A stretch of 64,000 nucleotides of DNA from Subdoligranulum sp. CAG:314 (lineage in GTDB: Bacteria; Bacillota; Clostridia; Christensenellales; CAG-314): positions 25,312 to 89,311 of the forward strand of contig FR900987.1 in NCBI GenBank assembly GCA_000437915.1. The letters are read 5' to 3'. Made by a program: the position numbers and the translations under genes. This document shows, piece by piece, positions 1-64,000 of this stretch. Each line of letters begins with the position of its first letter. Within the stretch, counting starts at the first letter, position 1. The notes under the pieces were generated by a model that saw only the letters and a list, made by a program, of their open reading frames with translations, was not told the origin of the DNA and did not search any database.

Positions 1-32
1 TTCTACAAGGAGTTTTTCCAACCCGAAAGGTT

Positions 33-3000
33 TTATACAATTTTTATCAATTTGTTGTCGTCGATTGAAAGCACGTAGGTTTCGACGGAGAGACCGAGAA
101 TTTTGTTCACCGCAAGCCCGTAGGCTTTAAGCTGCAAAGCATAGTTTTTTTCGAGCATATCCGGTCTTTTGGTAAACTTGAAGTCCACCACCACAGCCCC
201 GTTTTCTTTTAAAATCAACATATCCGCGACGCCCTGCAATATTGTCTGCTCCGTCGAAGCGTTGAGTCCCAATTCCTTAAAGCTCGCCGTTGCAAGGAAG
301 GGCAGCTCGTGATAGATTTTTCCGTCCGCCGCCAGCGCTTTAAGCTCCGGATTGTTTAAACAAGCCGTTATTTTTTTCAAATCAAGCTCTCTTGCAACTC
401 TTTCCTCGATAAGCCCGTCGGTCACGCAGCTTTCGAGAGTATGCCGCACGCTTTCGGCGTCGCTGTGCGCAAAATCCGATTTTTCAAGCAGTCTGTGATA
501 AGCGGTGCCCAGCTCCGTGCGGGTTGCTCCGCCCGCGTACTCCAAAACGGGCGAAAACAAATCGGAAGAAAAATCGTTTGAAAACACGGGCGAATTCATT
601 TTGTCAAGCCCGCTCGCCGCCACCTTTGTACCAAGCGTCGTAGCTTCGGCATAGGGATAAACGAAGTCCTCCCACGCTATGTCTTTTGTCCTGTCCAATT
701 CCTCCGCAATATTTTCGGAAACGGAAGGTACGGCTTCCTTTGCAACCGCGTTTAGCTCAATACTCCCGAGTTTGCGCGTGCCGTGAAAATCCTGCGAACC
801 GAATTTTCTCGTAACCGCGTCCATAATCCAGGAAAAGGAATTTGTCGCGGCAGTCGGTCTGAACGCATCGTTGCGGAAAAGATACTCCTTGCCCGCGCCG
901 ACGACGAAAAGATGATTTTTAGCCCGCGTCAAAGCCACGTAAAGCAGGCGCAGCTCTTCCTCCGTCTGTTTTCGGCGGTTGACAAGGCAATTCGCCGCGT
1001 GCGCAACGTCGGGGAAAATTTCCTTTTTGTCAAAATCATAATAATCCAGCGTAATGCCAAGCTCCCCTCCCGCAGAAACCGCGGGATTTTCGACGACGAA
1101 ATCGGCTTCGAGGCAGGGCAGAACGACAACGGGGAATTCCAGCCCTTTGGCGGCGTGCATACTCATGATTCTTACCGCGTTTCCGCCCTCCGCCGCCCCG
1201 CTTTCCCCGACGGCTCCGCTCTTGTCGAAATACGAAAGAAAATCGCATAGCATTCCGTCCGAGTTCTCCGCGCGTCTGACAAAGCGGTTGAGCACTGTTC
1301 GTCTCACCCTTCCGTTGGGAAGTCCCGAAACAAACATATCGTAGCCTGTGGAATAAGCCAGCTGCGCCACAAGTCTGTCCGCCTTGACGCATTTGGCAAG
1401 AAAGCCGTATTTCACCCGCAGTTCGTTGAAGCGTGCCAGCTTGTCCGACAAACCGTCCTTGAATTTCGCGCAGTATTCCTCCGTGCGTTTGGCAAGATAA
1501 TCGGGATTTGTTTTTTCCGCAACGACGGCAAGCTCCCGCGCGTCAAGCCCTCCGAACCAGCCCAAAAGCGCTCCCGCAAAGGGAATATCGTTAAGCGGGT
1601 TGTCCAGCACGCGCAAAAAATTGAGCAAATCCTTTATTTCCTTGCCGAGAACGTCGTTTTTGAGCGAAGCCGCGACGGGTATGCCGCAGCCCGAAAGCAC
1701 GTCGCAGAAAACCCGCGCCCTATTCGTCAGACTTCTCATCAAAACCACTATGTCGCCGTAACCAATCCGCCTGCCGCTCGAAGTGAGCTTTCCCGCGATT
1801 TCTTTTATATGCGCGGCAACCAGACGCGCCTGCGCGCGGCAAACGTCGTCTCGAATTTCGGCTCGGCGTACGTTGAACAGTCCCTCCGCCTTTTTCGGAG
1901 CGGCTTTTTCCTCGGTAACGCAATTTAAAACCACGGGGCAAACGCCGTCGATGCTTTCGTCGCCCTCTCCGCAGAACATACCGTCGGCGGCGTAATCGGC
2001 AGTTCCGAATTCATGCGTCATTACTCCCGAAAAAACCGTGTTGACAAAGTCGAGTATAGCCGCGTGTGAACGGAAATTGTCGTTCATATACACTACGCTT
2101 CCCTCGCCCGTCGCCTTGAACCTCTCCGTCTTTTCCGCAAAAATACGCGGCTCGCACTGCCTGAATCCGTAAATGCTTTGTTTTATATCCCCCACCAAAA
2201 ACAGATTGTTTTCGCGGCGCAGCTTTTCCACGATTGCGTTCTGCACCCTGTTTACGTCCTGAAACTCGTCCACGAAAATCATATCGTATCTGCCGCAAAG
2301 CTCCCGACGCGCCTGTTCGTCGTCAAGCAAGGTCAAAGTAAGGTGCTCCAAATCGTTGTAGTCCAGCAGATTTTTTTCGCGTTTGAGTTTAAAAAACTCC
2401 CTGTCCAGCTTTTTCAGAAGTTCCGACAGCTTATCGATATAGACGACGTTTTTCCGACAGCGCGCAAGCAGCGTTTCCGCGCTTTCGCCGCCGAATTTCT
2501 CCGTCTGCGTCCAAACGAACCGTTTAAGTCTGTTCGTAAGCTTGTCAAGCCTGAAAAGCAAATCGGGAAACGCTTCAAGCTCCGCCTTTACCTTTTTTGA
2601 AAAGACGGGAAACTCCGCCTCCGACAGTCTTTTGAGATGAGAGAAAAAACCCTCTCCCTCCGGCAGACGGGCACAGGAGGCAAGCGTCTGCGCATATTGA
2701 GCGGCTGCCGCCGCTTTGCATTCAAACGCCTCGCGCGCAAGCATTTCCGCCGCGCTCTCAAAGGCAAACGCCCCTTTTTTCAGCTCCTCGTCAAGCGCGG
2801 ACAGAAAAGGATTGCCCTCGCCCTCCGCAAAATAATATTTCCTTTTTTCTTCAAACCATCCGTCGAAATCAGGTCTGCACACAAAAAAGTCGTACAGACG
2901 GAAAACGGTCTGCTTGAACGACGTCTGTTCGCTCTTTTTGCCCAGCATCTCCACAAGCCGAAGATAAACCTCGTCCTCTGCGTTCAGTTCGCTTTCGGCT

Positions 3001-3413
3001 ACTCTGTCGAAGGCGTCGTTTTTCAGCTCCTGCGCGACGCTGTCCTCCGCAACGGAAAAGTTCGGCTCCAAGCCGAGAACGTAAAAATAGCTTCTCAACG
3101 CGTCCGCGCAAAAGGCGTGCAGCGTGGAAATGTCCGCCATTTCCAGCTTTTGCGCCTGTTCGGCAAAAAACGGCTCGGAAAGGCGCTCGGACAAGCTTTC
3201 CTTCAAGCGTTCCTTCATCTCCGCCGCCGCAAGCTTTGTGAACGTCACGACAAGCAGTCTGTCCACGCTCGTCCGCTTTGCTTCCAGCAGCCTGAAAATT
3301 CTCTCCACGAGAACGGTGGTCTTGCCCGTGCCCGCGGAAGCGGAAACGGCGACGTTTTTTTCTTGGGAAATATCCAGCGCAATCAGCTGATTGCGCGTAA
3401 AGTTTCTGTTCAT
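33..3413 (-). CDS. addA: ATP-dependent helicase/nuclease subunit A (AddA)
   Basis: ORF 33..3605 has Walker A SASAGTGKTT near the N-terminus, UvrD/PcrA-like helicase motifs and a C-terminal RecB-type nuclease region. I moved the start to ATG 3413 (MNRNFTRNQ), which overlaps the addB stop as ATGA. The 64 upstream codons are Arg-rich read-through inside addB. Confidence 0.9.
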   Translation of the reverse strand: MNRNFTRNQLIALDISQEKNVAVSASAGTGKTTVLVERIFRLLEAKRTSVDRLLVVTFTKLAAAEMKERLKESLSERLSEPFFAEQAQKLEMADISTLHAFCADALRSYFYVLGLEPNFSVAEDSVAQELKNDAFDRVAESELNAEDEVYLRLVEMLGKKSEQTSFKQTVFRLYDFFVCRPDFDGWFEEKRKYYFAEGEGNPFLSALDEELKKGAFAFESAAEMLAREAFECKAAAAAQYAQTLASCARLPEGEGFFSHLKRLSEAEFPVFSKKVKAELEAFPDLLFRLDKLTNRLKRFVWTQTEKFGGESAETLLARCRKNVVYIDKLSELLKKLDREFFKLKREKNLLDYNDLEHLTLTLLDDEQARRELCGRYDMIFVDEFQDVNRVQNAIVEKLRRENNLFLVGDIKQSIYGFRQCEPRIFAEKTERFKATGEGSVVYMNDNFRSHAAILDFVNTVFSGVMTHEFGTADYAADGMFCGEGDESIDGVCPVVLNCVTEEKAAPKKAEGLFNVRRAEIRDDVCRAQARLVAAHIKEIAGKLTSSGRRIGYGDIVVLMRSLTNRARVFCDVLSGCGIPVAASLKNDVLGKEIKDLLNFLRVLDNPLNDIPFAGALLGWFGGLDARELAVVAEKTNPDYLAKRTEEYCAKFKDGLSDKLARFNELRVKYGFLAKCVKADRLVAQLAYSTGYDMFVSGLPNGRVRRTVLNRFVRRAENSDGMLCDFLSYFDKSGAVGESGAAEGGNAVRIMSMHAAKGLEFPVVVLPCLEADFVVENPAVSAGGELGITLDYYDFDKKEIFPDVAHAANCLVNRRKQTEEELRLLYVALTRAKNHLFVVGAGKEYLFRNDAFRPTAATNSFSWIMDAVTRKFGSQDFHGTRKLGSIELNAVAKEAVPSVSENIAEELDRTKDIAWEDFVYPYAEATTLGTKVAASGLDKMNSPVFSNDFSSDLFSPVLEYAGGATRTELGTAYHRLLEKSDFAHSDAESVRHTLESCVTDGLIEERVARELDLKKITACLNNPELKALAADGKIYHELPFLATASFKELGLNASTEQTILQGVADMLILKENGAVVVDFKFTKRPDMLEKNYALQLKAYGLAVNKILGLSVETYVLSIDDNKLIKIV

Positions 3414-6400
3414 TGCCCGTTTACCCCCTCGTTTTCGAGAGTTTCCGCAGTTACCGCGCCGTTCACGCATCTGACTTGCCTGCCCGACAAATCTCCGAAG
3501 TCGCAAACGGCCGAAAATTCGCAATACTCGCAGGCGTCCTCGTAAGGCGACTGACAGGCGTTGCCGTCTGCCATTTCTCTGCCCGCCTGCTCTATCATGC
3601 GCCATGCGTAATTTACATAAGCGTCAAGCTGCGCCCTTGTCAGCGCGGTTTTGCTCTGTCTGCTCACTGTTCCGTTTTTGTTGAGTCGCACGTTGAGCCG
3701 ACTGCTCGCCCCGCTACGTCTGAACGCGGCGTCAAGCTCGCACAGTGTTTCCGTGTCGTCCACGACGCGTCCTCCGAACTCTTTGAAATCGCTTTTTACA
3801 AAATCGTTGCTCAGTTTTTTATAAAAGAAACCCGCAGGTTCAAGTCCCAGCGCGTCGCGCACCACCTTTAGATATACGGGCAGTTGCAGCTTGACTCCCG
3901 CGTAAAGCTCCTTTTCTTTAAACACCGACTGACCGCGCTTGTAGTCGATTATTATAAATTTGTTGCGGCATCTGTCTATGCGGTCTATTTTGCCCCTGAA
4001 ACGTATTTCCGCGCCCTCTCCGACGTTGAACGACGGCGCGGGAAAGGCGGCGTGGGGACCGAACTCCGCCTCGCACTCGACGGGGAAAAATTCGCTGTCA
4101 AGCAGCTGCGCCTTTATTTCCATGCCCGTCTTTACCGATTCCTCCCTTAGGCGGCTCAGATTGTGCCTCGACAGCCTGTCTCTTTGCACGGCTTTGTACC
4201 TGTCTCCGTCCGTAACGCCGTCGAATATGCGGCGCATGACGCTTTCGTCCGCGCTTTCCGCGCCGTGAACCATGATAAATCGGACGAATTTTTCCAGACA
4301 GTCGTGAATTATGCTGCCGAGGTCGGTCGGTTTGAGGCGGGCTTCCTCGCGCTCTTTCAGCATAAGTCCTCCCTTGGAAAGAAAATGTCTGAACGGACAT
4401 TTGTAAAACTCCTCTATACGCGTGACGCTCGCCGCTCCCGACCTGAAAAACAACCGTCTGCCGTTGTCAAGCGTTATGTCGGGAGTATACGCGCACAGAA
4501 ATTTTTTCAGCTCGTCGGCAAGCCCCGCCGCCGCGATTTCGTCCGCCGTCGGCAAACCGCACGCGCCCCGTTCCAGCGCGCCGTAAACCGCGCAACGCCT
4601 AGAATGGACTCCGAAATCAGGCCGACGCTCCGCTTCCGCCACGCTGCCGTCAGGCCTCGTGTGGACTTTTTGCAGCGTCCTGACAAAGGACGACGGTTTC
4701 AGTCCTCCGCCGTCCGAATCCGTGTTACGATAAGATACGTAAAGCCTGTCCTCGGGCTCCAACAGCAGCATTGCGACGGACTGTCTGTCGTTTTTGCCCA
4801 GCGTCGCGGCGTCGGGAGCGACGCGCATGCCGTTTTTCATAAGCGCGGCTAAATTGGCGTCGTTCAAAAGCGCGGTGTCGCTCCTTTTTGCGGGCAGCTT
4901 GCCCTCGTTGGCTCCCAACACCGCAAGCGCTTTTATGTCGTGTCTCAACGACTTGTCCAAATTTGAAAGCTCTACGCAATCCGCGTATAGAGGCAGTATA
5001 CTCACGCTCACGTCGCTTGCCGCCGCCGAGAAAAAGCCGAGAAATTTTTCGACGTCCGCAAAGAGTCCGCCCGCCGTCTGAACCAGCTCTTCGAGTACGG
5101 AATCCAGCTTTTCGTCAACCTGAACCGAAAATTTCGCGTAATAATCGGGCGCATTCTTTTCCAGACGCGCAGCCAACTCTTCCAGCCTGCCGTAAAGGTC
5201 GTTGCGGCGCACAAGCTCGCGCACGACGTTTACGTACTGCGCCACCGTCGCTTTGGCGGGCACCTCGGTCTGCGACAGACGGAACAGTCTTTCCCTCACG
5301 CGCTCGGCTGCCTCCCGCGTCTCCTCAGGCTCGTCCCCGCCCAAATCGAAGCGGGAAAAATCGTAACCGAAATTGTATTTGAGACAAAAATTCTCGAAAA
5401 GAAAAACGTCCTTTTCCTCCGCGCCGAAAAAATAGTTTTTGACGACGGGCAGAACGTAATCCAGCCTCATATCGGCGCGCTTCATTCTGAAAAAGTCCGA
5501 AACGAAACGACACAATGCGTGACTGTCGAGACTGTATTTCTCGTCGAGATAAAACGGAATGTCGAAAAGGGAAAAATACCGTCTTATCGCGTTGCGGTAC
5601 TCGTCAACGTCGCTTACCACAACCTTTACGTCGCGGTATCTGCCGCCCTTTCTCACGTAACCGTCTATGTAGGACGCAAGAAAAAAAACCTCCTCCTCGG
5701 CGTCCGCCGCGCTGACAAGCGTAAACTTTTCGCGCGGCAAGGGCGCGGGCTTGTCCACCGTGCCGAAAAGCAAAGCCTTTTCGCGCGCCGACAAGACTTC
5801 GGAGCCGTCCTCCCGGACGTTTATTTCCCTGCACCCGCCCGTTTTGGCGGCAATACGGTTGAGCGACGCGTAAAACCCGTTGGAATACATATACCCCGCG
5901 CCCGCCGCGCAGGCGGCGTACACCCCGCGCGAATAACGCACAAGGCTTTCGACTATTGCCTCCTCCTGTACGCTCAATCCGTCAAAATCATAGATGTAAT
6001 AAACGCTCTTTTTCACTTGTTCCGAACTGCCGACGGCGTTTAAAAGCGTTTCCAGCTTGTCGGCGGAGTCAAGATACCTGTTTTCCACCGACGCCTGAAA
6101 CGCGGAGTAAACGAGCGCTATATCCTTCAATTTCAAAGAAAGCGCCTTGTCGTCGCAGGCGCAAAGCAGCTTTTCAGGACTGATTCTGTTGTACTTCAAC
6201 AGGCTGATTACGTCGTAAATTTTCCGCGCAAAGCCTTCCGTGTTTCCCGCTCCGGAAAAACAGACCAGCCTGTCGGCGTTCTGCTCGATTACCTTCATCA
6301 TTTCAAGCACCGCCATCTGTCCGCTCAAAGGCTTCAAGGTCTCGGGCGCGATAAGCCCCGCATATCTGTTGAAGGTAAAAACCTGTATATTGAAGCTTCC

Positions 6401-6565
6401 TCCCACTGCGGCAAGCATACTTCTCTCGGCGGCAAGGGAAGCTCTGTCCGGCACAATAACTATGTGCGGACTGTCAATGTCGCTGCGACTGACCGCTTTG
6501 AGCAGCTCCTCTATGCGGTTTTTCGCGGCTTTTAAGGTGTTCGTCTTATAAACAACGAAATTCAT
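3410..6565 (-). CDS. addB: ATP-dependent helicase/nuclease subunit B (AddB) with C-terminal Fe-S nuclease domain
   Basis: 1051-aa ORF immediately upstream of addA and translationally coupled to it. The C-terminal Cys cluster (ACQSPYEDACEYCEFSAVCDF) is typical of the AddB iron-sulfur nuclease domain. Confidence 0.88.
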   Translation of the reverse strand: MNFVVYKTNTLKAAKNRIEELLKAVSRSDIDSPHIVIVPDRASLAAERSMLAAVGGSFNIQVFTFNRYAGLIAPETLKPLSGQMAVLEMMKVIEQNADRLVCFSGAGNTEGFARKIYDVISLLKYNRISPEKLLCACDDKALSLKLKDIALVYSAFQASVENRYLDSADKLETLLNAVGSSEQVKKSVYYIYDFDGLSVQEEAIVESLVRYSRGVYAACAAGAGYMYSNGFYASLNRIAAKTGGCREINVREDGSEVLSAREKALLFGTVDKPAPLPREKFTLVSAADAEEEVFFLASYIDGYVRKGGRYRDVKVVVSDVDEYRNAIRRYFSLFDIPFYLDEKYSLDSHALCRFVSDFFRMKRADMRLDYVLPVVKNYFFGAEEKDVFLFENFCLKYNFGYDFSRFDLGGDEPEETREAAERVRERLFRLSQTEVPAKATVAQYVNVVRELVRRNDLYGRLEELAARLEKNAPDYYAKFSVQVDEKLDSVLEELVQTAGGLFADVEKFLGFFSAAASDVSVSILPLYADCVELSNLDKSLRHDIKALAVLGANEGKLPAKRSDTALLNDANLAALMKNGMRVAPDAATLGKNDRQSVAMLLLEPEDRLYVSYRNTDSDGGGLKPSSFVRTLQKVHTRPDGSVAEAERRPDFGVHSRRCAVYGALERGACGLPTADEIAAAGLADELKKFLCAYTPDITLDNGRRLFFRSGAASVTRIEEFYKCPFRHFLSKGGLMLKEREEARLKPTDLGSIIHDCLEKFVRFIMVHGAESADESVMRRIFDGVTDGDRYKAVQRDRLSRHNLSRLREESVKTGMEIKAQLLDSEFFPVECEAEFGPHAAFPAPSFNVGEGAEIRFRGKIDRIDRCRNKFIIIDYKRGQSVFKEKELYAGVKLQLPVYLKVVRDALGLEPAGFFYKKLSNDFVKSDFKEFGGRVVDDTETLCELDAAFRRSGASSRLNVRLNKNGTVSRQSKTALTRAQLDAYVNYAWRMIEQAGREMADGNACQSPYEDACEYCEFSAVCDFGDLSGRQVRCVNGAVTAETLENEGVNGQ

Positions 6566-6600
6566 GAAATAATTATAAGACTCAATTTGCCCGATGTCAA

Positions 6601-6629
6601 TTGACTTTTTTTTTGTTTGATGATATTAT
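6601..6629 (+). promoter_or_regulatory. sigma-A type promoter for the lipoprotein gene
   Basis: TTGACT (6601-6606), 17-nt spacer, TATTAT (6624-6629). GGAG RBS at 6657-6660, 5 nt before ATG 6666. Confidence 0.6.
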
Positions 6630-6665
6630 TTGTTAAATGCGCCCACAGCGCCAATCGGAGAAAAA

Positions 6666-7874
6666 ATGAAAAAATTACTTTCGCTTACAATTTTGTTCAT
6701 CATGGCGTGCTTTGCTTTGACGGGCTGCGGTTCAAGCGCGGTTGTCCCCGAAGTCAAGGTGCGTTGGTCAGGCTCTTCTTCCGAAACTCTCGTTTACGAC
6801 GTGCGTCTTGCCAGCGACTACGAGCTGACCTACTCTAACTATTACAGCCGCGCAAAAAACAGCGACGGAGAGTACGTCTACACGTCAAATCTCGACCAGG
6901 TCGCGCCGTCAAAGGTGGAAAACGGCGTATATACGTCAACCGTACAACCCCTTGCCGACAATCGGTACTCGCTTGAAACAGAATTGACTTTTACCGAAAT
7001 TTACGACGACGCGGCGTTTGTCAAGGCGGGTATATCCGACCTTTCGGACGTCAAGAGCAGGCTGTCCGCAATAGCGGAAGAAGAGACCGAAAAAGCGGCG
7101 GCGGACGGGTCAAGACAACCCATAATAGAAAAAACGGAAAACGGCTCGTTTAAGGTAAGCGTCAGGGTAACCGCCCGCGCGACCTTCAACGGCACAAATC
7201 TATTGCCGGACGCAAGCAGCCGCAGCGTAAAAAGCGTTTACGTGGGCAAAGCGGGCTGCGAGCTCAACGACTTTGAAACGTCCGTTTCTTACGACTACTC
7301 CGCAAAAAGGCCCGTCGTGACAATCGAAAGCTCTCTAAGCGAGGACGCGCTCTCCTTCAAGCTGAAAAGAACTGACAAAGTCAAAACATACGACAACGAA
7401 ATGCTCTTTCTTCTTTTGAGATGCTTTGACAAGGACGCGCTTGTTTCCAACTCCACCACCTACGTAAACCTCGTGGAGGGAAGCTTTTCAAAAGAGCCGA
7501 CAACGGTTACCGTTTACACAACGCAGAATATTTCTTCGCTCGACGACTTCAAGGTGGGAGCCGTTTGGGCGGGCGACTACGACTCCTCAAAGGACGCCGC
7601 CGACGCCAAAGACAAATTCAACGACAAAAACGAAATCTGCCGTTACCTCAACGACGGGGAAAATTTCGTCGACCTTGACGGCAATCCGATAAACGTACTG
7701 AGCCGCGAGGTGTATATGCTGTACATTGCACCCGCAGCAGGTCTCAACATAATGACTGTTTTCGACAATCAGGAAAGCCTGAGCATAGGCCGCAAACAGA
7801 GAATGCTGCGCGCGCAGCAGGGTTATCTTGTTTTCGACCTCAACGAGGAAGGCAGAAACTCTCTCGACATCTGA
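6666..7874 (+). CDS. hypothetical lipoprotein (402 aa)
   Basis: Start moved to ATG 6666 with a GGAG RBS. Signal peptide MKKLLSLTILFIMACFALTGC carries a lipobox (LTGC). No recognisable catalytic motif. Confidence 0.75.
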   Translation: MKKLLSLTILFIMACFALTGCGSSAVVPEVKVRWSGSSSETLVYDVRLASDYELTYSNYYSRAKNSDGEYVYTSNLDQVAPSKVENGVYTSTVQPLADNRYSLETELTFTEIYDDAAFVKAGISDLSDVKSRLSAIAEEETEKAAADGSRQPIIEKTENGSFKVSVRVTARATFNGTNLLPDASSRSVKSVYVGKAGCELNDFETSVSYDYSAKRPVVTIESSLSEDALSFKLKRTDKVKTYDNEMLFLLLRCFDKDALVSNSTTYVNLVEGSFSKEPTTVTVYTTQNISSLDDFKVGAVWAGDYDSSKDAADAKDKFNDKNEICRYLNDGENFVDLDGNPINVLSREVYMLYIAPAAGLNIMTVFDNQESLSIGRKQRMLRAQQGYLVFDLNEEGRNSLDI

Positions 7875-7904
7875 CAAAGCGTCTTTCTGAATTTGGGAAA
7901 AAAT

Positions 7905-7932
7905 AAACGGCGGCAAAATGCCGCCGTTTTTT
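7905..7932. terminator. bidirectional rho-independent terminator
   Basis: AAACGGCGG / CCGCCGTTT 9-bp stem with a 7-nt loop. A-run upstream and T-run downstream, sitting between convergent genes. Confidence 0.8.
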
Positions 7933-7950
7933 ATTCGATTTAAGACGCGT

Positions 7951-8505
7951 TCAAGGCAAAAACGCGGCATTTGCAAGAGCTTCCCCAAGACCGATAAGAG
8001 CAAGAACCACCGCAATGCTGAGGAAAAACCAGACGAACAGTCCCGCAAGCGCGGCAAGTACCAAAAGGTTCAAAAGTATTTTGAGCCATTTTTTCAGTCT
8101 GCCGCTGTGCACAACGGCGTTGCAGGCAAAAAAGCCCGCCAAAGCGAAAACCAGCCCCGCCACGCCGCCGACAACCGCCGCAGCGTTGCTTATTTCCGCC
8201 GCGTCAAGCCCGAAAGCCGCGCCGAAGCCCAAAAACAGCAGCGGTCCGAAGATGAACAGATATTCGTACCAGCTTATATGCCTGAAAACCTCCAAGGTAA
8301 CATCTCCCTCAATCAGGTTCATCCCCGTCATGTAGCTGCCTTCCACTCTGAATTGCAGATATTTTCCGTCGGCGAGAGCAACCCTGAAAAGCGCGCCGTC
8401 GACTTTTTCGGCGGGCTTTCCGTCAACCTCCACGCTTATTTTCCTGTCAAACCTGCCGCAGCTGATTTTGAACTCCCTGCCGTGCAGCATTTTTTTAGCG
8501 GTCAC
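7951..8505 (-). CDS. hypothetical membrane protein (N-terminal soluble domain + ~4 TM helices)
   Basis: GTG start at 8505 preceded by GGAGGT with 5-nt spacing. The C-terminal half is strongly hydrophobic (LFIFGPLLFLGFGAAF..., LLNLLVLAALAGLFVWFFLSIAVVLALIGL). Confidence 0.7.
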   Translation of the reverse strand: MTAKKMLHGREFKISCGRFDRKISVEVDGKPAEKVDGALFRVALADGKYLQFRVEGSYMTGMNLIEGDVTLEVFRHISWYEYLFIFGPLLFLGFGAAFGLDAAEISNAAAVVGGVAGLVFALAGFFACNAVVHSGRLKKWLKILLNLLVLAALAGLFVWFFLSIAVVLALIGLGEALANAAFLP

Positions 8506-8617
8506 AACATACCTCCGAACGATTTTACCGCCGGTAAATTTCCTATTTGCCGTCGGAATTTACTTTGCTAATCATACTCAAACGCTTCGCTTGTGTCAAG
8601 CGTTTTTCAAAATTTTC

Positions 8618-8646
8618 TTGACAAAGAACAGGCTCCGTGCTAAACT
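8618..8646 (+). promoter_or_regulatory. sigma-A type promoter of the riboswitch leader
   Basis: TTGACA (8618-8623), 17-nt spacer, TAAACT (8641-8646). Confidence 0.7.
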
Positions 8647-8679
8647 GTTCAGCGTGCGGCGACGCCGCAAAAAAGCAGA

Positions 8680-8745
8680 GCATATATAGTCTCCGCGCAA
8701 AGGGCGGAGAGTTTCTACCGACGAGCCTGCCCGTCGACTATATGC
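8680..8745 (+). promoter_or_regulatory. purine riboswitch aptamer, guanine class (C at specificity position)
   Basis: Three-way junction. P1 GCATATA/TATATGC, J1-2 TAG, P2 TCTCCGC/GCGGAGA (L2 GCAAAGG). J2-3 is GTTTCTAC, identical to the xpt G-box as I recall it. P3 CGACG/CGTCG (loop AGCCTGCC), J3-1 AC. Confidence 0.8.
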
Positions 8746-8780
8746 GGTTTTTCCGCATACCGTCGGAGCGGGCATTTTTT
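8728..8780 (+). terminator. riboswitch expression-platform terminator (overlaps aptamer 3' half)
   Basis: Long imperfect hairpin. The lower stem pairs 8728-8738 with 8762-8774, and the upper stem is TATGCGG/CCGCATA (8741-8759). It is followed by TTTTTT at 8775-8780, the only hairpin+U-tract in the leader. Confidence 0.6.
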
Positions 8781-8836
8781 GCGCCCCGATTGAAAGCGGG
8801 CAAAAAGGACGAAAATAACTTTAAAGGAATTGCATT

Positions 8837-10222
8837 ATGAAAACGGATATTTTGATTGTGGGAGCAGGTCCCGCGGGGATTTTCACCGCCATAGAGCTGC
8901 TTAAACGAGGAGACAAAAGAAAAATCACCGTCGTCGAAAAGGGCGCAGCCATAGAAAACCGCGTCTGCCCCAAAAACAAAACGGGCTTGTGCGCGGGCTG
9001 CAAAAATTGCAGCATAACGACGGGCTTTTCGGGCGCGGGCGCCTTTTCGGACGGAAAACTCTCTTTGTCCGAAGACGTGGGCGGAGACCTGCCCGAGCTT
9101 GTCGGACACGACGCGGTAAAAGAGGCAATCCGATATGTGGACAAAATTTACCTCGACTTCGGCGCGGACTGCAAGGTAGAGGGAGTGGGCGACAACGACA
9201 AAATAAAGGAAATCAGGAAAAAAGCCATTCAGGCGAATTTAAAGCTGGTGGACTGCCCGATACGTCATCTCGGCACGGAAAAGGCGCAGGAGATTTATCT
9301 TGCAATCGAAAAGCATCTGTTAAAAAACGGCGTGGAGCTGTTTTTCGGCACAGACTGCGACGACCTTTTTATCGACGACGGCGTGTGCAAAGGAGCGTAT
9401 GTCCGTCAAAACGGAGAGCGGTTTCTTATCCAAGCGGGGACAACCGTCGTCGCAACGGGCAGGCGCGGCGCGGACTGGCTGTCAAAGACGTGCGAAAAAC
9501 ACGGAATCCCCCATAGACCGGGCACGGTGGATATAGGCGTGCGGGTAGAGGTGAGAAACGAGATTATGGAGGAGGTAAACAACATTCTCTACGAATCCAA
9601 GCTCATAGGTTATCCCAAGCCGTTCAAAAACAAGGTGCGCACCTTCTGCCAAAACCCGGGCGGCTTTGTCGCGCAGGAAAACTACGACGACAACCTCGCG
9701 GTGGTCAACGGCCACTCCTTCAAGGAAAAAAAGAGCGGCAACACCAATCTTGCAATCCTTTGCTCGCACAATTTTTCCGAGCCATTCAACCAACCCATAG
9801 AATACGCGAAAAAAATAGGAGAGCTGACCAATATGCTCGGCAGCGGCAAAATTTTGGTTCAGCGGTACGGCGACATAATGGACGGAAAACGCACATGGCA
9901 AAAGGAGCTTGAACGCAGCAACGTGCGCCCCACCCTCGCGGACGCGGTGGCGGGCGACATAACGGCAGCAATGCCCTATCGAGCCATGATTTCGATATTG
10001 AATTTTATTAAAGACGCGGATATCGTAGTGCCCGGCTTTGCCAGCAACGAAACGCTGCTGTATTCTCCCGAATTGAAATTTTATTCAAACAAAATCGATA
10101 TGAACGAAAGGTTGGAAACGTCGGTTAAAAACCTGCACTGCCTTGGAGACAGCTCGGGTTGGACGCGCGGACTGATGATGGCGTCCGTCATGGGCGTGCT
10201 GCTCGCCCGCGTGATTTCCTGA
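8837..10222 (+). CDS. FAD-dependent oxidoreductase/dehydrogenase of unknown substrate (COG2509-like)
   Basis: N-terminal dinucleotide fold DILIVGAGPAGIFTAIEL. Cys-rich insert CPKNKTGLCAGCKNC. 461 aa. Confidence 0.8.
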   Translation: MKTDILIVGAGPAGIFTAIELLKRGDKRKITVVEKGAAIENRVCPKNKTGLCAGCKNCSITTGFSGAGAFSDGKLSLSEDVGGDLPELVGHDAVKEAIRYVDKIYLDFGADCKVEGVGDNDKIKEIRKKAIQANLKLVDCPIRHLGTEKAQEIYLAIEKHLLKNGVELFFGTDCDDLFIDDGVCKGAYVRQNGERFLIQAGTTVVATGRRGADWLSKTCEKHGIPHRPGTVDIGVRVEVRNEIMEEVNNILYESKLIGYPKPFKNKVRTFCQNPGGFVAQENYDDNLAVVNGHSFKEKKSGNTNLAILCSHNFSEPFNQPIEYAKKIGELTNMLGSGKILVQRYGDIMDGKRTWQKELERSNVRPTLADAVAGDITAAMPYRAMISILNFIKDADIVVPGFASNETLLYSPELKFYSNKIDMNERLETSVKNLHCLGDSSGWTRGLMMASVMGVLLARVIS

Positions 10223-10235
10223 AATCTTTGAAAGA

Positions 10236-10268
10236 AAAAGCCTCCTCCCGTCGGGAAGAGGCTTTAAA
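10236..10268. terminator. bidirectional terminator between convergent genes
   Basis: AGCCTCCTCCCG / CGGGAAGAGGCT stem (11 of 12 bp) flanked by an A-run and TTTAAATTT. Confidence 0.7.
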
Positions 10269-10273
10269 TTTGC

Positions 10274-12991
10274 TCAGACTATTTCAAAAGATACGGAGCA
10301 GTCTATGTTTATGCCGTCGAAAAGATAAATTTTTATGCTCACGAAATAAGTCTTGCCCTCCTCTATCTCATAGCACCAGCTTTGCGGATTTTCGTAATCG
10401 GAGAGCACAACGTATTCTACGCCTGACACGTCGTCTGTCTGCAAATAAAATTCGTCGCCTGTCAAACCGTCGTACAACAGATTGAGACTGCCGCTTCGCG
10501 GCGCGGTAAAGCGGAAATAGACCGCCCTGCCGTTTTTAAACGTCACGTCGAGAGCTTCGCCGTTTGCGTCAAGCTCGAAGTCTCTGCCCCATGCCTTGCC
10601 GTCCTGCACCCTTTGCTCGCCGAAGCGCGCGTAGAGGGTTATTGTATCTTGCTCGAAATAAGCGGGGAACTCCACTCTTTCGCCCCAGTCGCCGTCCGCG
10701 CTTCCGTCGCTGAGATACCAGCCCTGAAAATATCCCGAACCCTCGCACGTCGGCTCGGTTTTAACCAATGAGTCGGTAAATACGGCAACGGTTTCGCCGT
10801 CTTTTTTAAGGGTATAGGCAGTGTCGGAAATCTCCGATAAGTCAATTGCCTCCGCATACGCGGGAGCGTAAAGATAAAATTCGGAGTAATACGAGGCGAT
10901 TGCATTTTGCGGCACGACGAATTCGCACAGAAGAATAGCCTCCCACGTCATACTGTCGTAGCCCGAAGCAAAAACGCTGTATGTACCGTTGTGGCTGCCG
11001 CCAAGAAACGGAGCTTTTTCCCCCTCGAAAATAACCTTTTTGAGATTGGGCGCGCCGAAAAAAGCGGATTGACCAAGCATTTCGACGTTGCCCTTAAATG
11101 TAATTTCCTTCAACGCGTGCGCGTTGTAAAACGCCGACTGTCCCACCTTTTTTACATCGCCGCCGATTACAAGCGTTTCAAGAAACGCGGTTGCTTCGCA
11201 GGAGTAACCCTCTATTGCCGCAACTCCCTCCGGCACGGTATAGGAAGTTGCCGCTTTCCGCGACGGATAGCACACAAGCGTGGTCATATCCTTTGTGTAA
11301 AGCACTCCCTCATCCGCAACATAGACCTCGTTTCCGTCTTCGACCGACAGAGAAACCAAATATTCGTTAAGGAACGCCGAAAAACCCACGTACGCGACCG
11401 AAGCGGGAATTTCAAACTCAGAAAGCGCGGTAACGTAAAAAGTGTTTGCGCCTATGTATTCGAGCGAGGGCGTCCCCCTGAACTCAACATCGCTCAGATT
11501 TTCGCAGCCGGTAAACACCCCACCCGTGATACCCATAAGCTGCACTTCTCCGAAAACGTAAGTATCGCTGCGCAAGGATACAAGAGTCGAGGGCAAAAGC
11601 ACGGATTTTAAGGAGCTGCCGAGAACGGCGCTGAACGTCCAGCCGTAAAGCTCGGTGATCCCCTCGGGCAGGGTTACGGTTTCCAGATTTTTCAGTTCTG
11701 CAAAGGCAAAGGGCGAAATATACGTCACGCCCTCAGGCACGTCGAATTTAACTGCGGATGAGTTTTGAGCGTAAACAAGCAGTCTGTCGCCGTTTTTGCC
11801 GAGATATTGCGGCCCGCTCCCCTTTTCGACAATGCAGTCGTCCTTGATTGCGTAAAAATCGTTTTCATCCGCGCCGAGCATGGACACAGACGTAAAAATA
11901 TAATCACTTCCCGAATTGGTAAAAGCCGCTTCCCCTATGTAACGCACTGTCTTGTCGATTTTCAAATTGCGTATGTTGCAGTCCTGAAACGCGCAGTCGC
12001 CTATTTTTTCGATTCCTTTCAGCACAAGATTTTCCAAAGTCGCAAAGCCCAAGGACTCGAATGTTTCTTCGTCCCACAAAGAGCCGCAGCACGAGCGGAA
12101 AAACGCTCCGTTAAGGTTGAAATCGCCTCCGTCCTCGTAGTCGTATTTTTCCGCAAATATTTTTCCCTGCTCTGAATCGACGCCTGAAATTTCTTTTACG
12201 CCCTTTTCAAAAACCAAATCGGTTATGTAAGGACATTGAAAAAAAGCGCCCCACTCTATCGCGTCTATATGCCCCTTGAAGGTTAGCCCCGTGATTGACT
12301 TGTTTCTGACAAAAGCGTATGCCTTGACCCGCGTGACGGTTTCAGGGAAAACAATGTCGCCGGACGCGGTCGAACTGCCGACGTAAACCGCGGTCTTGTC
12401 GACGTCGTAAATTATTCCGTCCTCCTGCACGTAATTGACGTTGTCGCCCTTCAAAACGTACTCAATCGCCGTCGTAGTTCCGAAAGGCATGATTCCCCAA
12501 TCGAGCAGCGTGTCGGGCAGAGTCACTTTGCTCAGATTGTAACCGGAAAAACTCGCAAGTCCAAGTTTTTTTACTCCGTTTTCCAACGTAACATTTTTGA
12601 GCATATAACAATTTCGGCAGGCTCCCGACTCTATCGTTTCGTAGCTTGACGGTATATACAAATCCGTCAGCGTCATATTTGAAGAAAAAGCGTTTTTCTT
12701 CAACCTCGTGACGGGAAGTCCGCGATACGTGTCGGGTAAAGCCGTCTTTGCGGGAACAGAACCCGTTGTTAAGCCCGCAAGGGAGTATGAAACCTTATCC
12801 TCGTTGAGGGAAAATTTGAAATAAAAATCGTCCGTCGGCACATATTTGTAAATCGCGCTCGCAGTCATATCCTCTTTTACGTTGGTTATGGATTTGTCCC
12901 AACCGATTACGTCAAAGCACCAGCTGTTTTCATTGGACTCCTGTACGAGCACGTCGTTTGGCGCCACCGAGCCGTTGTAAGGCACTTCCAC
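10274..12991 (-). CDS. BspA-type leucine-rich-repeat surface protein, body lacking an in-frame signal peptide (probable frameshifted gene)
   Basis: 905-aa ORF with many LRR units of the pattern ...AF..C..L..V.LP..v..Ig..aF. GYFQGWY (Listeria-Bacteroides repeat-like) lies near the C-terminus. The ORF opens only with GTG 12991 and has no usable RBS spacing. Confidence 0.8.
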   Translation of the reverse strand: MEVPYNGSVAPNDVLVQESNENSWCFDVIGWDKSITNVKEDMTASAIYKYVPTDDFYFKFSLNEDKVSYSLAGLTTGSVPAKTALPDTYRGLPVTRLKKNAFSSNMTLTDLYIPSSYETIESGACRNCYMLKNVTLENGVKKLGLASFSGYNLSKVTLPDTLLDWGIMPFGTTTAIEYVLKGDNVNYVQEDGIIYDVDKTAVYVGSSTASGDIVFPETVTRVKAYAFVRNKSITGLTFKGHIDAIEWGAFFQCPYITDLVFEKGVKEISGVDSEQGKIFAEKYDYEDGGDFNLNGAFFRSCCGSLWDEETFESLGFATLENLVLKGIEKIGDCAFQDCNIRNLKIDKTVRYIGEAAFTNSGSDYIFTSVSMLGADENDFYAIKDDCIVEKGSGPQYLGKNGDRLLVYAQNSSAVKFDVPEGVTYISPFAFAELKNLETVTLPEGITELYGWTFSAVLGSSLKSVLLPSTLVSLRSDTYVFGEVQLMGITGGVFTGCENLSDVEFRGTPSLEYIGANTFYVTALSEFEIPASVAYVGFSAFLNEYLVSLSVEDGNEVYVADEGVLYTKDMTTLVCYPSRKAATSYTVPEGVAAIEGYSCEATAFLETLVIGGDVKKVGQSAFYNAHALKEITFKGNVEMLGQSAFFGAPNLKKVIFEGEKAPFLGGSHNGTYSVFASGYDSMTWEAILLCEFVVPQNAIASYYSEFYLYAPAYAEAIDLSEISDTAYTLKKDGETVAVFTDSLVKTEPTCEGSGYFQGWYLSDGSADGDWGERVEFPAYFEQDTITLYARFGEQRVQDGKAWGRDFELDANGEALDVTFKNGRAVYFRFTAPRSGSLNLLYDGLTGDEFYLQTDDVSGVEYVVLSDYENPQSWCYEIEEGKTYFVSIKIYLFDGINIDCSVSFEIV

Positions 12992-12999
12992 CTTCTCTA

Positions 13000-13116
13000 T
13001 CAGGTTTCGTCCAATTTAAACGTCACCGACGCTTTTGAAGGCGCGCAGGCGCACAATACAAGCAGGCAAGCCGCAGCCGCCGCAAAAAGCAGCAATAATA
13101 GTCTCAATCGTTTCAT
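13000..13116 (-). other. orphaned lipoprotein signal-peptide ORF (38 codons), out of frame with the LRR body
   Basis: GGAGG, 6 nt, then ATG 13116. It encodes MKRLRLLLLLFAAAAACLLVLCACAPSKASVTFKLDET and stops at TGA 13002-13000. The LRR frame is open from 13015, so the two frames overlap for 16 nt. Confidence 0.75.
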
Positions 13117-13159
13117 AATTTACCTCCGCAAAAATTTTCCGCGCGGCACAACAACTTAA

Positions 13160-13204
13160 AATTGCCGCACTCTGCGGTAATTATAACCGCATAGTGCGGC
13201 AATT
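13160..13204. promoter_or_regulatory. 45-bp near-perfect palindrome, putative MarR operator (two 6-3-6 sub-palindromes)
   Basis: AATTGCCGCACTCTGCGGT-AATTATA-ACCGCATAGTGCGGCAATT, with arms matching 18 of 19. It contains GCCGCA-ctc-TGCGGT and ACCGCA-tag-TGCGGC. Confidence 0.6.
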
Positions 13205-13209
13205 GTCAA
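13180..13209 (-). promoter_or_regulatory. sigma-A type promoter of the LRR/lipoprotein gene
   Basis: Minus strand TTGACA (13209-13204), 18-nt spacer, TATAAT (13185-13180). The -10 sits at the centre of the 45-bp palindrome. Confidence 0.65.
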
Positions 13210-13250
13210 ATGATTTAACACAATTTTGCCAAAAAATTTTGCATCTCTAT

Positions 13251-13279
13251 TTGACAAACAAACAATTAAATTTTAAAAT
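13251..13279 (+). promoter_or_regulatory. sigma-A type promoter of marR-family gene
   Basis: TTGACA (13251-13256), 17-nt spacer, TAAAAT (13274-13279). Confidence 0.65.
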
Positions 13280-13298
13280 ACAAAATGGAAGAACAAGA

Positions 13299-13889
13299 AT
13301 GGATATAAACGGCGTAAAAGAATACGGAAAACTGATGGATAAAATGCAGGTGGCATACACCAATCTGGTCGCTACCATGGAGTGGGAGCTGTTTCGGCGC
13401 GGAGCTTATTCGGGTTTTTTGGACGATATTTACATGAGAAAGGTCTCTGCAATACTCGACCGGCAAAGCCCCCTGCCCACGCATGTTCTTGCGGAGAAAG
13501 CGCACATTTCACCCAAATGTATTCATCGAACCTTGAAAAAACTCGAAGAAAAAGGTCTGATAGAACGCTCCAAACAGGAGGGCAACAAAAAAACGCAATA
13601 TATTTCGCTGACGGAATCTGCCAAAAAAGATATGAAAACGCACAGCGAAAATTCGCAGGAAATTATGCAAAGCATTTTCAACGGCGCGTTAAGCGAAAAC
13701 GAGAGAATGCAGATGCTCACGGCGACGGAAACGCTGCTTAATATTTTTGAAAAATGTTGCGCTTTTGCCGACACGGACAACAAACCCGTTCAGCCTGCGC
13801 ACGTGCATTTTTCCTACGACCTGACGCAGCACGTCCTGTCAAGCAAAACTTCGCCGTTTGCCAATCGCAAAAACAAAAAAACGCCTTGA
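13299..13889 (+). CDS. MarR-family transcriptional regulator
   Basis: Start moved to ATG 13299 (MDINGVKEY), which lies downstream of the mapped promoter. Winged-HTH segment LAEKAHISPKCIHRTLKKLEEKGLIERSKQEGNKKTQYISLT. Confidence 0.8.
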   Translation: MDINGVKEYGKLMDKMQVAYTNLVATMEWELFRRGAYSGFLDDIYMRKVSAILDRQSPLPTHVLAEKAHISPKCIHRTLKKLEEKGLIERSKQEGNKKTQYISLTESAKKDMKTHSENSQEIMQSIFNGALSENERMQMLTATETLLNIFEKCCAFADTDNKPVQPAHVHFSYDLTQHVLSSKTSPFANRKNKKTP

Positions 13890-13910
13890 CGGGTGTAAGT
13901 AAAGATTTTT

Positions 13911-13948
13911 AAAAAAGCGTAACCATTCGGTTACGCTTTAAATTTTTT
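13911..13948. terminator. bidirectional terminator
   Basis: AGCGTAACC-attc-GGTTACGCT 9-bp stem with AAAAA upstream and TTAAATTTTTT downstream. Confidence 0.75.
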
Positions 13949-14025
13949 CCGACTGCTCCGCGCAAATGTAAATGATTTTACGCTTGCGCTCTTTTCTATG
14001 GAATACTCCTGTCAAAGGAGCTTTT

Positions 14026-15090
14026 TCAGTCAAGAGAGGTTTCGCAATAGGCGCACCTTTCCGTGCCGCCGTCAAAGATTGACAGCTTTTCGAGCGACGG
14101 CTCGGCATTGGTTATGCATCTTGGATTGGGGCAGCTCTTTTGCGTAAGCGTGCCGCCGAGTTTTGTTTCGCCCGAAGCACCGCCGTCCTTTAAAAGCGTA
14201 AGCAGCAGCGACATACGCGCGAATTTGCCGTAATTGACCTGCTCGAAATATTTGGCGCGGCTGTCTTTGTCAACGTCTGCGGCAATCTCGTTTACCCTCG
14301 GCAGCGGGTGCATGACTATCATATCCTCCTTTGCAGAGCCAAGTTTGTCCCTTGTGAGAACGTAGCTGTCTTTAAGACGCTCGTATTCGTCTGCGTCGGA
14401 AAATCTTTCCCGCTGAATACGCGTCATGTAAAGCACGTCAAGCTCCGACATATATTCCTGCAAATCGGCAGTTTCAACCGCCTTGCCGCCCTTTTGCTTG
14501 ATTGCTTGGAGCATATATTCGGGCAGTCTTAGCTCGCGCGGAGAAATCAGCACGAAGCTGTTTCCCTCGTATCTCAAAAGCGCGTTTAAAAGAGAATGCA
14601 CCGTGCGGCCGTATTTCAGGTCGCCTACAACCCCCACCTTCAAGCCGAAAAGCCGCCCTTTCTCCGCGTGAACGGTGACAAGGTCGGTAAGCGTCTGCGT
14701 GGGATGGCAGTGACCGCCGTCTCCCGCGTTAATTAAGGGCACCCGCGCCCAAGCGGCAGCCGCCCTCGCCGCGCCGTCCTTGGGATGACGCATGGCAATC
14801 ACGTCGGAAAAGCAGCTCACGACGCGCGCCGTGTCGCCGACCGTTTCGCCCTTTGCGGCGCTCGAACTGTCTGCGGAAGAAAATCCCAGAACTCTGCCTC
14901 CCAATTCAAGCATAGCCGCCTCGAAGCTAAGTCTCGTGCGCGTGCTCGGTTCAAAAAACAGCGTGGCAAGCGTTTTGCCGTCAAGGGCATGGGCGTAAGC
15001 CTCTCTGTTTTTCATAATGTTTTCAGCCTGATTTACAAGCGCGTCGATTTCCGAAACGCTCATATCGGTTATATCCAGCAAATGTTTCAT
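14026..15090 (-). CDS. pyrB: aspartate carbamoyltransferase catalytic chain fused to a PyrI-type zinc domain
   Basis: STRTR and HPTQ carbamoyl-phosphate/aspartate motifs and HPLPR. A ~54-aa C-terminal extension carries CPNPRCITNAEP...RCAYCE, compared with the E. coli PyrI CPNSNCISHAEP...KCKYCE recalled from memory. Confidence 0.85.
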   Translation of the reverse strand: MKHLLDITDMSVSEIDALVNQAENIMKNREAYAHALDGKTLATLFFEPSTRTRLSFEAAMLELGGRVLGFSSADSSSAAKGETVGDTARVVSCFSDVIAMRHPKDGAARAAAAWARVPLINAGDGGHCHPTQTLTDLVTVHAEKGRLFGLKVGVVGDLKYGRTVHSLLNALLRYEGNSFVLISPRELRLPEYMLQAIKQKGGKAVETADLQEYMSELDVLYMTRIQRERFSDADEYERLKDSYVLTRDKLGSAKEDMIVMHPLPRVNEIAADVDKDSRAKYFEQVNYGKFARMSLLLTLLKDGGASGETKLGGTLTQKSCPNPRCITNAEPSLEKLSIFDGGTERCAYCETSLD

Positions 15091-15100
15091 TTTTTCTCCG

Positions 15101-15730
15101 TCAGTTTTTTATCCAGCTCTCGTCGGACGGATTGTCGCGGAACGCAAGCACACGTCGGACGTTCTCCGGACCGATTATTTTTTTCTCCTCAGCCACCTCG
15201 CACAGCTCGTCAAGATTGGAAAGACTCACGTTTTCCACGTTTGCTCCGGAAAGCTTTTCCGCGCTCTTACTCATGTTGTAGGAAAAGATGCTGACAATGC
15301 CAAGCACCTCCGCACCCGCCTCGCGCAAAGCCTCCACCACTTCTATTACGCTTCCGCCCGTGCTGATAAGGTCCTCTATGACCACAACCTTTTCGCCCTT
15401 TTCGAGTTTGCCCTCAATGCGGTTGGTTCTGCCGTGCTCCTTTGCGCCGCTCCTGACGTAACCCGCAGGCAGGCGCAGGATATGCGCCGCGATTGCGCAG
15501 TGCGCTATGCCCGCCGTGCTTGTACCGAACAGAGCCTGAGCTTGAGGATAACGCCGCCTTACCGTTTCCGCAATGGCGTTTTCAACCGCGTCGCGCGCCT
15601 CCACGTCGGTCAAAACCAACCTGTTGTCGCAATAAATGGGGCTTTTTATGCCGCTTGCCCAAGTAAACGGCTGCTCCGGGCGCAGAAAAACCGCACCTAT
15701 TTTCAAAAGATAACCCGCTATTTCTTTCAT
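15101..15730 (-). CDS. pyrE: orotate phosphoribosyltransferase
   Basis: PRPP-binding motif VVVIEDLISTGGS. 209 aa, in pyr operon context. Confidence 0.9.
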   Translation of the reverse strand: MKEIAGYLLKIGAVFLRPEQPFTWASGIKSPIYCDNRLVLTDVEARDAVENAIAETVRRRYPQAQALFGTSTAGIAHCAIAAHILRLPAGYVRSGAKEHGRTNRIEGKLEKGEKVVVIEDLISTGGSVIEVVEALREAGAEVLGIVSIFSYNMSKSAEKLSGANVENVSLSNLDELCEVAEEKKIIGPENVRRVLAFRDNPSDESWIKN

Positions 15731-15739
15731 ATCTGCCTC

Positions 15740-16450
15740 CTATCCCAAAAATTCCTTTACGCAGCGGAAATAAGCCTCCGCGGGGCTCTCGACGGCGGTA
15801 ATCGGTCTGCCTACCACTATGAAGTCACTTCCGATTTCTTTCGCCCTTTGCGGTGTGGTTACGCGCACTTGGTCGCCCTTTTCGCCGTCGGCAAATCTTA
15901 TGCCGGGCGTGACGGTAAGAAAATCCTTTCCGCACGCTTCCTTTACAAGACGCGCTTCGAGCGGACTGCACACAACGCCGTCCAGCCCGCACCTTGCCGC
16001 ATTCTGCGCATAGGAGGCGACAGTCGTCTCCATATCGCAATTTATCAGCAGCTCGTTTTTCAACATATTTTCGCTTGTAGACGTGAGTTGGGTTACCGCA
16101 ATCAGCAGAGGACGCGCGCCGTCATGCCGCACAAGCCCCTCCGCCGCGCGTTTCATCATTTCGGAGCCGCCTGCGGCGTGCAGGTTTACCATATCCGCTC
16201 CGAGATTTGCAAGCACGCTCATGGCGCGTCCCACGGTGTTGGGTATGTCGTGCAGTTTTAGGTCGAGAAATACATCGAAGCCCTCGCCCTTCAAACGCCT
16301 GACCACGTCCGGTCCCGCAGAGTAAAACAGCTCCATTCCCACTTTCAAAAAAGGCTTTTTTTCGTAACGCTTAAACAGCCCTACAAAATTGTCAAGCTCC
16401 GCCTCCGACGGGAAATCGCAAGCAACGATAACGTCCTTTCTTTTGTTCAC
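15740..16450 (-). CDS. pyrF: orotidine 5'-phosphate decarboxylase
   Basis: FLDLKLHDIPNTV motif. GTG start overlapping the pyrD stop (GTGA). Confidence 0.9.
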   Translation of the reverse strand: MNKRKDVIVACDFPSEAELDNFVGLFKRYEKKPFLKVGMELFYSAGPDVVRRLKGEGFDVFLDLKLHDIPNTVGRAMSVLANLGADMVNLHAAGGSEMMKRAAEGLVRHDGARPLLIAVTQLTSTSENMLKNELLINCDMETTVASYAQNAARCGLDGVVCSPLEARLVKEACGKDFLTVTPGIRFADGEKGDQVRVTTPQRAKEIGSDFIVVGRPITAVESPAEAYFRCVKEFLG

Positions 16451-17361
16451 CTGTGCGCTCCTCCGATAATATCGCTTATTTTTTTTATGCCGTATTTTTT
16501 CATGACTCGGGGCAAGTCTTCGATTATTTCCTTGCAGGCGAAGGGATTGACGAGGTTTGCCGCGCCCACCTGCACGGCAGTCGCGCCCGCAAGCATCATT
16601 TCCGCAACGTCCTCGGCGCTCTCCACTCCTCCCATGCCCATAATGGGAATTTTCACCGCTTCGTACACGTCGTAGACCATGCGCAAGGCAACGGGAAACA
16701 ACGCGCCCCCCGACAGTCCGCCCCTTTTGTTTGCAAGAACGGGTTTAAAGGTCTTTAAATCTATCCTCATGCCCAAAAGCGTGTTAATCAGGCTCAGCCC
16801 GTCCGCGCCCGCGTCCTCGCACGCTTTGGCAATTTCCGTTATATCGGTGACGTTGGGGCTGAGTTTTACGTAAACGGGCTTTTTCACGGCGGCTTTGACG
16901 GCGCTCGTGACGCGAGCCGCGTTTTTCGCGTCGGTTCCGAAAGACATACCGCCGTTGTGGACGTTGGGGCAGCTTATGTTTAGCTCTATCAGCCCCACCT
17001 GTTCGCAGCCGTCGAAGATTTCGGCGCAGCGCACGTATTCTTCAACCGAAAAGCCGCCCACGTTGGCAATGACCTTTTTCCCGTAAATTTTTGAAAGCTC
17101 TCCAAGCTCCTCTTTTGCCACCTTTTCCGCACCGGGGTTCTGCAAGCCGACGGAGTTCAACATACCGCTTTTGGTTTCCGCTATGCGCGGACAAGGGTTG
17201 CCGTCGCGCGGGTTTAAGGTCGTCCCCTTGAAGCTGAACGAGCCGAGTATGTTTATGTCGTAAAACTCCGAAAAGACGCTGCCGTAACCGAAGGTTCCGC
17301 TTGCGGGAATAACGGGATTGTCCAGAACAAGACCGCTCAAACTGACCTTGGTGTCTACCAT
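16447..17361 (-). CDS. pyrD: dihydroorotate dehydrogenase B, catalytic subunit
   Basis: Start moved to ATG 17361 (MVDTKVSLSG) behind GGAGGAGG. Class 1B PyrD motifs are present. It overlaps the pyrK stop by 7 nt. Confidence 0.9.
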   Translation of the reverse strand: MVDTKVSLSGLVLDNPVIPASGTFGYGSVFSEFYDINILGSFSFKGTTLNPRDGNPCPRIAETKSGMLNSVGLQNPGAEKVAKEELGELSKIYGKKVIANVGGFSVEEYVRCAEIFDGCEQVGLIELNISCPNVHNGGMSFGTDAKNAARVTSAVKAAVKKPVYVKLSPNVTDITEIAKACEDAGADGLSLINTLLGMRIDLKTFKPVLANKRGGLSGGALFPVALRMVYDVYEAVKIPIMGMGGVESAEDVAEMMLAGATAVQVGAANLVNPFACKEIIEDLPRVMKKYGIKKISDIIGGAHR

Positions 17362-18092
17362 ATTACCTCCTCCGAGCTGAACACGGGACCGTCGGCGCAC
17401 ACCCGCCTTACTCCTTGCGTAGTGTTGACCGCACAGCCCATGCAGGCGCCGAAGCCGCAGCCCATGCGCTCTTCGAGACTAACCTCTCCCCTGATTTCGA
17501 GAGAAGCGCTCAGCACTTTAAGCATTGCCTTGGGACCGCACGCGAAAAAGAAGTCGCAGTCCGTCTGACGCGGCAGAGCCGCCGCGACTGTTCCCTTTAA
17601 GCCTGCGGAGCCGTCCAATGTCGCAATTTCCACTTGGGCGCCGACGGCTTTGAACTCGTCCGCAAGCATGACGTCCGCAGCCGAATTGAAGCCCAGCGCG
17701 ACATAGGCATTTTTCCCGCTTTCAATCAGCCTTTTTGCCAAAAGCAACAGAGGAGGAGCGCCTACGCCGCCGCCGCAAATCAGCGCGGTTTTTTTGCATT
17801 TGTCCAAACTGAAACCGTTTCCAAGCCCCGTCAAGGCCCTGACTCTGTCCCCCTTTTTCAACGAGGACATATATTCCGTACCTTTGCCCGTCACCTTGTA
17901 GACAAGGCGTATACCGTCGCCGTAAACGTCGCACACGGATATGGGACGACGCAGAAAAAAGCCGTCAAGCGCCACTTCGACGAATTGCCCCGCCCTTATG
18001 CCCGCGCGGCAATCGCCTTTGAGTCTCAAATCATACACGTCGGCGGCAATTTTTTCGTTGCTTGCCGTTTCAAAAATAACTTCCTTTTTCAT
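17355..18092 (-). CDS. pyrK: dihydroorotate dehydrogenase electron-transfer subunit
   Basis: FAD/NAD-binding fold plus a C-terminal 2Fe-2S Cys cluster (CGFGACMGCAV...C). I prefer ATG 18092. The ORF track opens at TTG 18104, abutting the carB stop. Confidence 0.85.
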   Translation of the reverse strand: MKKEVIFETASNEKIAADVYDLRLKGDCRAGIRAGQFVEVALDGFFLRRPISVCDVYGDGIRLVYKVTGKGTEYMSSLKKGDRVRALTGLGNGFSLDKCKKTALICGGGVGAPPLLLLAKRLIESGKNAYVALGFNSAADVMLADEFKAVGAQVEIATLDGSAGLKGTVAAALPRQTDCDFFFACGPKAMLKVLSASLEIRGEVSLEERMGCGFGACMGCAVNTTQGVRRVCADGPVFSSEEVIW

Positions 18093-18100
18093 TTGCCTTT

Positions 18101-21100
18101 TCAAGAATCTATCGTGCTGACGGTAATGGTGATTTCTTCAAGCACGTCAAGCAGGGCGCGCACCGTTTCGAGAGCGGTGAACATGGTTACGTTGTTTTCC
18201 ACCGCGCACCGTCTTATCTGAAAGCCGTCCGTTTGTTGGTCAACCGAATCTATGTCGCGCGTGTTGATTACGTAATTTACGTACCCCTTGCGTATGGAGT
18301 CGAGTATTTCTTCGCTGCCGTCGCTTATTTTCTTTTTTGCGCGCGTCTTTATCCCCCTGCTTTTGAGGTATTTCGCGGTGCCTGTCGTTGCCTCGATGTT
18401 GAAGCCGAGCCTGTAAAACCTCTCTATGAGAGGAAAAGCCTCGTCCTTGTCCTTGTCTGCAATGGTGACGAACACCGTTCCGTAATTGACCACGTTCATG
18501 CCCGAAGCCTGCAACGCCTTGTACAGCGCGCGGGTAAACTTTTCGTCGTAGCCTATCGCCTCGCCCGTGGACTTCATTTCGGGGGAAAGGTATGCGTCCA
18601 GACCGTGGATTTTGCTGAACGAGAATACGGGCACCTTGACGTACCACTTTTTCTTTTCCTCGGGATACAGCTCCGTCAGTCCCTGTTCTTTCAGGCTTTT
18701 GCCCAGCATAACCAACGTGGCGATGTCGGCAAGCGAAAAACCAGTCGCCTTTGAAAGGAAGGGCACCGTCCGCGACGAGCGCGGATTGACTTCTATGACA
18801 AAAACATTGTCGTCCTTGTCCACAATGAACTGAATGTTGTAAAGCCCCACTATGCCTATACCCTTTCCCAGCTTCAAGGTGTAGTCCAAAATGGTTTCCT
18901 TTACCTTCCGACTCAGGCTGAACGAAGGATAAACGCTTATGCTGTCGCCCGAGTGTATGCCCGTGCGTTCAATCAACTCCATGATTCCCGGCACGAACAC
19001 GTCCGTTCCGTCGCACACGGCGTCCACCTCGCACTCCTTGCCCACTATGTATTTGTCTACAAGCACGGGCTGTTTTTCGTCGATTCTGACGGCGTTTTCG
19101 AGATAGTGCCTGAGCGTGTCGTCGCTGCCCACAATCTGCATCGCGCGCCCGCCCAAAACAAAGCTCGGTCTGACAAGCACGGGATAGCCTATTTCGTTTG
19201 CGGCTCTCACGCCGTCCTCGATTTTGGTAACGGCATATCCCTCGGGCTGCGGAATATTCAGCTTTTTGAGGATTTTTTCAAACGAATCCCTGTTCTCGGC
19301 GCGCTCGATTGCTTCGACTCCCGTGCCGATTATGTTGACGTCGAACTCTTTTAGCTTGTCCGCAAGATTGATTGCCGTCTGACCGCCCAAAGACGCAATA
19401 ACCCCCAGCGGCTTTTCAAGCTCCAAAACATTGAGAACGTCCTCTGTCGTCAACGGCTCGAAATACAGCTTGTCCGCCGTCGTATAGTCGGTTGACACCG
19501 TTTCGGGGTTGTTGTTGATTATTATCGCTTCATAGCCGAAGTCGCGTATGGTCTTGATTGCGTGCACCGTGCTGTAATCGAACTCGACGCCCTGACCGAT
19601 TCTGATAGGTCCGCTTCCCAAAACCACGATTTTGGTTTTGCCGTCGTCCCGCGTCTCGTTTTCTCTTTCGTATGTGGAGTAAAAGTAAGGCACATAGCTT
19701 TCAAACTCGCTTGCGCAGGTATCTATCATTTTGTAAACGGGAAACAGCCCGATTGATTTGCGCAGCTCAAAGACCTCCTTCAAGGTCATATCCCAGCATT
19801 TGGCAATGTACTCGTCGCAGAAACCCATGCGCTTGGCTTCTCTTAAAACGGCAAGGTCGCGCTTTCCGCTCTTGATTGCGCCCTCAAAGTCCACAATGTT
19901 TTTGATTTTGTCCAAAAAGAACATATCTATTTTTGTAAGCTCATACAGACGTTTCAAGGGACAGCCCAGCCGCATAAGCTGCGCCATAGCGAAAATTCTG
20001 TCGTCGCGCCCCGTTTTTATGTATTCTGCAAGCTCTTCCGCGGTTTGGGCGTCAAACTTTTTAAGCTCCAAATGACTCGCCCCTATTTCCAGAGAACGCA
20101 CGGCTTTCAAGAGGCTTTCCTCCATGGTGCGCCCGATACTCATAACTTCTCCCGTAGCCTTCATCTGCGTGCTCAGCACGTTGGGCGCGGTGGCGAATTT
20201 GTCAAAGGGAAATCTCGCTATTTTGGTTACCACATAGTCAAGAGCCGGCTCGAAGCACGCGGGAGTGTTTGCAAGCATTATTTCGTCGAGACGCATACCC
20301 ACCGCTATTTTTGCGGACACGCGCGCAATGGGGTATCCGCTCGCCTTGCTTGCCAAAGCCGACGAACGGGAAACTCTCGGATTTACCTCTATCAAAAAAT
20401 AGTCGAAGGACTGCGGGTCCAGCGCGAACTGTACGTTGCAGCCGCCCTCTATTTTCAACGCCCGTATGATTTTGAGCGCGCTGTCTCTCAAAAGCTGATA
20501 TTCCTTGTTTGTAAGCGTCTGACTTGGCGCGACCACTATGCTGTCGCCCGTGTGTATTCCCACAGGGTCGAGGTTTTCCATATTGCAGACGGCTATCGCC
20601 GTGTCGTTCGCGTCGCGGACAACCTCGTACTCTATTTCCTTGAAGCCTCTAATGCTCTTTTCCACAAGCACCTGTCTGACGGGAGAAAGGCGCAGCGCGT
20701 TTTTCATAATTTCTCTCAGCTGCTCCTCGTTGTCCGCAAAGCCGCCGCCCGTGCCCCCAAGGGTGAATGCGGGACGCAGCACGACGGGATACCCTATTTT
20801 TTCCGCAGCGGAAACAGCCTCTTCCGCGGAGTGCGTAATCATGCTTGGCAGCACAGGCTCGCCCAGACTCTCGCACAGCTCCTTGAACTTTTCTCTGTCC
20901 TCGGCGCACTCTATGCTCTGCGCGGAGGTGCCCAAAAGCTCCACCTGACACTCGCTTAATACTCCTTTTTTCTCAAGCTGCATGGCAAGATTGAGTCCGG
21001 TCTGCCCGCCAAGCCCCGGTATAAGCGCGTCGGGACGCTCGAAACGAAGTATTTTGGCAACGTATTCCAGCGTGAGAGGCTCCATATAAACCTTGTCCGC

Positions 21101-21280
21101 CACGGTTGTGTCGGTCATGATTGTCGCGGGGTTGGAGTTTACCAGTATGACCTCGTAGCCCTCCTCTTTGAGCGCCAGACACGCCTGTGTGCCAGCGTAA
21201 TCGAACTCCGCCGCCTGTCCTATGACTATGGGACCGCTGCCTATGACCATTATTTTCTTAATATCCTTTCTTTTGGGCAT
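18101..21280 (-). CDS. carB: carbamoyl-phosphate synthase large subunit
   Basis: 1059 aa with duplicated ATP-grasp halves. The N-terminal [33 protein letters not shown] is canonical. Confidence 0.95.
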
Positions 21281-21290
21281 AACAATCTCC

Positions 21291-22382
21291 TCAATCCTTT
21301 TTGTTCGCCGCCATAAGGCGCACGAATTTGTCGAACAGGTATCCGCTGTCCTGCGGTCCCGGCGCGCTCTCGGGATGAAACTGCACCGTAAACAACCTGT
21401 CTTTTACGCACTCCATGCCCTCGACCGTGCCGTCCAGCAAATTTTCGTGAGTGACTTTGAGTCCCGTGCCCGACAGACTGTCCCTGTCTATGGCGTAGCT
21501 GTGGTTTTGGCTTGTGATTTCCAGCCTGCCCGTTTCAAGGTTTCTGACGGGGTGGTTGCCGCCGCGATGACCGAATTTGAGCTTGAAGGTCTTTGCGCCG
21601 TAAGCAAGCCCTGCAAGCTGATGTCCCAGACAAATGCCGAAAACGGGATATCTGCCGCGGATTTTTTTGAGCAGCTCCGCCGTTTCGGGCACGTCGGACG
21701 GGTCCCCGGGACCGTTGGAGAAAAACACGCCGTCGGGAGACAAAGCCGCAATTTCCTCCGTAGCAGTGTCGAACGGCACCACCGTCACGTTGCAGCCGCG
21801 CGCGTTGAGACATCTGACTATATTGAGCTTTATGCCGCAATCCACGGCGACAACGTCGAATTTGGCGTGCGCCGTGCGCGAAAACCACTTTTTCCGCGTG
21901 GAAACGCAGCTGACTGCGTTGCGCGGCAGAGGACGTTCAAGACGTTTAAGCGCCCCCTGCGTAGAAACGTCCGAAGAAGTTATGATTCCTTTCTGACTGC
22001 CCTCGTTTCTCAGTTTTCGGGCAAGACACCTAGTGTCTATGCCGGAAATGCCGACTATACCGTACTCACTCATAATTTCGTCCAGAGTTTTGGTATATCG
22101 GAAATTGCTCGGCCTGCCGTTGTAGTCACGCACGACAAGCCCGCCGATTGAGGGCACGCGGGTTTCGTAATCCTCGTCGCACACGCCGTAATTGCCGATT
22201 AAAGGATAAGTCATAACCACAGCCTGAAACGTGTAGCTCGGGTCGCTCACTATTTCCTGATAGCCGACGGGAGAGGTATTGAAGACCAGCTCGCACACCG
22301 CCTCCCTGTCTGCGCCGAAGCCATAGCCCTCGAATACCGTGCCGTCGCCGAGCACTAATTTTTTGTCGTATTTTCTTTCCAT
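21291..22382 (-). CDS. carA: carbamoyl-phosphate synthase small (glutaminase) subunit
   Basis: Class I glutamine amidotransferase motif GICLGHQ and the HPE triad region (FTVQFHPES). Confidence 0.93.
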
Positions 22383-23623
22383 ACCGTTCTCCCGTTCTTT
22401 AACGTAAGCAAAACCCTTCCGAACACCTTTTTACCCGCAAAGGGCGTGCTTTTGCCCTTGGACAAAAAGTTTTCGGGATTTATTTCAAACGACGCGTTGA
22501 GGTCTATGACGGTCAAATCCGCCGGACTTCCCGCCGCGAGCAGTCCTCCTTGCAGCCCGAAACGCCTGCGCGGACTCACGCACATCGCTTCAATCAGCCT
22601 TTTGAGAGGAAGATTTTTTTTCTTTACCAATTCCGTGTACAGCACCGGAAAAGCCGTTTCAAGCCCCACGACGCCCATAGCGCTGTCCTTCAAGCCCTTG
22701 GACTTTTCCTCCGCGGAATGCGGCGCGTGGTCGGTGGCAATCATGTCCACCGTTCCGTCAAAAAGACCTTCGACAAGCGCCTCTCTGTCCTTAATCCCCC
22801 TCAAAGGAGGATTCATCTTGAATCTGCCGTCGTCTTGAAGACAGCCGTCGTCAAGACACAGATAATGCGGAGCCGTTTCGCACGTCACGTCTATGCCGTC
22901 AGCCTTCGCCTGTCGGATAAGAGCGACAGACTCCTTTGCGGAAACGTGGCAAACGTGGTATTTCACGCCGGTTTGCTTGGCAAGCTCGAGGTCGCGTTCA
23001 ATCATTTTATATTCGCTTGCGCTGCTTATACCTTTGTGTCCGTTAAGCCGCTGAAATTCACATTCGTTTACGTAACCGCCCGCTGCCAGCTCTCTTACCT
23101 CGCAGTGCGCCGCAATCACCTTGCCCAGCGCTTTTGCTTGAAGCATTGCCTCTTTTAAAAGCCGCGCGTCGTCCACACCGCTGCCGTCGTCCGAAAAAGC
23201 GGAGACAAAGGGAGCCATGGCTTTGAGGTCGGCAAGCTCCAAGCCCCGCCTTCCTTTTGTGATACAGCCGTAAGGCACAACCTCTATGACCGCGTCGCGT
23301 TCTATAATTTCAAGCTCCCGTTTCAGATTTTCCAAGCTGTCGGGCGGAGGGAGCAGATTGGGCATGGCGCACACCGCGGTGTAGCCTCCCCTTGCCGCAG
23401 CCATCGATCCGCTTGAAATGCTTTCCTTATAAAAAAATCCCGGCTCTCTGAAATGAACGTGCACATCAGCAAAACCGGGAACGATAATACAATCGGTGAA
23501 ATCCGACTCCTCGAAAATGTCTCCGCCGTCAAACGAAACAATGCGGCTGCCGCTCACCGCGAGATTTTCCCGCGAAAAGCCGCCGTCGTGAAAAACCCAT
23601 GCGTTTTTAAACAATCTGTTCAA
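22355..23623 (-). CDS. pyrC: dihydroorotase
   Basis: Metal-binding DVHVHFREPG. I prefer the TTG start at 23623 (AAGGAGA, 6 nt, TTG; MNRLFKNAWVF). The ORF-track ATG 23698 lies upstream of the mapped -35 and lacks an RBS. Confidence 0.85.
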   Translation of the reverse strand: MNRLFKNAWVFHDGGFSRENLAVSGSRIVSFDGGDIFEESDFTDCIIVPGFADVHVHFREPGFFYKESISSGSMAAARGGYTAVCAMPNLLPPPDSLENLKRELEIIERDAVIEVVPYGCITKGRRGLELADLKAMAPFVSAFSDDGSGVDDARLLKEAMLQAKALGKVIAAHCEVRELAAGGYVNECEFQRLNGHKGISSASEYKMIERDLELAKQTGVKYHVCHVSAKESVALIRQAKADGIDVTCETAPHYLCLDDGCLQDDGRFKMNPPLRGIKDREALVEGLFDGTVDMIATDHAPHSAEEKSKGLKDSAMGVVGLETAFPVLYTELVKKKNLPLKRLIEAMCVSPRRRFGLQGGLLAAGSPADLTVIDLNASFEINPENFLSKGKSTPFAGKKVFGRVLLTLKNGRTVWKENTTKN

Positions 23624-23657
23624 AAGCCGTCTCCTTGTCTCTTTTACGCCGTTGCTT

Positions 23658-23686
23658 ATTTTGATAGAAACGCGCGTTTTTGTCAA
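23658..23686 (-). promoter_or_regulatory. candidate pyr operon promoter
   Basis: Minus strand TTGACA (23686-23681), 17-nt spacer, CAAAAT (23663-23658). The -10 is weak. Confidence 0.45.
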
Positions 23687-23712
23687 CTGTTTTGACATGA
23701 AAAATATGTGAT

Positions 23713-23750
23713 TTTTGTCCCGCGGATTGCCGTCAACCCGCAGGACAAAA
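23713..23750 (-). other. 13-bp stem hairpin downstream of fhs (possible terminator or RNA stabiliser, no clean U-tract)
   Basis: TTTTGTCCTGCGG / CCGCGGGACAAAA on the minus-strand RNA, with one G-U pair. The same position is a C-A mismatch on the plus strand. Confidence 0.4.
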
Positions 23751-23755
23751 TTTCG

Positions 23756-25426
23756 TTAAAACAACCCGCTTATTTTCCCGGAAGCGTCCACGTCAATCTT
23801 TTCCGCGCTCGGCACCTTGCCGAGACCGGGCATGGTCATAATGTCCCCTGTCAGCGCAACGAGAAAACCCGCGCCGCTTGACACCTTGACGTTTCTCACG
23901 GTAACCGCAAAGCCGTCCGGCGCGCCGAGTCGCGTCTGCTCGTCCGAAAAGCTGTACTGAGTTTTTGCCACGCACACGGGCAGCTTGTCAAAGCCCAGCC
24001 TTGTCAGATTGGCAATCTGTTTTTTCGCCTGAGGCGTAAACACCGCTCCGCTCCCTCTGTACACTTTGGTTACGATTTTTTCCAGCTTGGTTTCAATGGA
24101 GTCGTCCGTTTCGTAAGCAAAACGAAAATCGTTTTTCTTTTCGCACAGACTCACAACCTCTCTCGCAAGAGCCTCGCCGCCCTCGCCGCCCTTTGCCCAC
24201 ACCTCGGACAAAGCCACGTTTACGTTGAGCGCGCGGCATTGTTTTTCGATAAATTCAAGCTCTCTTTCCGTGTCGGCGGGGAAACGGTTTATCGCCACCA
24301 CGCAGGGCAGTCCGAAAACGTTTGTCACGTTGTCTATATGCCTTAAAAGATTGGGCAAACCCTTTTGGAGCGCGTCAAGATTTTCCTCGTCGAGAGCCGC
24401 TTTTGCAACTCCGCCGTGATGCTTCAAAGCGCGGACTGTCGCCACTATCACTACCGCGGAGGGCTTTAACCCCGCCATACGGCATTTTATGTCGAAGAAT
24501 TTTTCCGCACCCAAATCGGCGCCGAAGCCCGCCTCCGTCACGGCGTAATCGGCAAGCCGCATGGCAAGCCTTGTCGCCATAATGGAATTGCAGCCGTGAG
24601 CGATGTTTGCAAAGGGACCGCCGTGCACAAAGGCGGGAGTGTGCTCCAAAGTCTGCACGAGATTGGGCTTCAACGCGTCCTTCAAGAGGGCTGCCATAGC
24701 TCCCTGCGCGTTGAGCTGTCCCGCTTTGACAGGCTCGCCCCCGTAGGTGTAGCCTACCGTTATGTCGGCAAGTCTCCGCTTCAAATCCGACATGTCGTAT
24801 GCAAGGCAAAGAATCGCCATAATTTCGCTTGCCGCCGTGATGTCGAAGCCGTCCTCGCGCGGCGTGCCGTTTGCCTTGCCGCCCAGACCGTCGGTCACGA
24901 ACCGCAGCTGTCTGTCGTTCATGTCCACGCATCTGCGCCACGTTATCTGACGGGGGTCTATATTTAACGAATTGCCCTGATAAATATGGTTGTCAATCAT
25001 CGCCGCAAGCAGATTGTTTGCGGCGCCTATGGCATGGAAGTCGCCCGTAAAGTGCAGATTTATGTCCTCCATGGGCACGACCTGAGCGTAACCTCCGCCC
25101 GCCGCGCCGCCCTTGACGCCGAACACGGGTCCCAGCGACGGCTCGCGCAGCGCGACCGCCACGCTTTTGCCAAGCCGCTTCAACCCGTCCGCAAGACCTA
25201 TTGTCGTCGTCGTCTTGCCCTCTCCCGCGGGAGTGGGGTTGATTGCGGTAACAAGAATCAGCTTGCCGTCCTTTCCCTTTGTTTCGTTCAGAAAATTGTA
25301 GTCTACCTTTGCTTTGTATCTGCCGTAAGGCTCGATAAATCTGTCGTCAATCCCCGCTTTTTCCGCGATTTCGCCGATGGGCAGCATTTTTACCGACTGC
25401 GCTATTTCTATGTCGCTTTTATACAT
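23756..25426 (-). CDS. fhs: formate--tetrahydrofolate ligase
   Basis: 556 aa. P-loop [26 protein letters not shown]. Confidence 0.95.
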
Positions 25427-25448
25427 AATCAGTCCTCCCAGTATCTTT

Positions 25449-28400
25449 CTATTTAAAATATTCCACTCCGGAGCGGAAAAGTCCCATATCCCAATTTCCC
25501 GCCACGTTTCTGTACAGCCCCTTGCCTATGCGCTCCGCGTGCCCCATTTTTCCAAGCACCCTGCCGTCGGGGGATATAATACCCTCCACCGCGTTTACGC
25601 TGCCGTTGGGATTGAACGGACTCTGCATTGTTGGCTTGCCGTCGAGGTCGACGTATTGGGTAAAAATCTGCCCGTTTTCCCTCAACCTTTGGAGCGTAGC
25701 CGAGTCGCACACGAATCTGCCCTCGCCGTGACTTACCGGAACGCTGAAAACGTCGCCCGTTTTGACGCGATTAAGCCATGCCGAGGCGTTGCTCGCAACT
25801 CTGACGCGGCTTATTGCGGACACGTGCCGACCGATATTGTTGAAAGTGAGCGTGGGAGCGTTTTCCTCCAACGCTTTTATTTTGCCGAAAGGCAACAGTC
25901 CCAGCTTTATCAACGCCTGAAATCCGTTGCAGATACCGATTGCAAGCCCGTCGCGCTTTTCAAGCAGTTCCTCCGCAGCGTCTCTCAAAGAGGGATTGCG
26001 GAACATATTTACGATAAATTTGCCGCTGCCGTCAGGTTCGTCGCCGCCCGAAAAGCCGCCGGGAAAAGCAAGTATCTGCGCTGCGGACAGCCTTTTGCCC
26101 ATTTCCGCAACCGAAAACTCGACGTCAGAGGCGCTCACGTTTTTAACCACGAAAACGTCGCACTCCGCGCCTGCGTTTTCAAAAGCCTTCTGCATGTCGT
26201 ATTCGCAGTTGGTGCCCGGAAAAACGGGAATAAACACGCGCGGTTTTGCGGTTTTGAAACGGGAAACGTAAATTTTTTTGGATACGAAATTTTCTTCCTC
26301 CGCCTGCCCGTATGCCGGAGCGGTTGTCGGAAACACCTGTTCGAGCCTCCCGCAAAAAGCGGTTTTGAGCGCGTCGAGAGCAATTTCCTCCCCGCCGCAG
26401 ACAAGAACTCCGCTTTCGTCCAGCTCCGCGAAATATTCTGCGCGGCGGCTGTCGAAATCCTCCGCAACCACCGCAAGTATGTCGCCGTAGGCGGGGCGGA
26501 AATGCTCGGCTTCGAGACGGTCGAGCTTAGCCCCCAAATCGTTGGCAAAGAGAGACTTGACAAGCGCGGTGATTGCGCCGCCCTCCTCTACGACGGCGGT
26601 ATGCAAAATTTTGCCGTTGAGAATTCCCTCGTAAACTTCTCCGTAAATTGCTTTCAGCGCGGCATAGTCGGGGCGTCCCCAAGAGTTTTTCGGCACTCTG
26701 AAACGAACTACTTTTCCCGCACGCTCGAATGCGTTGTGAACAAAAGCGTTTTCCTTTGCTATACCCATGCCGAAAGCTATGAGAGTGGGGGGCACGTCCA
26801 AATTTTCAAAGGTTCCGCTCATGCTGTCCTTGCCGCCTATTGCCGCAGTTTCCAGCCCGAGCTGCGCGTCAAGCGCGCCAAGCAGCGCGGACAAAGGCTC
26901 TCCCCAGCGGTCGGGCGCGTTGCCGGGTTTTTTGAAAAACTCTTGCAGAGTAAGCCTGATTGTCAAGGGATTTACGCCGCAGGAGACCAGCTTGGAAACG
27001 GCTCCCACAACGGAATAAACGGCTCCCGTAAAGGGAGATTTTTCCATCAAATCCGTATAAAGCGCGAAAGACGAACAGGTTATCGTAGAGGTGTAGCCCG
27101 AGCCTACGGGGGGCTTTGAAGCCATCACCGCCGCAGGCGTGAGCTGATTTTTTCCGCCGAAAGGCATGAGAACGCTAGCAGCGCCTATGGTGGAGTCGAA
27201 AACCTCGCCCATGCCCTTGCGCGAACAAACGTCAAGACGCGAAATTCTTTCTTTCAAAGCCGACTCGGCGCTTTTTTCAAGCAATTTTACCGTAACGTCG
27301 TCGTCTGTCGAAAAATAATCGCGCAAGCTTTCGCAAATTTCCGCGTCGGTGCTTTGTCTGACTCCGTTTGTATCCAGAAAAGCCCTGTCGATGTCCGTTA
27401 TCGTCTCTTCTCCGTAGGTCATGACGAGACGGGGTTCCTCCGTAACTTCCGCAACCTTGACGCACTTTAAGTTTTCGTCGGAAGCAAGTCTCATAAATTC
27501 TTCCGCGTCGCTTTCGCTTACCACCACAGCCATTCTCTCCTGCGATTCGCTTATGGCAAGCTCCGTGGCGGTAAGCCCTTCATACTTTTTGTTTATTCTG
27601 TCAAGATAAATGTGCAGACCGTCGGCAAGCTCGCCTATTGCCACGCACACTCCGCCCGCGCCGAAATCGTTGCATTTGAGCACAAGCCGTGACGCGCGGG
27701 GATTGCGGAACAATCTTTGCAGCTTTCTCTCCTCGGGAGGGTTCCCCTTCTGAACCTCCGCGCCGCACGTTTCGACGCTTTTTACGTCGTGCGACTTGCT
27801 GCTGCCGGTAGCTCCGCCGCAGCCGTCGCGCCCCGTGTCGCCGCCCACCATAATAACCGCGTCGCCTGCGCGCGGCTTGCGCCTGACGACGTTTTCGCGT
27901 CTGTTGCCGCCTATGACATAGCCCGTTTCAAGACGCTTGGCTTTGTATCTGTCGTTGTAAATCTCGGCGACTATACCCGTAGCAAGCCCTATCTGATTGC
28001 CGTAGCCCGAAAAACCCGCAAGAGCCGTCGTCGTGAGCACACGCTGAGGCAGCTTGCCCGGCAAAGTTTTTTCCACAGGCTCGTCGGGCGTGCCGCAGCC
28101 GCTGACGCGCATAGCCTGATAAACGTATGTTCTGCCGCTCAACGGGTCTCTGATGGCGCCGCCGAGACAGGTCGCCGCGCCGCCGAAGGGTTCTATTTCG
28201 GTGGGGTGGTTGTGAGTTTCGTTTTTGAACATGATGAGCCATTGCTCGTCCTTGCCGTCCACGTCCACGTCCACCACAACAGAACACGCGTTGATTTCGT
28301 CGCTCTCGTCAAGATTGTTAAGCAAGCCTCTCGACTTCAACTCCTTTGCTGCGATTGTGGCAATGCTCATAAGACATGGAACCTTGTCCCCGTTGACATT

Positions 28401-29171
28401 GTGCTTTTCAAACAGCTTTTTGTACTGCTCCCAAGCGTTGTGTATTTCCGGATTGTCGGAAAGAATTTTAACCTCCCCGAGCCTTGTGGAAAAGGTAGTG
28501 TGACGGCAATGGTCGCTCCAATAGGTGTCCACGACTTTAAGCTCGGTCAGAGTGGGCTGCCTGCCTTTTTTGACGAAATAGTCTCTGACAAACCTCAAAT
28601 CGTCCACCGTCATGGCAAGCCCCGTTTCCGCATGGAAGCGTTTCAAGCCGTCCTCGTCCATTTCGTTGAAACCGTCAAGCTCCACCCGCATTTTCCCCAC
28701 GGGCTTGGCTGCGTCCTTCAAGGTTTGCGGCATCTCCGTCGTCCCTTCGCGGCTGTCCACCGGATTGACGAGAAACCGCTTGATTTTTTCAAACTGCGCA
28801 TCCGTCACGCCCTTGAAAACGTAAACCTCCGCGCATTTCACGACAGGTCTGACGCCCCCCGTCAAAAACTGCACGCACTGCATTGCCGAATCGGCGCGCT
28901 GGTCGTACTGTCCGTCGAGAAACTGCACGACGAGCATTTTTTCGTCCCGCCCTACGCGCACATCGTAAAACACCCTGTCCGTATTAGGCTCGGAAAAAAC
29001 CGACTCTACGCTGTCTCTCATCTGACGTTCCGTCAATCCCTCGACGTCGTATCGCAAAAGTCGGCGCACACCAGAGGGGCTTATACCCAGCGTTCTTTCG
29101 ATCGACGAGCGGATTTTTGCCGCGGGCACGTCGAATTGCTCCTTTTTTTCAACGAAAACTCTGTATATCAT
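25449..29171 (-). CDS. purL: phosphoribosylformylglycinamidine synthase, single-chain (PurL/PurQ/PurS fused)
   Basis: 1240 aa with a C-terminal glutamine amidotransferase domain (GICNGFQAL...HGEGR). Confidence 0.93.
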
Positions 29172-29178
29172 AAAAACC

Positions 29179-30438
29179 TTAAACCAATCCTATGTCGGCG
29201 CGGTATCTTGCGCCCTCGAATCCAACCTTGTCAATCTGTCCGTAAACCTTTTTCCGAGCCTTGTCGAGGCTTTCGTCAACGCCCACGACGTTAAATACCC
29301 GACCGCCGTTTGTTTTCAGCCGCCCGCCGTCAAGCTTGGTGCCGGCGTGTAGGAGTCTGACGCCGTCAAGGTCGCCTATACGGATTTCCTTGCCCTTGAC
29401 CACGTTGTCGGGATAACCACCGTCGGCTACCACAACGGTAAGCGCCGTTTCGTCGCTCCACAAAACTTCCGTACAGTCCAGCCTGCCCTCAATCACGGCG
29501 TTGACTATTTCAAGCAAATCGCTTTTTAAAAGCGTAAGCACGACCTGCGTTTCGGGGTCGCCGAAACGAGCGTTGTACTCCACCACTTTCAGCCCTCCGC
29601 TTGTTTTCATGAGTCCGAAGTAAAGCACGCCCTTGAAAACGATTCCATCCTTTTCAAGACCTTTGAGAGTAGGCAGCGCGATATTTTGCAGAAACTCATT
29701 TTTGTCCTGCTCCAAAAAATACGGCGTGGGCGCAAACGCTCCCATACCTCCCGTGTTGGCGCCTTTGTCCCCGTCAAACGCTTTTTTGTGATCCTGCGAC
29801 GCGGGCATGGGCAGAAGGGTTTTTCCGTCGCAGAAAGCCAGCACAGTGACCTCTCTGCCCGTCATAAACTCCTCCATAACCACTTTTCTTCCCGCATTTT
29901 CGCCGAATTTTAAGTCAACCATAACGCTTTTCAAAGCGTCAAAAACCTCTTGACGGGTTCGGCAGATGACAACTCCCTTGCCCAACGCAAGTCCGTCCGC
30001 TTTGACCACAACGGGCAAATCGCAGTTCTTTGCGTATTCCTCCGCGTCTTCAAAGTCGTCGAAAGCCCTGTATGCCGCCGTCGGTATGCCGTGTCTTGCC
30101 ATAAATTCTTTTGCGAAAGCCTTGCTTGCCTCCAACATAGCGGCTTTTTTGACAGGACCGAAAGCCTTGACTCCCCTTTCCGTCAGAAAGTCCACAAGTC
30201 CGCCCGCCAGCGGGTCGTCAGGCGCGACAAATACCAAATCGACGCCGTTTTTGATACAGAAATCGAAAATTCCCTCAAAATCCATAGGAGAAACGGGCGC
30301 GCAGGTCGCGCATTCGGCAATCCCCGCGTTTCCCGGCAGGCAGAACAATTTGTCAAGCAGCGGACTTTCTTTCAGTTTAAGCGCAATAGCGTGCTCCCTG
30401 CCGCCGCCTCCGATAATAGCTACGTTTATCTTTTTCAT
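29179..30438 (-). CDS. purD: phosphoribosylamine--glycine ligase
   Basis: ATP-grasp fold. N-terminal VAIIGGGGREHAI is typical of PurD. Confidence 0.93.
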   Translation of the reverse strand: MKKINVAIIGGGGREHAIALKLKESPLLDKLFCLPGNAGIAECATCAPVSPMDFEGIFDFCIKNGVDLVFVAPDDPLAGGLVDFLTERGVKAFGPVKKAAMLEASKAFAKEFMARHGIPTAAYRAFDDFEDAEEYAKNCDLPVVVKADGLALGKGVVICRTRQEVFDALKSVMVDLKFGENAGRKVVMEEFMTGREVTVLAFCDGKTLLPMPASQDHKKAFDGDKGANTGGMGAFAPTPYFLEQDKNEFLQNIALPTLKGLEKDGIVFKGVLYFGLMKTSGGLKVVEYNARFGDPETQVVLTLLKSDLLEIVNAVIEGRLDCTEVLWSDETALTVVVADGGYPDNVVKGKEIRIGDLDGVRLLHAGTKLDGGRLKTNGGRVFNVVGVDESLDKARKKVYGQIDKVGFEGARYRADIGLV

Positions 30439-30448
30439 TTTGTACCCG

Positions 30449-31975
30449 TCAATGCTTGAAATGTCTCAAACCGGTGAACACCATGGCTATGCCGTGCTCG
30501 TCCGCCTTTAAAATACTGTCCTTGTCCCTTATGCTGCCGCCGGGCTGAACTATGGCGGAAATTCCCGCCTGCGCCGCGCGCGTCACGCAATCGTCGAAGG
30601 GGAAGAAAGCGTCGGACGCAAGCACCGCGCCCTCCGTCGGAACATTGGAGTGCTCGATTGCCTGCTCCGCAGCCCAAATACGGTTTGTCTGCCCCACGCC
30701 TATACCTATGGTCGCGCTGCCCTTTGCAAGCACAATGGCGTTTGACTTGCAATGCTTGACAACCTTCATGGCAAAACGCATGGTTTCCGTTTGCTCCGCA
30801 GTGGGACGCTTTTTGGTGACGACCTGCACGTCGTCGAAAACCTTGTCGTCGGAATTTTGAACCAACAGTCCGCCGTACACGCGTTTGAACTCGACGGTCG
30901 GCTTGTTTTTCACCGCTACGTCGGGGAGAGCCAGCACGCGCAGATTATGCTTTTTTTCCAACGCTTCGAGCGCGGCTTCGGAAAAGGAAGGCGCTATGAC
31001 TATTTCGACGAAGATTTTGGAAATTTCCTCCGCAGTTTCCAAATCGATTTCGCGGTTGGCGGCGATGATTCCGCCGAAAATAGACACGGGGTCGCAGGCG
31101 TAAGCCTTTCTGTATGCTTCCGCAATCGTCGCCCCGCTCGCAACGCCGCAGGGATTGGAGTGCTTGACGGCAACCACGGTAGGCTCGTCAAACTCCTTCA
31201 AAAGCTCTATCGCTCCGTTAGAGTCGTTGAGATTGTTGTAGGACAGCTGCTTTCCGTTTTCCTGTCTTGCGTTGACTATGGAATTTGAAACGGGAAACAT
31301 ATCCGTATAAAGCGCAGCCTGCTGAAAAGGATTTTCTCCGTAGCGCAGCTGCTCCTTTTTCTCGAAAGCAAGCGTTAAGCTGTCGGGGAAATCAATCCCG
31401 AGCTTTTTGGCAAGATAAGCGGAAATCATACTGTCGTAGGCTGCGGTATGCGCGTAAACCTTGTACATGAGGTAAAGCCTCGTCTCACGGCTCACTTCTC
31501 CCGCTTCCAGCTCGGAAAGCGCCTTTTCGTAATCCGCGGGGTCGGTCAGCACGACCACGTCGCCGCTGTTTTTGGCGGCGCTTCTGAGCATCGTCGGCCC
31601 GCCTATGTCTATGTTTTCCACAACCTCGTCGAAGCCCTTGCCCGACATAACCGTTTGCTTAAACGGGTAAAGGTTGACTATAACCACGTCTATCGTTTGG
31701 ATTTTAAGCTCCTTCAAACGCCGCATGTGTTCGGCATTGTCTCTTTTTGCAAGCAGCCCCGCGTGAACTGCGGGATGAAGCGTCTTTACCCTGCCGTCGA
31801 GACACTCGGGAAAGCCGGTAACGTCGCTTATGTTGAGAGTTTTCAAGCCGGCGTCTTCAAGACATTTTTGAGTGCCTCCCGTGCTGATAATCTCATATCC
31901 CATTGCGGCGAGCCTTTTCGCCGCGTCCACGACGCCGTTTTTGTCGCTTACGCTTATCAACGCTCTTTTTTTCAT
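30449..31975 (-). CDS. purH: bifunctional AICAR transformylase / IMP cyclohydrolase
   Basis: 508 aa. N-terminal MGS-like domain RALISVSDKNG...ISTGGT. Confidence 0.93.
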   Translation of the reverse strand: MKKRALISVSDKNGVVDAAKRLAAMGYEIISTGGTQKCLEDAGLKTLNISDVTGFPECLDGRVKTLHPAVHAGLLAKRDNAEHMRRLKELKIQTIDVVIVNLYPFKQTVMSGKGFDEVVENIDIGGPTMLRSAAKNSGDVVVLTDPADYEKALSELEAGEVSRETRLYLMYKVYAHTAAYDSMISAYLAKKLGIDFPDSLTLAFEKKEQLRYGENPFQQAALYTDMFPVSNSIVNARQENGKQLSYNNLNDSNGAIELLKEFDEPTVVAVKHSNPCGVASGATIAEAYRKAYACDPVSIFGGIIAANREIDLETAEEISKIFVEIVIAPSFSEAALEALEKKHNLRVLALPDVAVKNKPTVEFKRVYGGLLVQNSDDKVFDDVQVVTKKRPTAEQTETMRFAMKVVKHCKSNAIVLAKGSATIGIGVGQTNRIWAAEQAIEHSNVPTEGAVLASDAFFPFDDCVTRAAQAGISAIVQPGGSIRDKDSILKADEHGIAMVFTGLRHFKH

Positions 31976-31997
31976 GATTTTTCCTCTCGTTGTATTT

Positions 31998-32582
31998 TCA
32001 TTGGTTTTTGCACAACGCCGCCACCACTCTCGGCAGCAGCTCGTGCTCCTTTTCCAGCACCTTGGCGGCGACGCTCTCCGCAGTGTCGTCCGCGTCCAGC
32101 TTTACGCGCGCCTGTGCAATAATTTCTCCCGTGTCGGTGCCCTCGTCAACGTAATGCACGGTGCAGCCGCTCTCTCTTTCGCCGTTTTCCACGACGGCGC
32201 GGTGCACTCTCATGCCGTAAAATCCGTCTCCGCAGTATTTGGGAATAAGCGACGGATGAATGTTGATGATTTTTTTTGCGAATCTCTCCACAAAGCGGGG
32301 CGGCAGGATATTGAGATAGCCCGCGAGCACAATCAGCTCCGTTCCGCGTCGAACAAGCTCGTCGCCGATTGCGGAAAACATTTCCTCGTCGGACGCAAAT
32401 TTCTTTTTGTCGAACACGGCGCTGTCTATCCCGTGCTTTTTCGCTCTTTCCAGCGCGCCTATGCCCTCCCTTGACGCCACCAGCAGCACGATTTTGCCGT
32501 CAATAAGCCCGCTTTCCACTCCGTCCACGACGCTTTGAAAATCGCTGCCGCCTCCCGACGCGAATACGGCTATGTTTTTCAT
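31998..32582 (-). CDS. purN: phosphoribosylglycinamide formyltransferase
   Basis: 194 aa. VFASGGGSDFQ and NIHPSLIP motifs. ATGA overlap with the purM stop. Confidence 0.9.
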   Translation of the reverse strand: MKNIAVFASGGGSDFQSVVDGVESGLIDGKIVLLVASREGIGALERAKKHGIDSAVFDKKKFASDEEMFSAIGDELVRRGTELIVLAGYLNILPPRFVERFAKKIINIHPSLIPKYCGDGFYGMRVHRAVVENGERESGCTVHYVDEGTDTGEIIAQARVKLDADDTAESVAAKVLEKEHELLPRVVAALCKNQ

Positions 32583-33595
32583 AGAATTACGCCCCGACCT
32601 CTGACGACTTCGCCAAGACGGACAGGCTCCTCGTTGAGAGAACGCAAGGTTTCAAGCGCCTTTTCCTCCTCCGCACCGTCCAAGCACAGCACCATGCCTA
32701 TACCCATATTGAAGGTGTTGTACATTTTTTCGTCCGAGATGCCCGAGCGTCTTTGAAGCGCCTTAAACAGCGCGGGTATTTCATAAGACGACCTGTCGAT
32801 TTTTGCGGCAAGCCCTTCGGGCAAAATTCTCGGTATGTTTTCGACAAAGCCGCCGCCCGTGATATGGGCAATGCCCTTAATCGGATGCTTTTCAATCAGA
32901 GAAAGTATCGTTTTGACATATATCCTCGTAGGTCTCAAAAGCGCCTGAGCGGGGGACTCTCCAAGCTCCGCGTCGAACCTTTCCAAATCCTCTTTTACGG
33001 GAGGGAAAAGCTTTCTCACAAGAGAATAGCCGTTGCTGTGCACTCCGCTGGATTTCAAACCCACAAGTCTGTCTCCCTCTTTTATCCCGCTGCCGTTGAT
33101 GATTTTGTTTTTCTTGGCGACGCCCACCGCGAACCCCGCCATGTCGTAGTCGTCGTCGGCGTAAAAGCCCGGCATTTCGGCTGTCTCTCCGCCGATAAGA
33201 GCGCAGCCCGCCTGCCTGCACCCCTCGCTTACTCCCTTGACAATCATGGCCACCTTTTGCGGCACGAGCCTTGACAGCGCAATGTAGTCGAGAAAAATCA
33301 GCGGCTTTGCTCCCTGACACACAATGTCGTTCACGCACATGGCAACGCAGTCTATGCCCACCGTATCGTGCCTGTCCAGCACAAAGGCGTATTTGAGCTT
33401 TGTTCCCACGCCGTCGGTGCCCGCCACCAGAACGTCTCCGTCCGGCTTGTCGTCAAGAGCGTAAAAACCGCCGAAGGAGCCCAAATCGCCCAGCACGCCG
33501 TCGGTGTAGGTTTCCTTGACGTATTTCTTCATGAGTCTGACCGCTTCGTAGCCTCTTTCCACGTCTACGCCCGCGCTTTTGTAATCAATCGCCAT
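32579..33595 (-). CDS. purM: phosphoribosylformylglycinamidine cyclo-ligase (AIR synthase)
   Basis: Start moved to ATG 33595 (MAIDYKSAGVD) behind GGAG with 6-nt spacing. The ORF track opens two codons earlier at TTG. Confidence 0.9.
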   Translation of the reverse strand: MAIDYKSAGVDVERGYEAVRLMKKYVKETYTDGVLGDLGSFGGFYALDDKPDGDVLVAGTDGVGTKLKYAFVLDRHDTVGIDCVAMCVNDIVCQGAKPLIFLDYIALSRLVPQKVAMIVKGVSEGCRQAGCALIGGETAEMPGFYADDDYDMAGFAVGVAKKNKIINGSGIKEGDRLVGLKSSGVHSNGYSLVRKLFPPVKEDLERFDAELGESPAQALLRPTRIYVKTILSLIEKHPIKGIAHITGGGFVENIPRILPEGLAAKIDRSSYEIPALFKALQRRSGISDEKMYNTFNMGIGMVLCLDGAEEEKALETLRSLNEEPVRLGEVVRGRGVIL

Positions 33596-33619
33596 AATCA
33601 ACTCCTGTCTTTTTTCCGT

Positions 33620-35038
33620 TTATTCAAAAATAAATTTTCCCGTCTCGTCGTCCGTCACGCTGTCGGGATAATTCCCGTCGAAGCACGCCGCGCAGAAACC
33701 GCCGCCTCCGCAGGCTGTTTTAAGACATTCGAGCGGAATATAGTTGAGACTGTCCGCGCCGATTTTTTTGCATATGTCGTCCTTTGTGATTTTGCCGCCT
33801 ACAAGCTCCTCTCTTGTCTGCATATCCACTCCGAAATAGCACGGATGACCGACAATGGGAGAACCGACAAGCATATGAATTTCCTTTGCGCCGTTTTTGC
33901 GCAGCAGGCTGATTATTTTTTTGCTTGTTGTGCCGCGCACTATCGAGTCGTCGATGAGTATAATTCTTTTGCCCTCTATGTTGCTGCGGAACGCGTTGAG
34001 CTTCAAGCTGACGGAGTTTTCCCTTACGCTCTGCGAGGGCTGAATAAAGGTTCTGCCTACATAGCGGTTTTTGCTTATTGCGTCCACCATGGGTATGCCG
34101 CTCACGTCCGAATAACCCTTTGCGCACACCAGCGCGCTGTCCGGCACTCCCGCCACAAGGTCCGCGTCGATTTTGAAAAGCTCCGCAAGCATTCTGCCGC
34201 ACTTGTAGCGCGCTTCGTATACGGACACGCCGTTTAAAACCGAGTCGCTCCTGCTGATGTACACGTATTCGAAAATACAAAACTTCGGCTCGATGTTTTT
34301 TAAAAACCTGCTCTGCATTTCAAGGTTTTCGTCGATTACCAAAACCTCTCCGGGCTTGACGTCCCGCACAATCTCCGCGCCGATTGCGTCCAGAGCGCAG
34401 GACTCGCTCGCCGCCACAATCTCGCCCTCGGGCGTTTTGCCTATAATCAGCGGTTTGAGACCGTGCCTGTCGCGCACGGCTACAAGCTTGCCCTCCGCCA
34501 TGACAAGCAGCGAAAACGCGCCGAGAAACTCCTCGCAGGCGGCGACTATTCCGCCCACAAGGTCGTCCTTGATGTGGTAGTTTATTCTCGCGGCAATCAC
34601 CTCGCTGTCTATCGAGCTTTGAAAAATATGCCCCTTGTCCAGCATCTGCGCCTTGATTTGATTGGCGTTTACCACGTTTCCGTTGTGGGCTACCGCCATT
34701 CTGCCCTTTTTTCCGTAAAAAACCACCGGCTGAGCGTTGACTACGTTGCTCGAGCCTGTGGTGGAATATCTCACGTGACCGACAGCTACGGTGGTAGGCG
34801 GCAAAAGCTCAAGCTCCGCCTCCTTGAACACGTCGTTGACAAGCCCCATGTTTTTGTAATAAACCGCCTTGTCTTTTTGGTAGGAAACGGCGATTCCCGC
34901 GCTTTCCTGCCCTCTGTGCTGCAACGCGAAAAGTCCGAAATACACCTTTCGCGCAAGCTCCGAGCTGTCGCGGGAGATTATTCCGAAAATGCCGCAAGCT
35001 TCCTTTATGTTTCTTTCAAGCAGAATTTTTTCCGCCAT
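33620..35038 (-). CDS. purF: amidophosphoribosyltransferase
   Basis: Ntn Cys after a propeptide (..EACGIFGI). PRPP loop ILIDDSIVRGTT. C-terminal Fe-S cysteines. Confidence 0.93.
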   Translation of the reverse strand: MAEKILLERNIKEACGIFGIISRDSSELARKVYFGLFALQHRGQESAGIAVSYQKDKAVYYKNMGLVNDVFKEAELELLPPTTVAVGHVRYSTTGSSNVVNAQPVVFYGKKGRMAVAHNGNVVNANQIKAQMLDKGHIFQSSIDSEVIAARINYHIKDDLVGGIVAACEEFLGAFSLLVMAEGKLVAVRDRHGLKPLIIGKTPEGEIVAASESCALDAIGAEIVRDVKPGEVLVIDENLEMQSRFLKNIEPKFCIFEYVYISRSDSVLNGVSVYEARYKCGRMLAELFKIDADLVAGVPDSALVCAKGYSDVSGIPMVDAISKNRYVGRTFIQPSQSVRENSVSLKLNAFRSNIEGKRIILIDDSIVRGTTSKKIISLLRKNGAKEIHMLVGSPIVGHPCYFGVDMQTREELVGGKITKDDICKKIGADSLNYIPLECLKTACGGGGFCAACFDGNYPDSVTDDETGKFIFE

Positions 35039-35751
35039 TACGCCTTTTCTCCCATAAGTCTCGCAAGCACCTCTCTGTACGCCTCCTCCACTTTTCCCAA
35101 ATCGCGTCTGAAACGGTCCTTGTCAAGCTTTTCGTGCGTAACGGTGTCCCAGAAACGGCAGGTGTCGGGTGAAATTTCGTCGGCAAGCAGAATTTTGCCG
35201 TGAAAACGACCGAATTCGATTTTAAAATCGACGAGGTCGATGTTTATGTCTTTGAAATAAGCGCGCATAAAATCGTTGATTTTAAAGGCTTTTTCCTTGA
35301 TTTCGTCCAGCTCCCGTTTTTCGGCAAGCCCCAGTGCGAATATGTGATAATCGTTTACCAAAGGGTCTCCCAGCGCGTCGTCCTTGTAGCAAAATTCCAA
35401 AACGGCGCTTTTCAACGGCGTGCCCTCTTTCAGTCCGAGCCTTTTGCTCAGACTGCCCGCCGCTATGTTTCTCACTATGACCTCCAACGGCACGATTTCA
35501 ACCTTTTTTACCAGTGCGTCCGTGTCGGAAAGTTCCCTAATCAAATGAGTTTCGATGCCGTGCTTTTCAAGCTGCGCGAACATGAAATTGGAGCATTTGT
35601 TGTTTACCGTGCCCTTGCCGGCTATTTGCCCCTTTTTCTGCCCGTTGAACGCGGTCGCGTCGTCCTTGTAGCTGACTATAACCGCGTCCGCATCGTCCGT
35701 TTTGAATACCTTTTTGGCTTTGCCCTCGTACATCAATTCTCTTTTTTCCAT
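35038..35751 (-). CDS. purC: phosphoribosylaminoimidazole-succinocarboxamide synthase
   Basis: 237 aa. The N-terminal [11 protein letters not shown] is typical of PurC. Confidence 0.92.
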
Positions 35752-35787
35752 TTTTTTAAGACTCCTTTTAGTTCGTCGATAATTCTT

Positions 35788-36273
35788 TCAGTCCTTGCCC
35801 TGCGGCAAAACCGTTTCAAGCACGTCCAAGCGCATCCTTTCCCTGTGGGCGACAAGCCGTTTTGCAAGAGCCGCGTCGGACAACGCAAGCATCTGCGCCG
35901 CCAGAATACCCGCATTCTGCGCGCCGTTTATCGCCACGGTTGCCACGGGCACGCCGTTCGGCATCTGAACGACGGACAGCAGGCTGTCCAATCCGTCCAA
36001 CGTGGAGCTTTTGACAGGCAGACCGATGACGGGCAGCACGGTGTGTGCGGCAATAAATCCCGCAAGATGAGCCGCCTTTCCCGCGGCAGCGACAATCACC
36101 TTGACTCCGCTCTCCGCCGCGTTTTTGGCAAACTCCGCCACCTCGTCGGGAGTGCGGTGGGCGCTCATGACCTTCATCTCCGCGTCCACGCCCAGCTTCC
36201 TTAAAATTTCATAAGCGGGAAGCACCGTTTCGTAATCGCTTTTGCTTCCCATGACAATAGTGACAACCGCCAT
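35788..36273 (-). CDS. purE: AIR carboxylase / N5-CAIR mutase
   Basis: Start moved to ATG 36273 (MAVVTIVMGSKSDY). SAHRTP motif. No purK in the window. Confidence 0.9.
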   Translation of the reverse strand: MAVVTIVMGSKSDYETVLPAYEILRKLGVDAEMKVMSAHRTPDEVAEFAKNAAESGVKVIVAAAGKAAHLAGFIAAHTVLPVIGLPVKSSTLDGLDSLLSVVQMPNGVPVATVAINGAQNAGILAAQMLALSDAALAKRLVAHRERMRLDVLETVLPQGKD

Positions 36274-36303
36274 AGATTCCTTTGTTACCTCCTGAAATAA
36301 ATC

Positions 36304-36344
36304 AAAAAAGGCAATTTCGCATGACAAAGCAAGCAGAAATTGCC
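36304..36344 (-). terminator. ZTP-riboswitch terminator
   Basis: Minus strand GGCAATTTC (36344-36336) / GAAATTGCC (36318-36310), then TTTTTT (36309-36304). The 5' arm overlaps the aptamer CTGGGCA. Confidence 0.8.
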
Positions 36345-36413
36345 CAGACGGACGGCTTGAACCGTTTGCGTACTCCCCCGCAGTAACCTGCCGAATTTCC
36401 GTCAGTCATACGC
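36341..36413 (-). promoter_or_regulatory. ZTP (pfl-motif) riboswitch aptamer
   Basis: Minus strand GCGTA-TGACTGACGG...GCGGGGGAG-TACGC, a linker, then CCGTCCGTCTGGGCA. P1 is GCGTA/TACGC and the pseudoknot is GACGG/CCGTC. The conserved CGGGGGAG and CTGGGCA blocks are present. Confidence 0.85.
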
Positions 36414-36431
36414 AACGTAAAATACCTGTTT

Positions 36432-36460
36432 ATTGTAGCATATCCCAGTTTCAAAGTCAA
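36432..36460 (-). promoter_or_regulatory. sigma-A type promoter of the pur operon
   Basis: Minus strand TTGACT (36460-36455), 17-nt spacer, TACAAT (36437-36432). Confidence 0.75.
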
Positions 36461-36524
36461 CGAAAAGTAAAGCAACGACGGCGGTAAAAGTTGTTTTGAC
36501 GCTTGTTTTTGCCGCAGAAAATAC

Positions 36525-36549
36525 AACGGACCGGTTTAACCGGTCCGTT
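36525..36549. terminator. terminator of the Ig-like lipoprotein gene
   Basis: AACGGACCGG-ttta-ACCGGTCCGTT palindrome. On the minus strand it is followed by TGTATTTT. Confidence 0.75.
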
Positions 36550-36566
36550 TGACAGTCAACAATGTT

Positions 36567-38141
36567 TCAGGCTTGCTCTGCGCCCGTTTCTTGCGCTATG
36601 TCTATATCCACGTTGAATTTAAGCTCGACAAGTCCCTTGCCGAAAACGTAAACGCTGTAAGTAAGCTCGTAGTCGCCGCTCTCGTTGTCCTCCGCGGTCG
36701 CGCCCCACTTGGGATAATATCCGAGAGCCAAATCGCTTTCGGGCGTGGTCAGACCGTATGTAACGGAGGTTTCGTCTCCCTTGACGATAACCTTTTTCGT
36801 AATAATCAAATCGGTTGCCGCAGCGCCGTCATAGGCGATTTTAAGCATATCGCTGCCGTTTTTGAGCACAACGTCATACTCGCCTTCGTTCTGCGCCACC
36901 GTGCTTTCGCCGCTCATGGCAACATTGGAAACGGTAAGACTGCCGCTCAAAGCGCTCACGTTGATTTGGTAGTCGGTGTCGTTGATTTTGACGGCGCCGT
37001 CGCCCGCTTCAAACAGCACGATAATCGCCGAGGCGTAAAGCGCTTTGTCGTTGCTGTCCCAGTACCAGACCAAATCTCTCACGAAAACGTTGTTGCCCAC
37101 AGACAAAGTCACAAGCTCCTGATTGTCGTATTCCGTACCGCCCACGGTAAAGGTCTGCGGCGCAAAATCCATATCAGCAACCTTTACGTAAAAAACGAAA
37201 TTCACGTATTCGGCTTTTACCTGGTCGAAGGTCTTGTAGGTTTTTTCGTCCCCGCCGGTAAACTTGTTGTAAATCTCTTTCGCGCTTTCCACGGCGGCGA
37301 CAGCCTGCGTGTCGATTTGTCCGTTTATCGTAAGAGCCGAGTTGACCTGAACGGGAACATTTGCCGTCACGTCGGCATAATCCTTGTAGGTCACGACGAC
37401 AAAGGTATCCTCCAAAGTCAGCGCTCTGTCTTCAAAAGAAAACTGCGACGTCGCGTCAAAGCTCGTGCCGTCGTTGTACTCGGCAGTGAGCACCAGTCCC
37501 GTCGCGTCGAATTTTTCTCCCGCAACGTAAACCGTCTTTTCGGGAGCCTGCTTGACGGTCAAAGAAGTCAGAGTTTTGGCAACGACGGTTACTTCAACCT
37601 TGACGGCTCTCTCGCCGTAGGATACGACCACGAACTCGTCGTCAACGGACAGAGTGGTTTTGCTGTACGACACGTTTGCCGTTACGTCCTCCTCCGAACC
37701 GTCTCTGTAAACGGCTTTGACGGAAATGCCGGCGGATTCAAACCGCTGCCCCTCGACGTAAGAAAGCTTCGCGGGTTTGCTCACAAGAACAAGCTCCGTG
37801 ACAAACTTGGTGTAAACCTTTACGTTCCAAGTCGTGGTCAGCTTGGTTTCCCCTTCCGTATATGTAACGGTGATTACCTTTTCGCCTACTGTCAGCTTGT
37901 CGGACAGAACCATATCCGCAGTCATGGGCGTTTCCTTGGCTTTGCCGTTGCTGTAAGTAACCTTGAGTATGCCTCCGGTAACATCAAGATAGTCGTCCAC
38001 GAGATAAACGGACTTGTCCGGATTTTTCACGACCTCTACCGAAACCGGCGTCGCCTCCTTGCCTTCGCACGCCGCTAGAGCAAACGTAAACGTCAGCGCA
38101 AGCAGCAAAACGACCAACAAAAGCCTTGTCTTTGATTTCAT
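36567..38141 (-). CDS. surface lipoprotein with three bacterial Ig-like (Big_3-type) repeats
   Basis: Signal peptide with lipobox (LALTFTFALAAC). Three ~75-aa repeats of the pattern P.K..Y..G...d..G..v...Y.dGs, then a ~250-aa unique C-terminal region. Confidence 0.8.
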   Translation of the reverse strand: MKSKTRLLLVVLLLALTFTFALAACEGKEATPVSVEVVKNPDKSVYLVDDYLDVTGGILKVTYSNGKAKETPMTADMVLSDKLTVGEKVITVTYTEGETKLTTTWNVKVYTKFVTELVLVSKPAKLSYVEGQRFESAGISVKAVYRDGSEEDVTANVSYSKTTLSVDDEFVVVSYGERAVKVEVTVVAKTLTSLTVKQAPEKTVYVAGEKFDATGLVLTAEYNDGTSFDATSQFSFEDRALTLEDTFVVVTYKDYADVTANVPVQVNSALTINGQIDTQAVAAVESAKEIYNKFTGGDEKTYKTFDQVKAEYVNFVFYVKVADMDFAPQTFTVGGTEYDNQELVTLSVGNNVFVRDLVWYWDSNDKALYASAIIVLFEAGDGAVKINDTDYQINVSALSGSLTVSNVAMSGESTVAQNEGEYDVVLKNGSDMLKIAYDGAAATDLIITKKVIVKGDETSVTYGLTTPESDLALGYYPKWGATAEDNESGDYELTYSVYVFGKGLVELKFNVDIDIAQETGAEQA

Positions 38142-38185
38142 CGATTTTCCTCCCTTTTAAGTCTCTCGACTGTTACGGTGCAACC

Positions 38186-38214
38186 ATTATAAACGAAATC
38201 GTCTTTAAGGTCAA
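38186..38214 (-). promoter_or_regulatory. sigma-A type promoter of the Ig-like lipoprotein gene
   Basis: Minus strand TTGACC (38214-38209), 17-nt spacer, TATAAT (38191-38186). Confidence 0.7.
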
Positions 38215-38238
38215 CAAAAAAACCGCGTTTGGGCGGTT
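38214..38238 (-). terminator. orphan minus-strand terminator hairpin abutting the -35 element
   Basis: Minus strand AACCGC-ccaaac-GCGGTT followed directly by a T-run (7 T including the arm). No annotated minus-strand gene lies upstream of it. Confidence 0.5.
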
Positions 38239-38408
38239 CCTGTTTTTTCCTTTGCCCGACTTGACAATTAATCTCATTTTATTTTTTTCGTTTACTCACA
38301 AAAGCAAATTTCCTCCTCGAATATACTCTCGTTTTTCGGCTATTGTTTTGTGAGACGTCGGGTGAAAAGCTATTTCATTGTTTTGTCACACCAAAAACCG
38401 CGACGGTA

Positions 38409-38417
38409 TGTTAAAAT
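38409..38417 (+). promoter_or_regulatory. extended -10 promoter of pepF
   Basis: TGtTAAAAT. AAGGAGA RBS 9 nt before ATG 38469. Confidence 0.5.
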
Positions 38418-38468
38418 AATGCTCGGAAATATTCGGGACTAACCGACAGACAAGGAGACAATCAGACA

Positions 38469-40253
38469 ATGGGTTACGAAAACAGACAGGACATACCGGT
38501 TAAATACACGTGGGATTTGTCCGCTATTTATCCAAACGAGACGCTGCTCGAAAAGGACTGCGCGGCGGCGGGCGAGCTTATCGGCAAAATCAAGAATTAC
38601 GAGGGAAAGCTGAACAACGAAAAAAGCATTTACGAGTTTTTCGAGCTGACCGGAGACATCGAGGAGCTTTTTGAAAAAGCGATATGCTACACCCACATGA
38701 AAATGGACGAGGACAGCAAAAACACCGACGTTCAGGCCATGCGAGACAAGGTTTTGAGCAATTACAACAAGTATTCCGTCGCCACCTCGTTCGTGCAGCC
38801 CGAGCTTAGCAGGCTTGACGAAAAGACTCTGGACGAAATCATGGCAAAGCCGCAGTTCAAAAAACACAATTATACCCTGCGCAGAATCAAAGCGGGAAAA
38901 GCGCACGTGCTTTCCGCCGAGGCGGAAGAGCTGCTCACAAACGCGGGCGAAGTGACGGGATATTTCCGCGAAACCTTCGGCAGGCTGGACAACGGCGAAA
39001 TGGATTGGGGAACCGTCAAGGTGGACGGCGAGCCTGTTGCGCTCTCTCACGGAAGTTACAGTATGCTCATGCAAAACCCCTCGCAGGAGGTCAGAAAACA
39101 GGCGTTTGAAGCCTGGTACAAAGCCTACGAAGGGAAAATAAACACCATTGCAGGTCTTTACTGCGGCAGCGTAAGACAGGACTGCTTCTTTGCAAAGGCG
39201 CGCAAATTCGGCAGCGCCATAGAAAAAGCGCTGTTCTACGAGGAGGTTGACAGAAAAGTTTACGACAACCTCATCGACAGCGTAAACAAAACGCTTCCCA
39301 TGCTGCACGAATACATGGCTTTGAGAAAAAAGGTCATGGGGCTTGAAACTCTCAATATGTACGACTTGAATTATCCCATGATTCCCGCGGCAAACCTCGC
39401 GCTTGAATTCGACGAGGCTTTCGCTTTGGTCAAGGAAGGCTTGAAGCCTTTGGGCGAGGAATATCAGGGGCTGCTGCAAAGAGCTTACGACGAGCGTTGG
39501 ATGGACGTGTACGAAACGCCCGGAAAGCGCAGCGGCGCTTATTCCATGGGCGTGTACGGCGTTCACCCTTACGTTTTGCTCAACTACGAAAAGACGACGC
39601 ACGACGTTTTCACCATCGCGCACGAGCTCGGGCACTCCATGCACAGCTATTACAGCTGTCAGGCTCAGGGAAGAGAACAGAACAACTACACCATTTTCGT
39701 CGCGGAAGTGGCAAGCACCTGCAACGAAATACTGCTGCTCCGCCACCTGCTCAAAAAGGAAACGGACAAGGATATGCGCAAATATCTGTTAAGTTATCTG
39801 CTGGACACGATACGCACGACCATGTTCCGTCAGACCATGTTCGCGGAGTTCGAGGCAAAGGCGCACGAGCTGATTGAAACGGACAAACCGTTCAACTACG
39901 AAAGCCTGTCCGACATATACTACGGACTCAACAAAAAATACTACGGTCCCGCGGTGGAGCACAACAGACAGATAAGATACGAATGGTGCCGTATCCCCCA
40001 TTTTTACAGAGGCTTTTACGTCTACAAGTACGCCACCGGCATAACAAGCGCCATCTGCATAGCCGACAAAATACTCAAAGAGGGCGAGCCGGCGGTAAAA
40101 CGCTACAAGGAATTTCTTTCCACCGGTTGCAGTCTCGACCCCGTGAACGAGTTGAGAATCGCGGGTGTGGATTTGGAAACCTCCACGCCCTTCGAGACGG
40201 TAGCCAAAATTTTTAAAGAAACTTTGGACGAACTCAAAGAGCTCTGCAAATAA
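38469..40253 (+). CDS. pepF: oligoendopeptidase F (M3B family)
   Basis: 594 aa with zinc motif HELGHSMH. The antisense 435-aa ORF has no motifs. Confidence 0.92.
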   Translation: MGYENRQDIPVKYTWDLSAIYPNETLLEKDCAAAGELIGKIKNYEGKLNNEKSIYEFFELTGDIEELFEKAICYTHMKMDEDSKNTDVQAMRDKVLSNYNKYSVATSFVQPELSRLDEKTLDEIMAKPQFKKHNYTLRRIKAGKAHVLSAEAEELLTNAGEVTGYFRETFGRLDNGEMDWGTVKVDGEPVALSHGSYSMLMQNPSQEVRKQAFEAWYKAYEGKINTIAGLYCGSVRQDCFFAKARKFGSAIEKALFYEEVDRKVYDNLIDSVNKTLPMLHEYMALRKKVMGLETLNMYDLNYPMIPAANLALEFDEAFALVKEGLKPLGEEYQGLLQRAYDERWMDVYETPGKRSGAYSMGVYGVHPYVLLNYEKTTHDVFTIAHELGHSMHSYYSCQAQGREQNNYTIFVAEVASTCNEILLLRHLLKKETDKDMRKYLLSYLLDTIRTTMFRQTMFAEFEAKAHELIETDKPFNYESLSDIYYGLNKKYYGPAVEHNRQIRYEWCRIPHFYRGFYVYKYATGITSAICIADKILKEGEPAVKRYKEFLSTGCSLDPVNELRIAGVDLETSTPFETVAKIFKETLDELKELCK

Positions 40254-40266
40254 TTTTTCCGACGAC

Positions 40267-40292
40267 AAGCCGCCCGCCAAGGGCGGCTTTTT
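40267..40292 (+). terminator. pepF terminator
   Basis: AAGCCGCCC-gccaa-GGGCGGCTT followed by TTTTT. Confidence 0.85.
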
Positions 40293-40318
40293 CATTGTCA
40301 AAATGCTTTTTTGAACAC

Positions 40319-40345
40319 GAAAAAGGACGCGGTAACCGCGTCCTT
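40319..40345 (-). terminator. gcv operon terminator
   Basis: Minus strand AAGGACGCGG-ttac-CGCGTCCTT followed by TTTTC. Confidence 0.8.
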
Positions 40346-40353
40346 AAACAACG

Positions 40354-41775
40354 TCAATCGTTGAAAGCGTATTTCAAAACAGGCTGTCTCGCCGCTCTGA
40401 CCTCGTCCACTCTGCCGATAATCGTTCTGTGGGGAGCTTCGTGCAGGCTCTGAGCGTCTTTTTCCGCAATTTGCCTGATTTCTCCCAACACTCTGATTGC
40501 TTCGTCGAGAGTTTCCTTGGTTTCCGTTTCGGTAGGCTCGAACATCAAATCCTCGTGCACTATCAGCGGGAAGTACATTGTGGGCGGATGTATGCCGTAG
40601 TCAAGCATCGCCTTTGCAACGTCCATGGCGGAAACTCCCTTTTCGTGTTTAAGATTTTCCAAAGTCAGCACGAATTCGTGCATACACACTCTGTCGTAAG
40701 CAACGGGATAAAACTCTTTGAGTCCCTCCATGAGATAATTTGCGTTGAGCACGGCTTTCTGCGCGGCGTCCTTTATGCCCTCCGCGCCCAACGTGTCGAT
40801 ATAAACCGCGGCGCGCAGCGCGACAAGAAAATTGCCGTAAAAGCACTTTACCTTGCCTATCGACAAGGACTCGTCGTAGCCCTCGGGCTTTTTCCCGAAC
40901 ACGGGCGCGGGCAGGAAGGACGCAAGAATCTTTTTGCAGCCGACGGGACCGCTTCCCGGACCGCCGCCGCCATGGGGCGTACTGAATGTTTTGTGCAGAT
41001 TGAGGTGTATTACGTCAAACCCCATGTCTCCCGGACGCACCACTCCCATAACGGCGTTGAGATTGGCTCCGTCGTAGTAGCACAGCCCTCCCGCATTGTG
41101 CACGATTTCGGTTATTTCCAGTATGTTTTTGTCAAACAAGCCAAGCGTGTTGGGGTTTGTCAGCATAAGCCCCGCAGTGTCCTCTCCAACAAGGGATTTT
41201 AGCGCGTCTATATCCACGCCGCCTTCCGCGTTGCTTGGCACGGAAACTATTTCAAAACCGCACATATGCGCGCTTGCGGGGTTTGTGCCGTGCGCCGAAT
41301 CGGGCACCAGAATCTTTTTGCGTTTCAGGTCGTTTCTGTGCTCGTGATATTTTTTGACTAGCATCATGCCGGTAAATTCGCCGTGAGCGCCTGCGGCGGG
41401 TTGAAGCGTAATGGCGTCCATACCCGTGATTTCGCACAGCTTGTCGGAAAGCCCGTCCAAAACCTCGACGCAGCCCTCGGCGTTTTCAAAGCCCTGCAAA
41501 GGATGTACGCGCGTAAAGCCCGACAATGCCGCCACGGCGTCGTTGACGCGGGGATTGTACTTCATCGTGCAGCTGCCGAGCGGATAAAAGCCGTCGTCCA
41601 CGCCGTGAGCCTTTTTGCTGAGAGCGGTGTAGTGACGGATAACGTCTATTTCGGACACTTCGGGCAGTCTCGCCTCCTGCGCGCGGCGGGGCGCGTTTAA
41701 AGCGACCGCGGGCACGTCGCACTCGTCCAAAAGCACTCCCGTCCTGCCCTTTACGGATTTTTCAAAAATCAACAT
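40354..41775 (-). CDS. gcvPB: glycine dehydrogenase (decarboxylating) subunit 2
   Basis: 473 aa. PLP-lysine region NLHKTFSTPHGGGGPG. Confidence 0.93.
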   Translation of the reverse strand: MLIFEKSVKGRTGVLLDECDVPAVALNAPRRAQEARLPEVSEIDVIRHYTALSKKAHGVDDGFYPLGSCTMKYNPRVNDAVAALSGFTRVHPLQGFENAEGCVEVLDGLSDKLCEITGMDAITLQPAAGAHGEFTGMMLVKKYHEHRNDLKRKKILVPDSAHGTNPASAHMCGFEIVSVPSNAEGGVDIDALKSLVGEDTAGLMLTNPNTLGLFDKNILEITEIVHNAGGLCYYDGANLNAVMGVVRPGDMGFDVIHLNLHKTFSTPHGGGGPGSGPVGCKKILASFLPAPVFGKKPEGYDESLSIGKVKCFYGNFLVALRAAVYIDTLGAEGIKDAAQKAVLNANYLMEGLKEFYPVAYDRVCMHEFVLTLENLKHEKGVSAMDVAKAMLDYGIHPPTMYFPLIVHEDLMFEPTETETKETLDEAIRVLGEIRQIAEKDAQSLHEAPHRTIIGRVDEVRAARQPVLKYAFND

Positions 41776-41776
41776 T

Positions 41777-43087
41777 TCATTTCACCTCCGCGAAAGCGTC
41801 CGCAACCGCGTCGAGTGCGCACTTGGACGCTTTTTCCGTCGCGCACCACACCGACGTGCCGTCGTCAAGACGCAAACCGCCGAGTATGCCCTTTGCGGCA
41901 AGCGCCTTTTCCAGCCTTTCGTCGTATTTGTCCGTTTCGATGGCAAATTCATGGAAAAACTCGCCGTCGAATTTAAGCTTCACGCCTTTGACCTCGGTCA
42001 GACGTTTTGCAAGATAATGCGCTTTGGAAACGCACTGCTCCGCAACCTGTCTCATGCCCTCGCGTCCCATAACGGCAAGGTAAACGACCGCCGTCAGGGC
42101 GCACAGCGCTTGGTTGGAGCAAATGCTGCTCAACGCCTTTTCGCGCCTGATGTGCTGCTCCCGCGCTTGAAGCGTGAGTACGTAAGCGGTTTTTCCGTTT
42201 TTGTCGACGGTCTGTCCCACCACTCTGCCGGGCATTCGTCTGCTCATCTTGGAGTCGCAGGTGAGGATTCCCAGATAAGGACCTCCGAAGGCAAGCGGCA
42301 TACCCAAAGGCTGACCGTCGCCCACGGCAATATCCGCGCCGCACTCCTTTGGCGTAACAAGCACCGTTGCGGAAACGGGATTGAATATGTAAACAAACTT
42401 GGCTCCCTTTTCGTGCGCCTTGTCTCCCACCGCCTTCATGTCCTCTATCAATCCGAAGAAATTGGGCGACTGCGCCACCACGCACGCGGTGTTGTCGTCC
42501 AAGGCTTTTTCCAGCGCGTCAAGGTCGGCAAGGCCGTTTTTGTGGGGAATTTCCACCAATTCGAAGCCCGAAGCGTAGGCGTAAGTTTTTGCCACGGCAA
42601 CGGTTTCGGGATTGACCGCGCCGAGAACCAAAACCTTGCTTTTCTTTTCGCAAGCCATAATCATGGCTTCGCCGACGGCGGTGCCCACGTCGTAAACCGA
42701 AGCATTGGAAACATCCATGCCGGTAAGTTCGCACATGAGCGTCTGATATTCGAATATGGTTTGAAGAATACCCTGACTTATTTCGGGCTGATATGGCGTA
42801 TATGCGGTTACGAACTCGCTCCTTGCCGCCAGCGACCTGACCGCAGCGGGTATAAAATGGTCGTAAGCGCCGCAGCCTCTCAAAACGGTGTCGAACACCT
42901 TGTTTTCGGACGCCGTTTTCTCGTATTTGCGCTCGACAGCCGCCTGACTCATGCCCTGCCCCAGCCCGAGCTTTTTGAGCATAAGCTTTTCGGGCACGTC
43001 GGCGTAGAGAGCGTCCAGACTGTCCAAGCCCACTGCGTCAAGCATGGCTTTTACGTCCGCCGAGGTGTGCGGAGTATATTTACTCAT
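41777..43087 (-). CDS. gcvPA: glycine dehydrogenase (decarboxylating) subunit 1
   Basis: 436 aa. Motif TAYTPYQPEISQG. Confidence 0.93.
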   Translation of the reverse strand: MSKYTPHTSADVKAMLDAVGLDSLDALYADVPEKLMLKKLGLGQGMSQAAVERKYEKTASENKVFDTVLRGCGAYDHFIPAAVRSLAARSEFVTAYTPYQPEISQGILQTIFEYQTLMCELTGMDVSNASVYDVGTAVGEAMIMACEKKSKVLVLGAVNPETVAVAKTYAYASGFELVEIPHKNGLADLDALEKALDDNTACVVAQSPNFFGLIEDMKAVGDKAHEKGAKFVYIFNPVSATVLVTPKECGADIAVGDGQPLGMPLAFGGPYLGILTCDSKMSRRMPGRVVGQTVDKNGKTAYVLTLQAREQHIRREKALSSICSNQALCALTAVVYLAVMGREGMRQVAEQCVSKAHYLAKRLTEVKGVKLKFDGEFFHEFAIETDKYDERLEKALAAKGILGGLRLDDGTSVWCATEKASKCALDAVADAFAEVK

Positions 43088-43100
43088 TTTTCACTCCTTT

Positions 43101-43136
43101 AAAAAACAGAATCCGTCCTTTCCCCGACGGAATCTG
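43101..43136 (-). terminator. intra-operon terminator-like hairpin between gcvH and gcvPA
   Basis: Minus strand CAGATTCCGTC / GACGGATTCTG (10 of 11 bp), then TTTTTT, immediately before the AAAGGAG RBS of gcvPA. Confidence 0.55.
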
Positions 43137-43152
43137 TCTTTTCAAATAAAAA

Positions 43153-43515
43153 TTAAAGCGTCTTGATAAATTCGGCGTACTGCTCGGCGTTCATAAGCCC
43201 GTCTTCCCTGCCGGTCATTTCCACTTCGACAATCCATGCGTCGTCGGAAGCTTCGTTGATTTTTTCGGGCGCGTCGGCAAGCTCTTCGTTCACCGCCACA
43301 ACCTTGCCGCAGACGGGGCTCAAAACCTCGCTGACCGCCTTGACCGACTCGATGTCGGTAAAAGCCTTGCCGCACTCGACGTCGCTGCCCAATTCGGGAA
43401 GATTGACGTAAACTATGTCGCCAAGCTCCTGCTGCGCATAGTCGGAAAGTCCTATCTGCGCCTTGCTGCCTTCGATTTTTACCCACTCGTGGGATTTGCT
43501 GAACAATTTTTCCAT
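43153..43515 (-). CDS. gcvH: glycine cleavage system H protein
   Basis: 120 aa. Lipoyl-lysine motif ESVKAVSE. Confidence 0.93.
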   Translation of the reverse strand: MEKLFSKSHEWVKIEGSKAQIGLSDYAQQELGDIVYVNLPELGSDVECGKAFTDIESVKAVSEVLSPVCGKVVAVNEELADAPEKINEASDDAWIVEVEMTGREDGLMNAEQYAEFIKTL

Positions 43516-43543
43516 TTATCTGTCTCCTGAATAAATTTTTATT

Positions 43544-44626
43544 TCAACCTCTTTTATAAAAAGGCATTTTTACGACTTCGGCTCTGAGTTTTTTGCCTCT
43601 CACGTCTATGACGACCTCTGGCTCCTCATAGCTTTTTTCGATTCTCACCATGGCAAGCGCGTGCTGAAACGTGGGAGAGTAGGTGCCCGTCGTAACTACG
43701 CCGATTTTTCTGCCGTCGGACGCGGCGAACACCTCGCAGCCCTCTCTGGCAATCCCCTTGTCGATAAGCTTCACGCCCTTGCGCTTGAACTGCGCGGGGC
43801 GCTCCTCCAACGCCCTTTTGCCGATAAAGTCCGGCTTGCCCATTTTCAAAGCGAATCCCAGCCCGACCTCGTGGCCGAGATAGTCCTCGTTCAGCTCGTG
43901 GCCGTATAGAGGCATGCACGCCTCGAATCTCAGAGTGTCTCTCGCTCCCAGACCGCAGGGCAGAATGCCGTATTCCTTGCCTGCGTCGAGTATTTTTTCA
44001 AAAATTTCTGGAGTCCTTTCCGCGGGGCAGTAAATTTCAAAGCCGTCCTCGCCCGTGTAACCCGTGCGGGAAACAATACATCTGCCGTCGGTAACCCTGT
44101 CGCTGACCTTGAAAGTATAGTATTTTTCGGGTATTTCGCTTTCGGGCAAAATTTTGCGCAAAATCTCCTCCGATTTGGGTCCTTGCAGCGCCACCTGACC
44201 GGTTTTTTCCGACAGATTTTCAAAGCGGGTGCCGTCAAGCAGACGGTTTGACACCCAAGCCGCGTCCTTGTCGCAGTTGCCCGCGTTGACTACCAGCAGG
44301 TATTTCTCCTCCGAAAGCCTGTAAACCAACAGGTCGTCCACCTCGCCGCCCCTCTCGTTGAGCATCATGGTGTACCTGATTTGTCCGTCGCAAAGCCCCG
44401 TCATGTCGTTGGACATAAGCCTCTGAATTGTGTCGAAAGCGCTTTTTCCTTCAAGCAGAAACTCGCCCATGTGACTGACGTCGAACAAGCCTGCCGCGTT
44501 GCGCACGGCGTTGTGCTCTGCAATGAGTCCCGCCCCGTACTGCACGGGCAGCTCAAAGCCGCCGAACTCCACAACCTTGCCGCCGTGATTTAAATGATTC
44601 TGATACAACGGTGTTCTTTTAGCCAT
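43544..44626 (-). CDS. gcvT: aminomethyltransferase (glycine cleavage T protein)
   Basis: Start moved to ATG 44626 (MAKRTPLYQNH), downstream of the mapped promoter. The ORF-track start 44674 lies at or upstream of the predicted TSS. Confidence 0.9.
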   Translation of the reverse strand: MAKRTPLYQNHLNHGGKVVEFGGFELPVQYGAGLIAEHNAVRNAAGLFDVSHMGEFLLEGKSAFDTIQRLMSNDMTGLCDGQIRYTMMLNERGGEVDDLLVYRLSEEKYLLVVNAGNCDKDAAWVSNRLLDGTRFENLSEKTGQVALQGPKSEEILRKILPESEIPEKYYTFKVSDRVTDGRCIVSRTGYTGEDGFEIYCPAERTPEIFEKILDAGKEYGILPCGLGARDTLRFEACMPLYGHELNEDYLGHEVGLGFALKMGKPDFIGKRALEERPAQFKRKGVKLIDKGIAREGCEVFAASDGRKIGVVTTGTYSPTFQHALAMVRIEKSYEEPEVVIDVRGKKLRAEVVKMPFYKRG

Positions 44627-44677
44627 AAATTTATATGCTCCTTTGGACTCTGAAATCAGAGAAATATTCCGCAATAG

Positions 44678-44706
44678 ATTATATCAAAGGCAGGCTCAAA
44701 AATCAA
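44678..44706 (-). promoter_or_regulatory. extended -10 promoter of the gcv operon
   Basis: Minus strand TTGATT (44706-44701), 17-nt spacer, TGaTATAAT (44686-44678). This leaves a leader of only ~45 nt. Confidence 0.7.
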
Positions 44707-44886
44707 TCGTTTTCGGGCAACCTTTCGCGCAGCCGCGCATTAAATTTGACGCCGCCCGCGTCGGGCGGGTCAAGGCGTGCGTCTTGCCGCGAAAAGTCCC
44801 CGAACCCGACGCTTATCGTATTGTTTTTTCCCGAATTATATTCGTCGGCGCGTCTATAAAAAACAGCGTTCTTTTTTAACAATCGC

Positions 44887-44915
44887 TTGTCAAAATCTTG
44901 ATTTTGTGCTAAAAT
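44887..44915 (+). promoter_or_regulatory. promoter of the alpha-oxoamine synthase gene
   Basis: TTGTCA (44887-44892), 17-nt spacer, TGcTAAAAT (-10 at 44910-44915). Confidence 0.65.
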
Positions 44916-44961
44916 AAAAAAACCGCATTTACCTTTGCGGTCAATCTAAGGAGAGTAGAAA

Positions 44962-46176
44962 TTGGATATTTTTGAAAAATGCAAGCGTATTCCCATCGCG
45001 GACGAAGCCAAAGCGGCGGGAATATACCCCTATTTCCACAGTCTTACAAGCAGACAGGACACCTCCGTTCAGATGAGCGGGAGACAGGTAATAATGTTGG
45101 GCTCCAACAACTATCTCGGGCTGACCTCCCACCCCGAGGTGACGGAAGCGGGGAAAAGAGCGCTTGACAAATACGGCTCGGGATGCAGCGGCAGCCGTTT
45201 TCTCAACGGCACCATGGATATTCATATTGCGCTCGAACGCGAGCTTTCCGACTTTTTGGGCAAGGAGGATTCCGTCACTTTCGGCACGGGCTTTCAGAGC
45301 AATCTCGGCATTATTTCCGGCATAGCGGGACGCAACGACATAGTTTTCTGCGACCGCGAAAACCATGCCAGCATTTATGACGGCAGCAGACTCAGCTACG
45401 CCAAGTTTGTAAGATACGCCCACAGCAACATGGCGGACCTTGAAGCAAAGCTGTCCGCCGCGGCGGATTCCTACGGCAAGCTCATAGTCACCGACGGAGT
45501 TTTCAGCATGAGCGGCGACATATGCAAGCTGCCCGAAATCGTAGCGCTTGCAAAAAAATACGGCGCACGCGTCATGGTGGACGACGCGCACGGGTTGGGA
45601 GTGCTGGGACGGTACGGAAAGGGCACTGCGGAATACTTCGGCTTGACGGAGCAGGTCGACATAATCATGGGCACCTTTTCCAAGTCGCTTGCGAGTCTGG
45701 GAGGTTACATGGCTGCGGACGCCGTCGTCTGCGAATATATCCGCCACGCAAGCCGTCCGTTCATTTTCAGCGCGAGCATGACTCCCGCAAACGTGGAATG
45801 CGCGCGCGCTGCGCTCGGAGTGCTCAAACGCGAGCCGGAGAGAGTAAGTATGCTGTCGGAAATAAGCGACTACATGAGAGGACTGCTCAAAGGCTACGGA
45901 ATCGCAATAAAAGAAAGCTCCACGCCCATTATACCTATATACACCTACGGCGACGCCAAAACCTTTTACGCCTGCAAGCTGCTGCTCGAAAAAGGCGTGT
46001 ACGTAAATCCCGTGGTCAGTCCCGCCACTCCCGTAGGAGAGGGACTGCTGAGGACAAGCTACACCGCAACGCATACGAAGCAGCAAATGGCTCTCGCAGC
46101 AAAGCTAATCAAGGAAACGTTGGACGAGCTTTCGGATTTTTCCGAAGAGGATTTTTCCTCGCAGGCGCGTTCCTGA
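44962..46176 (+). CDS. alpha-oxoamine synthase family PLP enzyme (KBL/BioF/SPT family; motifs look SPT-like)
   Basis: TTG start 7 nt after AAGGAGA. Motifs GSNNYLGL, GSGCSGSRFLNGT, VDDAHGLG and the PLP-lysine GTFSKSLASLGG. 404 aa. Confidence 0.85.
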   Translation: MDIFEKCKRIPIADEAKAAGIYPYFHSLTSRQDTSVQMSGRQVIMLGSNNYLGLTSHPEVTEAGKRALDKYGSGCSGSRFLNGTMDIHIALERELSDFLGKEDSVTFGTGFQSNLGIISGIAGRNDIVFCDRENHASIYDGSRLSYAKFVRYAHSNMADLEAKLSAAADSYGKLIVTDGVFSMSGDICKLPEIVALAKKYGARVMVDDAHGLGVLGRYGKGTAEYFGLTEQVDIIMGTFSKSLASLGGYMAADAVVCEYIRHASRPFIFSASMTPANVECARAALGVLKREPERVSMLSEISDYMRGLLKGYGIAIKESSTPIIPIYTYGDAKTFYACKLLLEKGVYVNPVVSPATPVGEGLLRTSYTATHTKQQMALAAKLIKETLDELSDFSEEDFSSQARS

Positions 46177-46182
46177 AAACAA

Positions 46183-46215
46183 AAAGCCGCGTTGTACAAC
46201 GCGGCTTTGATTTTT
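46183..46215. terminator. bidirectional terminator
   Basis: AAAGCCGCGTTG-ta-CAACGCGGCTTT 12-bp stem, then TTTGATTTTT. Confidence 0.85.
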
Positions 46216-46240
46216 CCATACAAAAACGGACAACCGAGAA

Positions 46241-46546
46241 TTACTCCGTTGCCGCCTCCTGCGCGGCGCTTTCGGCAGCGCAAGACAGCTCCTCCTTTTC
46301 CGTCCGCTCTTTTTCGGCGTTTTCCTCCTGCAAAGCGCGCCTCAAAAGCGACTTTATGTAATCGCTCTTGTTCTTTACATCCTTCAAGGCTTCCAAAATA
46401 TCCTTGTCCTTGACAACGTCGCACCTGAAAACGACGTTTTTGACCTCGTTTTCGGGCTTAGGCGTCGGGCGTTGGGCGTAATACATCCTCAGCGCGCCGA
46501 TATTCATGTCGTACAAACCGCTCATCGGTATAAATTCCCTTTTCAT
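46241..46546 (-). CDS. small hypothetical protein with ribbon-helix-helix-like core and acidic tail
   Basis: 101 aa. Its ATG overlaps the lysR stop (ATGA). The segment VVFRCDVVKDKDILEALKDVKNKSDYIKSLLRRAL has a strand-helix-helix pattern. Confidence 0.6.
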   Translation of the reverse strand: MKREFIPMSGLYDMNIGALRMYYAQRPTPKPENEVKNVVFRCDVVKDKDILEALKDVKNKSDYIKSLLRRALQEENAEKERTEKEELSCAAESAAQEAATE

Positions 46547-47430
46547 AACCTGTCAAACCTGTGTTTAAAATTTTTTGTAAAACGGATAAAATTTTCCGCG
46601 TCGTGGTAGAGATTGCCTTTTTTGTTCCAGATAAGTCCTATGCTCAGATTTATGGGCTTTTTGAGCGGTATTGCAATAATTTCGGGGTCGTTCTCCGCCA
46701 CCTGATTGAACAAAAACGCGCCCACGTTGTTAAATTCCAGAAATTTTTTTATCGTGTAGAGCTGATTGGAGCAAATCATGACCTGCGGCTCCACTCCCGC
46801 GCAGGCAAACGCCTTTTTCACGTAAATATGCTGATAAGAATCCGACTTGAAAAGTATGATTTTTTCGTCCTTCAAATCGGCGAAATCAACGCTGTCCCTT
46901 TTTGCCAGCCTGTGCCCCGCGCCGACGCAGAAGCAAAGCTGCGTGTCGCAGATATGCAGCGTGTTGAATTTTTCCGACGGCATCTCGTCAATGATTGCAA
47001 TCCCCAGGTCAAGCGTGTTGTTTTCCACGCTCTTTGCAACCTGCAAGGAACCTGACTCCTGCATTTCCACCTCTGTTTCGGGATATTTCTCCTTGTAAGC
47101 GCTGAACATAGCGGGAAACAGAAAGGTGCCCACCATGGACGGAACGCCTATTTTGATGTGGTTGAGATTGTTTCCGAGGTCCTTCATCTGCGTGGAAAGA
47201 ATGTCCACCGCGCCCAGAATATCCGTGACCTTGTCGAGAAAATACTCCCCCTCGTCGGTTAAAAGCAGCTTGTTGTTCTGACGGTAAAACAATTTCACGC
47301 CGAATTCGGTTTCCAAATCCTTGATTGAGGAGGAAATCGCAGGCTGCGAAACATACAACTCCTCCGCCGCTTTGGTAATATTGTTGTACCTGCACACCGT
47401 CATGAAATATCGAAGCTGCGAAATTTTCAT
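46543..47430 (-). CDS. LysR-family transcriptional regulator
   Basis: N-terminal HTH MKISQLRYFMTVCRYNNITKAAEELYVSQPAISSSIKDLE. 295 aa. Confidence 0.9.
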   Translation of the reverse strand: MKISQLRYFMTVCRYNNITKAAEELYVSQPAISSSIKDLETEFGVKLFYRQNNKLLLTDEGEYFLDKVTDILGAVDILSTQMKDLGNNLNHIKIGVPSMVGTFLFPAMFSAYKEKYPETEVEMQESGSLQVAKSVENNTLDLGIAIIDEMPSEKFNTLHICDTQLCFCVGAGHRLAKRDSVDFADLKDEKIILFKSDSYQHIYVKKAFACAGVEPQVMICSNQLYTIKKFLEFNNVGAFLFNQVAENDPEIIAIPLKKPINLSIGLIWNKKGNLYHDAENFIRFTKNFKHRFDRL

Positions 47431-47466
47431 CTTAACCTCACGCCTTCAAATTCGGGCATGAATATT

Positions 47467-47481
47467 ATAACAAAAATTTAT
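47467..47481. promoter_or_regulatory. possible LysR-type T-N11-A box
   Basis: ATAA-N7-TTAT in the lysR/thiN divergent intergenic region. AT-rich context, so specificity is weak. Confidence 0.25.
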
Positions 47482-47591
47482 AAATAAAGCAATGTTTTTT
47501 CGGGCTTTATAAAAAAAATCAATGGCCGCATTATATTTTCGGATAAGCCGCAACGCTTTACAAACTACGGCTCATAATTTAAAATAAGAGC

Positions 47592-48236
47592 ATGGAAAAA
47601 AGCGTTAAATGTTGTTACCTCGTATGCGCCGGCGAAATGAAAACGCCTCTAAACATAGAAAAAAAACCTTTCGACAAAATCATTGCGGTGGACGGCGGCT
47701 TGAAAAAACTCAGACAGGCGGGTATAGTCCCCGACCTGATTGCGGGAGACTTCGATTCTTTGGGATTTAAGCCCGAAACGGGGAAATTGCTCTGTCTGCC
47801 CGTCGAAAAGGACGTAACCGACTCCTATGCCGCCGCCATGGCGGCGGCGGACGAGGGGTTTGAGCGCATAATTATATTCGGCGGCACGGGAGGACGCACG
47901 GAACACACCTTCGCCAACGTGCAGCTGCTCGCGGCTCTCGCAAAACGCGGAGTCAAGGGCTTTCTCGCGGACGACGGACGCACCTTGTTTGTTTCCGACG
48001 GCGGAACGACGAAAATCGCCGCGCGCAAAAGCGGATACGTTTCGGTGTTTTCGCTCGACACCAAATGCGAAGGAGTAACTCTCAAAGGACTCAAATATCC
48101 TCTTTCCGGATACACGCTGACAAACGAATTTCCGATAGGAGTTTCAAACGAATTTATCGGGCAGACGGCGGAAATAATCGTCGAAAAAGGCGTTTATCTC
48201 GTTGTCGCGGAGTGCAGTCCCGATGATTTTTCATAA
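47592..48236 (+). CDS. thiN: thiamine diphosphokinase
   Basis: 214 aa. GDFDS motif, the GGTGGRTEH-type segment and a C-terminal B1-binding beta domain. Confidence 0.85.
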   Translation: MEKSVKCCYLVCAGEMKTPLNIEKKPFDKIIAVDGGLKKLRQAGIVPDLIAGDFDSLGFKPETGKLLCLPVEKDVTDSYAAAMAAADEGFERIIIFGGTGGRTEHTFANVQLLAALAKRGVKGFLADDGRTLFVSDGGTTKIAARKSGYVSVFSLDTKCEGVTLKGLKYPLSGYTLTNEFPIGVSNEFIGQTAEIIVEKGVYLVVAECSPDDFS

Positions 48237-48354
48237 ATAATCCCGCTTCCGTGTCGCCAATATACATTTTTTTTAAATATAATAATCTAAAAGTCGTCGA
48301 GCGCCGTTTGATAGGGAAGAAACGCCGATAACGGAGCTTTGAAGGGAGCGCGCA

Positions 48355-49344
48355 ATGCTTAAAATAAAAAACGATTTCAATACGGTCAAATGGTGGCAGT
48401 TTCCCATGCTGATTGTCGCGGGCATTGTCAACGCGACGGGAGTGGCGCTGTTTCTGCTGCCCTCGGGAGTGCTGGACGGGGGCTTGTCGGGTACCGCCAT
48501 TCTGCTGTCTAAAATCACGCCGCTGCACGTAAGCTTGTTTCTCGTGATTTTGAACGTCCCGTTTTTCCTTTTTGCCATTTTCAAACAGGGCCCTGCAATA
48601 GCCGCCTGTTCTTTGGTCGCCATCCTCTCCTATTCGGGCATGACGTGGGTGTTTCAGACGGGGTTGGGGCTGACAGCCAAAATGTGGGAGCTTGTCGGTC
48701 AGGACGTTTTTCTCTGTTCCATATTCGGCGGCATAATATCGGGACTCGGTTCGGGGCTGACTATCCGTTTCGGCGGCGCAATGGACGGCGTCGAGGTCAT
48801 GGCGGTGCTGTTCGCCAAAAAAATAGGCGTAACCGTCGGTCAGTTCGTCATGATTTACAACATAGTCATCTACACCTTGGCGTGCTTTTTGCTCGGCAAT
48901 TTCAGCGTCGGACTGTACTCCATTGTCACCTACGCAATCGGACTGAAAGCCGTGGACTTTGTGGTTGACGGCTTCGACAAGGGAAAGGCGTGCATAATAA
49001 TAACGCAAAAAGGCGACGAAATGGCTTCCGTAATATGCCGTGAAATGGGCAGAGGCATCACCCTTCTCGACTCGAAGGGCTTTTATTCCAAAGAAACAAG
49101 AACGATGATGTACTGCGTCGTAAACCGTTTTGAAATCGGCAGACTGAAAAAACTTGTAAATCAGGTGGACGACACGGCATTCGTCACCATTTCCGAGGTG
49201 AGCGAAGTCATGGGCACGGGCGTGCACCTGCGCAGAAGAAAGCGCGGAGAGGATACTCCGTCGCATATGTCCGACCTTGCGGAGGCTCCGCCCGAGTCGG
49301 AAACCGAGGAAACCCTTAACGCCGCCGAGGAAACCGCCTCCTGA
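48355..49344 (+). CDS. YitT-family membrane protein (DUF2179 C-terminal domain)
   Basis: Five or six hydrophobic helices followed by a soluble domain (IITQKGDEMASVICREMGRGITLLDSKGFYS...VTISEVSEVMG). GGGAG RBS. Confidence 0.8.
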   Translation: MLKIKNDFNTVKWWQFPMLIVAGIVNATGVALFLLPSGVLDGGLSGTAILLSKITPLHVSLFLVILNVPFFLFAIFKQGPAIAACSLVAILSYSGMTWVFQTGLGLTAKMWELVGQDVFLCSIFGGIISGLGSGLTIRFGGAMDGVEVMAVLFAKKIGVTVGQFVMIYNIVIYTLACFLLGNFSVGLYSIVTYAIGLKAVDFVVDGFDKGKACIIITQKGDEMASVICREMGRGITLLDSKGFYSKETRTMMYCVVNRFEIGRLKKLVNQVDDTAFVTISEVSEVMGTGVHLRRRKRGEDTPSHMSDLAEAPPESETEETLNAAEETAS

Positions 49345-49360
49345 AAATTTAAGCAATTCA

Positions 49361-49395
49361 AAAGCCCCCGCCTGACGGCGGGGGCTTGTTTTATT
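49361..49395. terminator. bidirectional terminator
   Basis: AAGCCCCCGCC-tgac-GGCGGGGGCTT 11-bp GC stem, then GTTTTATTTT. Confidence 0.85.
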
Positions 49396-50094
49396 TTATT
49401 CGGCGGGGTCTCCGAGTATATCCCACGGCGTAAGTATCGCCAGCAGTCTTTCGTCCCTCCTGCCGTTGTCGGTCAGAAATATCATGCGCAGCTTGGAATT
49501 GTCTCCGCGCCGTCTGAACAAAAGTCTGACGTCGAAAAGCTTGGCGTTTTTAGGCACGAAGGCGTAGCTTCCGAACACGTCGTCGTCAAGAGAAATCAGC
49601 TCCTTCAAATCGTCGAAAACCGTTTCCTCGCTTATTTTTATTCTGTTTTTCCTCATGACTGCCTTAAAAACCGCGTTGGCGCTGAAAACGCCCGCCACCC
49701 TCCCTTCCGAAAGCACGGGAACGTGGGAAAAACCTTTTTCAAACATTTCGCGCATTACGGGCAGCACACGGGTTTGGGGAGAAGCGGTCAGCACTCTTTC
49801 AATCCTGACCGCGATTTGCAGACAACGCTTGGGATGTTCCAGCTCGTTGAGCATGAAATCCAGAAATTCAAGCATTTTGGCGCTTGGCTCGACGATATAA
49901 CTGCCGTCAAGACGCGGATTGTGCGATATGACGTTGCGCACCTCGCGGCAATAATTCAGTTCCGTCGCGTATTTTCCGAACTCCCGCGTGTTGGCAAGAA
50001 AAATCAGAGGGCTGTATCTGCCGCAGTCGAATTTTTCCTCCGTGAGGTTTTCAAGGCGGTTGTATTTATCCAGAAATTCGTTTGCTCTGCTCAT
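49396..50094 (-). CDS. HEPN-like N-terminal domain + CBS-pair protein
   Basis: The N-terminal ~95 aa are helical with CREVRNVISHNP (an R-x4-H / RNxxxH motif), followed by IVEPS. The C-terminal ~130 aa form a CBS pair (FSHVPVLSEGRVAGVFS..., RMIFLTDNGRRDERLLAILTPWDILG). GGAG RBS. Confidence 0.65.
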   Translation of the reverse strand: MSRANEFLDKYNRLENLTEEKFDCGRYSPLIFLANTREFGKYATELNYCREVRNVISHNPRLDGSYIVEPSAKMLEFLDFMLNELEHPKRCLQIAVRIERVLTASPQTRVLPVMREMFEKGFSHVPVLSEGRVAGVFSANAVFKAVMRKNRIKISEETVFDDLKELISLDDDVFGSYAFVPKNAKLFDVRLLFRRRGDNSKLRMIFLTDNGRRDERLLAILTPWDILGDPAE

Positions 50095-50188
50095 AAAAAA
50101 CTCCGACGCGCAATGCTTCTTTTTTTATATTATACTGCATTTTTCGTTTCGGCGCGAATATCTGAAAACATTTCCGCGAAAGATTCCT

Positions 50189-52081
50189 TTATTTACGTTT
50201 AAACGCTTTTTTCCTCTCCCGCTTTTCGGTTGAAAGCGCGCGCAGTGCGTTTAGAATTGCGATGAACGCCACTCCTACGTCCGCAAACACCGCCCACCAC
50301 ATGGTTGCCAAGCCCAGCGCGGACAGCAACAAAACGGCAACCTTTACCGTTATCGCAAACCATATGTTTTCATAAACTATGCGCCGCACTTTTTTGCTAA
50401 GCCAAACGGCGTCGGCGACGCGCATGGGCTCGTCGGTCATAATTACCACGTCAGCCGCCTCTATCGCCGAGTCCGAGCCGACTCCGCCCATGGCTATGCC
50501 CACGTCCGCCCGCGCCAGCACCGGCGCGTCGTTCAAGCCGTCTCCGACGTAAACAAGGGTTTTGCCCGACGTTTTTTTTCTCAACAGTTCTTCGAGTCTT
50601 TCCACCTTGTCCGCGGGCAAAAGCCGAGCGTAAACCGCGTCCAGTCCCGTTTTTTCCGCAACCTCGCGCGCAATCGCCTCGTTGTCCCCCGAAAGCATAA
50701 CCGTGTTTTTGACTCCCGTGTTTTTCAATCGGGCTATTGCCTGCGCGCTGTCCCGTTTGATTTTGTCCTTTATGACAATGCTGCCCGCAAATTTGCCGTC
50801 AACCGCCACGTACACCGTGGTGCCCGACGTTACCGTTTCTTTGAACTCTATGCATGACTCACGCATGAGCAGCGCGTTTCCCGCAAGAACAGCGTGCCCG
50901 TCAACCGTTGCGCTTACGCCCTTGCCCGCCGTTTCCGAGACGTTTTGCGCATGTCCGTCCGTTTCGCGACCGTACCCGTTTACTATCGAAAGGGCTATCG
51001 GGTGCGTTGAAAGACTCTCCGCGCACGCGGCGTAAAACAATACGCTCTCCTTGTCGAATCCGTTTTCGGCGTTAAGCTCCGCCACCTCGAACCGCCCTTC
51101 CGTCAGCGTGCCCGTTTTGTCGAACACAACCGTTTCGGTCTTTGCGAGAGCTTCGAGATAGTTGCCGCCCTTGACCAGAATACCCATTTTTCCCGCTCCG
51201 CCGATACCGCCGAAAAAGCTCAGCGGCACCGAAATGACAAGGGCGCAGGGACAGGACACCACCAGAAAGGACAGCGCTCTGTACACCCAATCATTCCAGC
51301 CGCCGCCCGTTATCAACGGCGGCAGCACGGCAAGAAGCAGTGCGACGCCCACCACGACAGGCGTGTAAACGCGCGCAAATTTGGTAATAAAATTTTCACT
51401 TGAAGATTTTTTGTCGGAGGCGTTTTCCACAAGCTCCAGAATTCTGCTCGCCGTGCTCTCCCCGAAGGGCTTTTCGACGCGCGCGTAAAAAACGCCCGTC
51501 ATGTTGATACAGCCGCTCATGACCTCGCTTCCGCAGGCAACCTCGCGGGGCAGCGATTCGCCCGTAAGAGCCGAGGTATCCAGCGACGAAGCTCCCTCCG
51601 TAACAACGCAGTCAAGCGGCACTCTGTCTCCCGGCTTGACGACGAGCGTATCTCCCACCGCGACGTCGTAAGGAGCAACCTTTACGGCTTCGCCATCTCT
51701 CAATACGTAAGCGTAATCCGGTCTTATGTCCATAAGCTCGGCAATCGACTTCCTGCTCCTGTCGACGGCGATTTCCTGAAACAACTCTCCGACCTGATAG
51801 AAAAGCATAACCGCCGCGGCTTCGCCCAACTCGCCCAAAGCCACCGCGCCTACCGTGGCGACGGTCATCAAAAAATTTTCGTCGAACACCCGTCCGTGCA
51901 GAATATTGGTCAAAGCGCGCCACAGAATGTCGTAGCCCACAATCAGGAAGGAAACCGAAAACAACGCAACAGCCGCAATTTCCGCCCATTTTGCCTTAAA
52001 CGCATGTTCAAAAACCATAGCCACGGCAAACAAAGCGGCGGACACGCAAATTCTTGCGAATTTGATTCGTCTCTTTCTCAT
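50189..52081 (-). CDS. heavy-metal (Cd/Zn/Co-type) translocating P1B-ATPase lacking an N-terminal metal-binding domain
   Basis: CPC transmembrane motif (VVSCPCALV), DKTGTLT phosphorylation site and GDGLNDAP. I prefer ATG 52081. The ORF track opens at TTG 52087. Confidence 0.9.
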   Translation of the reverse strand: MRKRRIKFARICVSAALFAVAMVFEHAFKAKWAEIAAVALFSVSFLIVGYDILWRALTNILHGRVFDENFLMTVATVGAVALGELGEAAAVMLFYQVGELFQEIAVDRSRKSIAELMDIRPDYAYVLRDGEAVKVAPYDVAVGDTLVVKPGDRVPLDCVVTEGASSLDTSALTGESLPREVACGSEVMSGCINMTGVFYARVEKPFGESTASRILELVENASDKKSSSENFITKFARVYTPVVVGVALLLAVLPPLITGGGWNDWVYRALSFLVVSCPCALVISVPLSFFGGIGGAGKMGILVKGGNYLEALAKTETVVFDKTGTLTEGRFEVAELNAENGFDKESVLFYAACAESLSTHPIALSIVNGYGRETDGHAQNVSETAGKGVSATVDGHAVLAGNALLMRESCIEFKETVTSGTTVYVAVDGKFAGSIVIKDKIKRDSAQAIARLKNTGVKNTVMLSGDNEAIAREVAEKTGLDAVYARLLPADKVERLEELLRKKTSGKTLVYVGDGLNDAPVLARADVGIAMGGVGSDSAIEAADVVIMTDEPMRVADAVWLSKKVRRIVYENIWFAITVKVAVLLLSALGLATMWWAVFADVGVAFIAILNALRALSTEKRERKKAFKRK

Positions 52082-52094
52082 AATCAAGCCCTTT

Positions 52095-52316
52095 TCAGAC
52101 GCGTCTGACGGTTGCGGACGGCTCGAATTTCTTTATTGTTCTCACCGCGTTTGCATAAACCTCGTCGAAAGCCTGCTCGTCCGCCGCAAGCAGCATTTTG
52201 CCCGTCATAAAATTGATGTTGACCTTTTCCACATTGCTTAGCTTTGACAGCGCCCTTTCGATTTTTGCCGCGCAGTTGGCGCAGTCTATACCGTCTATTC
52301 TGAATGCCTTTTCCAT
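52095..52316 (-). CDS. stand-alone heavy-metal-associated (HMA) domain protein
   Basis: 73 aa. IDGIDCANCAAKIE (CxxC) in a ferredoxin-like HMA pattern. Confidence 0.85.
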   Translation of the reverse strand: MEKAFRIDGIDCANCAAKIERALSKLSNVEKVNINFMTGKMLLAADEQAFDEVYANAVRTIKKFEPSATVRRV

Positions 52317-52329
52317 TTTTTCGCTCCTT

Positions 52330-52689
52330 TTACCTATGATTCAAATGCTCCACAGCCATTTCCACAACGGACTGCACGTGGTCGTCGTCCAGAGAATAAA
52401 ACACGTTTTTGCCTTCTCTCCTGAATTTGACCAGCTTGGCGTTTTTGAGATATGCCAGCTGATGGGATATGGCTGATTTTGTCATACCCAGCAGTGCGGC
52501 AAGGTCGCAGACGCACAGCTCGTTGCCGTCCAAAGCGCACACTATTCCCGTGCGGGTTTTGTCGCCCAGCACCTTAAAAAAATTTGTAAGCCCGTCAAGC
52601 AGCTCCGCGTCAGGCATAGAGCGGCGCGCCCTCTCCACAGCCGAAGGGTGCAGCTCGCTGCAATCGCATACGGGTAAGCTTTCAAACAT
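52330..52689 (-). CDS. ArsR/SmtB-family metalloregulator (CadC-like)
   Basis: ELCVCDL metal-site motif, winged HTH (TKSAISHQLAYLKNAKLV) and N-terminal Cys pair CDC. GGAG RBS with 8-nt spacing. Confidence 0.9.
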   Translation of the reverse strand: MFESLPVCDCSELHPSAVERARRSMPDAELLDGLTNFFKVLGDKTRTGIVCALDGNELCVCDLAALLGMTKSAISHQLAYLKNAKLVKFRREGKNVFYSLDDDHVQSVVEMAVEHLNHR

Positions 52690-52705
52690 ACGTCAATCTC
52701 CTTTC

Positions 52706-52767
52706 AGTTGAATGCCTGCTCAACTGTCAAGCGTATTATAGTTGAATGCCTGCTCAACTGTCAAGCG
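52706..52767. repeat. tandem 28-bp direct repeat, each copy holding a 6-8-6 inverted repeat (putative ArsR operator)
   Basis: AGTTGAATGCCTGCTCAACTGTCAAGCG occurs at 52706-52733 and again, identically, at 52740-52767. The inner palindrome is AGTTGA-N8-TCAACT. Confidence 0.85.
52735..52764 (-). promoter_or_regulatory. promoter of the arsR-HMA-ATPase operon
   Basis: Minus strand TTGACA (52764-52759), an 18-nt spacer that is the operator palindrome, then TATAAT (52740-52735). Confidence 0.7.
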
Positions 52768-52879
52768 ATTTAATATATTTTATTTAAAAAATTTCAAAAT
52801 GTTGCGGCGACAAGCCGCTTGGCGGATTAACAGACAGAAAAACGGGCACAATAAAAAAGACGAGGAGGTAAAAAGCCTT

Positions 52880-53026
52880 ATGAAATGCAGCAATTGCGGA
52901 AGGGAAATCGCCAGCGCGCAAATTTGGGAGTGTCATTCCTGCAACATATATATGTGTCCGGAGTGCGCGGTCAACGGTATGGGTATGTGTCCCCACTGTT
53001 TTTCACCCGTAAAGCCGTACAGTTAA
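52880..53026 (+). CDS. 48-aa cysteine-rich double zinc-ribbon protein
   Basis: GGAGG 11 nt upstream of ATG 52880. Encodes MKCSNCGREIASAQIWECHSCNIYMCPECAVNGMGMCPHCFSPVKPYS, with four CxxC pairs. A strong terminator follows. Confidence 0.65.
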   Translation: MKCSNCGREIASAQIWECHSCNIYMCPECAVNGMGMCPHCFSPVKPYS

Positions 53027-53049
53027 AACAAAAAACAGCTGAAAACAAA

Positions 53050-53080
53050 ACGGGCGAACATACAAGTTCGCCCGTTTTTA
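53050..53080. terminator. bidirectional terminator
   Basis: ACGGGCGAAC-atacaa-GTTCGCCCGT 10-bp stem, then TTTTT. Confidence 0.85.
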
Positions 53081-53088
53081 ATAAACGA

Positions 53089-53958
53089 TTATCTGTTTTT
53101 GCCGAGAAAGAACAGCGCCAGCGTGCCGGGACCGCTGTGCGCCCCTATTACAGGGTCGATGTAATGCGTCACAAACTCCTTTACCTTCATCTTTTCGGAA
53201 ATTTTGTTTTTAAGAAACTCCGCATCCTCTATGCAGTCGCCGTGACCGATAAATACAACCTGTTCTTCGGGATTTTCAACGGTTTCCGCCATTTTGTCCA
53301 CCATTGCCGCTATGGATTTTTTGCGACCGAGCACCTTGCCCGTCGCAGTCAGACGCCCCTCGTCGTCGCAGTGCATGACCGGCTTGATGTTGAGTATGCT
53401 TGCAAGCAAATAGCTTGTGGACTTGACTCTGCCGCCCTTGAAAAGCCAATACAGGTCCTCAACGGTAAACCAATGCGCCAGACGCAGCTTGTTTTTTTCA
53501 AGCCAGTCCCTGACCTCCTCTATGGACTTACCGTTTTCTTTGAGGGTGCACGCATGATAAACCATAAGCCCCTCCCCCATAGACGCGCCGAGACTGTCCA
53601 CTACAAATATTTTTCGCTCTGGATATTTTTCCGCAAGCCTTTGGGCTACGGCTTTTCCGTTGGCGCAGGTGACGCTAAGCGCGGAGCTGAAAGCCACGTA
53701 CAGAATATCGCTGCCTTTTTCAAGCGTCTTTTCAAAGGCTTCGGCAAACGCTTCCTCGTTTATGCAGGAGGTGGAAATGCTCTCCTTTTTGCGCAGCCTG
53801 TCGTAAAAAACTTTCAGGTCGTTCTTGCCGTCCTTTTCATAGGAATAGGTTATTTCTCCGTTGACAATGACGGGAACGGGAATTACGTTTAACTTAAAAC
53901 GCTCTATTATTTGATTCGGAAGGTTTGCCGTGCTGTCGGTAAATATTTCATAGCTCAT
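53089..53958 (-). CDS. DegV-family fatty-acid-binding protein
   Basis: 289 aa. The N-terminal IFTDSTANLP... and the overall pattern are typical of DegV. Confidence 0.88.
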   Translation of the reverse strand: MSYEIFTDSTANLPNQIIERFKLNVIPVPVIVNGEITYSYEKDGKNDLKVFYDRLRKKESISTSCINEEAFAEAFEKTLEKGSDILYVAFSSALSVTCANGKAVAQRLAEKYPERKIFVVDSLGASMGEGLMVYHACTLKENGKSIEEVRDWLEKNKLRLAHWFTVEDLYWLFKGGRVKSTSYLLASILNIKPVMHCDDEGRLTATGKVLGRKKSIAAMVDKMAETVENPEEQVVFIGHGDCIEDAEFLKNKISEKMKVKEFVTHYIDPVIGAHSGPGTLALFFLGKNR

Positions 53959-54110
53959 AGCTCAAAAACTCCTATTTTAAATTTACGTTCAGTGTACCAC
54001 TTTTAAGAACGATTTTCTATCTATTGCTCAAAAAATGCGGTATACTGTTGCCTTTTTTGCGGTAGAGTTTGTTTTTCGGCTCTCTACTCACGGTAGAATC
54101 CTTTAAAATC

Positions 54111-54139
54111 TTGACAAAACCGCCGTTTTTTTCTATAAT
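54111..54139 (+). promoter_or_regulatory. consensus promoter driving a leaderless mRNA
   Basis: TTGACA (54111-54116), 17-nt spacer, TATAAT (54134-54139). Only 6 nt separate the -10 from ATG 54146, and there is no SD. Confidence 0.7.
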
Positions 54140-54145
54140 GAACGC

Positions 54146-54730
54146 ATGGAAGAACAGGAGCAATTAAAACAGACTGTGGCAAACAACATAGCGCAGCTGC
54201 GCAAGTCAAAAGGACTCACGCAGCTTGAACTTGCCGAGCGTCTGAATTATTCCGACAAGGCGGTGAGTAAATGGGAGCGCGGCGAGGGGCTGCCCGACGT
54301 GCTGGTGCTTAGCAAAATGGCGGAGATTTTCGACGTTACGCTTGCCGAGCTTGTGGACGGAAAAACAAAAAAACCTTTGTCCCCCGCCAACAAAAAGCGC
54401 GCGCTCATCGCTGCCGCGGCATCGCTGCTTGTGTGGGTGGTTGCCACAATCGTTTTTGTGGTGCTCCGTCTGCTGCCGGAGCCGCCCGACAAAGCCTGGC
54501 TTGCGTTTATTTACGCGCTGCCCGCAACAATGATAGTGCTCACGGTTTTCAGCGTAGTGTGGAAAATGCGGCTGTTTGTATTCTGCGCGGTGTCTTTGCT
54601 CATATGGACAATGTGCCTGACGCTTTTCGTCAGCATAATTTTCGTTACCGACAACGCCTGGCTGCTGTTCATAATAGGCATTCCCCTGCAAATACTCAAC
54701 ATAGTGTGGTTCTTCCTTTTAAAAAGATAA
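54146..54730 (+). CDS. XRE-family HTH regulator with four C-terminal transmembrane helices
   Basis: HTH LRKSKGLTQLELAERLNYSDKAVSKWERGEGLPD. The C-terminal 110 aa are hydrophobic. Confidence 0.85.
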   Translation: MEEQEQLKQTVANNIAQLRKSKGLTQLELAERLNYSDKAVSKWERGEGLPDVLVLSKMAEIFDVTLAELVDGKTKKPLSPANKKRALIAAAASLLVWVVATIVFVVLRLLPEPPDKAWLAFIYALPATMIVLTVFSVVWKMRLFVFCAVSLLIWTMCLTLFVSIIFVTDNAWLLFIIGIPLQILNIVWFFLLKR

Positions 54731-54760
54731 AAAACCCTTCTCGTTTGAGGAGGGTTTTTT
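54731..54760. terminator. bidirectional terminator
   Basis: CCCTTCTC-gttt-GAGGAGGG stem flanked by AAAA and TTTTTT. Confidence 0.8.
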
Positions 54761-54769
54761 GAATTTAAA

Positions 54770-56083
54770 TTATTCTTTTATCAGTCCGAGCGCCTTAGCC
54801 TGCAAAGTAAGACCTTCGCGGAATTTGGGGTGCGCTATGGAAATCAGTTTTTTTGCGCGGTCTGAAACGGACAGTCCCATGAGGTTTACGGCGCCGTATT
54901 CCGTAACTATGTACATCGCGTCGTTGCGTTGGAGGGAGACCGTCGCGCCCGGCTTCAATTGAGGCACGATTTTGCTGATTTCCTCTCTTTCGCCCGTTTC
55001 CTTGTTGAGAACTCTCGCTGTGGAATAGAGCGCCAAAAAGCTCCTTCCGCCCTTGGACATCTGAGTGCCTATCGTTGTGTCCGCCTGCCCGCCCGTGCCG
55101 GAAAACTGTCTTGAACCTATTGCCTCGCTGCACGCCTGTCCCGTCAGGTCAACTTCGAGCGTGGTGTTGATTGACACCTGATTTTTGTTTTTGCGTACCG
55201 TGTAAGGGTCGTTGCATTTGGAACAGCTCATGACGTATACGTCGGGATTTTTGTTTACAAAGTCGTAAACCACGTCCGTCCCCATAACGATGCTTGTGAC
55301 TATCTTGCCCTTCATAAACTGTTTTTTGCTGCCGTTGACAACTCCGCGCATGGCAAGCTTTGCCAATCCGTCTCCGAGCAGCTCGGTGTGAATGCCCAAA
55401 TCCTTTTTCTCCGCGAGAAACTCGGTAACGGAGTTGGGAATCCCGCCTATGCCAATCTGCACGCAGTCGCCGTCTTTGAGATACTCGGCGATATGTCCCG
55501 CAATCATACGGTCCTTTTCGTTGGGCGCGGGAGGCACGTCCTGAGGCAGAGGATAGGACACGGGCACTATGTAATCCACGTCCTTTACGTTGATTATGTT
55601 GTTGCCGTAAGTATAGGGCATTTTGTCGTTAATCTCGACTATGACCTTTTTCGCGTGTTTCACCACGTCGGACGAATATATGTTGGAAAGACCTATGCTC
55701 ATGTTGCCCTCCTCGTCGGGAGGCGTGCAGGTGGTGACGAACAAATCGGGCTTGCCCTGCGCCAGAATGGCGCGCGCCGTGTGGCGCAGGTGGCAGGGCA
55801 CATACGAAACTCTCAAATACTTTTCCGCCTCGCGCGTGGGCTTGGAAAAAAACAAAGAGCGCAGGATAAAGCTGTCGTGGTAAGCGGAGTTTTCCATAAA
55901 AGGATAGCTTCTGAGTCCCAGACAATTTGTCAGCTCCACATCCTTTACTCTGTCCGCTATGGTATGAATATTTTCCAAAAAAGCCTGCGGCTCCACCGTC
56001 GCGTCGCCGAGCGCTATTCTCATACCTGACTTTACCATGTCGAGCGCTTGCCCGACGGTAATAATTTTGTTTTTGTAATCCAT
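54770..56083 (-). CDS. acetyl-CoA hydrolase/transferase family CoA-transferase
   Basis: 437 aa from ATG 56083 (GAGGA, 5 nt, ATG; the ORF track opens at GTG 56095). Family pattern GIGGIPN...SGTGGQ.D. Confidence 0.85.
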   Translation of the reverse strand: MDYKNKIITVGQALDMVKSGMRIALGDATVEPQAFLENIHTIADRVKDVELTNCLGLRSYPFMENSAYHDSFILRSLFFSKPTREAEKYLRVSYVPCHLRHTARAILAQGKPDLFVTTCTPPDEEGNMSIGLSNIYSSDVVKHAKKVIVEINDKMPYTYGNNIINVKDVDYIVPVSYPLPQDVPPAPNEKDRMIAGHIAEYLKDGDCVQIGIGGIPNSVTEFLAEKKDLGIHTELLGDGLAKLAMRGVVNGSKKQFMKGKIVTSIVMGTDVVYDFVNKNPDVYVMSCSKCNDPYTVRKNKNQVSINTTLEVDLTGQACSEAIGSRQFSGTGGQADTTIGTQMSKGGRSFLALYSTARVLNKETGEREEISKIVPQLKPGATVSLQRNDAMYIVTEYGAVNLMGLSVSDRAKKLISIAHPKFREGLTLQAKALGLIKE

Positions 56084-56100
56084 ATATGTCCTCACTTCAA

Positions 56101-56128
56101 TTCACCCCGAAAAAATTTTCGGGGTGAA
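56101..56128. other. 13-bp perfect hairpin between the oxidoreductase gamma gene and the CoA-transferase gene
   Basis: TTCACCCCGAAAA-aa-TTTTCGGGGTGAA. The T6 tract (after cgc) is on the plus strand only. Confidence 0.6.
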
Positions 56129-56159
56129 CGCTTTTTTGTGATTTAGGTTTGCTTTACCG

Positions 56160-56696
56160 TCATTTCGACGCGGCTTCAAAACCGGCTTCAAAAGCTTTGA
56201 GCGCCGATTCCAACACGGCGGGCTTTTTGCCGAATTGCTTGTTGATGACTTTAAGCGCCGACTCCTTGGCAATCGCTTTGGTCGCCGCAACGTAAGCTCC
56301 GAACATAGTCACGTTTGCGGAGCGGTCGCTGCCCGCCTTGTGGGCAAGCTCGTTTGCGGGTATGTAATAGACCTTAACGTCCGTGCGCTCGATTTTGTCC
56401 TCGATAAGAGAGCTGTTGACCAGCACCACGCCGTCCTTTTTGACCATGCCGATAAACTTCGCCACAGAGGGCTTGTTCATGACGATGAGACAGTCGGCGG
56501 TAGCAATCACCGGAGAGCCTACGGGGCGGTCGCTCATGACAACGCTGCAATTGGCAGTGCCGCCGCGCATTTCGGGACCGTAAGAAGGCATCCAGGTGAC
56601 TTCGAGATTTTCTTCCATTCCGGCGTAAGCAAGAAATTTGCCGATACTCAGAACGCCCTGTCCTCCGAAACCGGCCATTATTATTTTATTTTCCAT
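56160..56696 (-). CDS. 2-oxoacid:ferredoxin oxidoreductase, gamma subunit
   Basis: 178 aa. GFGGQGVLSIGK motif. Confidence 0.9.
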   Translation of the reverse strand: MENKIIMAGFGGQGVLSIGKFLAYAGMEENLEVTWMPSYGPEMRGGTANCSVVMSDRPVGSPVIATADCLIVMNKPSVAKFIGMVKKDGVVLVNSSLIEDKIERTDVKVYYIPANELAHKAGSDRSANVTMFGAYVAATKAIAKESALKVINKQFGKKPAVLESALKAFEAGFEAASK

Positions 56697-57448
56697 TACT
56701 TAGTCTCCTTTTCGATATCTTTATAAACTCCCAAAGGATACTTTGCCTGCATCTTTTCCTTGACGAAAGTCATGGCGTCCACGGGGCTGAGTCCCCAGTT
56801 GGTCGGGCAGGTGCACAGCACTTCGATAAGAGTAAAGCCCTTTTTCTGCATCTGATATTCAAACGCCTTTTTGATGGCTTTTTTGGCTTTCATCACGTTG
56901 GCGACGTCGGTAACCATAACTCTTTCAAGATAAGCGGGACCGGTAAGAGAGGAAAGCAGCTCGCACACATTGATGGGGTTGCCGTTGATTTTCGGGTCTC
57001 TGCCGTAAATGCAGGTGGTCGCCTTTTGTCCCACAAGGGTGGTAGGCGCCATCTGACCGCCCGTCATGCCGTAAATGGCGTTGTTGATGAAAATAACCGT
57101 AATGTTTTCGCCGCGCGTCGCCGCGTGTACGATTTCCGCCATGCCTATGCTTGCAAGGTCGCCGTCGCCCTGATAGGTGAAAACCGCCTTGTCCGGGTGA
57201 ACTCTCTTTATGCCCGTCGCAACCGCTGGCGCTCTGCCGTGAGCCGCCTGCTCCATGTCGCAGTTGAAATAGTCATACGAAAATACGGAACAGCCCACGC
57301 TGGCAACGCCTATAAGGTTGTCCATAAGCCCCAATTCTTCCGTGGCTTCGGCAACCAGCTTGTGAACCAAACCGTGCGCGCAGCCGGGACAATAGTGCAT
57401 GGGTTTGTCTGTAAGCATCGCAGACTTTTTGTATACTGTCGTCGCCAT
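56696..57448 (-). CDS. 2-oxoacid:ferredoxin oxidoreductase, beta (TPP-binding) subunit
   Basis: Start moved to ATG 57448 (MATTVYKK) behind GGAGGTGAAATAA. CPGCAHG and GDGD motifs. Confidence 0.9.
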   Translation of the reverse strand: MATTVYKKSAMLTDKPMHYCPGCAHGLVHKLVAEATEELGLMDNLIGVASVGCSVFSYDYFNCDMEQAAHGRAPAVATGIKRVHPDKAVFTYQGDGDLASIGMAEIVHAATRGENITVIFINNAIYGMTGGQMAPTTLVGQKATTCIYGRDPKINGNPINVCELLSSLTGPAYLERVMVTDVANVMKAKKAIKKAFEYQMQKKGFTLIEVLCTCPTNWGLSPVDAMTFVKEKMQAKYPLGVYKDIEKETK

Positions 57449-57450
57449 AA

Positions 57451-58512
57451 TTATTTCACCTCCATAACCTTTTCGACAACGTCTTCCGGCGTCATGATGT
57501 TGCCGCCGCATCTCGTGAACAGGTCAACCGGTTTTTTGCCCATGACGGACAGCTTCACGTCTTCGACAAACTGTCCCATGCTCAGCTCGACGGTGAGGAA
57601 ACGCTTTACCGACGCTTTGGCGGCGTATTTTTCATATACCTTTGTAGGGAAAGGCATAAGCGTGATAGGTCTCACAAGTCCCGCCTTGATTCCCTTTTCT
57701 CTCAACATATAAATCGCCGATTTGATAATTCTGCCCACGCTGCCGTAGCCGGTCAATATGATTTCGGCGTCGTCGCACATGAACTCCTCGCACTGCGTCT
57801 CTTTTTGAGCGATTCTTTCAAACTTTTCCACCAAATGGTTGTTCTGCGCCTCGCCCAGATTAGGGTCGATGTAAATGGAGCTGGCAAGCGTCTTGTCCTT
57901 GCCGTGATGCGTGCCCGTCACAGCCCACGATTTTGTGGAGGGGTCGGGCATTTCCTTCATTTCGGGGAAGGTTACCGGCTCCATAATCTGTCCGAGCAGA
58001 CCGTCGCCCAAAATGCAGACGGGAGTGCGGTATTCGTCCGCCTTGTCAAACGCGTAATAGAGTATATCCACAGCCTCCTGAACGGTAGAGGGAGCATAGG
58101 TAAGCAGCTTGTAGTCGCCGTGGCCGCCGCCCTTTACCGTCTGGAAATAGTCGCATTGAGAAGCAAGTATGCCGCCCAGTCCGGGACCGCTGCGCACCAT
58201 GTTTACTATAACGCAGGGCAGCTCGGCGCAGGCTATGTAGGAAATGCCCTCCTGTTTAAGGCTGATACCGGGGCTGGAGCTGCTTGTCATGGCTCTCGCG
58301 CCGGCTCCCGCCGCGCCGTAAACCATGTTTATTGCCGCGACCTCGCTTTCCGCCTGCACAAAGTCGCCGCCGACCTCGCGGATTCTCCAGCTCATATATT
58401 CGGGAATTTCATTCTGCGGGGTGATGGGATAACCGAAAAAGTATCTGCATCCGCCTCTGATTGCGGCTTCGGCAATAGCCTCGTTGCCCTTCATCAATTT
58501 TTTCTCGCTCAT
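57451..58512 (-). CDS. 2-oxoacid:ferredoxin oxidoreductase, alpha subunit
   Basis: Start moved to ATG 58512 (MSEKKLMKGNEAIAEAAI), overlapping the delta stop by 1 nt (TAATG). Confidence 0.9.
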   Translation of the reverse strand: MSEKKLMKGNEAIAEAAIRGGCRYFFGYPITPQNEIPEYMSWRIREVGGDFVQAESEVAAINMVYGAAGAGARAMTSSSSPGISLKQEGISYIACAELPCVIVNMVRSGPGLGGILASQCDYFQTVKGGGHGDYKLLTYAPSTVQEAVDILYYAFDKADEYRTPVCILGDGLLGQIMEPVTFPEMKEMPDPSTKSWAVTGTHHGKDKTLASSIYIDPNLGEAQNNHLVEKFERIAQKETQCEEFMCDDAEIILTGYGSVGRIIKSAIYMLREKGIKAGLVRPITLMPFPTKVYEKYAAKASVKRFLTVELSMGQFVEDVKLSVMGKKPVDLFTRCGGNIMTPEDVVEKVMEVK

Positions 58513-58715
58513 TATCTCTCCACCTCCAGAATGCTGTCGGGACACATGTGCGCGCACGCCGCGCAGCCCACGCAGGCTTCGGGGTCGGTGCACTCCACAA
58601 CGTAATAACCCTTGTTGTTGCTTACGCTTCCCAGACGCAGGATTTTTTTGGGGCAAGCGGCGACGCACAGCCCGCAGCCTTTGCAGTTCTGGAAATCAAC
58701 AGTAACCTTTGCCAT
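58512..58715 (-). CDS. 2-oxoacid:ferredoxin oxidoreductase, delta subunit (2x[4Fe-4S] ferredoxin)
   Basis: 67 aa. CKGCGLCVAACP and CVGCAACAHMCP motifs. Confidence 0.9.
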   Translation of the reverse strand: MAKVTVDFQNCKGCGLCVAACPKKILRLGSVSNNKGYYVVECTDPEACVGCAACAHMCPDSILEVER

Positions 58716-58762
58716 CTTTGTTTCTCCTTGTTTAAATTTTCTGATTTAATGCGGGCGAAAAA

Positions 58763-59818
58763 TCAATCGACCTTTTCCACCCAACCGAACTTGTCGGCAA
58801 TGCGGCCGCGCTGTATGCCCATCATCTTCTCGTAGAGCAGTTTGGACACCTCGCCCACCTTGTTGCCGTTGATAACCACGTCCTCGCCCTTGTAGCCGAG
58901 CGTACCGACGGGGGATACGATTGCCGCGGTACCCACGCCGAACATTTCCGTGAGGCTTCCGTCCTTTGCCGCTTTCATCACCTCGTCTACGGTAATGCGC
59001 TTTTCGGTGACGGTATATCCTTCGTCGCGCAGCAGCTTGATTGCGCTGTCGCGCGTTATGCCGGGAAGAATGCTTCCCGAAAGCGCGGGAGTGAGCACTT
59101 CGCCGTTTATGACGAACATGACGTTCATCGTCCCGACTTCCTCGATATATTTGCGCTCTATGGAGTCAAGCCACAAAACCTGCGCGTAGCCCTCCGATTT
59201 GGCTATGTTCATGGCAAGAAAGCTGCCCGCATAGTTGCCTATGCACTTGGCTTCGCCCGTGCCGCCGACGCAGGCGCGCACGTATTTGTCCTCCACCTTG
59301 ATTTTCACGAGACTGTTGATGCCCGTAAGATATGCCGCGGCGGGACTTAAAATTATGTAGAATTTGAAATTTCCGCACGTTTTGACGCCTATGCTGGACT
59401 CCGTGGCTATCATCGTGGGACGTATGTAAAGAGACTGACCTTCCTTGTCGGGTATCCAATCCTTTTCGATTTTTATCAGCTCTTTGAGTCCTTTGAGCAT
59501 CTCCTCGACGTCGATTTTGGGCATGCTCATGCGCTCGGCGCTGCGGTTCATGCGGTTGAGGTTGTCGCGGATACGGAAAAGCGTGATTTCGCCCTTCTCG
59601 TTTTTGAAGCACTTGCATCCCTCGAAAATACCCTGACCGTAATGGAATATCATCGTTGCGGGACTCAAAGCAAAATCTTCCACCGGCTTGATGACAGGCT
59701 CGCCCCATTTGCCGTCCGCATAATCGCATTCGAGCATATAGTCCGAAATGTTCTTGCCGAATACGAGATTGGAAAAATCGGGCTTCTGTTTGAGAACTTC
59801 TCTCTTGATAAATTTCAT
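58763..59818 (-). CDS. ilvE: branched-chain amino acid aminotransferase
   Basis: Start moved to ATG 59818 (MKFIKREV) behind GGAGGAAGG. Fold-type IV PLP pattern. 351 aa. Confidence 0.88.
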   Translation of the reverse strand: MKFIKREVLKQKPDFSNLVFGKNISDYMLECDYADGKWGEPVIKPVEDFALSPATMIFHYGQGIFEGCKCFKNEKGEITLFRIRDNLNRMNRSAERMSMPKIDVEEMLKGLKELIKIEKDWIPDKEGQSLYIRPTMIATESSIGVKTCGNFKFYIILSPAAAYLTGINSLVKIKVEDKYVRACVGGTGEAKCIGNYAGSFLAMNIAKSEGYAQVLWLDSIERKYIEEVGTMNVMFVINGEVLTPALSGSILPGITRDSAIKLLRDEGYTVTEKRITVDEVMKAAKDGSLTEMFGVGTAAIVSPVGTLGYKGEDVVINGNKVGEVSKLLYEKMMGIQRGRIADKFGWVEKVD

Positions 59819-59891
59819 CTTTTCCTTCCTCCGGAACACATTTCAAATTTCGGGAAAACAATGAAAATATGTTCCTTTTCTACCGATAATT

Positions 59892-59920
59892 ATCATATTC
59901 GACTTTAAGCGGATTGTCAA
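59892..59920 (-). promoter_or_regulatory. sigma-A type promoter of the ilvE operon
   Basis: Minus strand TTGACA (59920-59915), 17-nt spacer, TATGAT (59897-59892). Confidence 0.7.
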
Positions 59921-60106
59921 GCGCAGCAGTGAGTTTTAAAAGTTTTTTATGTAAAAAATTATGAAATTTATTCATATCTTATTCAATCGTTTTTATAATT
60001 ATGCGACGAAAATAATAAAATCCCCGCATTTTGTATAAAATTCGCAAAAATTCGTGAATACGCATACAGAAAACTATGCGGGCTTGAAATTTACCGTAAG
60101 TTAATG

Positions 60107-60134
60107 AAAGAGCGGGTTTGTCGACCCGCTCTTA
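60107..60134 (-). terminator. tsaD terminator hairpin
   Basis: AAGAGCGGGT / ACCCGCTCTT 10-bp stem 30 nt after the tsaD stop. The U-tract is weak (TTCATT). Confidence 0.6.
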
Positions 60135-60162
60135 AATATGAATAATTTACCTCAAAAGTGTT

Positions 60163-61203
60163 TCAGCGTCTCGACGGTCTGTCCCCTCTGAGTCTCAACG
60201 TAGGTTCGGCGTTTAGGGTAAGGTCGCAGTTGACGCCTTTTTCCGCAAGCAGGAAATACCCCTGCGAAGCGACCATGGCTCCGTTGTCCGTACATAGCTT
60301 TTTCTCGGGAAGAAGCAGTTTGAAACCGTTTTTTCGGGCGAGCGACTCCGCTCTGCCGCGCAGATAGCCGTTTGCGGCTACTCCTCCCGCGAGAGCAAGG
60401 GTTTTGAGTCCCAGCCTTTTCAAATGCTTTTCCGCAAGCGACAGCAGCGGTTCCAGCGCCGCGCGCGAAAAGGACGCGCAAACGTCCTCCGCAGGCAACT
60501 TTTCGCCGCGCTGCGCGGCGTTGTGCATAAGATTGACGGCGGCGGTTTTCAGCCCGCTGTAAGAGAGGTTGCCGTTTTTAAGCAACGGAGAGGGCAAATC
60601 GAACACCGGCTTGCCGGACGTCGAAAGCCTGTCTATCTGCGGTCCGCCGGGATAAGGCAATCCGAGAGTGCGAGCAACCTTGTCGAAGGCTTCGCCCGCG
60701 GCGTCGTCCACCGTGGAGGAAACGACGCGATAATCGTTGTAGCCCACAACGTGCACCAGCGCCGTGTGCCCTCCGCTCGCCAACAGGCAGAGGTAGGGCG
60801 GCTCGGCGTCCGTATCGAGATAATTGGCGCACATATGCGCTTCTATATGATTGACGGCGACAAGAGGCACGCCAAGAGAATAAGCCAATGCTTTGGCATA
60901 GGACACGCCTACGAGCAGACACCCTACAAGCCCCGCGCCGCGAGTCACCGCCACCGCGTCCACGTCCGAAAAATCCGCGCCCGCGTCCTTGACGGCCTGT
61001 TTTGCCGCTCTGTCTATGGCAACCACATGGTTGCGGCCGGCCAGCTCGGGAACCACTCCGCCGTAAAGCCTGTGCAGCTCAATTTGAGAATCTATGACGT
61101 TGGATAAAACTTTTCTCCCGTCCTCGACGAGAGCGCACGCCGTTTCGTCGCAGGACGACTCTATGCCCAAGACGACAAAGCCTTTTTTCAAACCTTGCGG
61201 CAT
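60163..61203 (-). CDS. tsaD: tRNA N6-adenosine threonylcarbamoyltransferase
   Basis: GIESSCDETA N-terminal motif. 346 aa. The start lies 1 nt after the prfB stop. Confidence 0.92.
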   Translation of the reverse strand: MPQGLKKGFVVLGIESSCDETACALVEDGRKVLSNVIDSQIELHRLYGGVVPELAGRNHVVAIDRAAKQAVKDAGADFSDVDAVAVTRGAGLVGCLLVGVSYAKALAYSLGVPLVAVNHIEAHMCANYLDTDAEPPYLCLLASGGHTALVHVVGYNDYRVVSSTVDDAAGEAFDKVARTLGLPYPGGPQIDRLSTSGKPVFDLPSPLLKNGNLSYSGLKTAAVNLMHNAAQRGEKLPAEDVCASFSRAALEPLLSLAEKHLKRLGLKTLALAGGVAANGYLRGRAESLARKNGFKLLLPEKKLCTDNGAMVASQGYFLLAEKGVNCDLTLNAEPTLRLRGDRPSRR

Positions 61204-61204
61204 A

Positions 61205-62297
61205 TCAGTACACCTTGGTAAGATAGTCCTCGATAAAGGGCTGCACGTTTCCGTCCATGACGTCGTTTATATTGGAGTTTTCAAAACCTGTGCGGTGGTC
61301 CTTGACGAGAGTATACGGACAAAAAACGTAGGACCTGATTTGACTGCCCCACTCTATCTTTTTGACGTCCCCCTTGAGCGACTGAGCCTCCTCCATCTGC
61401 TCCCGCTCGCGCAGCTCGGCAAGCTTGCTTTTGAGCATAAGCATCGCCTGCTCGCGGTTTTGAATCTGACTGCGCTGCGTCTGACAGGAAACAACGATGC
61501 CCGTGGGAATGTGCGTGATTCTGATTGCGCTTTCCGTTTTGTTGATGTGCTGACCTCCCGCGCCGCTGCTGCGGTAGGTGTCCACCTTCAAATCCTTGTC
61601 CTCTACGACTATGTCGGTATCGTTGTCGATGACGGGCATAACCTCCAAGGAGGCAAAGCTTGTGTGTCGGCGTTTGTTTGCGTCAAAGGGCGAAATGCGC
61701 ACCAGGCGGTGCACCCCCTTTTCGGCTTTGAGATACCCGTAAGCGTTGTCGCCGAAAACATTGAACGTAACGCTTTTTATGCCCGCCTCGTCTCCGTCCA
61801 ACCGGTCGGTGACTTCCGTTTTGTAGCCGCGGCGCTCGGCGTAACGGGTGTACATCCTGAAAAGCATACTCACCCAGTCCTGAGCTTCCGTGCCGCCCGC
61901 GCCCGCGTGCAGCGTCAAAATAGCGTCGTAGCCGTCGTATTTGCCGGACAACAGCGTTTCTATATGCAGCGTTTCCGCCTTTTCCGCAAGCGCCTTCAAC
62001 TCCGTCTCAACTTCCATAAGGTCGTTTTGATCGTCGGTCAAAGCAATAAGCTCGCTCAGATTTTCCGCGTCTTTTTCAAGAGCCGCAAGAAAATCCAGCC
62101 TGTCCTCGATGTGCTTTGCCTGACGGCTGACCTTTTGAGCCGTGGCAACGTCGTTCCAGAAATCTTCTTTTTGTTGAAGCTGTTTAAGCTCCTCTAACTC
62201 CGCCCTTTGCTTGGGCAAGTCAAAGGGACTCACCTACCCCTTTCAATTTTGTCGATATTTCACGCAAAGTCTGTTTCAAATCCTCTACCTGAATCAA
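61205..62297 (-). CDS. prfB: peptide chain release factor 2 (requires programmed +1 frameshift)
   Basis: ORF0 runs from TTG 62297 for 25 codons (LIQVEDLKQTLREISTKLKGVGESL) and ends CTT TGA C. The +1 frame continues DLPKQRAELEEL... and contains SPF and GGQ (SSGAGGQHINK). Confidence 0.92.
62219..62225 (-). promoter_or_regulatory. RF2 autoregulatory +1 frameshift site
   Basis: CTT TGA C, preceded at 3-nt spacing by the SD-like AGGTGAG. Confidence 0.9.
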
Positions 62298-62341
62298 CTG
62301 AAATCACCCCTTTTGGTTAAAATTTTATGATTTTTCGACTT

Positions 62342-64000
62342 TTACTGTTTTTGCTTGTTTTTCTTGTTTTCGCGGTATTGCCTTTTCAGCTCCTCCGCCT
62401 TTTCCTTGCCGCAGCAGTTTTTGTATTTAAGTCCGCTGCCGCAAGGGCAGGGCTTGTTGAGCACGAGATTGGGATTAAGCTCTTCGGCGTTCTGCACCTC
62501 TTCCGCTTCGACGCGCCTGAATTTTGCGAATAACAGACAGCGAATAGTGGTGAACTCTATATCCTCCTCCATCTGCTCGAACATCTCCGTGGCGCGCTTT
62601 CTGTACACCATAACGGGGTCCTGCTGCCCGTAAGCCATGAGGCCGATTCCCTTGCGCAGCTCTTCGAGGTCGTCGATGTGCTCCATCCACTTTTCGTCTA
62701 TGATTTTGAGAAGCACATAACGCTCTATCTGTTTGAACTCGTTTTCGTCCTCCTCCGCCGCGCGCTCCTCTATCAAACTTCTGACCTCTTTGGAAAGCTC
62801 GTCAAGCACGTGCTTCGCGCCGCGAATCGCCATATCCCGCGTCACGAAGTCCTCCAACTGAGGCAGATATTTGTTTTTGAGTATTCCGTTTACGGCGTCA
62901 AGATTCCACAGGCGGGAGTTTTCCGTTCCGTCGCAGGCGTCTTCCAGCGCTTTTCTCGCAAAACCCGCCGCCATATCGAGAATCATTTCGTGCACGTCCT
63001 CGCCGTTAAGCACCTTGTTGCGGTCGCCGTATATGACCTGACGCTGCTTGTTGTTGACCTCGTCGTATTGCAGCACATGCTTGCGCTGCGAGTAATGTAT
63101 GCCCTCTATGCTTTTTTGCGCCCGCTCGATTTGTCTTGTTATTATCTTTGCTTCTATGGGCACGTCCTCTTCCAGCTTGAAAAACTGCATGACCGCCTGC
63201 ATTCTTTCGCCTCCGAACACTCTCGCAAGGTCGTCCTCGGTGGAAAGAAAGAAAACGCTGCTGCCGGGGTCTCCCTGTCGTCCGCTTCTGCCCCGCAGCT
63301 GATTGTCTATGCGGCGGCTCTCGTGACGCTCGGTGCCTATGATATGCAGACCGCCCGTTTCCAGCACCTTTTCCTTTTCGGCGTCGCAAACAGCCTTGTA
63401 CTTGTCGAAAAGGGCGCGGTAAACCGCTTTGAGCCTTTCCGTTTCCCCGTCGCCGTCCGCGTAAGAGGTTGCAGCCTCTATTTGCTCGTGGGTATAATTG
63501 TTGCGCTCCATTTCCTGCTTTGCAAGGTACTCCGGATTTCCTCCGAGCAGAATATCCGTGCCGCGCCCCGCCATGTTGGTGGCGATGGTGACTGCGTTGA
63601 GCCTGCCCGCCTGCGCGACGATTTCAGCTTCGCGCGCGTTGTTTTTGGCGTTGAGCACGTTGTGCGGAACGCCCTTCTTTTTCAGCATTGCGGAAAGCTC
63701 CTCGCTTTTTTCCACCGAAACGGTGCCGATAAGCATGGGCTGTCCGCTCTTGTGGCGTTCAACTATATCCGCGACGAGATTTCTCAGCTTTGCTTCGCGC
63801 GTGGAATAAAGCACGTCGTCGTAGTCCTTTCTTATCATCGGCTTGTTGGTGGGAATTTCCACTACGTCGAGATTGTAAATATCGTTGAACTCCGCCTCCT
63901 CTGTCTTTGCCGTACCCGTCATGCCGCTCAGTTTTTTGTACATACGGAACAGATTTTGGAAGGTGATTGTGGCAAGAGTTTTGTTTTCCTCCTGTATGCG
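62342..64000 (-). CDS. secA: preprotein translocase ATPase SecA (3' part; 5' end beyond window)
   Basis: The reading frame stays open to the window edge (..RIQEENKTLATITFQNLFRMYKKLSGMTGTA). C-terminal zinc motif CPCGSGLKYKNCCG. Confidence 0.93.
   Translation of the reverse strand, partial: RIQEENKTLATITFQNLFRMYKKLSGMTGTAKTEEAEFNDIYNLDVVEIPTNKPMIRKDYDDVLYSTREAKLRNLVADIVERHKSGQPMLIGTVSVEKSEELSAMLKKKGVPHNVLNAKNNAREAEIVAQAGRLNAVTIATNMAGRGTDILLGGNPEYLAKQEMERNNYTHEQIEAATSYADGDGETERLKAVYRALFDKYKAVCDAEKEKVLETGGLHIIGTERHESRRIDNQLRGRSGRQGDPGSSVFFLSTEDDLARVFGGERMQAVMQFFKLEEDVPIEAKIITRQIERAQKSIEGIHYSQRKHVLQYDEVNNKQRQVIYGDRNKVLNGEDVHEMILDMAAGFARKALEDACDGTENSRLWNLDAVNGILKNKYLPQLEDFVTRDMAIRGAKHVLDELSKEVRSLIEERAAEEDENEFKQIERYVLLKIIDEKWMEHIDDLEELRKGIGLMAYGQQDPVMVYRKRATEMFEQMEEDIEFTTIRCLLFAKFRRVEAEEVQNAEELNPNLVLNKPCPCGSGLKYKNCCGKEKAEELKRQYRENKKNKQKQ

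Follow-up and report, generated by a model that had tools for sequence, protein, structure and literature searches.

The leader at 8618–8836 of the window (the whole 64,000-nucleotide stretch of DNA analyzed here) probably carries a purine-family riboswitch that works as a transcriptional ON switch, has a ligand pocket of guanine-I type, and sits ahead of a gene for an uncharacterized flavoprotein. In textbook accounts, guanine-I riboswitches turn OFF the synthesis, salvage, and uptake of purines. Judged by its sequence features, the combination of a guanine-I pocket, an ON expression platform, a compact L3 loop, and a new, conserved gene association would represent a conserved exception to this rule; the mechanism is not surprising, and the exception is a clean one. 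Such an element would extend the known logic of the guanine-I class and would give a first functional clue to, and a testable handle on, a widespread uncharacterized enzyme of human- and animal-gut Clostridia, and purine turnover by gut bacteria is of current interest. Natural guanine-responsive ON platforms with a compact L3 may also serve riboswitch engineers. If the ligand is not guanine, a specificity variant would be hidden behind an unchanged pocket, which would be the more surprising outcome. The leader and its gene contain the following parts.

8618–8646, + strand: sigma-70-type promoter (−35 TTGACA at 8618–8623, 17-nt spacer, −10 TAAACT at 8641–8646)
8655–8669, + strand: small 5′-terminal hairpin, UGCGGC-GAC-GCCGCA, present in every fold
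8680–8745, + strand: purine aptamer of guanine-I type, supported by the RF00167 match, our own covariance model (64.9 bits), covariation, and the L2/L3 pairs
8680–8686 with 8739–8745, + strand: P1, GCAUAUA paired with UAUAUGC
8687–8689, + strand: J1-2, UAG, with U first
8690–8696 with 8704–8710, + strand: P2, UCUCCGC paired with GCGGAGA
8697–8703, + strand: L2, GCAAAGG, with GG at its end
8711–8718, + strand: J2-3, GUUUCUAC, of the canonical 8 nt
8719–8725 with 8730–8736, + strand: P3, CGACGAG paired with CCCGUCG, with one A-C mismatch
8726–8729, + strand: L3, CCUG, 4 nt, containing CC
8737–8738, + strand: J3-1, AC, of the canonical 2 nt, with specificity nucleotide C8738 (C74)
8725–8780, + strand: predicted intrinsic terminator, a two-tier hairpin and U tract, supported by minimum-free-energy folds, related leaders, and covariation of its 3′ arm with P3
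8823–8829, + strand: ribosome-binding site AAAGGAA, 7 nt ahead of the ATG
8837–10222, + strand: regulated gene for a 461-aa FAD-dependent protein (FAD Rossmann domain and PF21688, FAD-depend_C)

Comparison of the window with all of Rfam at gathering thresholds (4227 families) detected two riboswitches, one of them the purine riboswitch match (RF00167) at 8662–8760 on the + strand, whose 50.7 bits exceed the gathering score of 37 (E-value of 1.2e-5 with the whole window counted). Automated annotation will already label such sites "purine riboswitch". A sequence-only reading of this leader had proposed an RF00167 search as a check on its three-way junction with pocket strands like those of the xpt guanine aptamer; the match and the junction readout both agree with that proposal, and its statements on the bases of J1-2, J2-3, J3-1, L2, and L3 all read as claimed. 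The ligand-contacting positions of the window aptamer (U22, U47, U51, and C74) are all of guanine-I type, and the specificity position holds C8738 rather than the U74 that marks the adenine class. These sequence features support the view that the aptamer belongs to the purine family and that its pocket is of the guanine type (C74). The known guanine-I riboswitches (B. subtilis xpt-pbuX, pbuG, purE, and nupG; C. difficile guaA and xpt) have the identical pocket, and the window element also shares with them the 8-nt J2-3 GUUUCUAC, the 2-nt J3-1 AC, the GG of L2 and CC of L3, and a score above the RF00167 gathering threshold.

The most likely ligand is guanine, and hypoxanthine and xanthine would also be possible because guanine-I aptamers discriminate against both only about 10-fold (PMC9295807). 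Two features that differ from the described guanine-I examples argue for caution on this assignment, namely, the G at position 24 (G8689) and the unusually short L3. The guanine consensus at position 24, as drawn in 2007, is W, either A or U (Mulhbacher 2007, PMC2018637), and the window aptamer falls outside it. In B. subtilis xpt the A24G change abolished 2-aminopurine binding, an effect that is context-dependent, with natural contexts tolerating variation (PMC2018637). Position 24 is a consensus feature and makes no contact with the ligand.

A variant ligand of the xanthine, 2′-deoxyguanosine (2′-dG), or 8-oxoguanine (8-oxoG) class had also been suggested from the sequence, and this suggestion has become weak since the changes that define these classes are absent from the window aptamer. 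The hallmark of 2′-dG-I and 2′-dG-II is U51C. The window keeps U51 and has canonical junctions, which sets it apart from these classes and from 2′-dG-III, in which all three junctions differ and the associated gene encodes a nucleoside hydrolase (PMC9295807). In guanine-II, 1 nt is inserted in J2-3 and J3-1 has an insertion as well (PMC9295807); neither is found in the window, where J2-3 is exactly 8 nt and J3-1 exactly AC. Xanthine-II combines U51G with insertions in J2-3 and J3-1 (PMC9295807), and again the window has U51 and lacks the insertions. Finally, the 8-oxoG riboswitch has lost U47, leaving a 7-nt J2-3, and is associated with an 8-oxoG deaminase (PMC10556655), whereas the window aptamer has U47 and its gene encodes a flavoprotein.

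A survey of homologues for upstream purine aptamers, which the sequence-only reading had also put forward, revealed that the association recurs in Clostridia, where the aptamers preceding orthologues of the FAD protein number 35 when distinct sequences are counted, and the leaders about 41. The genome sample comprised loci from the best 80 genome matches (species representatives, 600 kb in all), and the covariance model was built from the first nine aptamers seen. Exactly one match was obtained in each of 9 of the 80 species-representative loci and in the window; all matches lie directly 5′ of the FAD gene, and none occurs elsewhere in the 600 kb. With 11% of species representatives carrying it, the association of aptamer and gene is patchy. 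Metagenomes were scanned with a pattern that combined the aptamer core with the gene's GAGPAG motif, and all 48 of the 48 contigs recovered were confirmed by the covariance model. The 59 aptamers reduce to 35 distinct sequences. Their alignment, which was fitted to the model and so favors the structure somewhat, has 94.6% of its cells paired, and compensatory changes appear at 15 of 19 pairs. None of 500 shuffles reached the covariation score, and slid controls were 27–40% paired. Covariation is strong in P1, P2, P3, and the L2-L3 kissing pairs. The combination of aptamer, terminator, and gene is confirmed as more than chance.

The invariant core of this aptamer group consists of U22, A23, G46, U47, U49, C50, U51, A52, C53, A73, and C74. 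The metagenome pattern fixed TCTAC and ACTAT (C74 included), so invariance at these positions is partly by construction and rests on the ten genome-derived loci; C74 is invariant in 35 of 35 aptamers, forced by the pattern in the 48 metagenome loci and unforced in the 10 genome loci. J2-3 reads GU[U/C/G]UCUAC, with U, C, or (once) G at position 48, and position 24 is A in 23 aptamers, G in 10, and U in 2. The GG of L2 and CC of L3 are present in 28/35 aptamers as parsed, or 31/35 when three rows of the window's own group are read with a 7-bp P3. The kissing pairs G37-C61 and G38-C60 are doubly compensated in two relatives (GC/GC in L072 and AG/CU in L044), and the loops of the window have the sequences expected of a loop-loop (kissing) interaction between L2 and L3. 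L3 measures 4–7 nt in the group, mostly 5–6, as compared with 7 nt in the Rfam consensus, and this short loop accounts for the modest Rfam scores of the relatives; the tertiary dock may be weaker or different as well. When RF00167 was run on 15 related loci, 13 passed the gathering score (37.6–62.9 bits) and two (L034 and L044) fell below it. The riboswitch is present at a locus of a Christensenellales MAG (L081) with a protein 86% identical and the same pyrB-pyrE-pyrF synteny, and it is absent from two loci (L083 and L084) with proteins 89% identical. In the phylogeny, riboswitch-bearing genes form no single clade, and the history is either one of ancient origin with repeated loss or one of spread.

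The regulated gene had been described from the sequence as a COG2509-like FAD-dependent oxidoreductase with a Cys-rich insert, a description that holds up, given PF21688 (45.9 bits against a cutoff of 27), an FAD Rossmann domain, PF00890 and PF07992 matches at the N-terminus of the protein, and a conserved Cys motif. JGI annotates one homologue as "Uncharacterized FAD-dependent dehydrogenases". The motif, C44-x7-C52-x2-C55-x2-C58, has four cysteines that are invariant in 21 homologues, and C-P-x6-C-x2-C-x2-C prevails as the majority state across 75 aligned sequences with identities down to 32%, among which C271 is invariant. An Fe-S or metal site at these cysteines is plausible from the sequence, and the enzyme is a highly conserved and probably metal- or Fe-S-binding flavoprotein. 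The family is large, with about 4400 clusters at 50% identity at E ≤0.001 and 686 at ≤1e-30, and the homologues 71–78% identical among the best 80 genome matches come from Christensenellales, Oscillospiraceae, Acutalibacteraceae, Anaerovoracaceae, and other Clostridia. Searches of Pfam and NCBIfam with the protein returned generic FAD matches and PF21688 only, with no specific function, and no characterized relative was found in Pfam, NCBIfam, or the PDB. The sole real homologue in PDB sequence and profile searches is 3NLC (VP0956), an uncharacterized protein without the Cys motif. An AlphaFold2 model from the 21-sequence alignment was poor (mean pLDDT of 61). The purine-responsive redox or detoxification role proposed from the sequence is conjecture.

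Gene neighborhoods offer a further perspective on function. The FAD gene of the window appears to be monocistronic, with a BspA-type LRR gene oriented convergently to it; in other genomes the FAD gene is usually monocistronic, and no conserved operon partner was found across the loci examined. In five riboswitch-less loci, purA follows the FAD gene (co-directional, with a 15–18 nt gap in four), and in three closely related riboswitch-less genomes folK lies 17 nt upstream of it. In one locus (L041), a THF riboswitch precedes folT, and the FAD gene follows folT with 13 nt between them; this was the one pertinent cis-regulator in the 73 aptamer-less loci (71 genome-derived, plus L083 and L084), the rest being unrelated RNAs. 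A GPH transporter and TspO flank the FAD gene in six to eight riboswitch-less loci, and an ABC permease precedes it in seven loci without the riboswitch. A nucleoside transporter was considered for the ABC permease and rejected, as the best NCBIfam match is far below its cutoff. Taken with a guanine-type switch, these neighbors point loosely to purine or GTP-derived (pterin/folate) metabolism, which is a lead and not a finding. We tentatively entertain the possibility that the COG2509-like flavoprotein is an unrecognized purine or GTP-derived (pterin/folate) enzyme of anaerobic gut Clostridia, induced by build-up of guanine or hypoxanthine, and that the aptamers ahead of FAD genes form a distinct guanine-I ON subclass. 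Such an enzyme may be, for example, a purine-ring reductase or oxidase, or may carry out a detoxifying or salvage step, and the subclass, with its short L3 and variable position 24, possibly has a shifted ligand preference.

Whether the natural ligand could be a purine-like compound other than guanine, with the same architecture and ON logic, deserves consideration in light of these associations. The element would then be a cryptic specificity variant responding to a nucleoside, an oxidized or reduced purine, a pterin, a 7-deazapurine, or the enzyme's own substrate. An FAD gene is an atypical partner for guanine-I, and in the part of the literature covered, we found no link between a purine or guanine riboswitch and COG2509, K07137, or FAD-dependent genes. 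An atypical gene association is the very criterion that led to xanthine-II, guanine-II, 2′-dG-III, and 8-oxoG (PMC9295807, PMC10556655). The G24 found in 10/35 aptamers and the shortened L3 lean in the same direction, as does the occurrence of the gene elsewhere behind a THF riboswitch and folT or behind folK, which hints at a pterin or GTP-derived substrate. We nevertheless consider a cryptic variant unlikely: U22, U47, U51, C74, and the supporting tiers are invariant, J2-3 and J3-1 keep their canonical 8 and 2 nt, and every known specificity variant is altered in these junctions.

The preferred assignment of a guanine-I pocket becomes unusual when the expression platform is considered. A terminator hairpin at 8725–8773, followed by A8774 and U6 at 8775–8780, is the sole U-tract hairpin of the leader. 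In its lower stem, 8762–8773 form the partner strand of L3 and the P3 3′ arm; in its upper stem, UAUGCGG (8741–8747, in the P1 3′ strand) and CCGCAUA (8753–8759) pair across a UUUUU loop. The strands shared with the aptamer are the closing G of P3, L3, the P3 3′ arm, J3-1, and the P1 3′ strand, an overlap spanning 8725–8747. The sequence-only reading had built a U6 hairpin from aptamer strands at 8728–8780; its construction stands, and its extent is corrected to the coordinates given here. Since the terminator is made of strands from P3, L3, J3-1, and P1, aptamer and terminator are mutually exclusive, and from these shared strands a pbuE-like ON switch is predicted, as had been proposed at the outset. 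Folding with and without the aptamer constraint, another of the proposed checks, bears on the same competition. The unconstrained minimum-free-energy fold of the leader is the terminator and not the aptamer, with −51.3 kcal/mol versus −43.0 kcal/mol for the aptamer-enforced fold, which leaves the tail with nothing stronger than a −6.4 kcal/mol hairpin. Folding length by length, the aptamer is best up to 8755, P1 is gone at 8760, and the full terminator is present at 8774. In these models the stem recruits both the 3′ arm of P3 and the 3′ strand of P1, the structure expected of a pbuE-type ON expression platform.

The events that we envision for the switch would begin with transcription starting near 8653, a few bases past the −10 element. 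The three-way-junction aptamer at 8680–8745 would be finished before the competitor strands emerge. Binding of guanine, or of its close relatives hypoxanthine and xanthine, would lock P1 and P3 so that 8753–8773 is blocked from invading, no strong hairpin forms before U6, and RNA polymerase enters the flavoprotein gene. Without ligand, CCGCAUA (8753–8759) would capture the P1 3′ strand first, after which 8762–8773 would capture the P3 3′ arm and L3 to give the long terminator and a stop at 8775–8780. Termination efficiency, like ligand and polarity, is a prediction, and we infer the polarity in vivo from the competing folds. The closest precedent is the B. subtilis pbuE (ydhL) adenine riboswitch, reportedly described by Mandal and Breaker in 2004. 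It has the same three-way-junction aptamer family (RF00167), and its terminator likewise draws on the P3 3′ arm, J3-1, and the P1 3′ strand and is disrupted by ligand. The pbuE terminator is more stable than the apo aptamer, which places that switch under kinetic control. By analogy, control of the window element is probably kinetic as well, because here the terminator is favored over the apo aptamer by about 8 kcal/mol of folding energy. The two elements differ in that pbuE carries U74, senses adenine, controls a purine efflux pump, and has a 7-nt L3, whereas the window element carries C74, controls an uncharacterized flavoprotein, and has an L3 of 4 nt.

That ON logic is uncommon for C-type aptamers had been remarked in the sequence-only reading, and the literature covered concurs in describing guanine switches as negative regulators. 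Barrick and Breaker named glycine, adenine, and lysine switches, and not guanine switches, as those with ON terminator logic (Barrick & Breaker 2007, PMC2258182), and guanine riboswitches modulate transcription negatively according to Mulhbacher (Mulhbacher 2007, PMC2018637), with negative regulation also described in C. difficile (PMC11477304) and B. anthracis (PMC5393184). In described guanine-I examples, turning OFF involves a separate antiterminator and terminator (PMC2018637, PMC11477304, PMC5393184), in contrast to the predicted ON switch of the window, and the genes controlled belong to purine synthesis, salvage, and transport, a regulon that does not include the window gene. Guanine-I (OFF) has been explicitly contrasted with guanine-II (ON), which has the same scaffold and senses guanine with the ON logic predicted here (Hamal Dhakal 2022, PMC9295807). 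The genes controlled by guanine-II are phosphoribosyltransferase genes in Paenibacillus, which differ from the gene of the window. The 8-oxoG (PMC10556655), xanthine-II, and 2′-dG-III (PMC9295807) riboswitches are ON switches too, in which stabilized P1/P3 keep the terminator from forming, and their target genes serve the disposal of a purine derivative. Our search of the literature found no described guanine-I ON switch, the ON variants being guanine-II, 8-oxoG, xanthine-II, and 2′-dG-III only.

The ON design is conserved along with the aptamer. Of the 41 distinct leaders, 36 have a P3-invading terminator whose 5′ arm begins in J2-3, the P3 5′ arm, or L3. These terminators enclose J3-1 and the P1 3′ strand, and their stem abuts U4-7, with the hairpin at the first U-tract. 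P3 differs by lineage (CAACUG, CGGCUG, CGGCCG, AAACUG, CGACGA, and others), and matching differences are seen in the 3′ arms of the terminators: on average, a 3′ arm forms a duplex of −12.5 kcal/mol with its own P3 versus −8.8 kcal/mol with the P3 of other leaders, an advantage matched by 0 of 10000 permutations. In the minimum-free-energy folds of the remaining five leaders, no terminator clearly invades P3. One (L086) has a stand-alone hairpin, one (L095) has a hairpin whose overlap is limited to outer P1, and in three (L090, L092, and L109) the aptamer and terminator folds are nearly isoenergetic.

These exceptions bear on a reading in which the aptamer is real and regulation is something other than a simple ligand-ON terminator switch, such as leaky constitutive attenuation, an OFF switch based on the weak residual hairpin at 8753–8772, or translational control. 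The stand-alone terminator of L086 and the near-isoenergetic alternatives of L090, L092, and L109 would fit this reading, as would the −6.4 kcal/mol hairpin that still precedes U6 when the aptamer is enforced. That residual hairpin, however, has about five pairs, an interrupted interior, and a distance of 2 nt from the U tract, which should make it a poor terminator, and the strong hairpin needs aptamer strands in 36/41 leaders, with a 3′ arm that co-varies with P3. As for translational control, the ribosome-binding site lies >40 nt past the terminator and is unpaired with aptamer strands. We judge regulation of this other kind to be quite improbable.

The consensus promoter reported in the sequence-only reading is present as TTGACA-17 nt-TAAACT, with 10/12 matches and an extended −10 TG at 8638–8639. 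The nearest upstream gene (7951–8505) is divergent, and the riboswitch leader therefore has its own promoter. A decaying, nonfunctional purine-aptamer remnant or a chance match, with the hairpin serving as terminator of an upstream unit, would suit the patchy distribution and the modest Rfam scores of some relatives (37–40 bits, with L034 and L044 below the gathering score), but it is strongly disfavored, and very improbable in our estimation, given 35 distinct sequences with compensatory changes in three helices and the kissing loops, a dedicated promoter immediately upstream, and no co-directional gene ending there, the neighbor at 7951–8505 being divergent. The small hairpin at 8655–8669 sits at the predicted transcript start, where a role as a 5′ stabilizer is only a guess.

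The guanine-class riboswitch is patchily distributed even among near relatives, being present 5′ of the flavoprotein gene in loci L081 and L082 and absent in L083 and L084. A protein with 86% identity to the flavoprotein of the window has the riboswitch 5′ of its gene, and yet no riboswitch was found 5′ of the flavoprotein genes of L083 and L084, though their products are 89% identical to that of the window. In the protein tree, the genes bearing the riboswitch are scattered.

Where the riboswitch is absent, folK and purA are recurring co-directional neighbours of the flavoprotein gene. The former (HPPK) lies upstream in L019, L020, and L022 with a gap of 17 nt, and the latter (adenylosuccinate synthetase) lies downstream in L023, L028, L038, and L060 with a gap of 15-18 nt. 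In two of these loci, the Gut-1 RNA motif (RF01706) also occurs as a tandem array of several copies, beside tRNA genes and 3′ of the flavoprotein gene (L020 4483-5399 and L022 4765-4840). In another Clostridia genome (L041 2285-4389), the orthologue sits 13 nt 3′ of folT, a folate-family ECF S-component gene (TIGR04518, 112.6 bits) that is itself preceded by a THF riboswitch (RF01831, 79.2 bits), giving an apparent THF-controlled folT-FAD operon.

Two other features of the window are:

36335-36419, minus strand: ZMP/ZTP riboswitch (RF01750), 55.3 bits
14026-15090, minus strand: aspartate carbamoyltransferase gene (OTCace_N and OTCace domains)

Immediately 3′ of the ZMP/ZTP riboswitch are purE (AIRC domain), purC, purF, and purM (32579-36327, minus strand). 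In this genome, predicted ZTP control is placed on the de novo purine operon, whereas guanine-class control is placed on the flavoprotein gene. The aspartate carbamoyltransferase ends in a PyrI_C metal-binding domain (residues 319-353), and it therefore combines the catalytic chain and the regulatory chain's zinc domain in a single fusion protein. The genes pyrE and pyrF come after it, with identical synteny in L081.

Within the group of 35 distinct aptamers 5′ of flavoprotein orthologues, two have an insertion in L2:

L077 2831-2937: aptamer with L2 insertion
L123 2536-2623: aptamer with L2 insertion

Their L2 loops hold an extra hairpin, reaching 22 and 41 nt versus 7, and retain the terminal GG despite it. 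Both also have A-U in place of the conserved C54-G72 pair.

In the leader of the window, the segment past the U6 tract (8781-8812) contains a second copy of the terminator 3′-arm sequence AGCGGGCA, the first being at 8767-8774, and a complementary GCCCCG separates them. The GCCCCG/repeat segment could sequester the terminator arm in transcripts that read through. Two features lie beyond the 3′ end of the flavoprotein gene (10222):

10237-10265: 13-bp hairpin with T-runs on either side
10274-12991, minus strand: BspA-type LRR protein gene, 905 aa

The hairpin separates these convergent genes and is probably a bidirectional terminator.

Follow-up and report, generated by a model that had tools for sequence, protein, structure and literature searches.

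A catalytic chain of aspartate carbamoyltransferase fused to the zinc domain of PyrI, without the allosteric domain, recurs in gut Clostridia and Bacteroidota

The aspartate carbamoyltransferase (ATCase) gene of Subdoligranulum sp. CAG:314 encodes a PyrB catalytic chain that continues, through a short linker, into the four-cysteine zinc domain of the regulatory chain PyrI, and neither the gene nor the genome holds the nucleotide-binding allosteric domain of PyrI. The gene, which we call pyrB-Zn, lies in a window of 64,000 nucleotides from contig FR900987.1 (the whole stretch of DNA that was analyzed), and all coordinates below are positions in that window. The PyrB-Zn layout is common, occurring in many families of Clostridia plus Bacteroidota; its catalytic chain is of class B ancestry, and the fusion has arisen recurrently from classical pyrB-pyrI pairs. 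ATCase is a textbook allosteric enzyme. We consider it probable that pyrB-Zn encodes a working ATCase that is free of CTP, UTP, and ATP control and has a tethered zinc domain docking on the catalytic chain.

Table 1. Positions of pyrB-Zn, its parts, and the neighboring features in the window
Feature	Position	Strand	Details
pyrB-Zn, single ORF, 354 aa	14026..15090	-	Catalytic chain, linker, and PyrI-type zinc domain
pyrB-Zn stop codon, TGA	14026-14028	-	
Carbamoyl-phosphate-binding domain, residues 2-141	14668..15087	-	PF02729 OTCace_N, 162.7 bits
Aspartate-binding domain and C-terminal helix, residues 149-298	14197..14646	-	PF00185 OTCace, 105.6 bits
Linker, residues ~302-318 (GGASGETKLGGTLTQKS)	14137..14187	-	Poor conservation, predicted flexible
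PyrI_C-type Zn(Cys)4 domain, residues 319-354	14029..14136	-	PF02748
C320 codon	14131-14133	-	
C325 codon	14116-14118	-	
C346 codon	14053-14055	-	
C349 codon	14044-14046	-	
Bidirectional intrinsic terminator-like hairpin	13914..13939	.	Between pyrB-Zn (-) and the convergent MarR gene (+)
MarR gene	13194-13889	+	Convergent to pyrB-Zn
Rest of the pyr operon	15101..23698	-	Upstream of pyrB-Zn; Pfam assignments
pyrC	22355-23698	-	
carA	21291-22382	-	
carB	18101-21280	-	
pyrK	17355-18104	-	
pyrD	16447-17400	-	
pyrF	15740-16450	-	
pyrE	15101-15730	-	

Results

The pyrB-Zn gene and its protein

The catalytic chain, the linker, and the tail are read in one open frame with no internal stop (Table 1). 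The NCBIfam model of aspartate carbamoyltransferase, TIGR00670, matched the protein at 356.6 bits against a cut-off of 237. The active-site motifs STRTR and HPTQ are present in the carbamoyl-phosphate domain, as are R162, R224, Q226, and HPLPR in the aspartate domain; when 72 fused homologues were aligned, S49, T50, R51, T52, R53, H129, P130, T131, and Q132 were invariant, and so were R162, R224, Q226, and H261-R265.

Non-fused relatives of PyrB-Zn are 303-312 aa long, which leaves an excess of ~45-50 aa, in agreement with a first-pass annotation of the sequence that had put PyrB at ~50 aa over its usual length. That annotation had singled out positions 14026-14190, which correspond to residues 301-354 plus the stop codon, and had read the tail as the four-Cys zinc domain of PyrI. 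Profile searches with the 354-aa protein bore this reading out: PyrI_C (PF02748) matched residues 319-353 at 29.2 bits (Pfam gathering cut-off, 23.4; E = 8.4e-7), covering model positions 7-43 of 48, and PF01948, the N-terminal allosteric domain of PyrI, was not matched. The PyrI_C part makes up the last 36 residues of the protein, within which the tail CPNPRCITNAEPSLEKLSIFDGGTERCAYCE is residues 320-350. Its cysteines are spaced C-x4-C...C-x2-C as in PyrI, with 20 residues between the two Cys pairs, and the protein stops 5 residues past the last Cys. The strand preceding the first Cys is degenerate in this tail, and the loop between the Cys pairs is 3 residues shorter than in most PyrI.

The possibility that a frameshift or sequencing error had joined a normal pyrB to a pyrI remnant was examined, and no such error was found. 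An artefact is ruled out by the single open frame and by the recurrence of the tail, which is shared by a congener (79% identity), by a cluster with 395 member sequences (98% identity), and by hundreds of further homologues, in which the single ORF recurs.

Absence of the allosteric domain and genome context

The genome from which the window comes is assembled in 24 contigs (1.5 Mb) and is 95% complete; throughout it, no match to PF01948 was obtained even at E<=1, and the same search recovered the domain in 7 reference genomes. PF02748 scored above its cut-off at a single place in the whole genome, the pyrB-Zn tail (14026-14136, 32.3 bits). No separate pyrI lies downstream of pyrB-Zn, where a hairpin with an 11-bp stem and a 4-nt loop, with AAATTTTTT after it and an A run before it on the + strand (identified by consensus scan only), is followed by the convergent MarR gene. 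The absence of both the nucleotide-binding domain and a following pyrI had been called correctly in the first-pass annotation, which had further proposed that CTP/ATP allostery was lost or relocated. Loss of the domain stands; relocation gains no support, as the genome has no separate allosteric domain. A split PyrI with its allosteric domain encoded elsewhere is likewise ruled out for the known domain by the lack of PF01948 in the genome.

The operon order is pyrC-carA-carB-pyrK-pyrD-pyrF-pyrE-pyrB, a complete de novo pyrimidine set with short or overlapping junctions in which pyrB-Zn is the last gene. The single copy of carB in the genome lies inside this operon and retains its MGS-like allosteric domain. 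Ornithine carbamoyltransferase (OTCase) is absent from the genome, the sole match to its model being PyrB itself (154 bits; cut-off, 281). Carbamoyl phosphate in this host appears to feed pyrimidines only; the ATCase step would then not be one where pathways diverge, and feedback might be exerted on the synthetase, the arrangement found in Bacillus.

We also considered that the allosteric domain had been lost for want of an arginine branch. This is not a general explanation: in a sample of the window's class, OTCase was present in 11 of 14 fused genomes and in 338 of 399 genomes overall. Among 61 relatives, it was found in 4 of the 10 with a fused gene and in 11 of the 12 with a classical pyrI (one-sided Fisher test, ~0.015, calculated by hand and ignoring phylogeny). 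The missing arginine branch is kept here only as local context.

Spread of the PyrB-Zn layout

A survey of PyrB length and architecture among relatives showed that pyrB-Zn belongs to a large family and is not a local oddity, which goes beyond the first-pass annotation. The C-x4-C...C-x2-C tail was present in 115 of the 120 best homologues from a collection of 5.8 billion proteins, which were 57-98% identical to the query, and about 16 of the best 150 representatives in a 50%-identity representative library were matched through to the tail. Ten of the 61 relatives had PyrI_C inside an open frame of 357-481 codons, with PF01948 in 0 of 10; another 12 had a classical pyrI of ~140-170 codons with both domains, PF01948 being found in 12 of 12. 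Of 400 genomes sampled from the window's class, at least 14, from at least 8 families, gave full-length fused matches, a count that rests on a full-length protein search; the 150 best PF02748 matches in that class are mostly stand-alone PyrI. We delimit the group by OTCace_N, OTCace, and PyrI_C in one chain of ~350-400 aa in a genome without PF01948, and this is the composition found here.

Among species-representative genomes, carriers in Bacillota included Pumilibacteraceae, Faecousia, Ruminococcus sp., Clostridium sp. CAG:448, and Eubacterium spp., and carriers in Bacteroidota included 4 Alistipes, 2 Paludibacteraceae, 1 Muribaculaceae, and 1 Bacteroidales. Most carriers are gut anaerobes. 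The cultivable [Eubacterium] infirmum is among the carriers, with the tail on a protein of 374 aa (P0084). Sequence and fold searches of the PDB returned no solved catalytic chain with such a tail. One homologue, P0136, has the PyrB-Zn core with ~185 extra residues beyond the zinc domain.

Class B ancestry and repeated origin of the fusion

Compared with PDB chains, the catalytic part scored 306 bits against Pyrococcus abyssi (1ml4), 302 against M. jannaschii, 284 against E. coli, and 145 against the class C chain of B. subtilis. The query is 60-62% identical to non-fused pyrB products of the same class and 55-60% identical to fused ones. A pyrI gene lies immediately downstream at 75 of 83 non-fused loci, and a separate pyrI was found at 0 of 50 fused loci.

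Trees were built from the catalytic core only, with the tail columns excluded. On a 55-row tree obtained by careful search, the fused state changed 7 times (5-95% bootstrap range, 6-8), and 0% of the bootstrap trees had a single origin; the 103-row core tree required 11 changes and the 132-row core tree 14, of which at least 6 are forced by well-supported branches. A topology with all 34 fused rows in one clade had p=0.021 in an AU test, and this result and the bootstrap trees together rule out a single origin of the fusion. Since a fused gene could not plausibly regain the lost allosteric domain, the pyrI-partnered genes interleaved among the fused ones indicate several independent origins. 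Parts of the backbone of these trees are weakly supported.

In the fused tails, the alignment with PyrI begins a few residues ahead of the first Cys and runs through to the end, and the linkers are specific to each lineage in length and sequence, with R292 and the first Cys 26-64 residues apart (mode, 29-31) in 153 fused proteins. Because the linkers differ among lineages, repeated in-frame deletions are the simplest origin; most likely, each would have taken out the stop codon of pyrB together with the first ~100 codons of the pyrI next to it. In the 132-row tree, the eight Bacteroidota genes group in a single well-supported clade that lies within the Bacillota genes, which points to transfer of the fused gene between gut phyla.

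Conservation, selection, and predicted fold of the tail

Across 50 fused tails, the four Cys and E330 were invariant and N322, I326, R345, and Y348 were at least 90% conserved; C320, C325, C346, and C349 were invariant in the 72-sequence alignment as well. The equivalents in E. coli PyrI are, by alignment, C109, C114, C138, C141, E119, N111, I115, and Y140, with E350 corresponding to rE142. Both N322 and E350 (rN111 and rE142 in E. coli) are conserved in the fused tails, and a preprint places rN111, rN113, rE142, and rK143 in a network of hydrogen bonds between the regulatory chain and the 130s-loop/R167 region of the catalytic chain (10.1101/662718, citing Eisenstein et al. 1989).

Pooled Nei-Gojobori estimates from 12 close fused pairs gave an omega of 0.063 for the zinc domain (dN, 0.19), 0.066 for the catalytic core (dN, 0.12), and 0.198 for the linker (dN, 0.45), values that are rough, as dS was saturated in most pairs. 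Between the window and its congener, omega was 0.11 for the zinc domain, 0.12 for the core, and 0.40 for the linker. By these rough values, the zinc domain is under purifying selection as strong as that on the enzyme core, and the linker is relaxed.

An AF2 model of the whole chain had a mean pLDDT of 89.7 and a pTM of 0.90, the latter not discriminating docking. Its linker was of low confidence (mean pLDDT of 56 for residues 301-310, with residues 304-306 below 50), and its tail reached 87-90. Foldseek aligned ~301 columns of the model with solved catalytic chains at a TM of ~0.9, which concerns the catalytic part only. The tail modeled alone had a pLDDT of 89.5, and when its fold was searched against 350,542 PDB chains, the top 12 matches were all ATCase regulatory chains, among them 1pg5_B (TMq, 0.64; probability, 0.97) and 2be7 (rmsd, 1.8 Å); the E-values of these matches are weak (0.2-1) owing to the small size of the domain. 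The tail is predicted to fold as the PyrI Zn(Cys)4 domain and, judging from its four Cys, would bind zinc. Conservation, selection, and predicted fold together argue that it is a maintained zinc domain and not debris.

Discussion

Proposed mechanism and alternatives

PyrB-Zn descends from a class B catalytic chain of the E. coli/archaeal type, normally the partner of PyrI. Most likely, an in-frame deletion across the pyrB-pyrI junction took away the pyrB stop codon and the ~100-codon nucleotide-binding domain, so that the zinc domain stayed attached to the catalytic chain through a flexible linker of ~17 residues. We propose that the zinc domain docks on the carbamoyl-phosphate domain of its own chain or of a neighboring one, beside the 130s loop, at the site that regulatory chains canonically occupy. 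There it would stabilize the trimer and determine its kinetic state. Docking in the absence of the allosteric domain has a precedent: Markby, Zhou, and Schachman (PNAS 1991) reportedly found that the zinc domain by itself, as a 70-residue fragment, associates tightly with the catalytic trimer and changes the kinetics of the trimer. With the allosteric domain gone, there would be no r2 dimers, no dodecamer, and no CTP/UTP/ATP site, and the enzyme is probably a (c-Zn)3 trimer on which nucleotides have no effect by the classical route. Control of the pathway would then lie elsewhere, in the operon-encoded carbamoyl-phosphate synthetase with its MGS-like domain and in transcription. The modest PyrI_C score, 29 bits from model position 7 onward, is a counterpoint to this explanation. 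A nucleotide effect by another route is conceivable, plant ATCase, for example, being inhibited by UMP (PMC7878868).

Going further, we put forward only tentatively, as a possibility on the doubtful side, that PyrB-Zn represents a distinct and recurrent quaternary class of ATCase in which the tethered zinc domain acts in trans, on a neighbor chain or on a second trimer, as a high-affinity lock or as part of a sensor-free cooperative hexamer, and in which the zinc "socket" could serve as a platform for sensor domains grafted on in other lineages.

The specific arrangement in which the zinc domains bind in trans across two trimers, by a contact of the r1-c4 type known from T-state class B enzymes, would give a (c-Zn)6 hexamer that shows substrate cooperativity without nucleotide control and would constitute a fourth quaternary class; we regard it as rather unlikely. 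Its attractions are that the catalytic chain comes from the class B lineage, that the 72-sequence fused consensus retains the segment GDLKYGRTVHS, which we take to include the E. coli inter-trimer contact residues K164 and Y165, and that the linkers, whatever their independent origin, always have about 16 or more free residues, which would suffice for binding in trans. That the layout has been fixed repeatedly would also suggest a selective benefit beyond stability. However, the trimers of E. coli are joined by r2 dimers through the allosteric domains, which are missing here, and isolated catalytic trimers do not pair; the minimum linker length, moreover, is partly explained by deletion remnants (the PyrB C-terminus plus the pre-Cys strand of PyrI).

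It is improbable that the zinc domain is an adaptor recruiting a different, unrecognized sensor protein, with allostery relocated instead of lost. Other lineages do extend the PyrB-Zn core by further modules, the ~185 residues of P0136 among them, but the protein described here ends just after its last Cys, its gene is the last in the operon and is followed by the terminator-like hairpin and MarR, and no PyrI N-terminal domain occurs anywhere in the genome.

We would give very little credence to the tail as a functionless leftover of a recent deletion on its way to loss. Its PyrI_C match is weaker than many in other fused lineages (29 bits against 48-57), and its degenerate pre-Cys strand would fit such decay. 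Against this, the Cys and interface residues vary little or not at all among 50-72 fused proteins whose overall identity is only ~55-60%, the zinc domain has the same omega as the catalytic core, in contrast to the relaxed linker, and the layout has been fixed independently several times and persists across families and phyla. Least credible of all is a Zn(Cys)4 site that senses redox state or zinc availability and by this means adjusts ATCase activity in a strict anaerobe. Carriers are mostly gut anaerobes, and four-Cys zinc sites can serve as redox switches in other proteins, which is the only other support for the idea, but no specific evidence favors it, and in classical PyrI this site is considered structural.

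Comparison with known ATCases

PyrB-Zn shares its catalytic lineage with the class B holoenzymes PyrB6-PyrI6 of E. coli, P. abyssi, M. jannaschii, and S. acidocaldarius (284-306 bits, 47-50% identity, TM of ~0.9), as well as the four Cys, the conserved Asn, Glu, and Tyr, and the predicted zinc-domain fold, and the fused genes branch among pyrB genes that still adjoin pyrI. It differs from them in the covalent bond between zinc domain and catalytic chain and in that the genome lacks the nucleotide-binding, dimerizing domain; with that domain absent from the genome, neither r2 dimers bridging the trimers nor CTP/UTP/ATP sites would be present. PyrB-Zn is thus of class B by its catalytic lineage, but the PF01948-bearing regulatory chain of that class is lacking.

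The complex of the E. coli trimer with the isolated zinc domain, as reported by Markby et al., likewise consists of catalytic chains and zinc domains without allosteric domains. It was, by that account, made in the laboratory from separate polypeptides, whereas PyrB-Zn is natural, covalent, and conserved, a natural counterpart of that classic dissection experiment.

Fusions of the Thermotoga maritima type also carry catalytic and regulatory parts in one polypeptide, the catalytic part first. According to PMC4581275, which cites Chen et al. 1998, the full-length Thermotoga-type fusion keeps the allosteric domain and is allosteric. PyrB-Zn, in contrast, has no allosteric domain and reached 109.2 bits against a cut-off of 800 with NF009916, the model of the full-length PyrB-PyrI fusion (model length, 525), which matched residues 8-297 only.

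Likeness to class C, the trimer of Bacillus subtilis, would be functional: an unregulated trimer is probably to be expected here, with a carbamoyl-phosphate synthetase dedicated to pyrimidines. The sequence places PyrB-Zn outside that class, with 145 bits against ~285-305 for class B; class C chains have no zinc domain, whereas PyrB-Zn, at 354 aa, has an extra domain and comes from another sequence lineage.

A review of ATCases lists three quaternary types among prokaryotes, together with the fused, allosteric Thermotoga enzyme, and no zinc-only fusion (PMC4581275); our full-text literature searches found no description of a zinc-only PyrB fusion either. PyrB-Zn is a common and apparently undescribed form of a textbook enzyme. 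At least several times the sensor has been discarded and the zinc domain kept, which suggests that the zinc domain adds something to the trimer itself, possibly stability or a kinetic set-point. The layout is common in gut Clostridia and in Alistipes and so bears on the control of pyrimidine synthesis in abundant gut bacteria. Domain databases already label the parts of PyrB-Zn automatically (precomputed Pfam), and to this the present analysis adds the recurrent origin, the selection on the tail, and the cross-phylum clade.

Distribution of the fused gene across phyla

The eight genes from Bacteroidota that encode PyrB-Zn, the single-chain aspartate carbamoyltransferase with a C-terminal zinc domain, form one well-supported clade (loci L058-L060, L066, L072, L073, L079, and L094, from Alistipes, Paludibacteraceae, Muribaculaceae, and Bacteroidales). 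Because this clade is nested among pyrB genes of Bacillota, the tree suggests that the fused gene has moved between phyla in gut communities. A pyrB locus from a metagenome-assembled genome labelled Arcanobacterium sp. (Actinomycetota; L134) is Clostridia-like and adjoined by pyrI, and it falls, with weak support, within a Bacillota clade whose members are mostly fused; transfer or a mis-binned contig could explain the placement.

Variants of the fused layout

In two loci from the window's own family (L039 and L040, in genomes G016 and G025), the PyrB-Zn linker is unusually long, at ~60 residues (about residues 300 to 350), and contains many Cys and His residues (HNEEHCCDETTGCRKGNKF...EEIC); it might form a second metal site or be the remnant of another module. 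P0136, a 544-aa match from the representative library, has the PyrB-Zn layout followed by ~185 extra C-terminal residues beyond the zinc domain, for which only a weak, sub-threshold match to the Cdc6_C winged-helix domain was obtained (18 bits); the extension may be a further module that was added after the zinc domain, or it may result from a gene-call fusion.

Genomic and metabolic surroundings of the pyr operon

Just 57 nt separate the end of fhs from pyrC, which lies downstream in the same orientation, and fhs may share a transcript with the pyr operon; a long PyrR-type attenuator leader would apparently not fit in this gap. The pyr-operon carAB encodes the sole carbamoyl-phosphate synthetase of the genome, and no ornithine carbamoyltransferase was detectable in the whole genome (95% complete); the organism probably cannot make arginine via citrulline and uses carbamoyl phosphate for pyrimidines only.

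Features around the pyr operon (positions in the window)
Feature	Position	Strand	Remark
fhs (formate-tetrahydrofolate ligase)	23756-25426	-	Within region 23699-25426
carAB	18101-22382		
905-aa ORF	10274-12991	-	MarR ORF starts ~200 bp away

The 905-aa ORF appears to be repetitive and leucine-rich-repeat-like, resembling BspA-type surface proteins in its predicted sequence.
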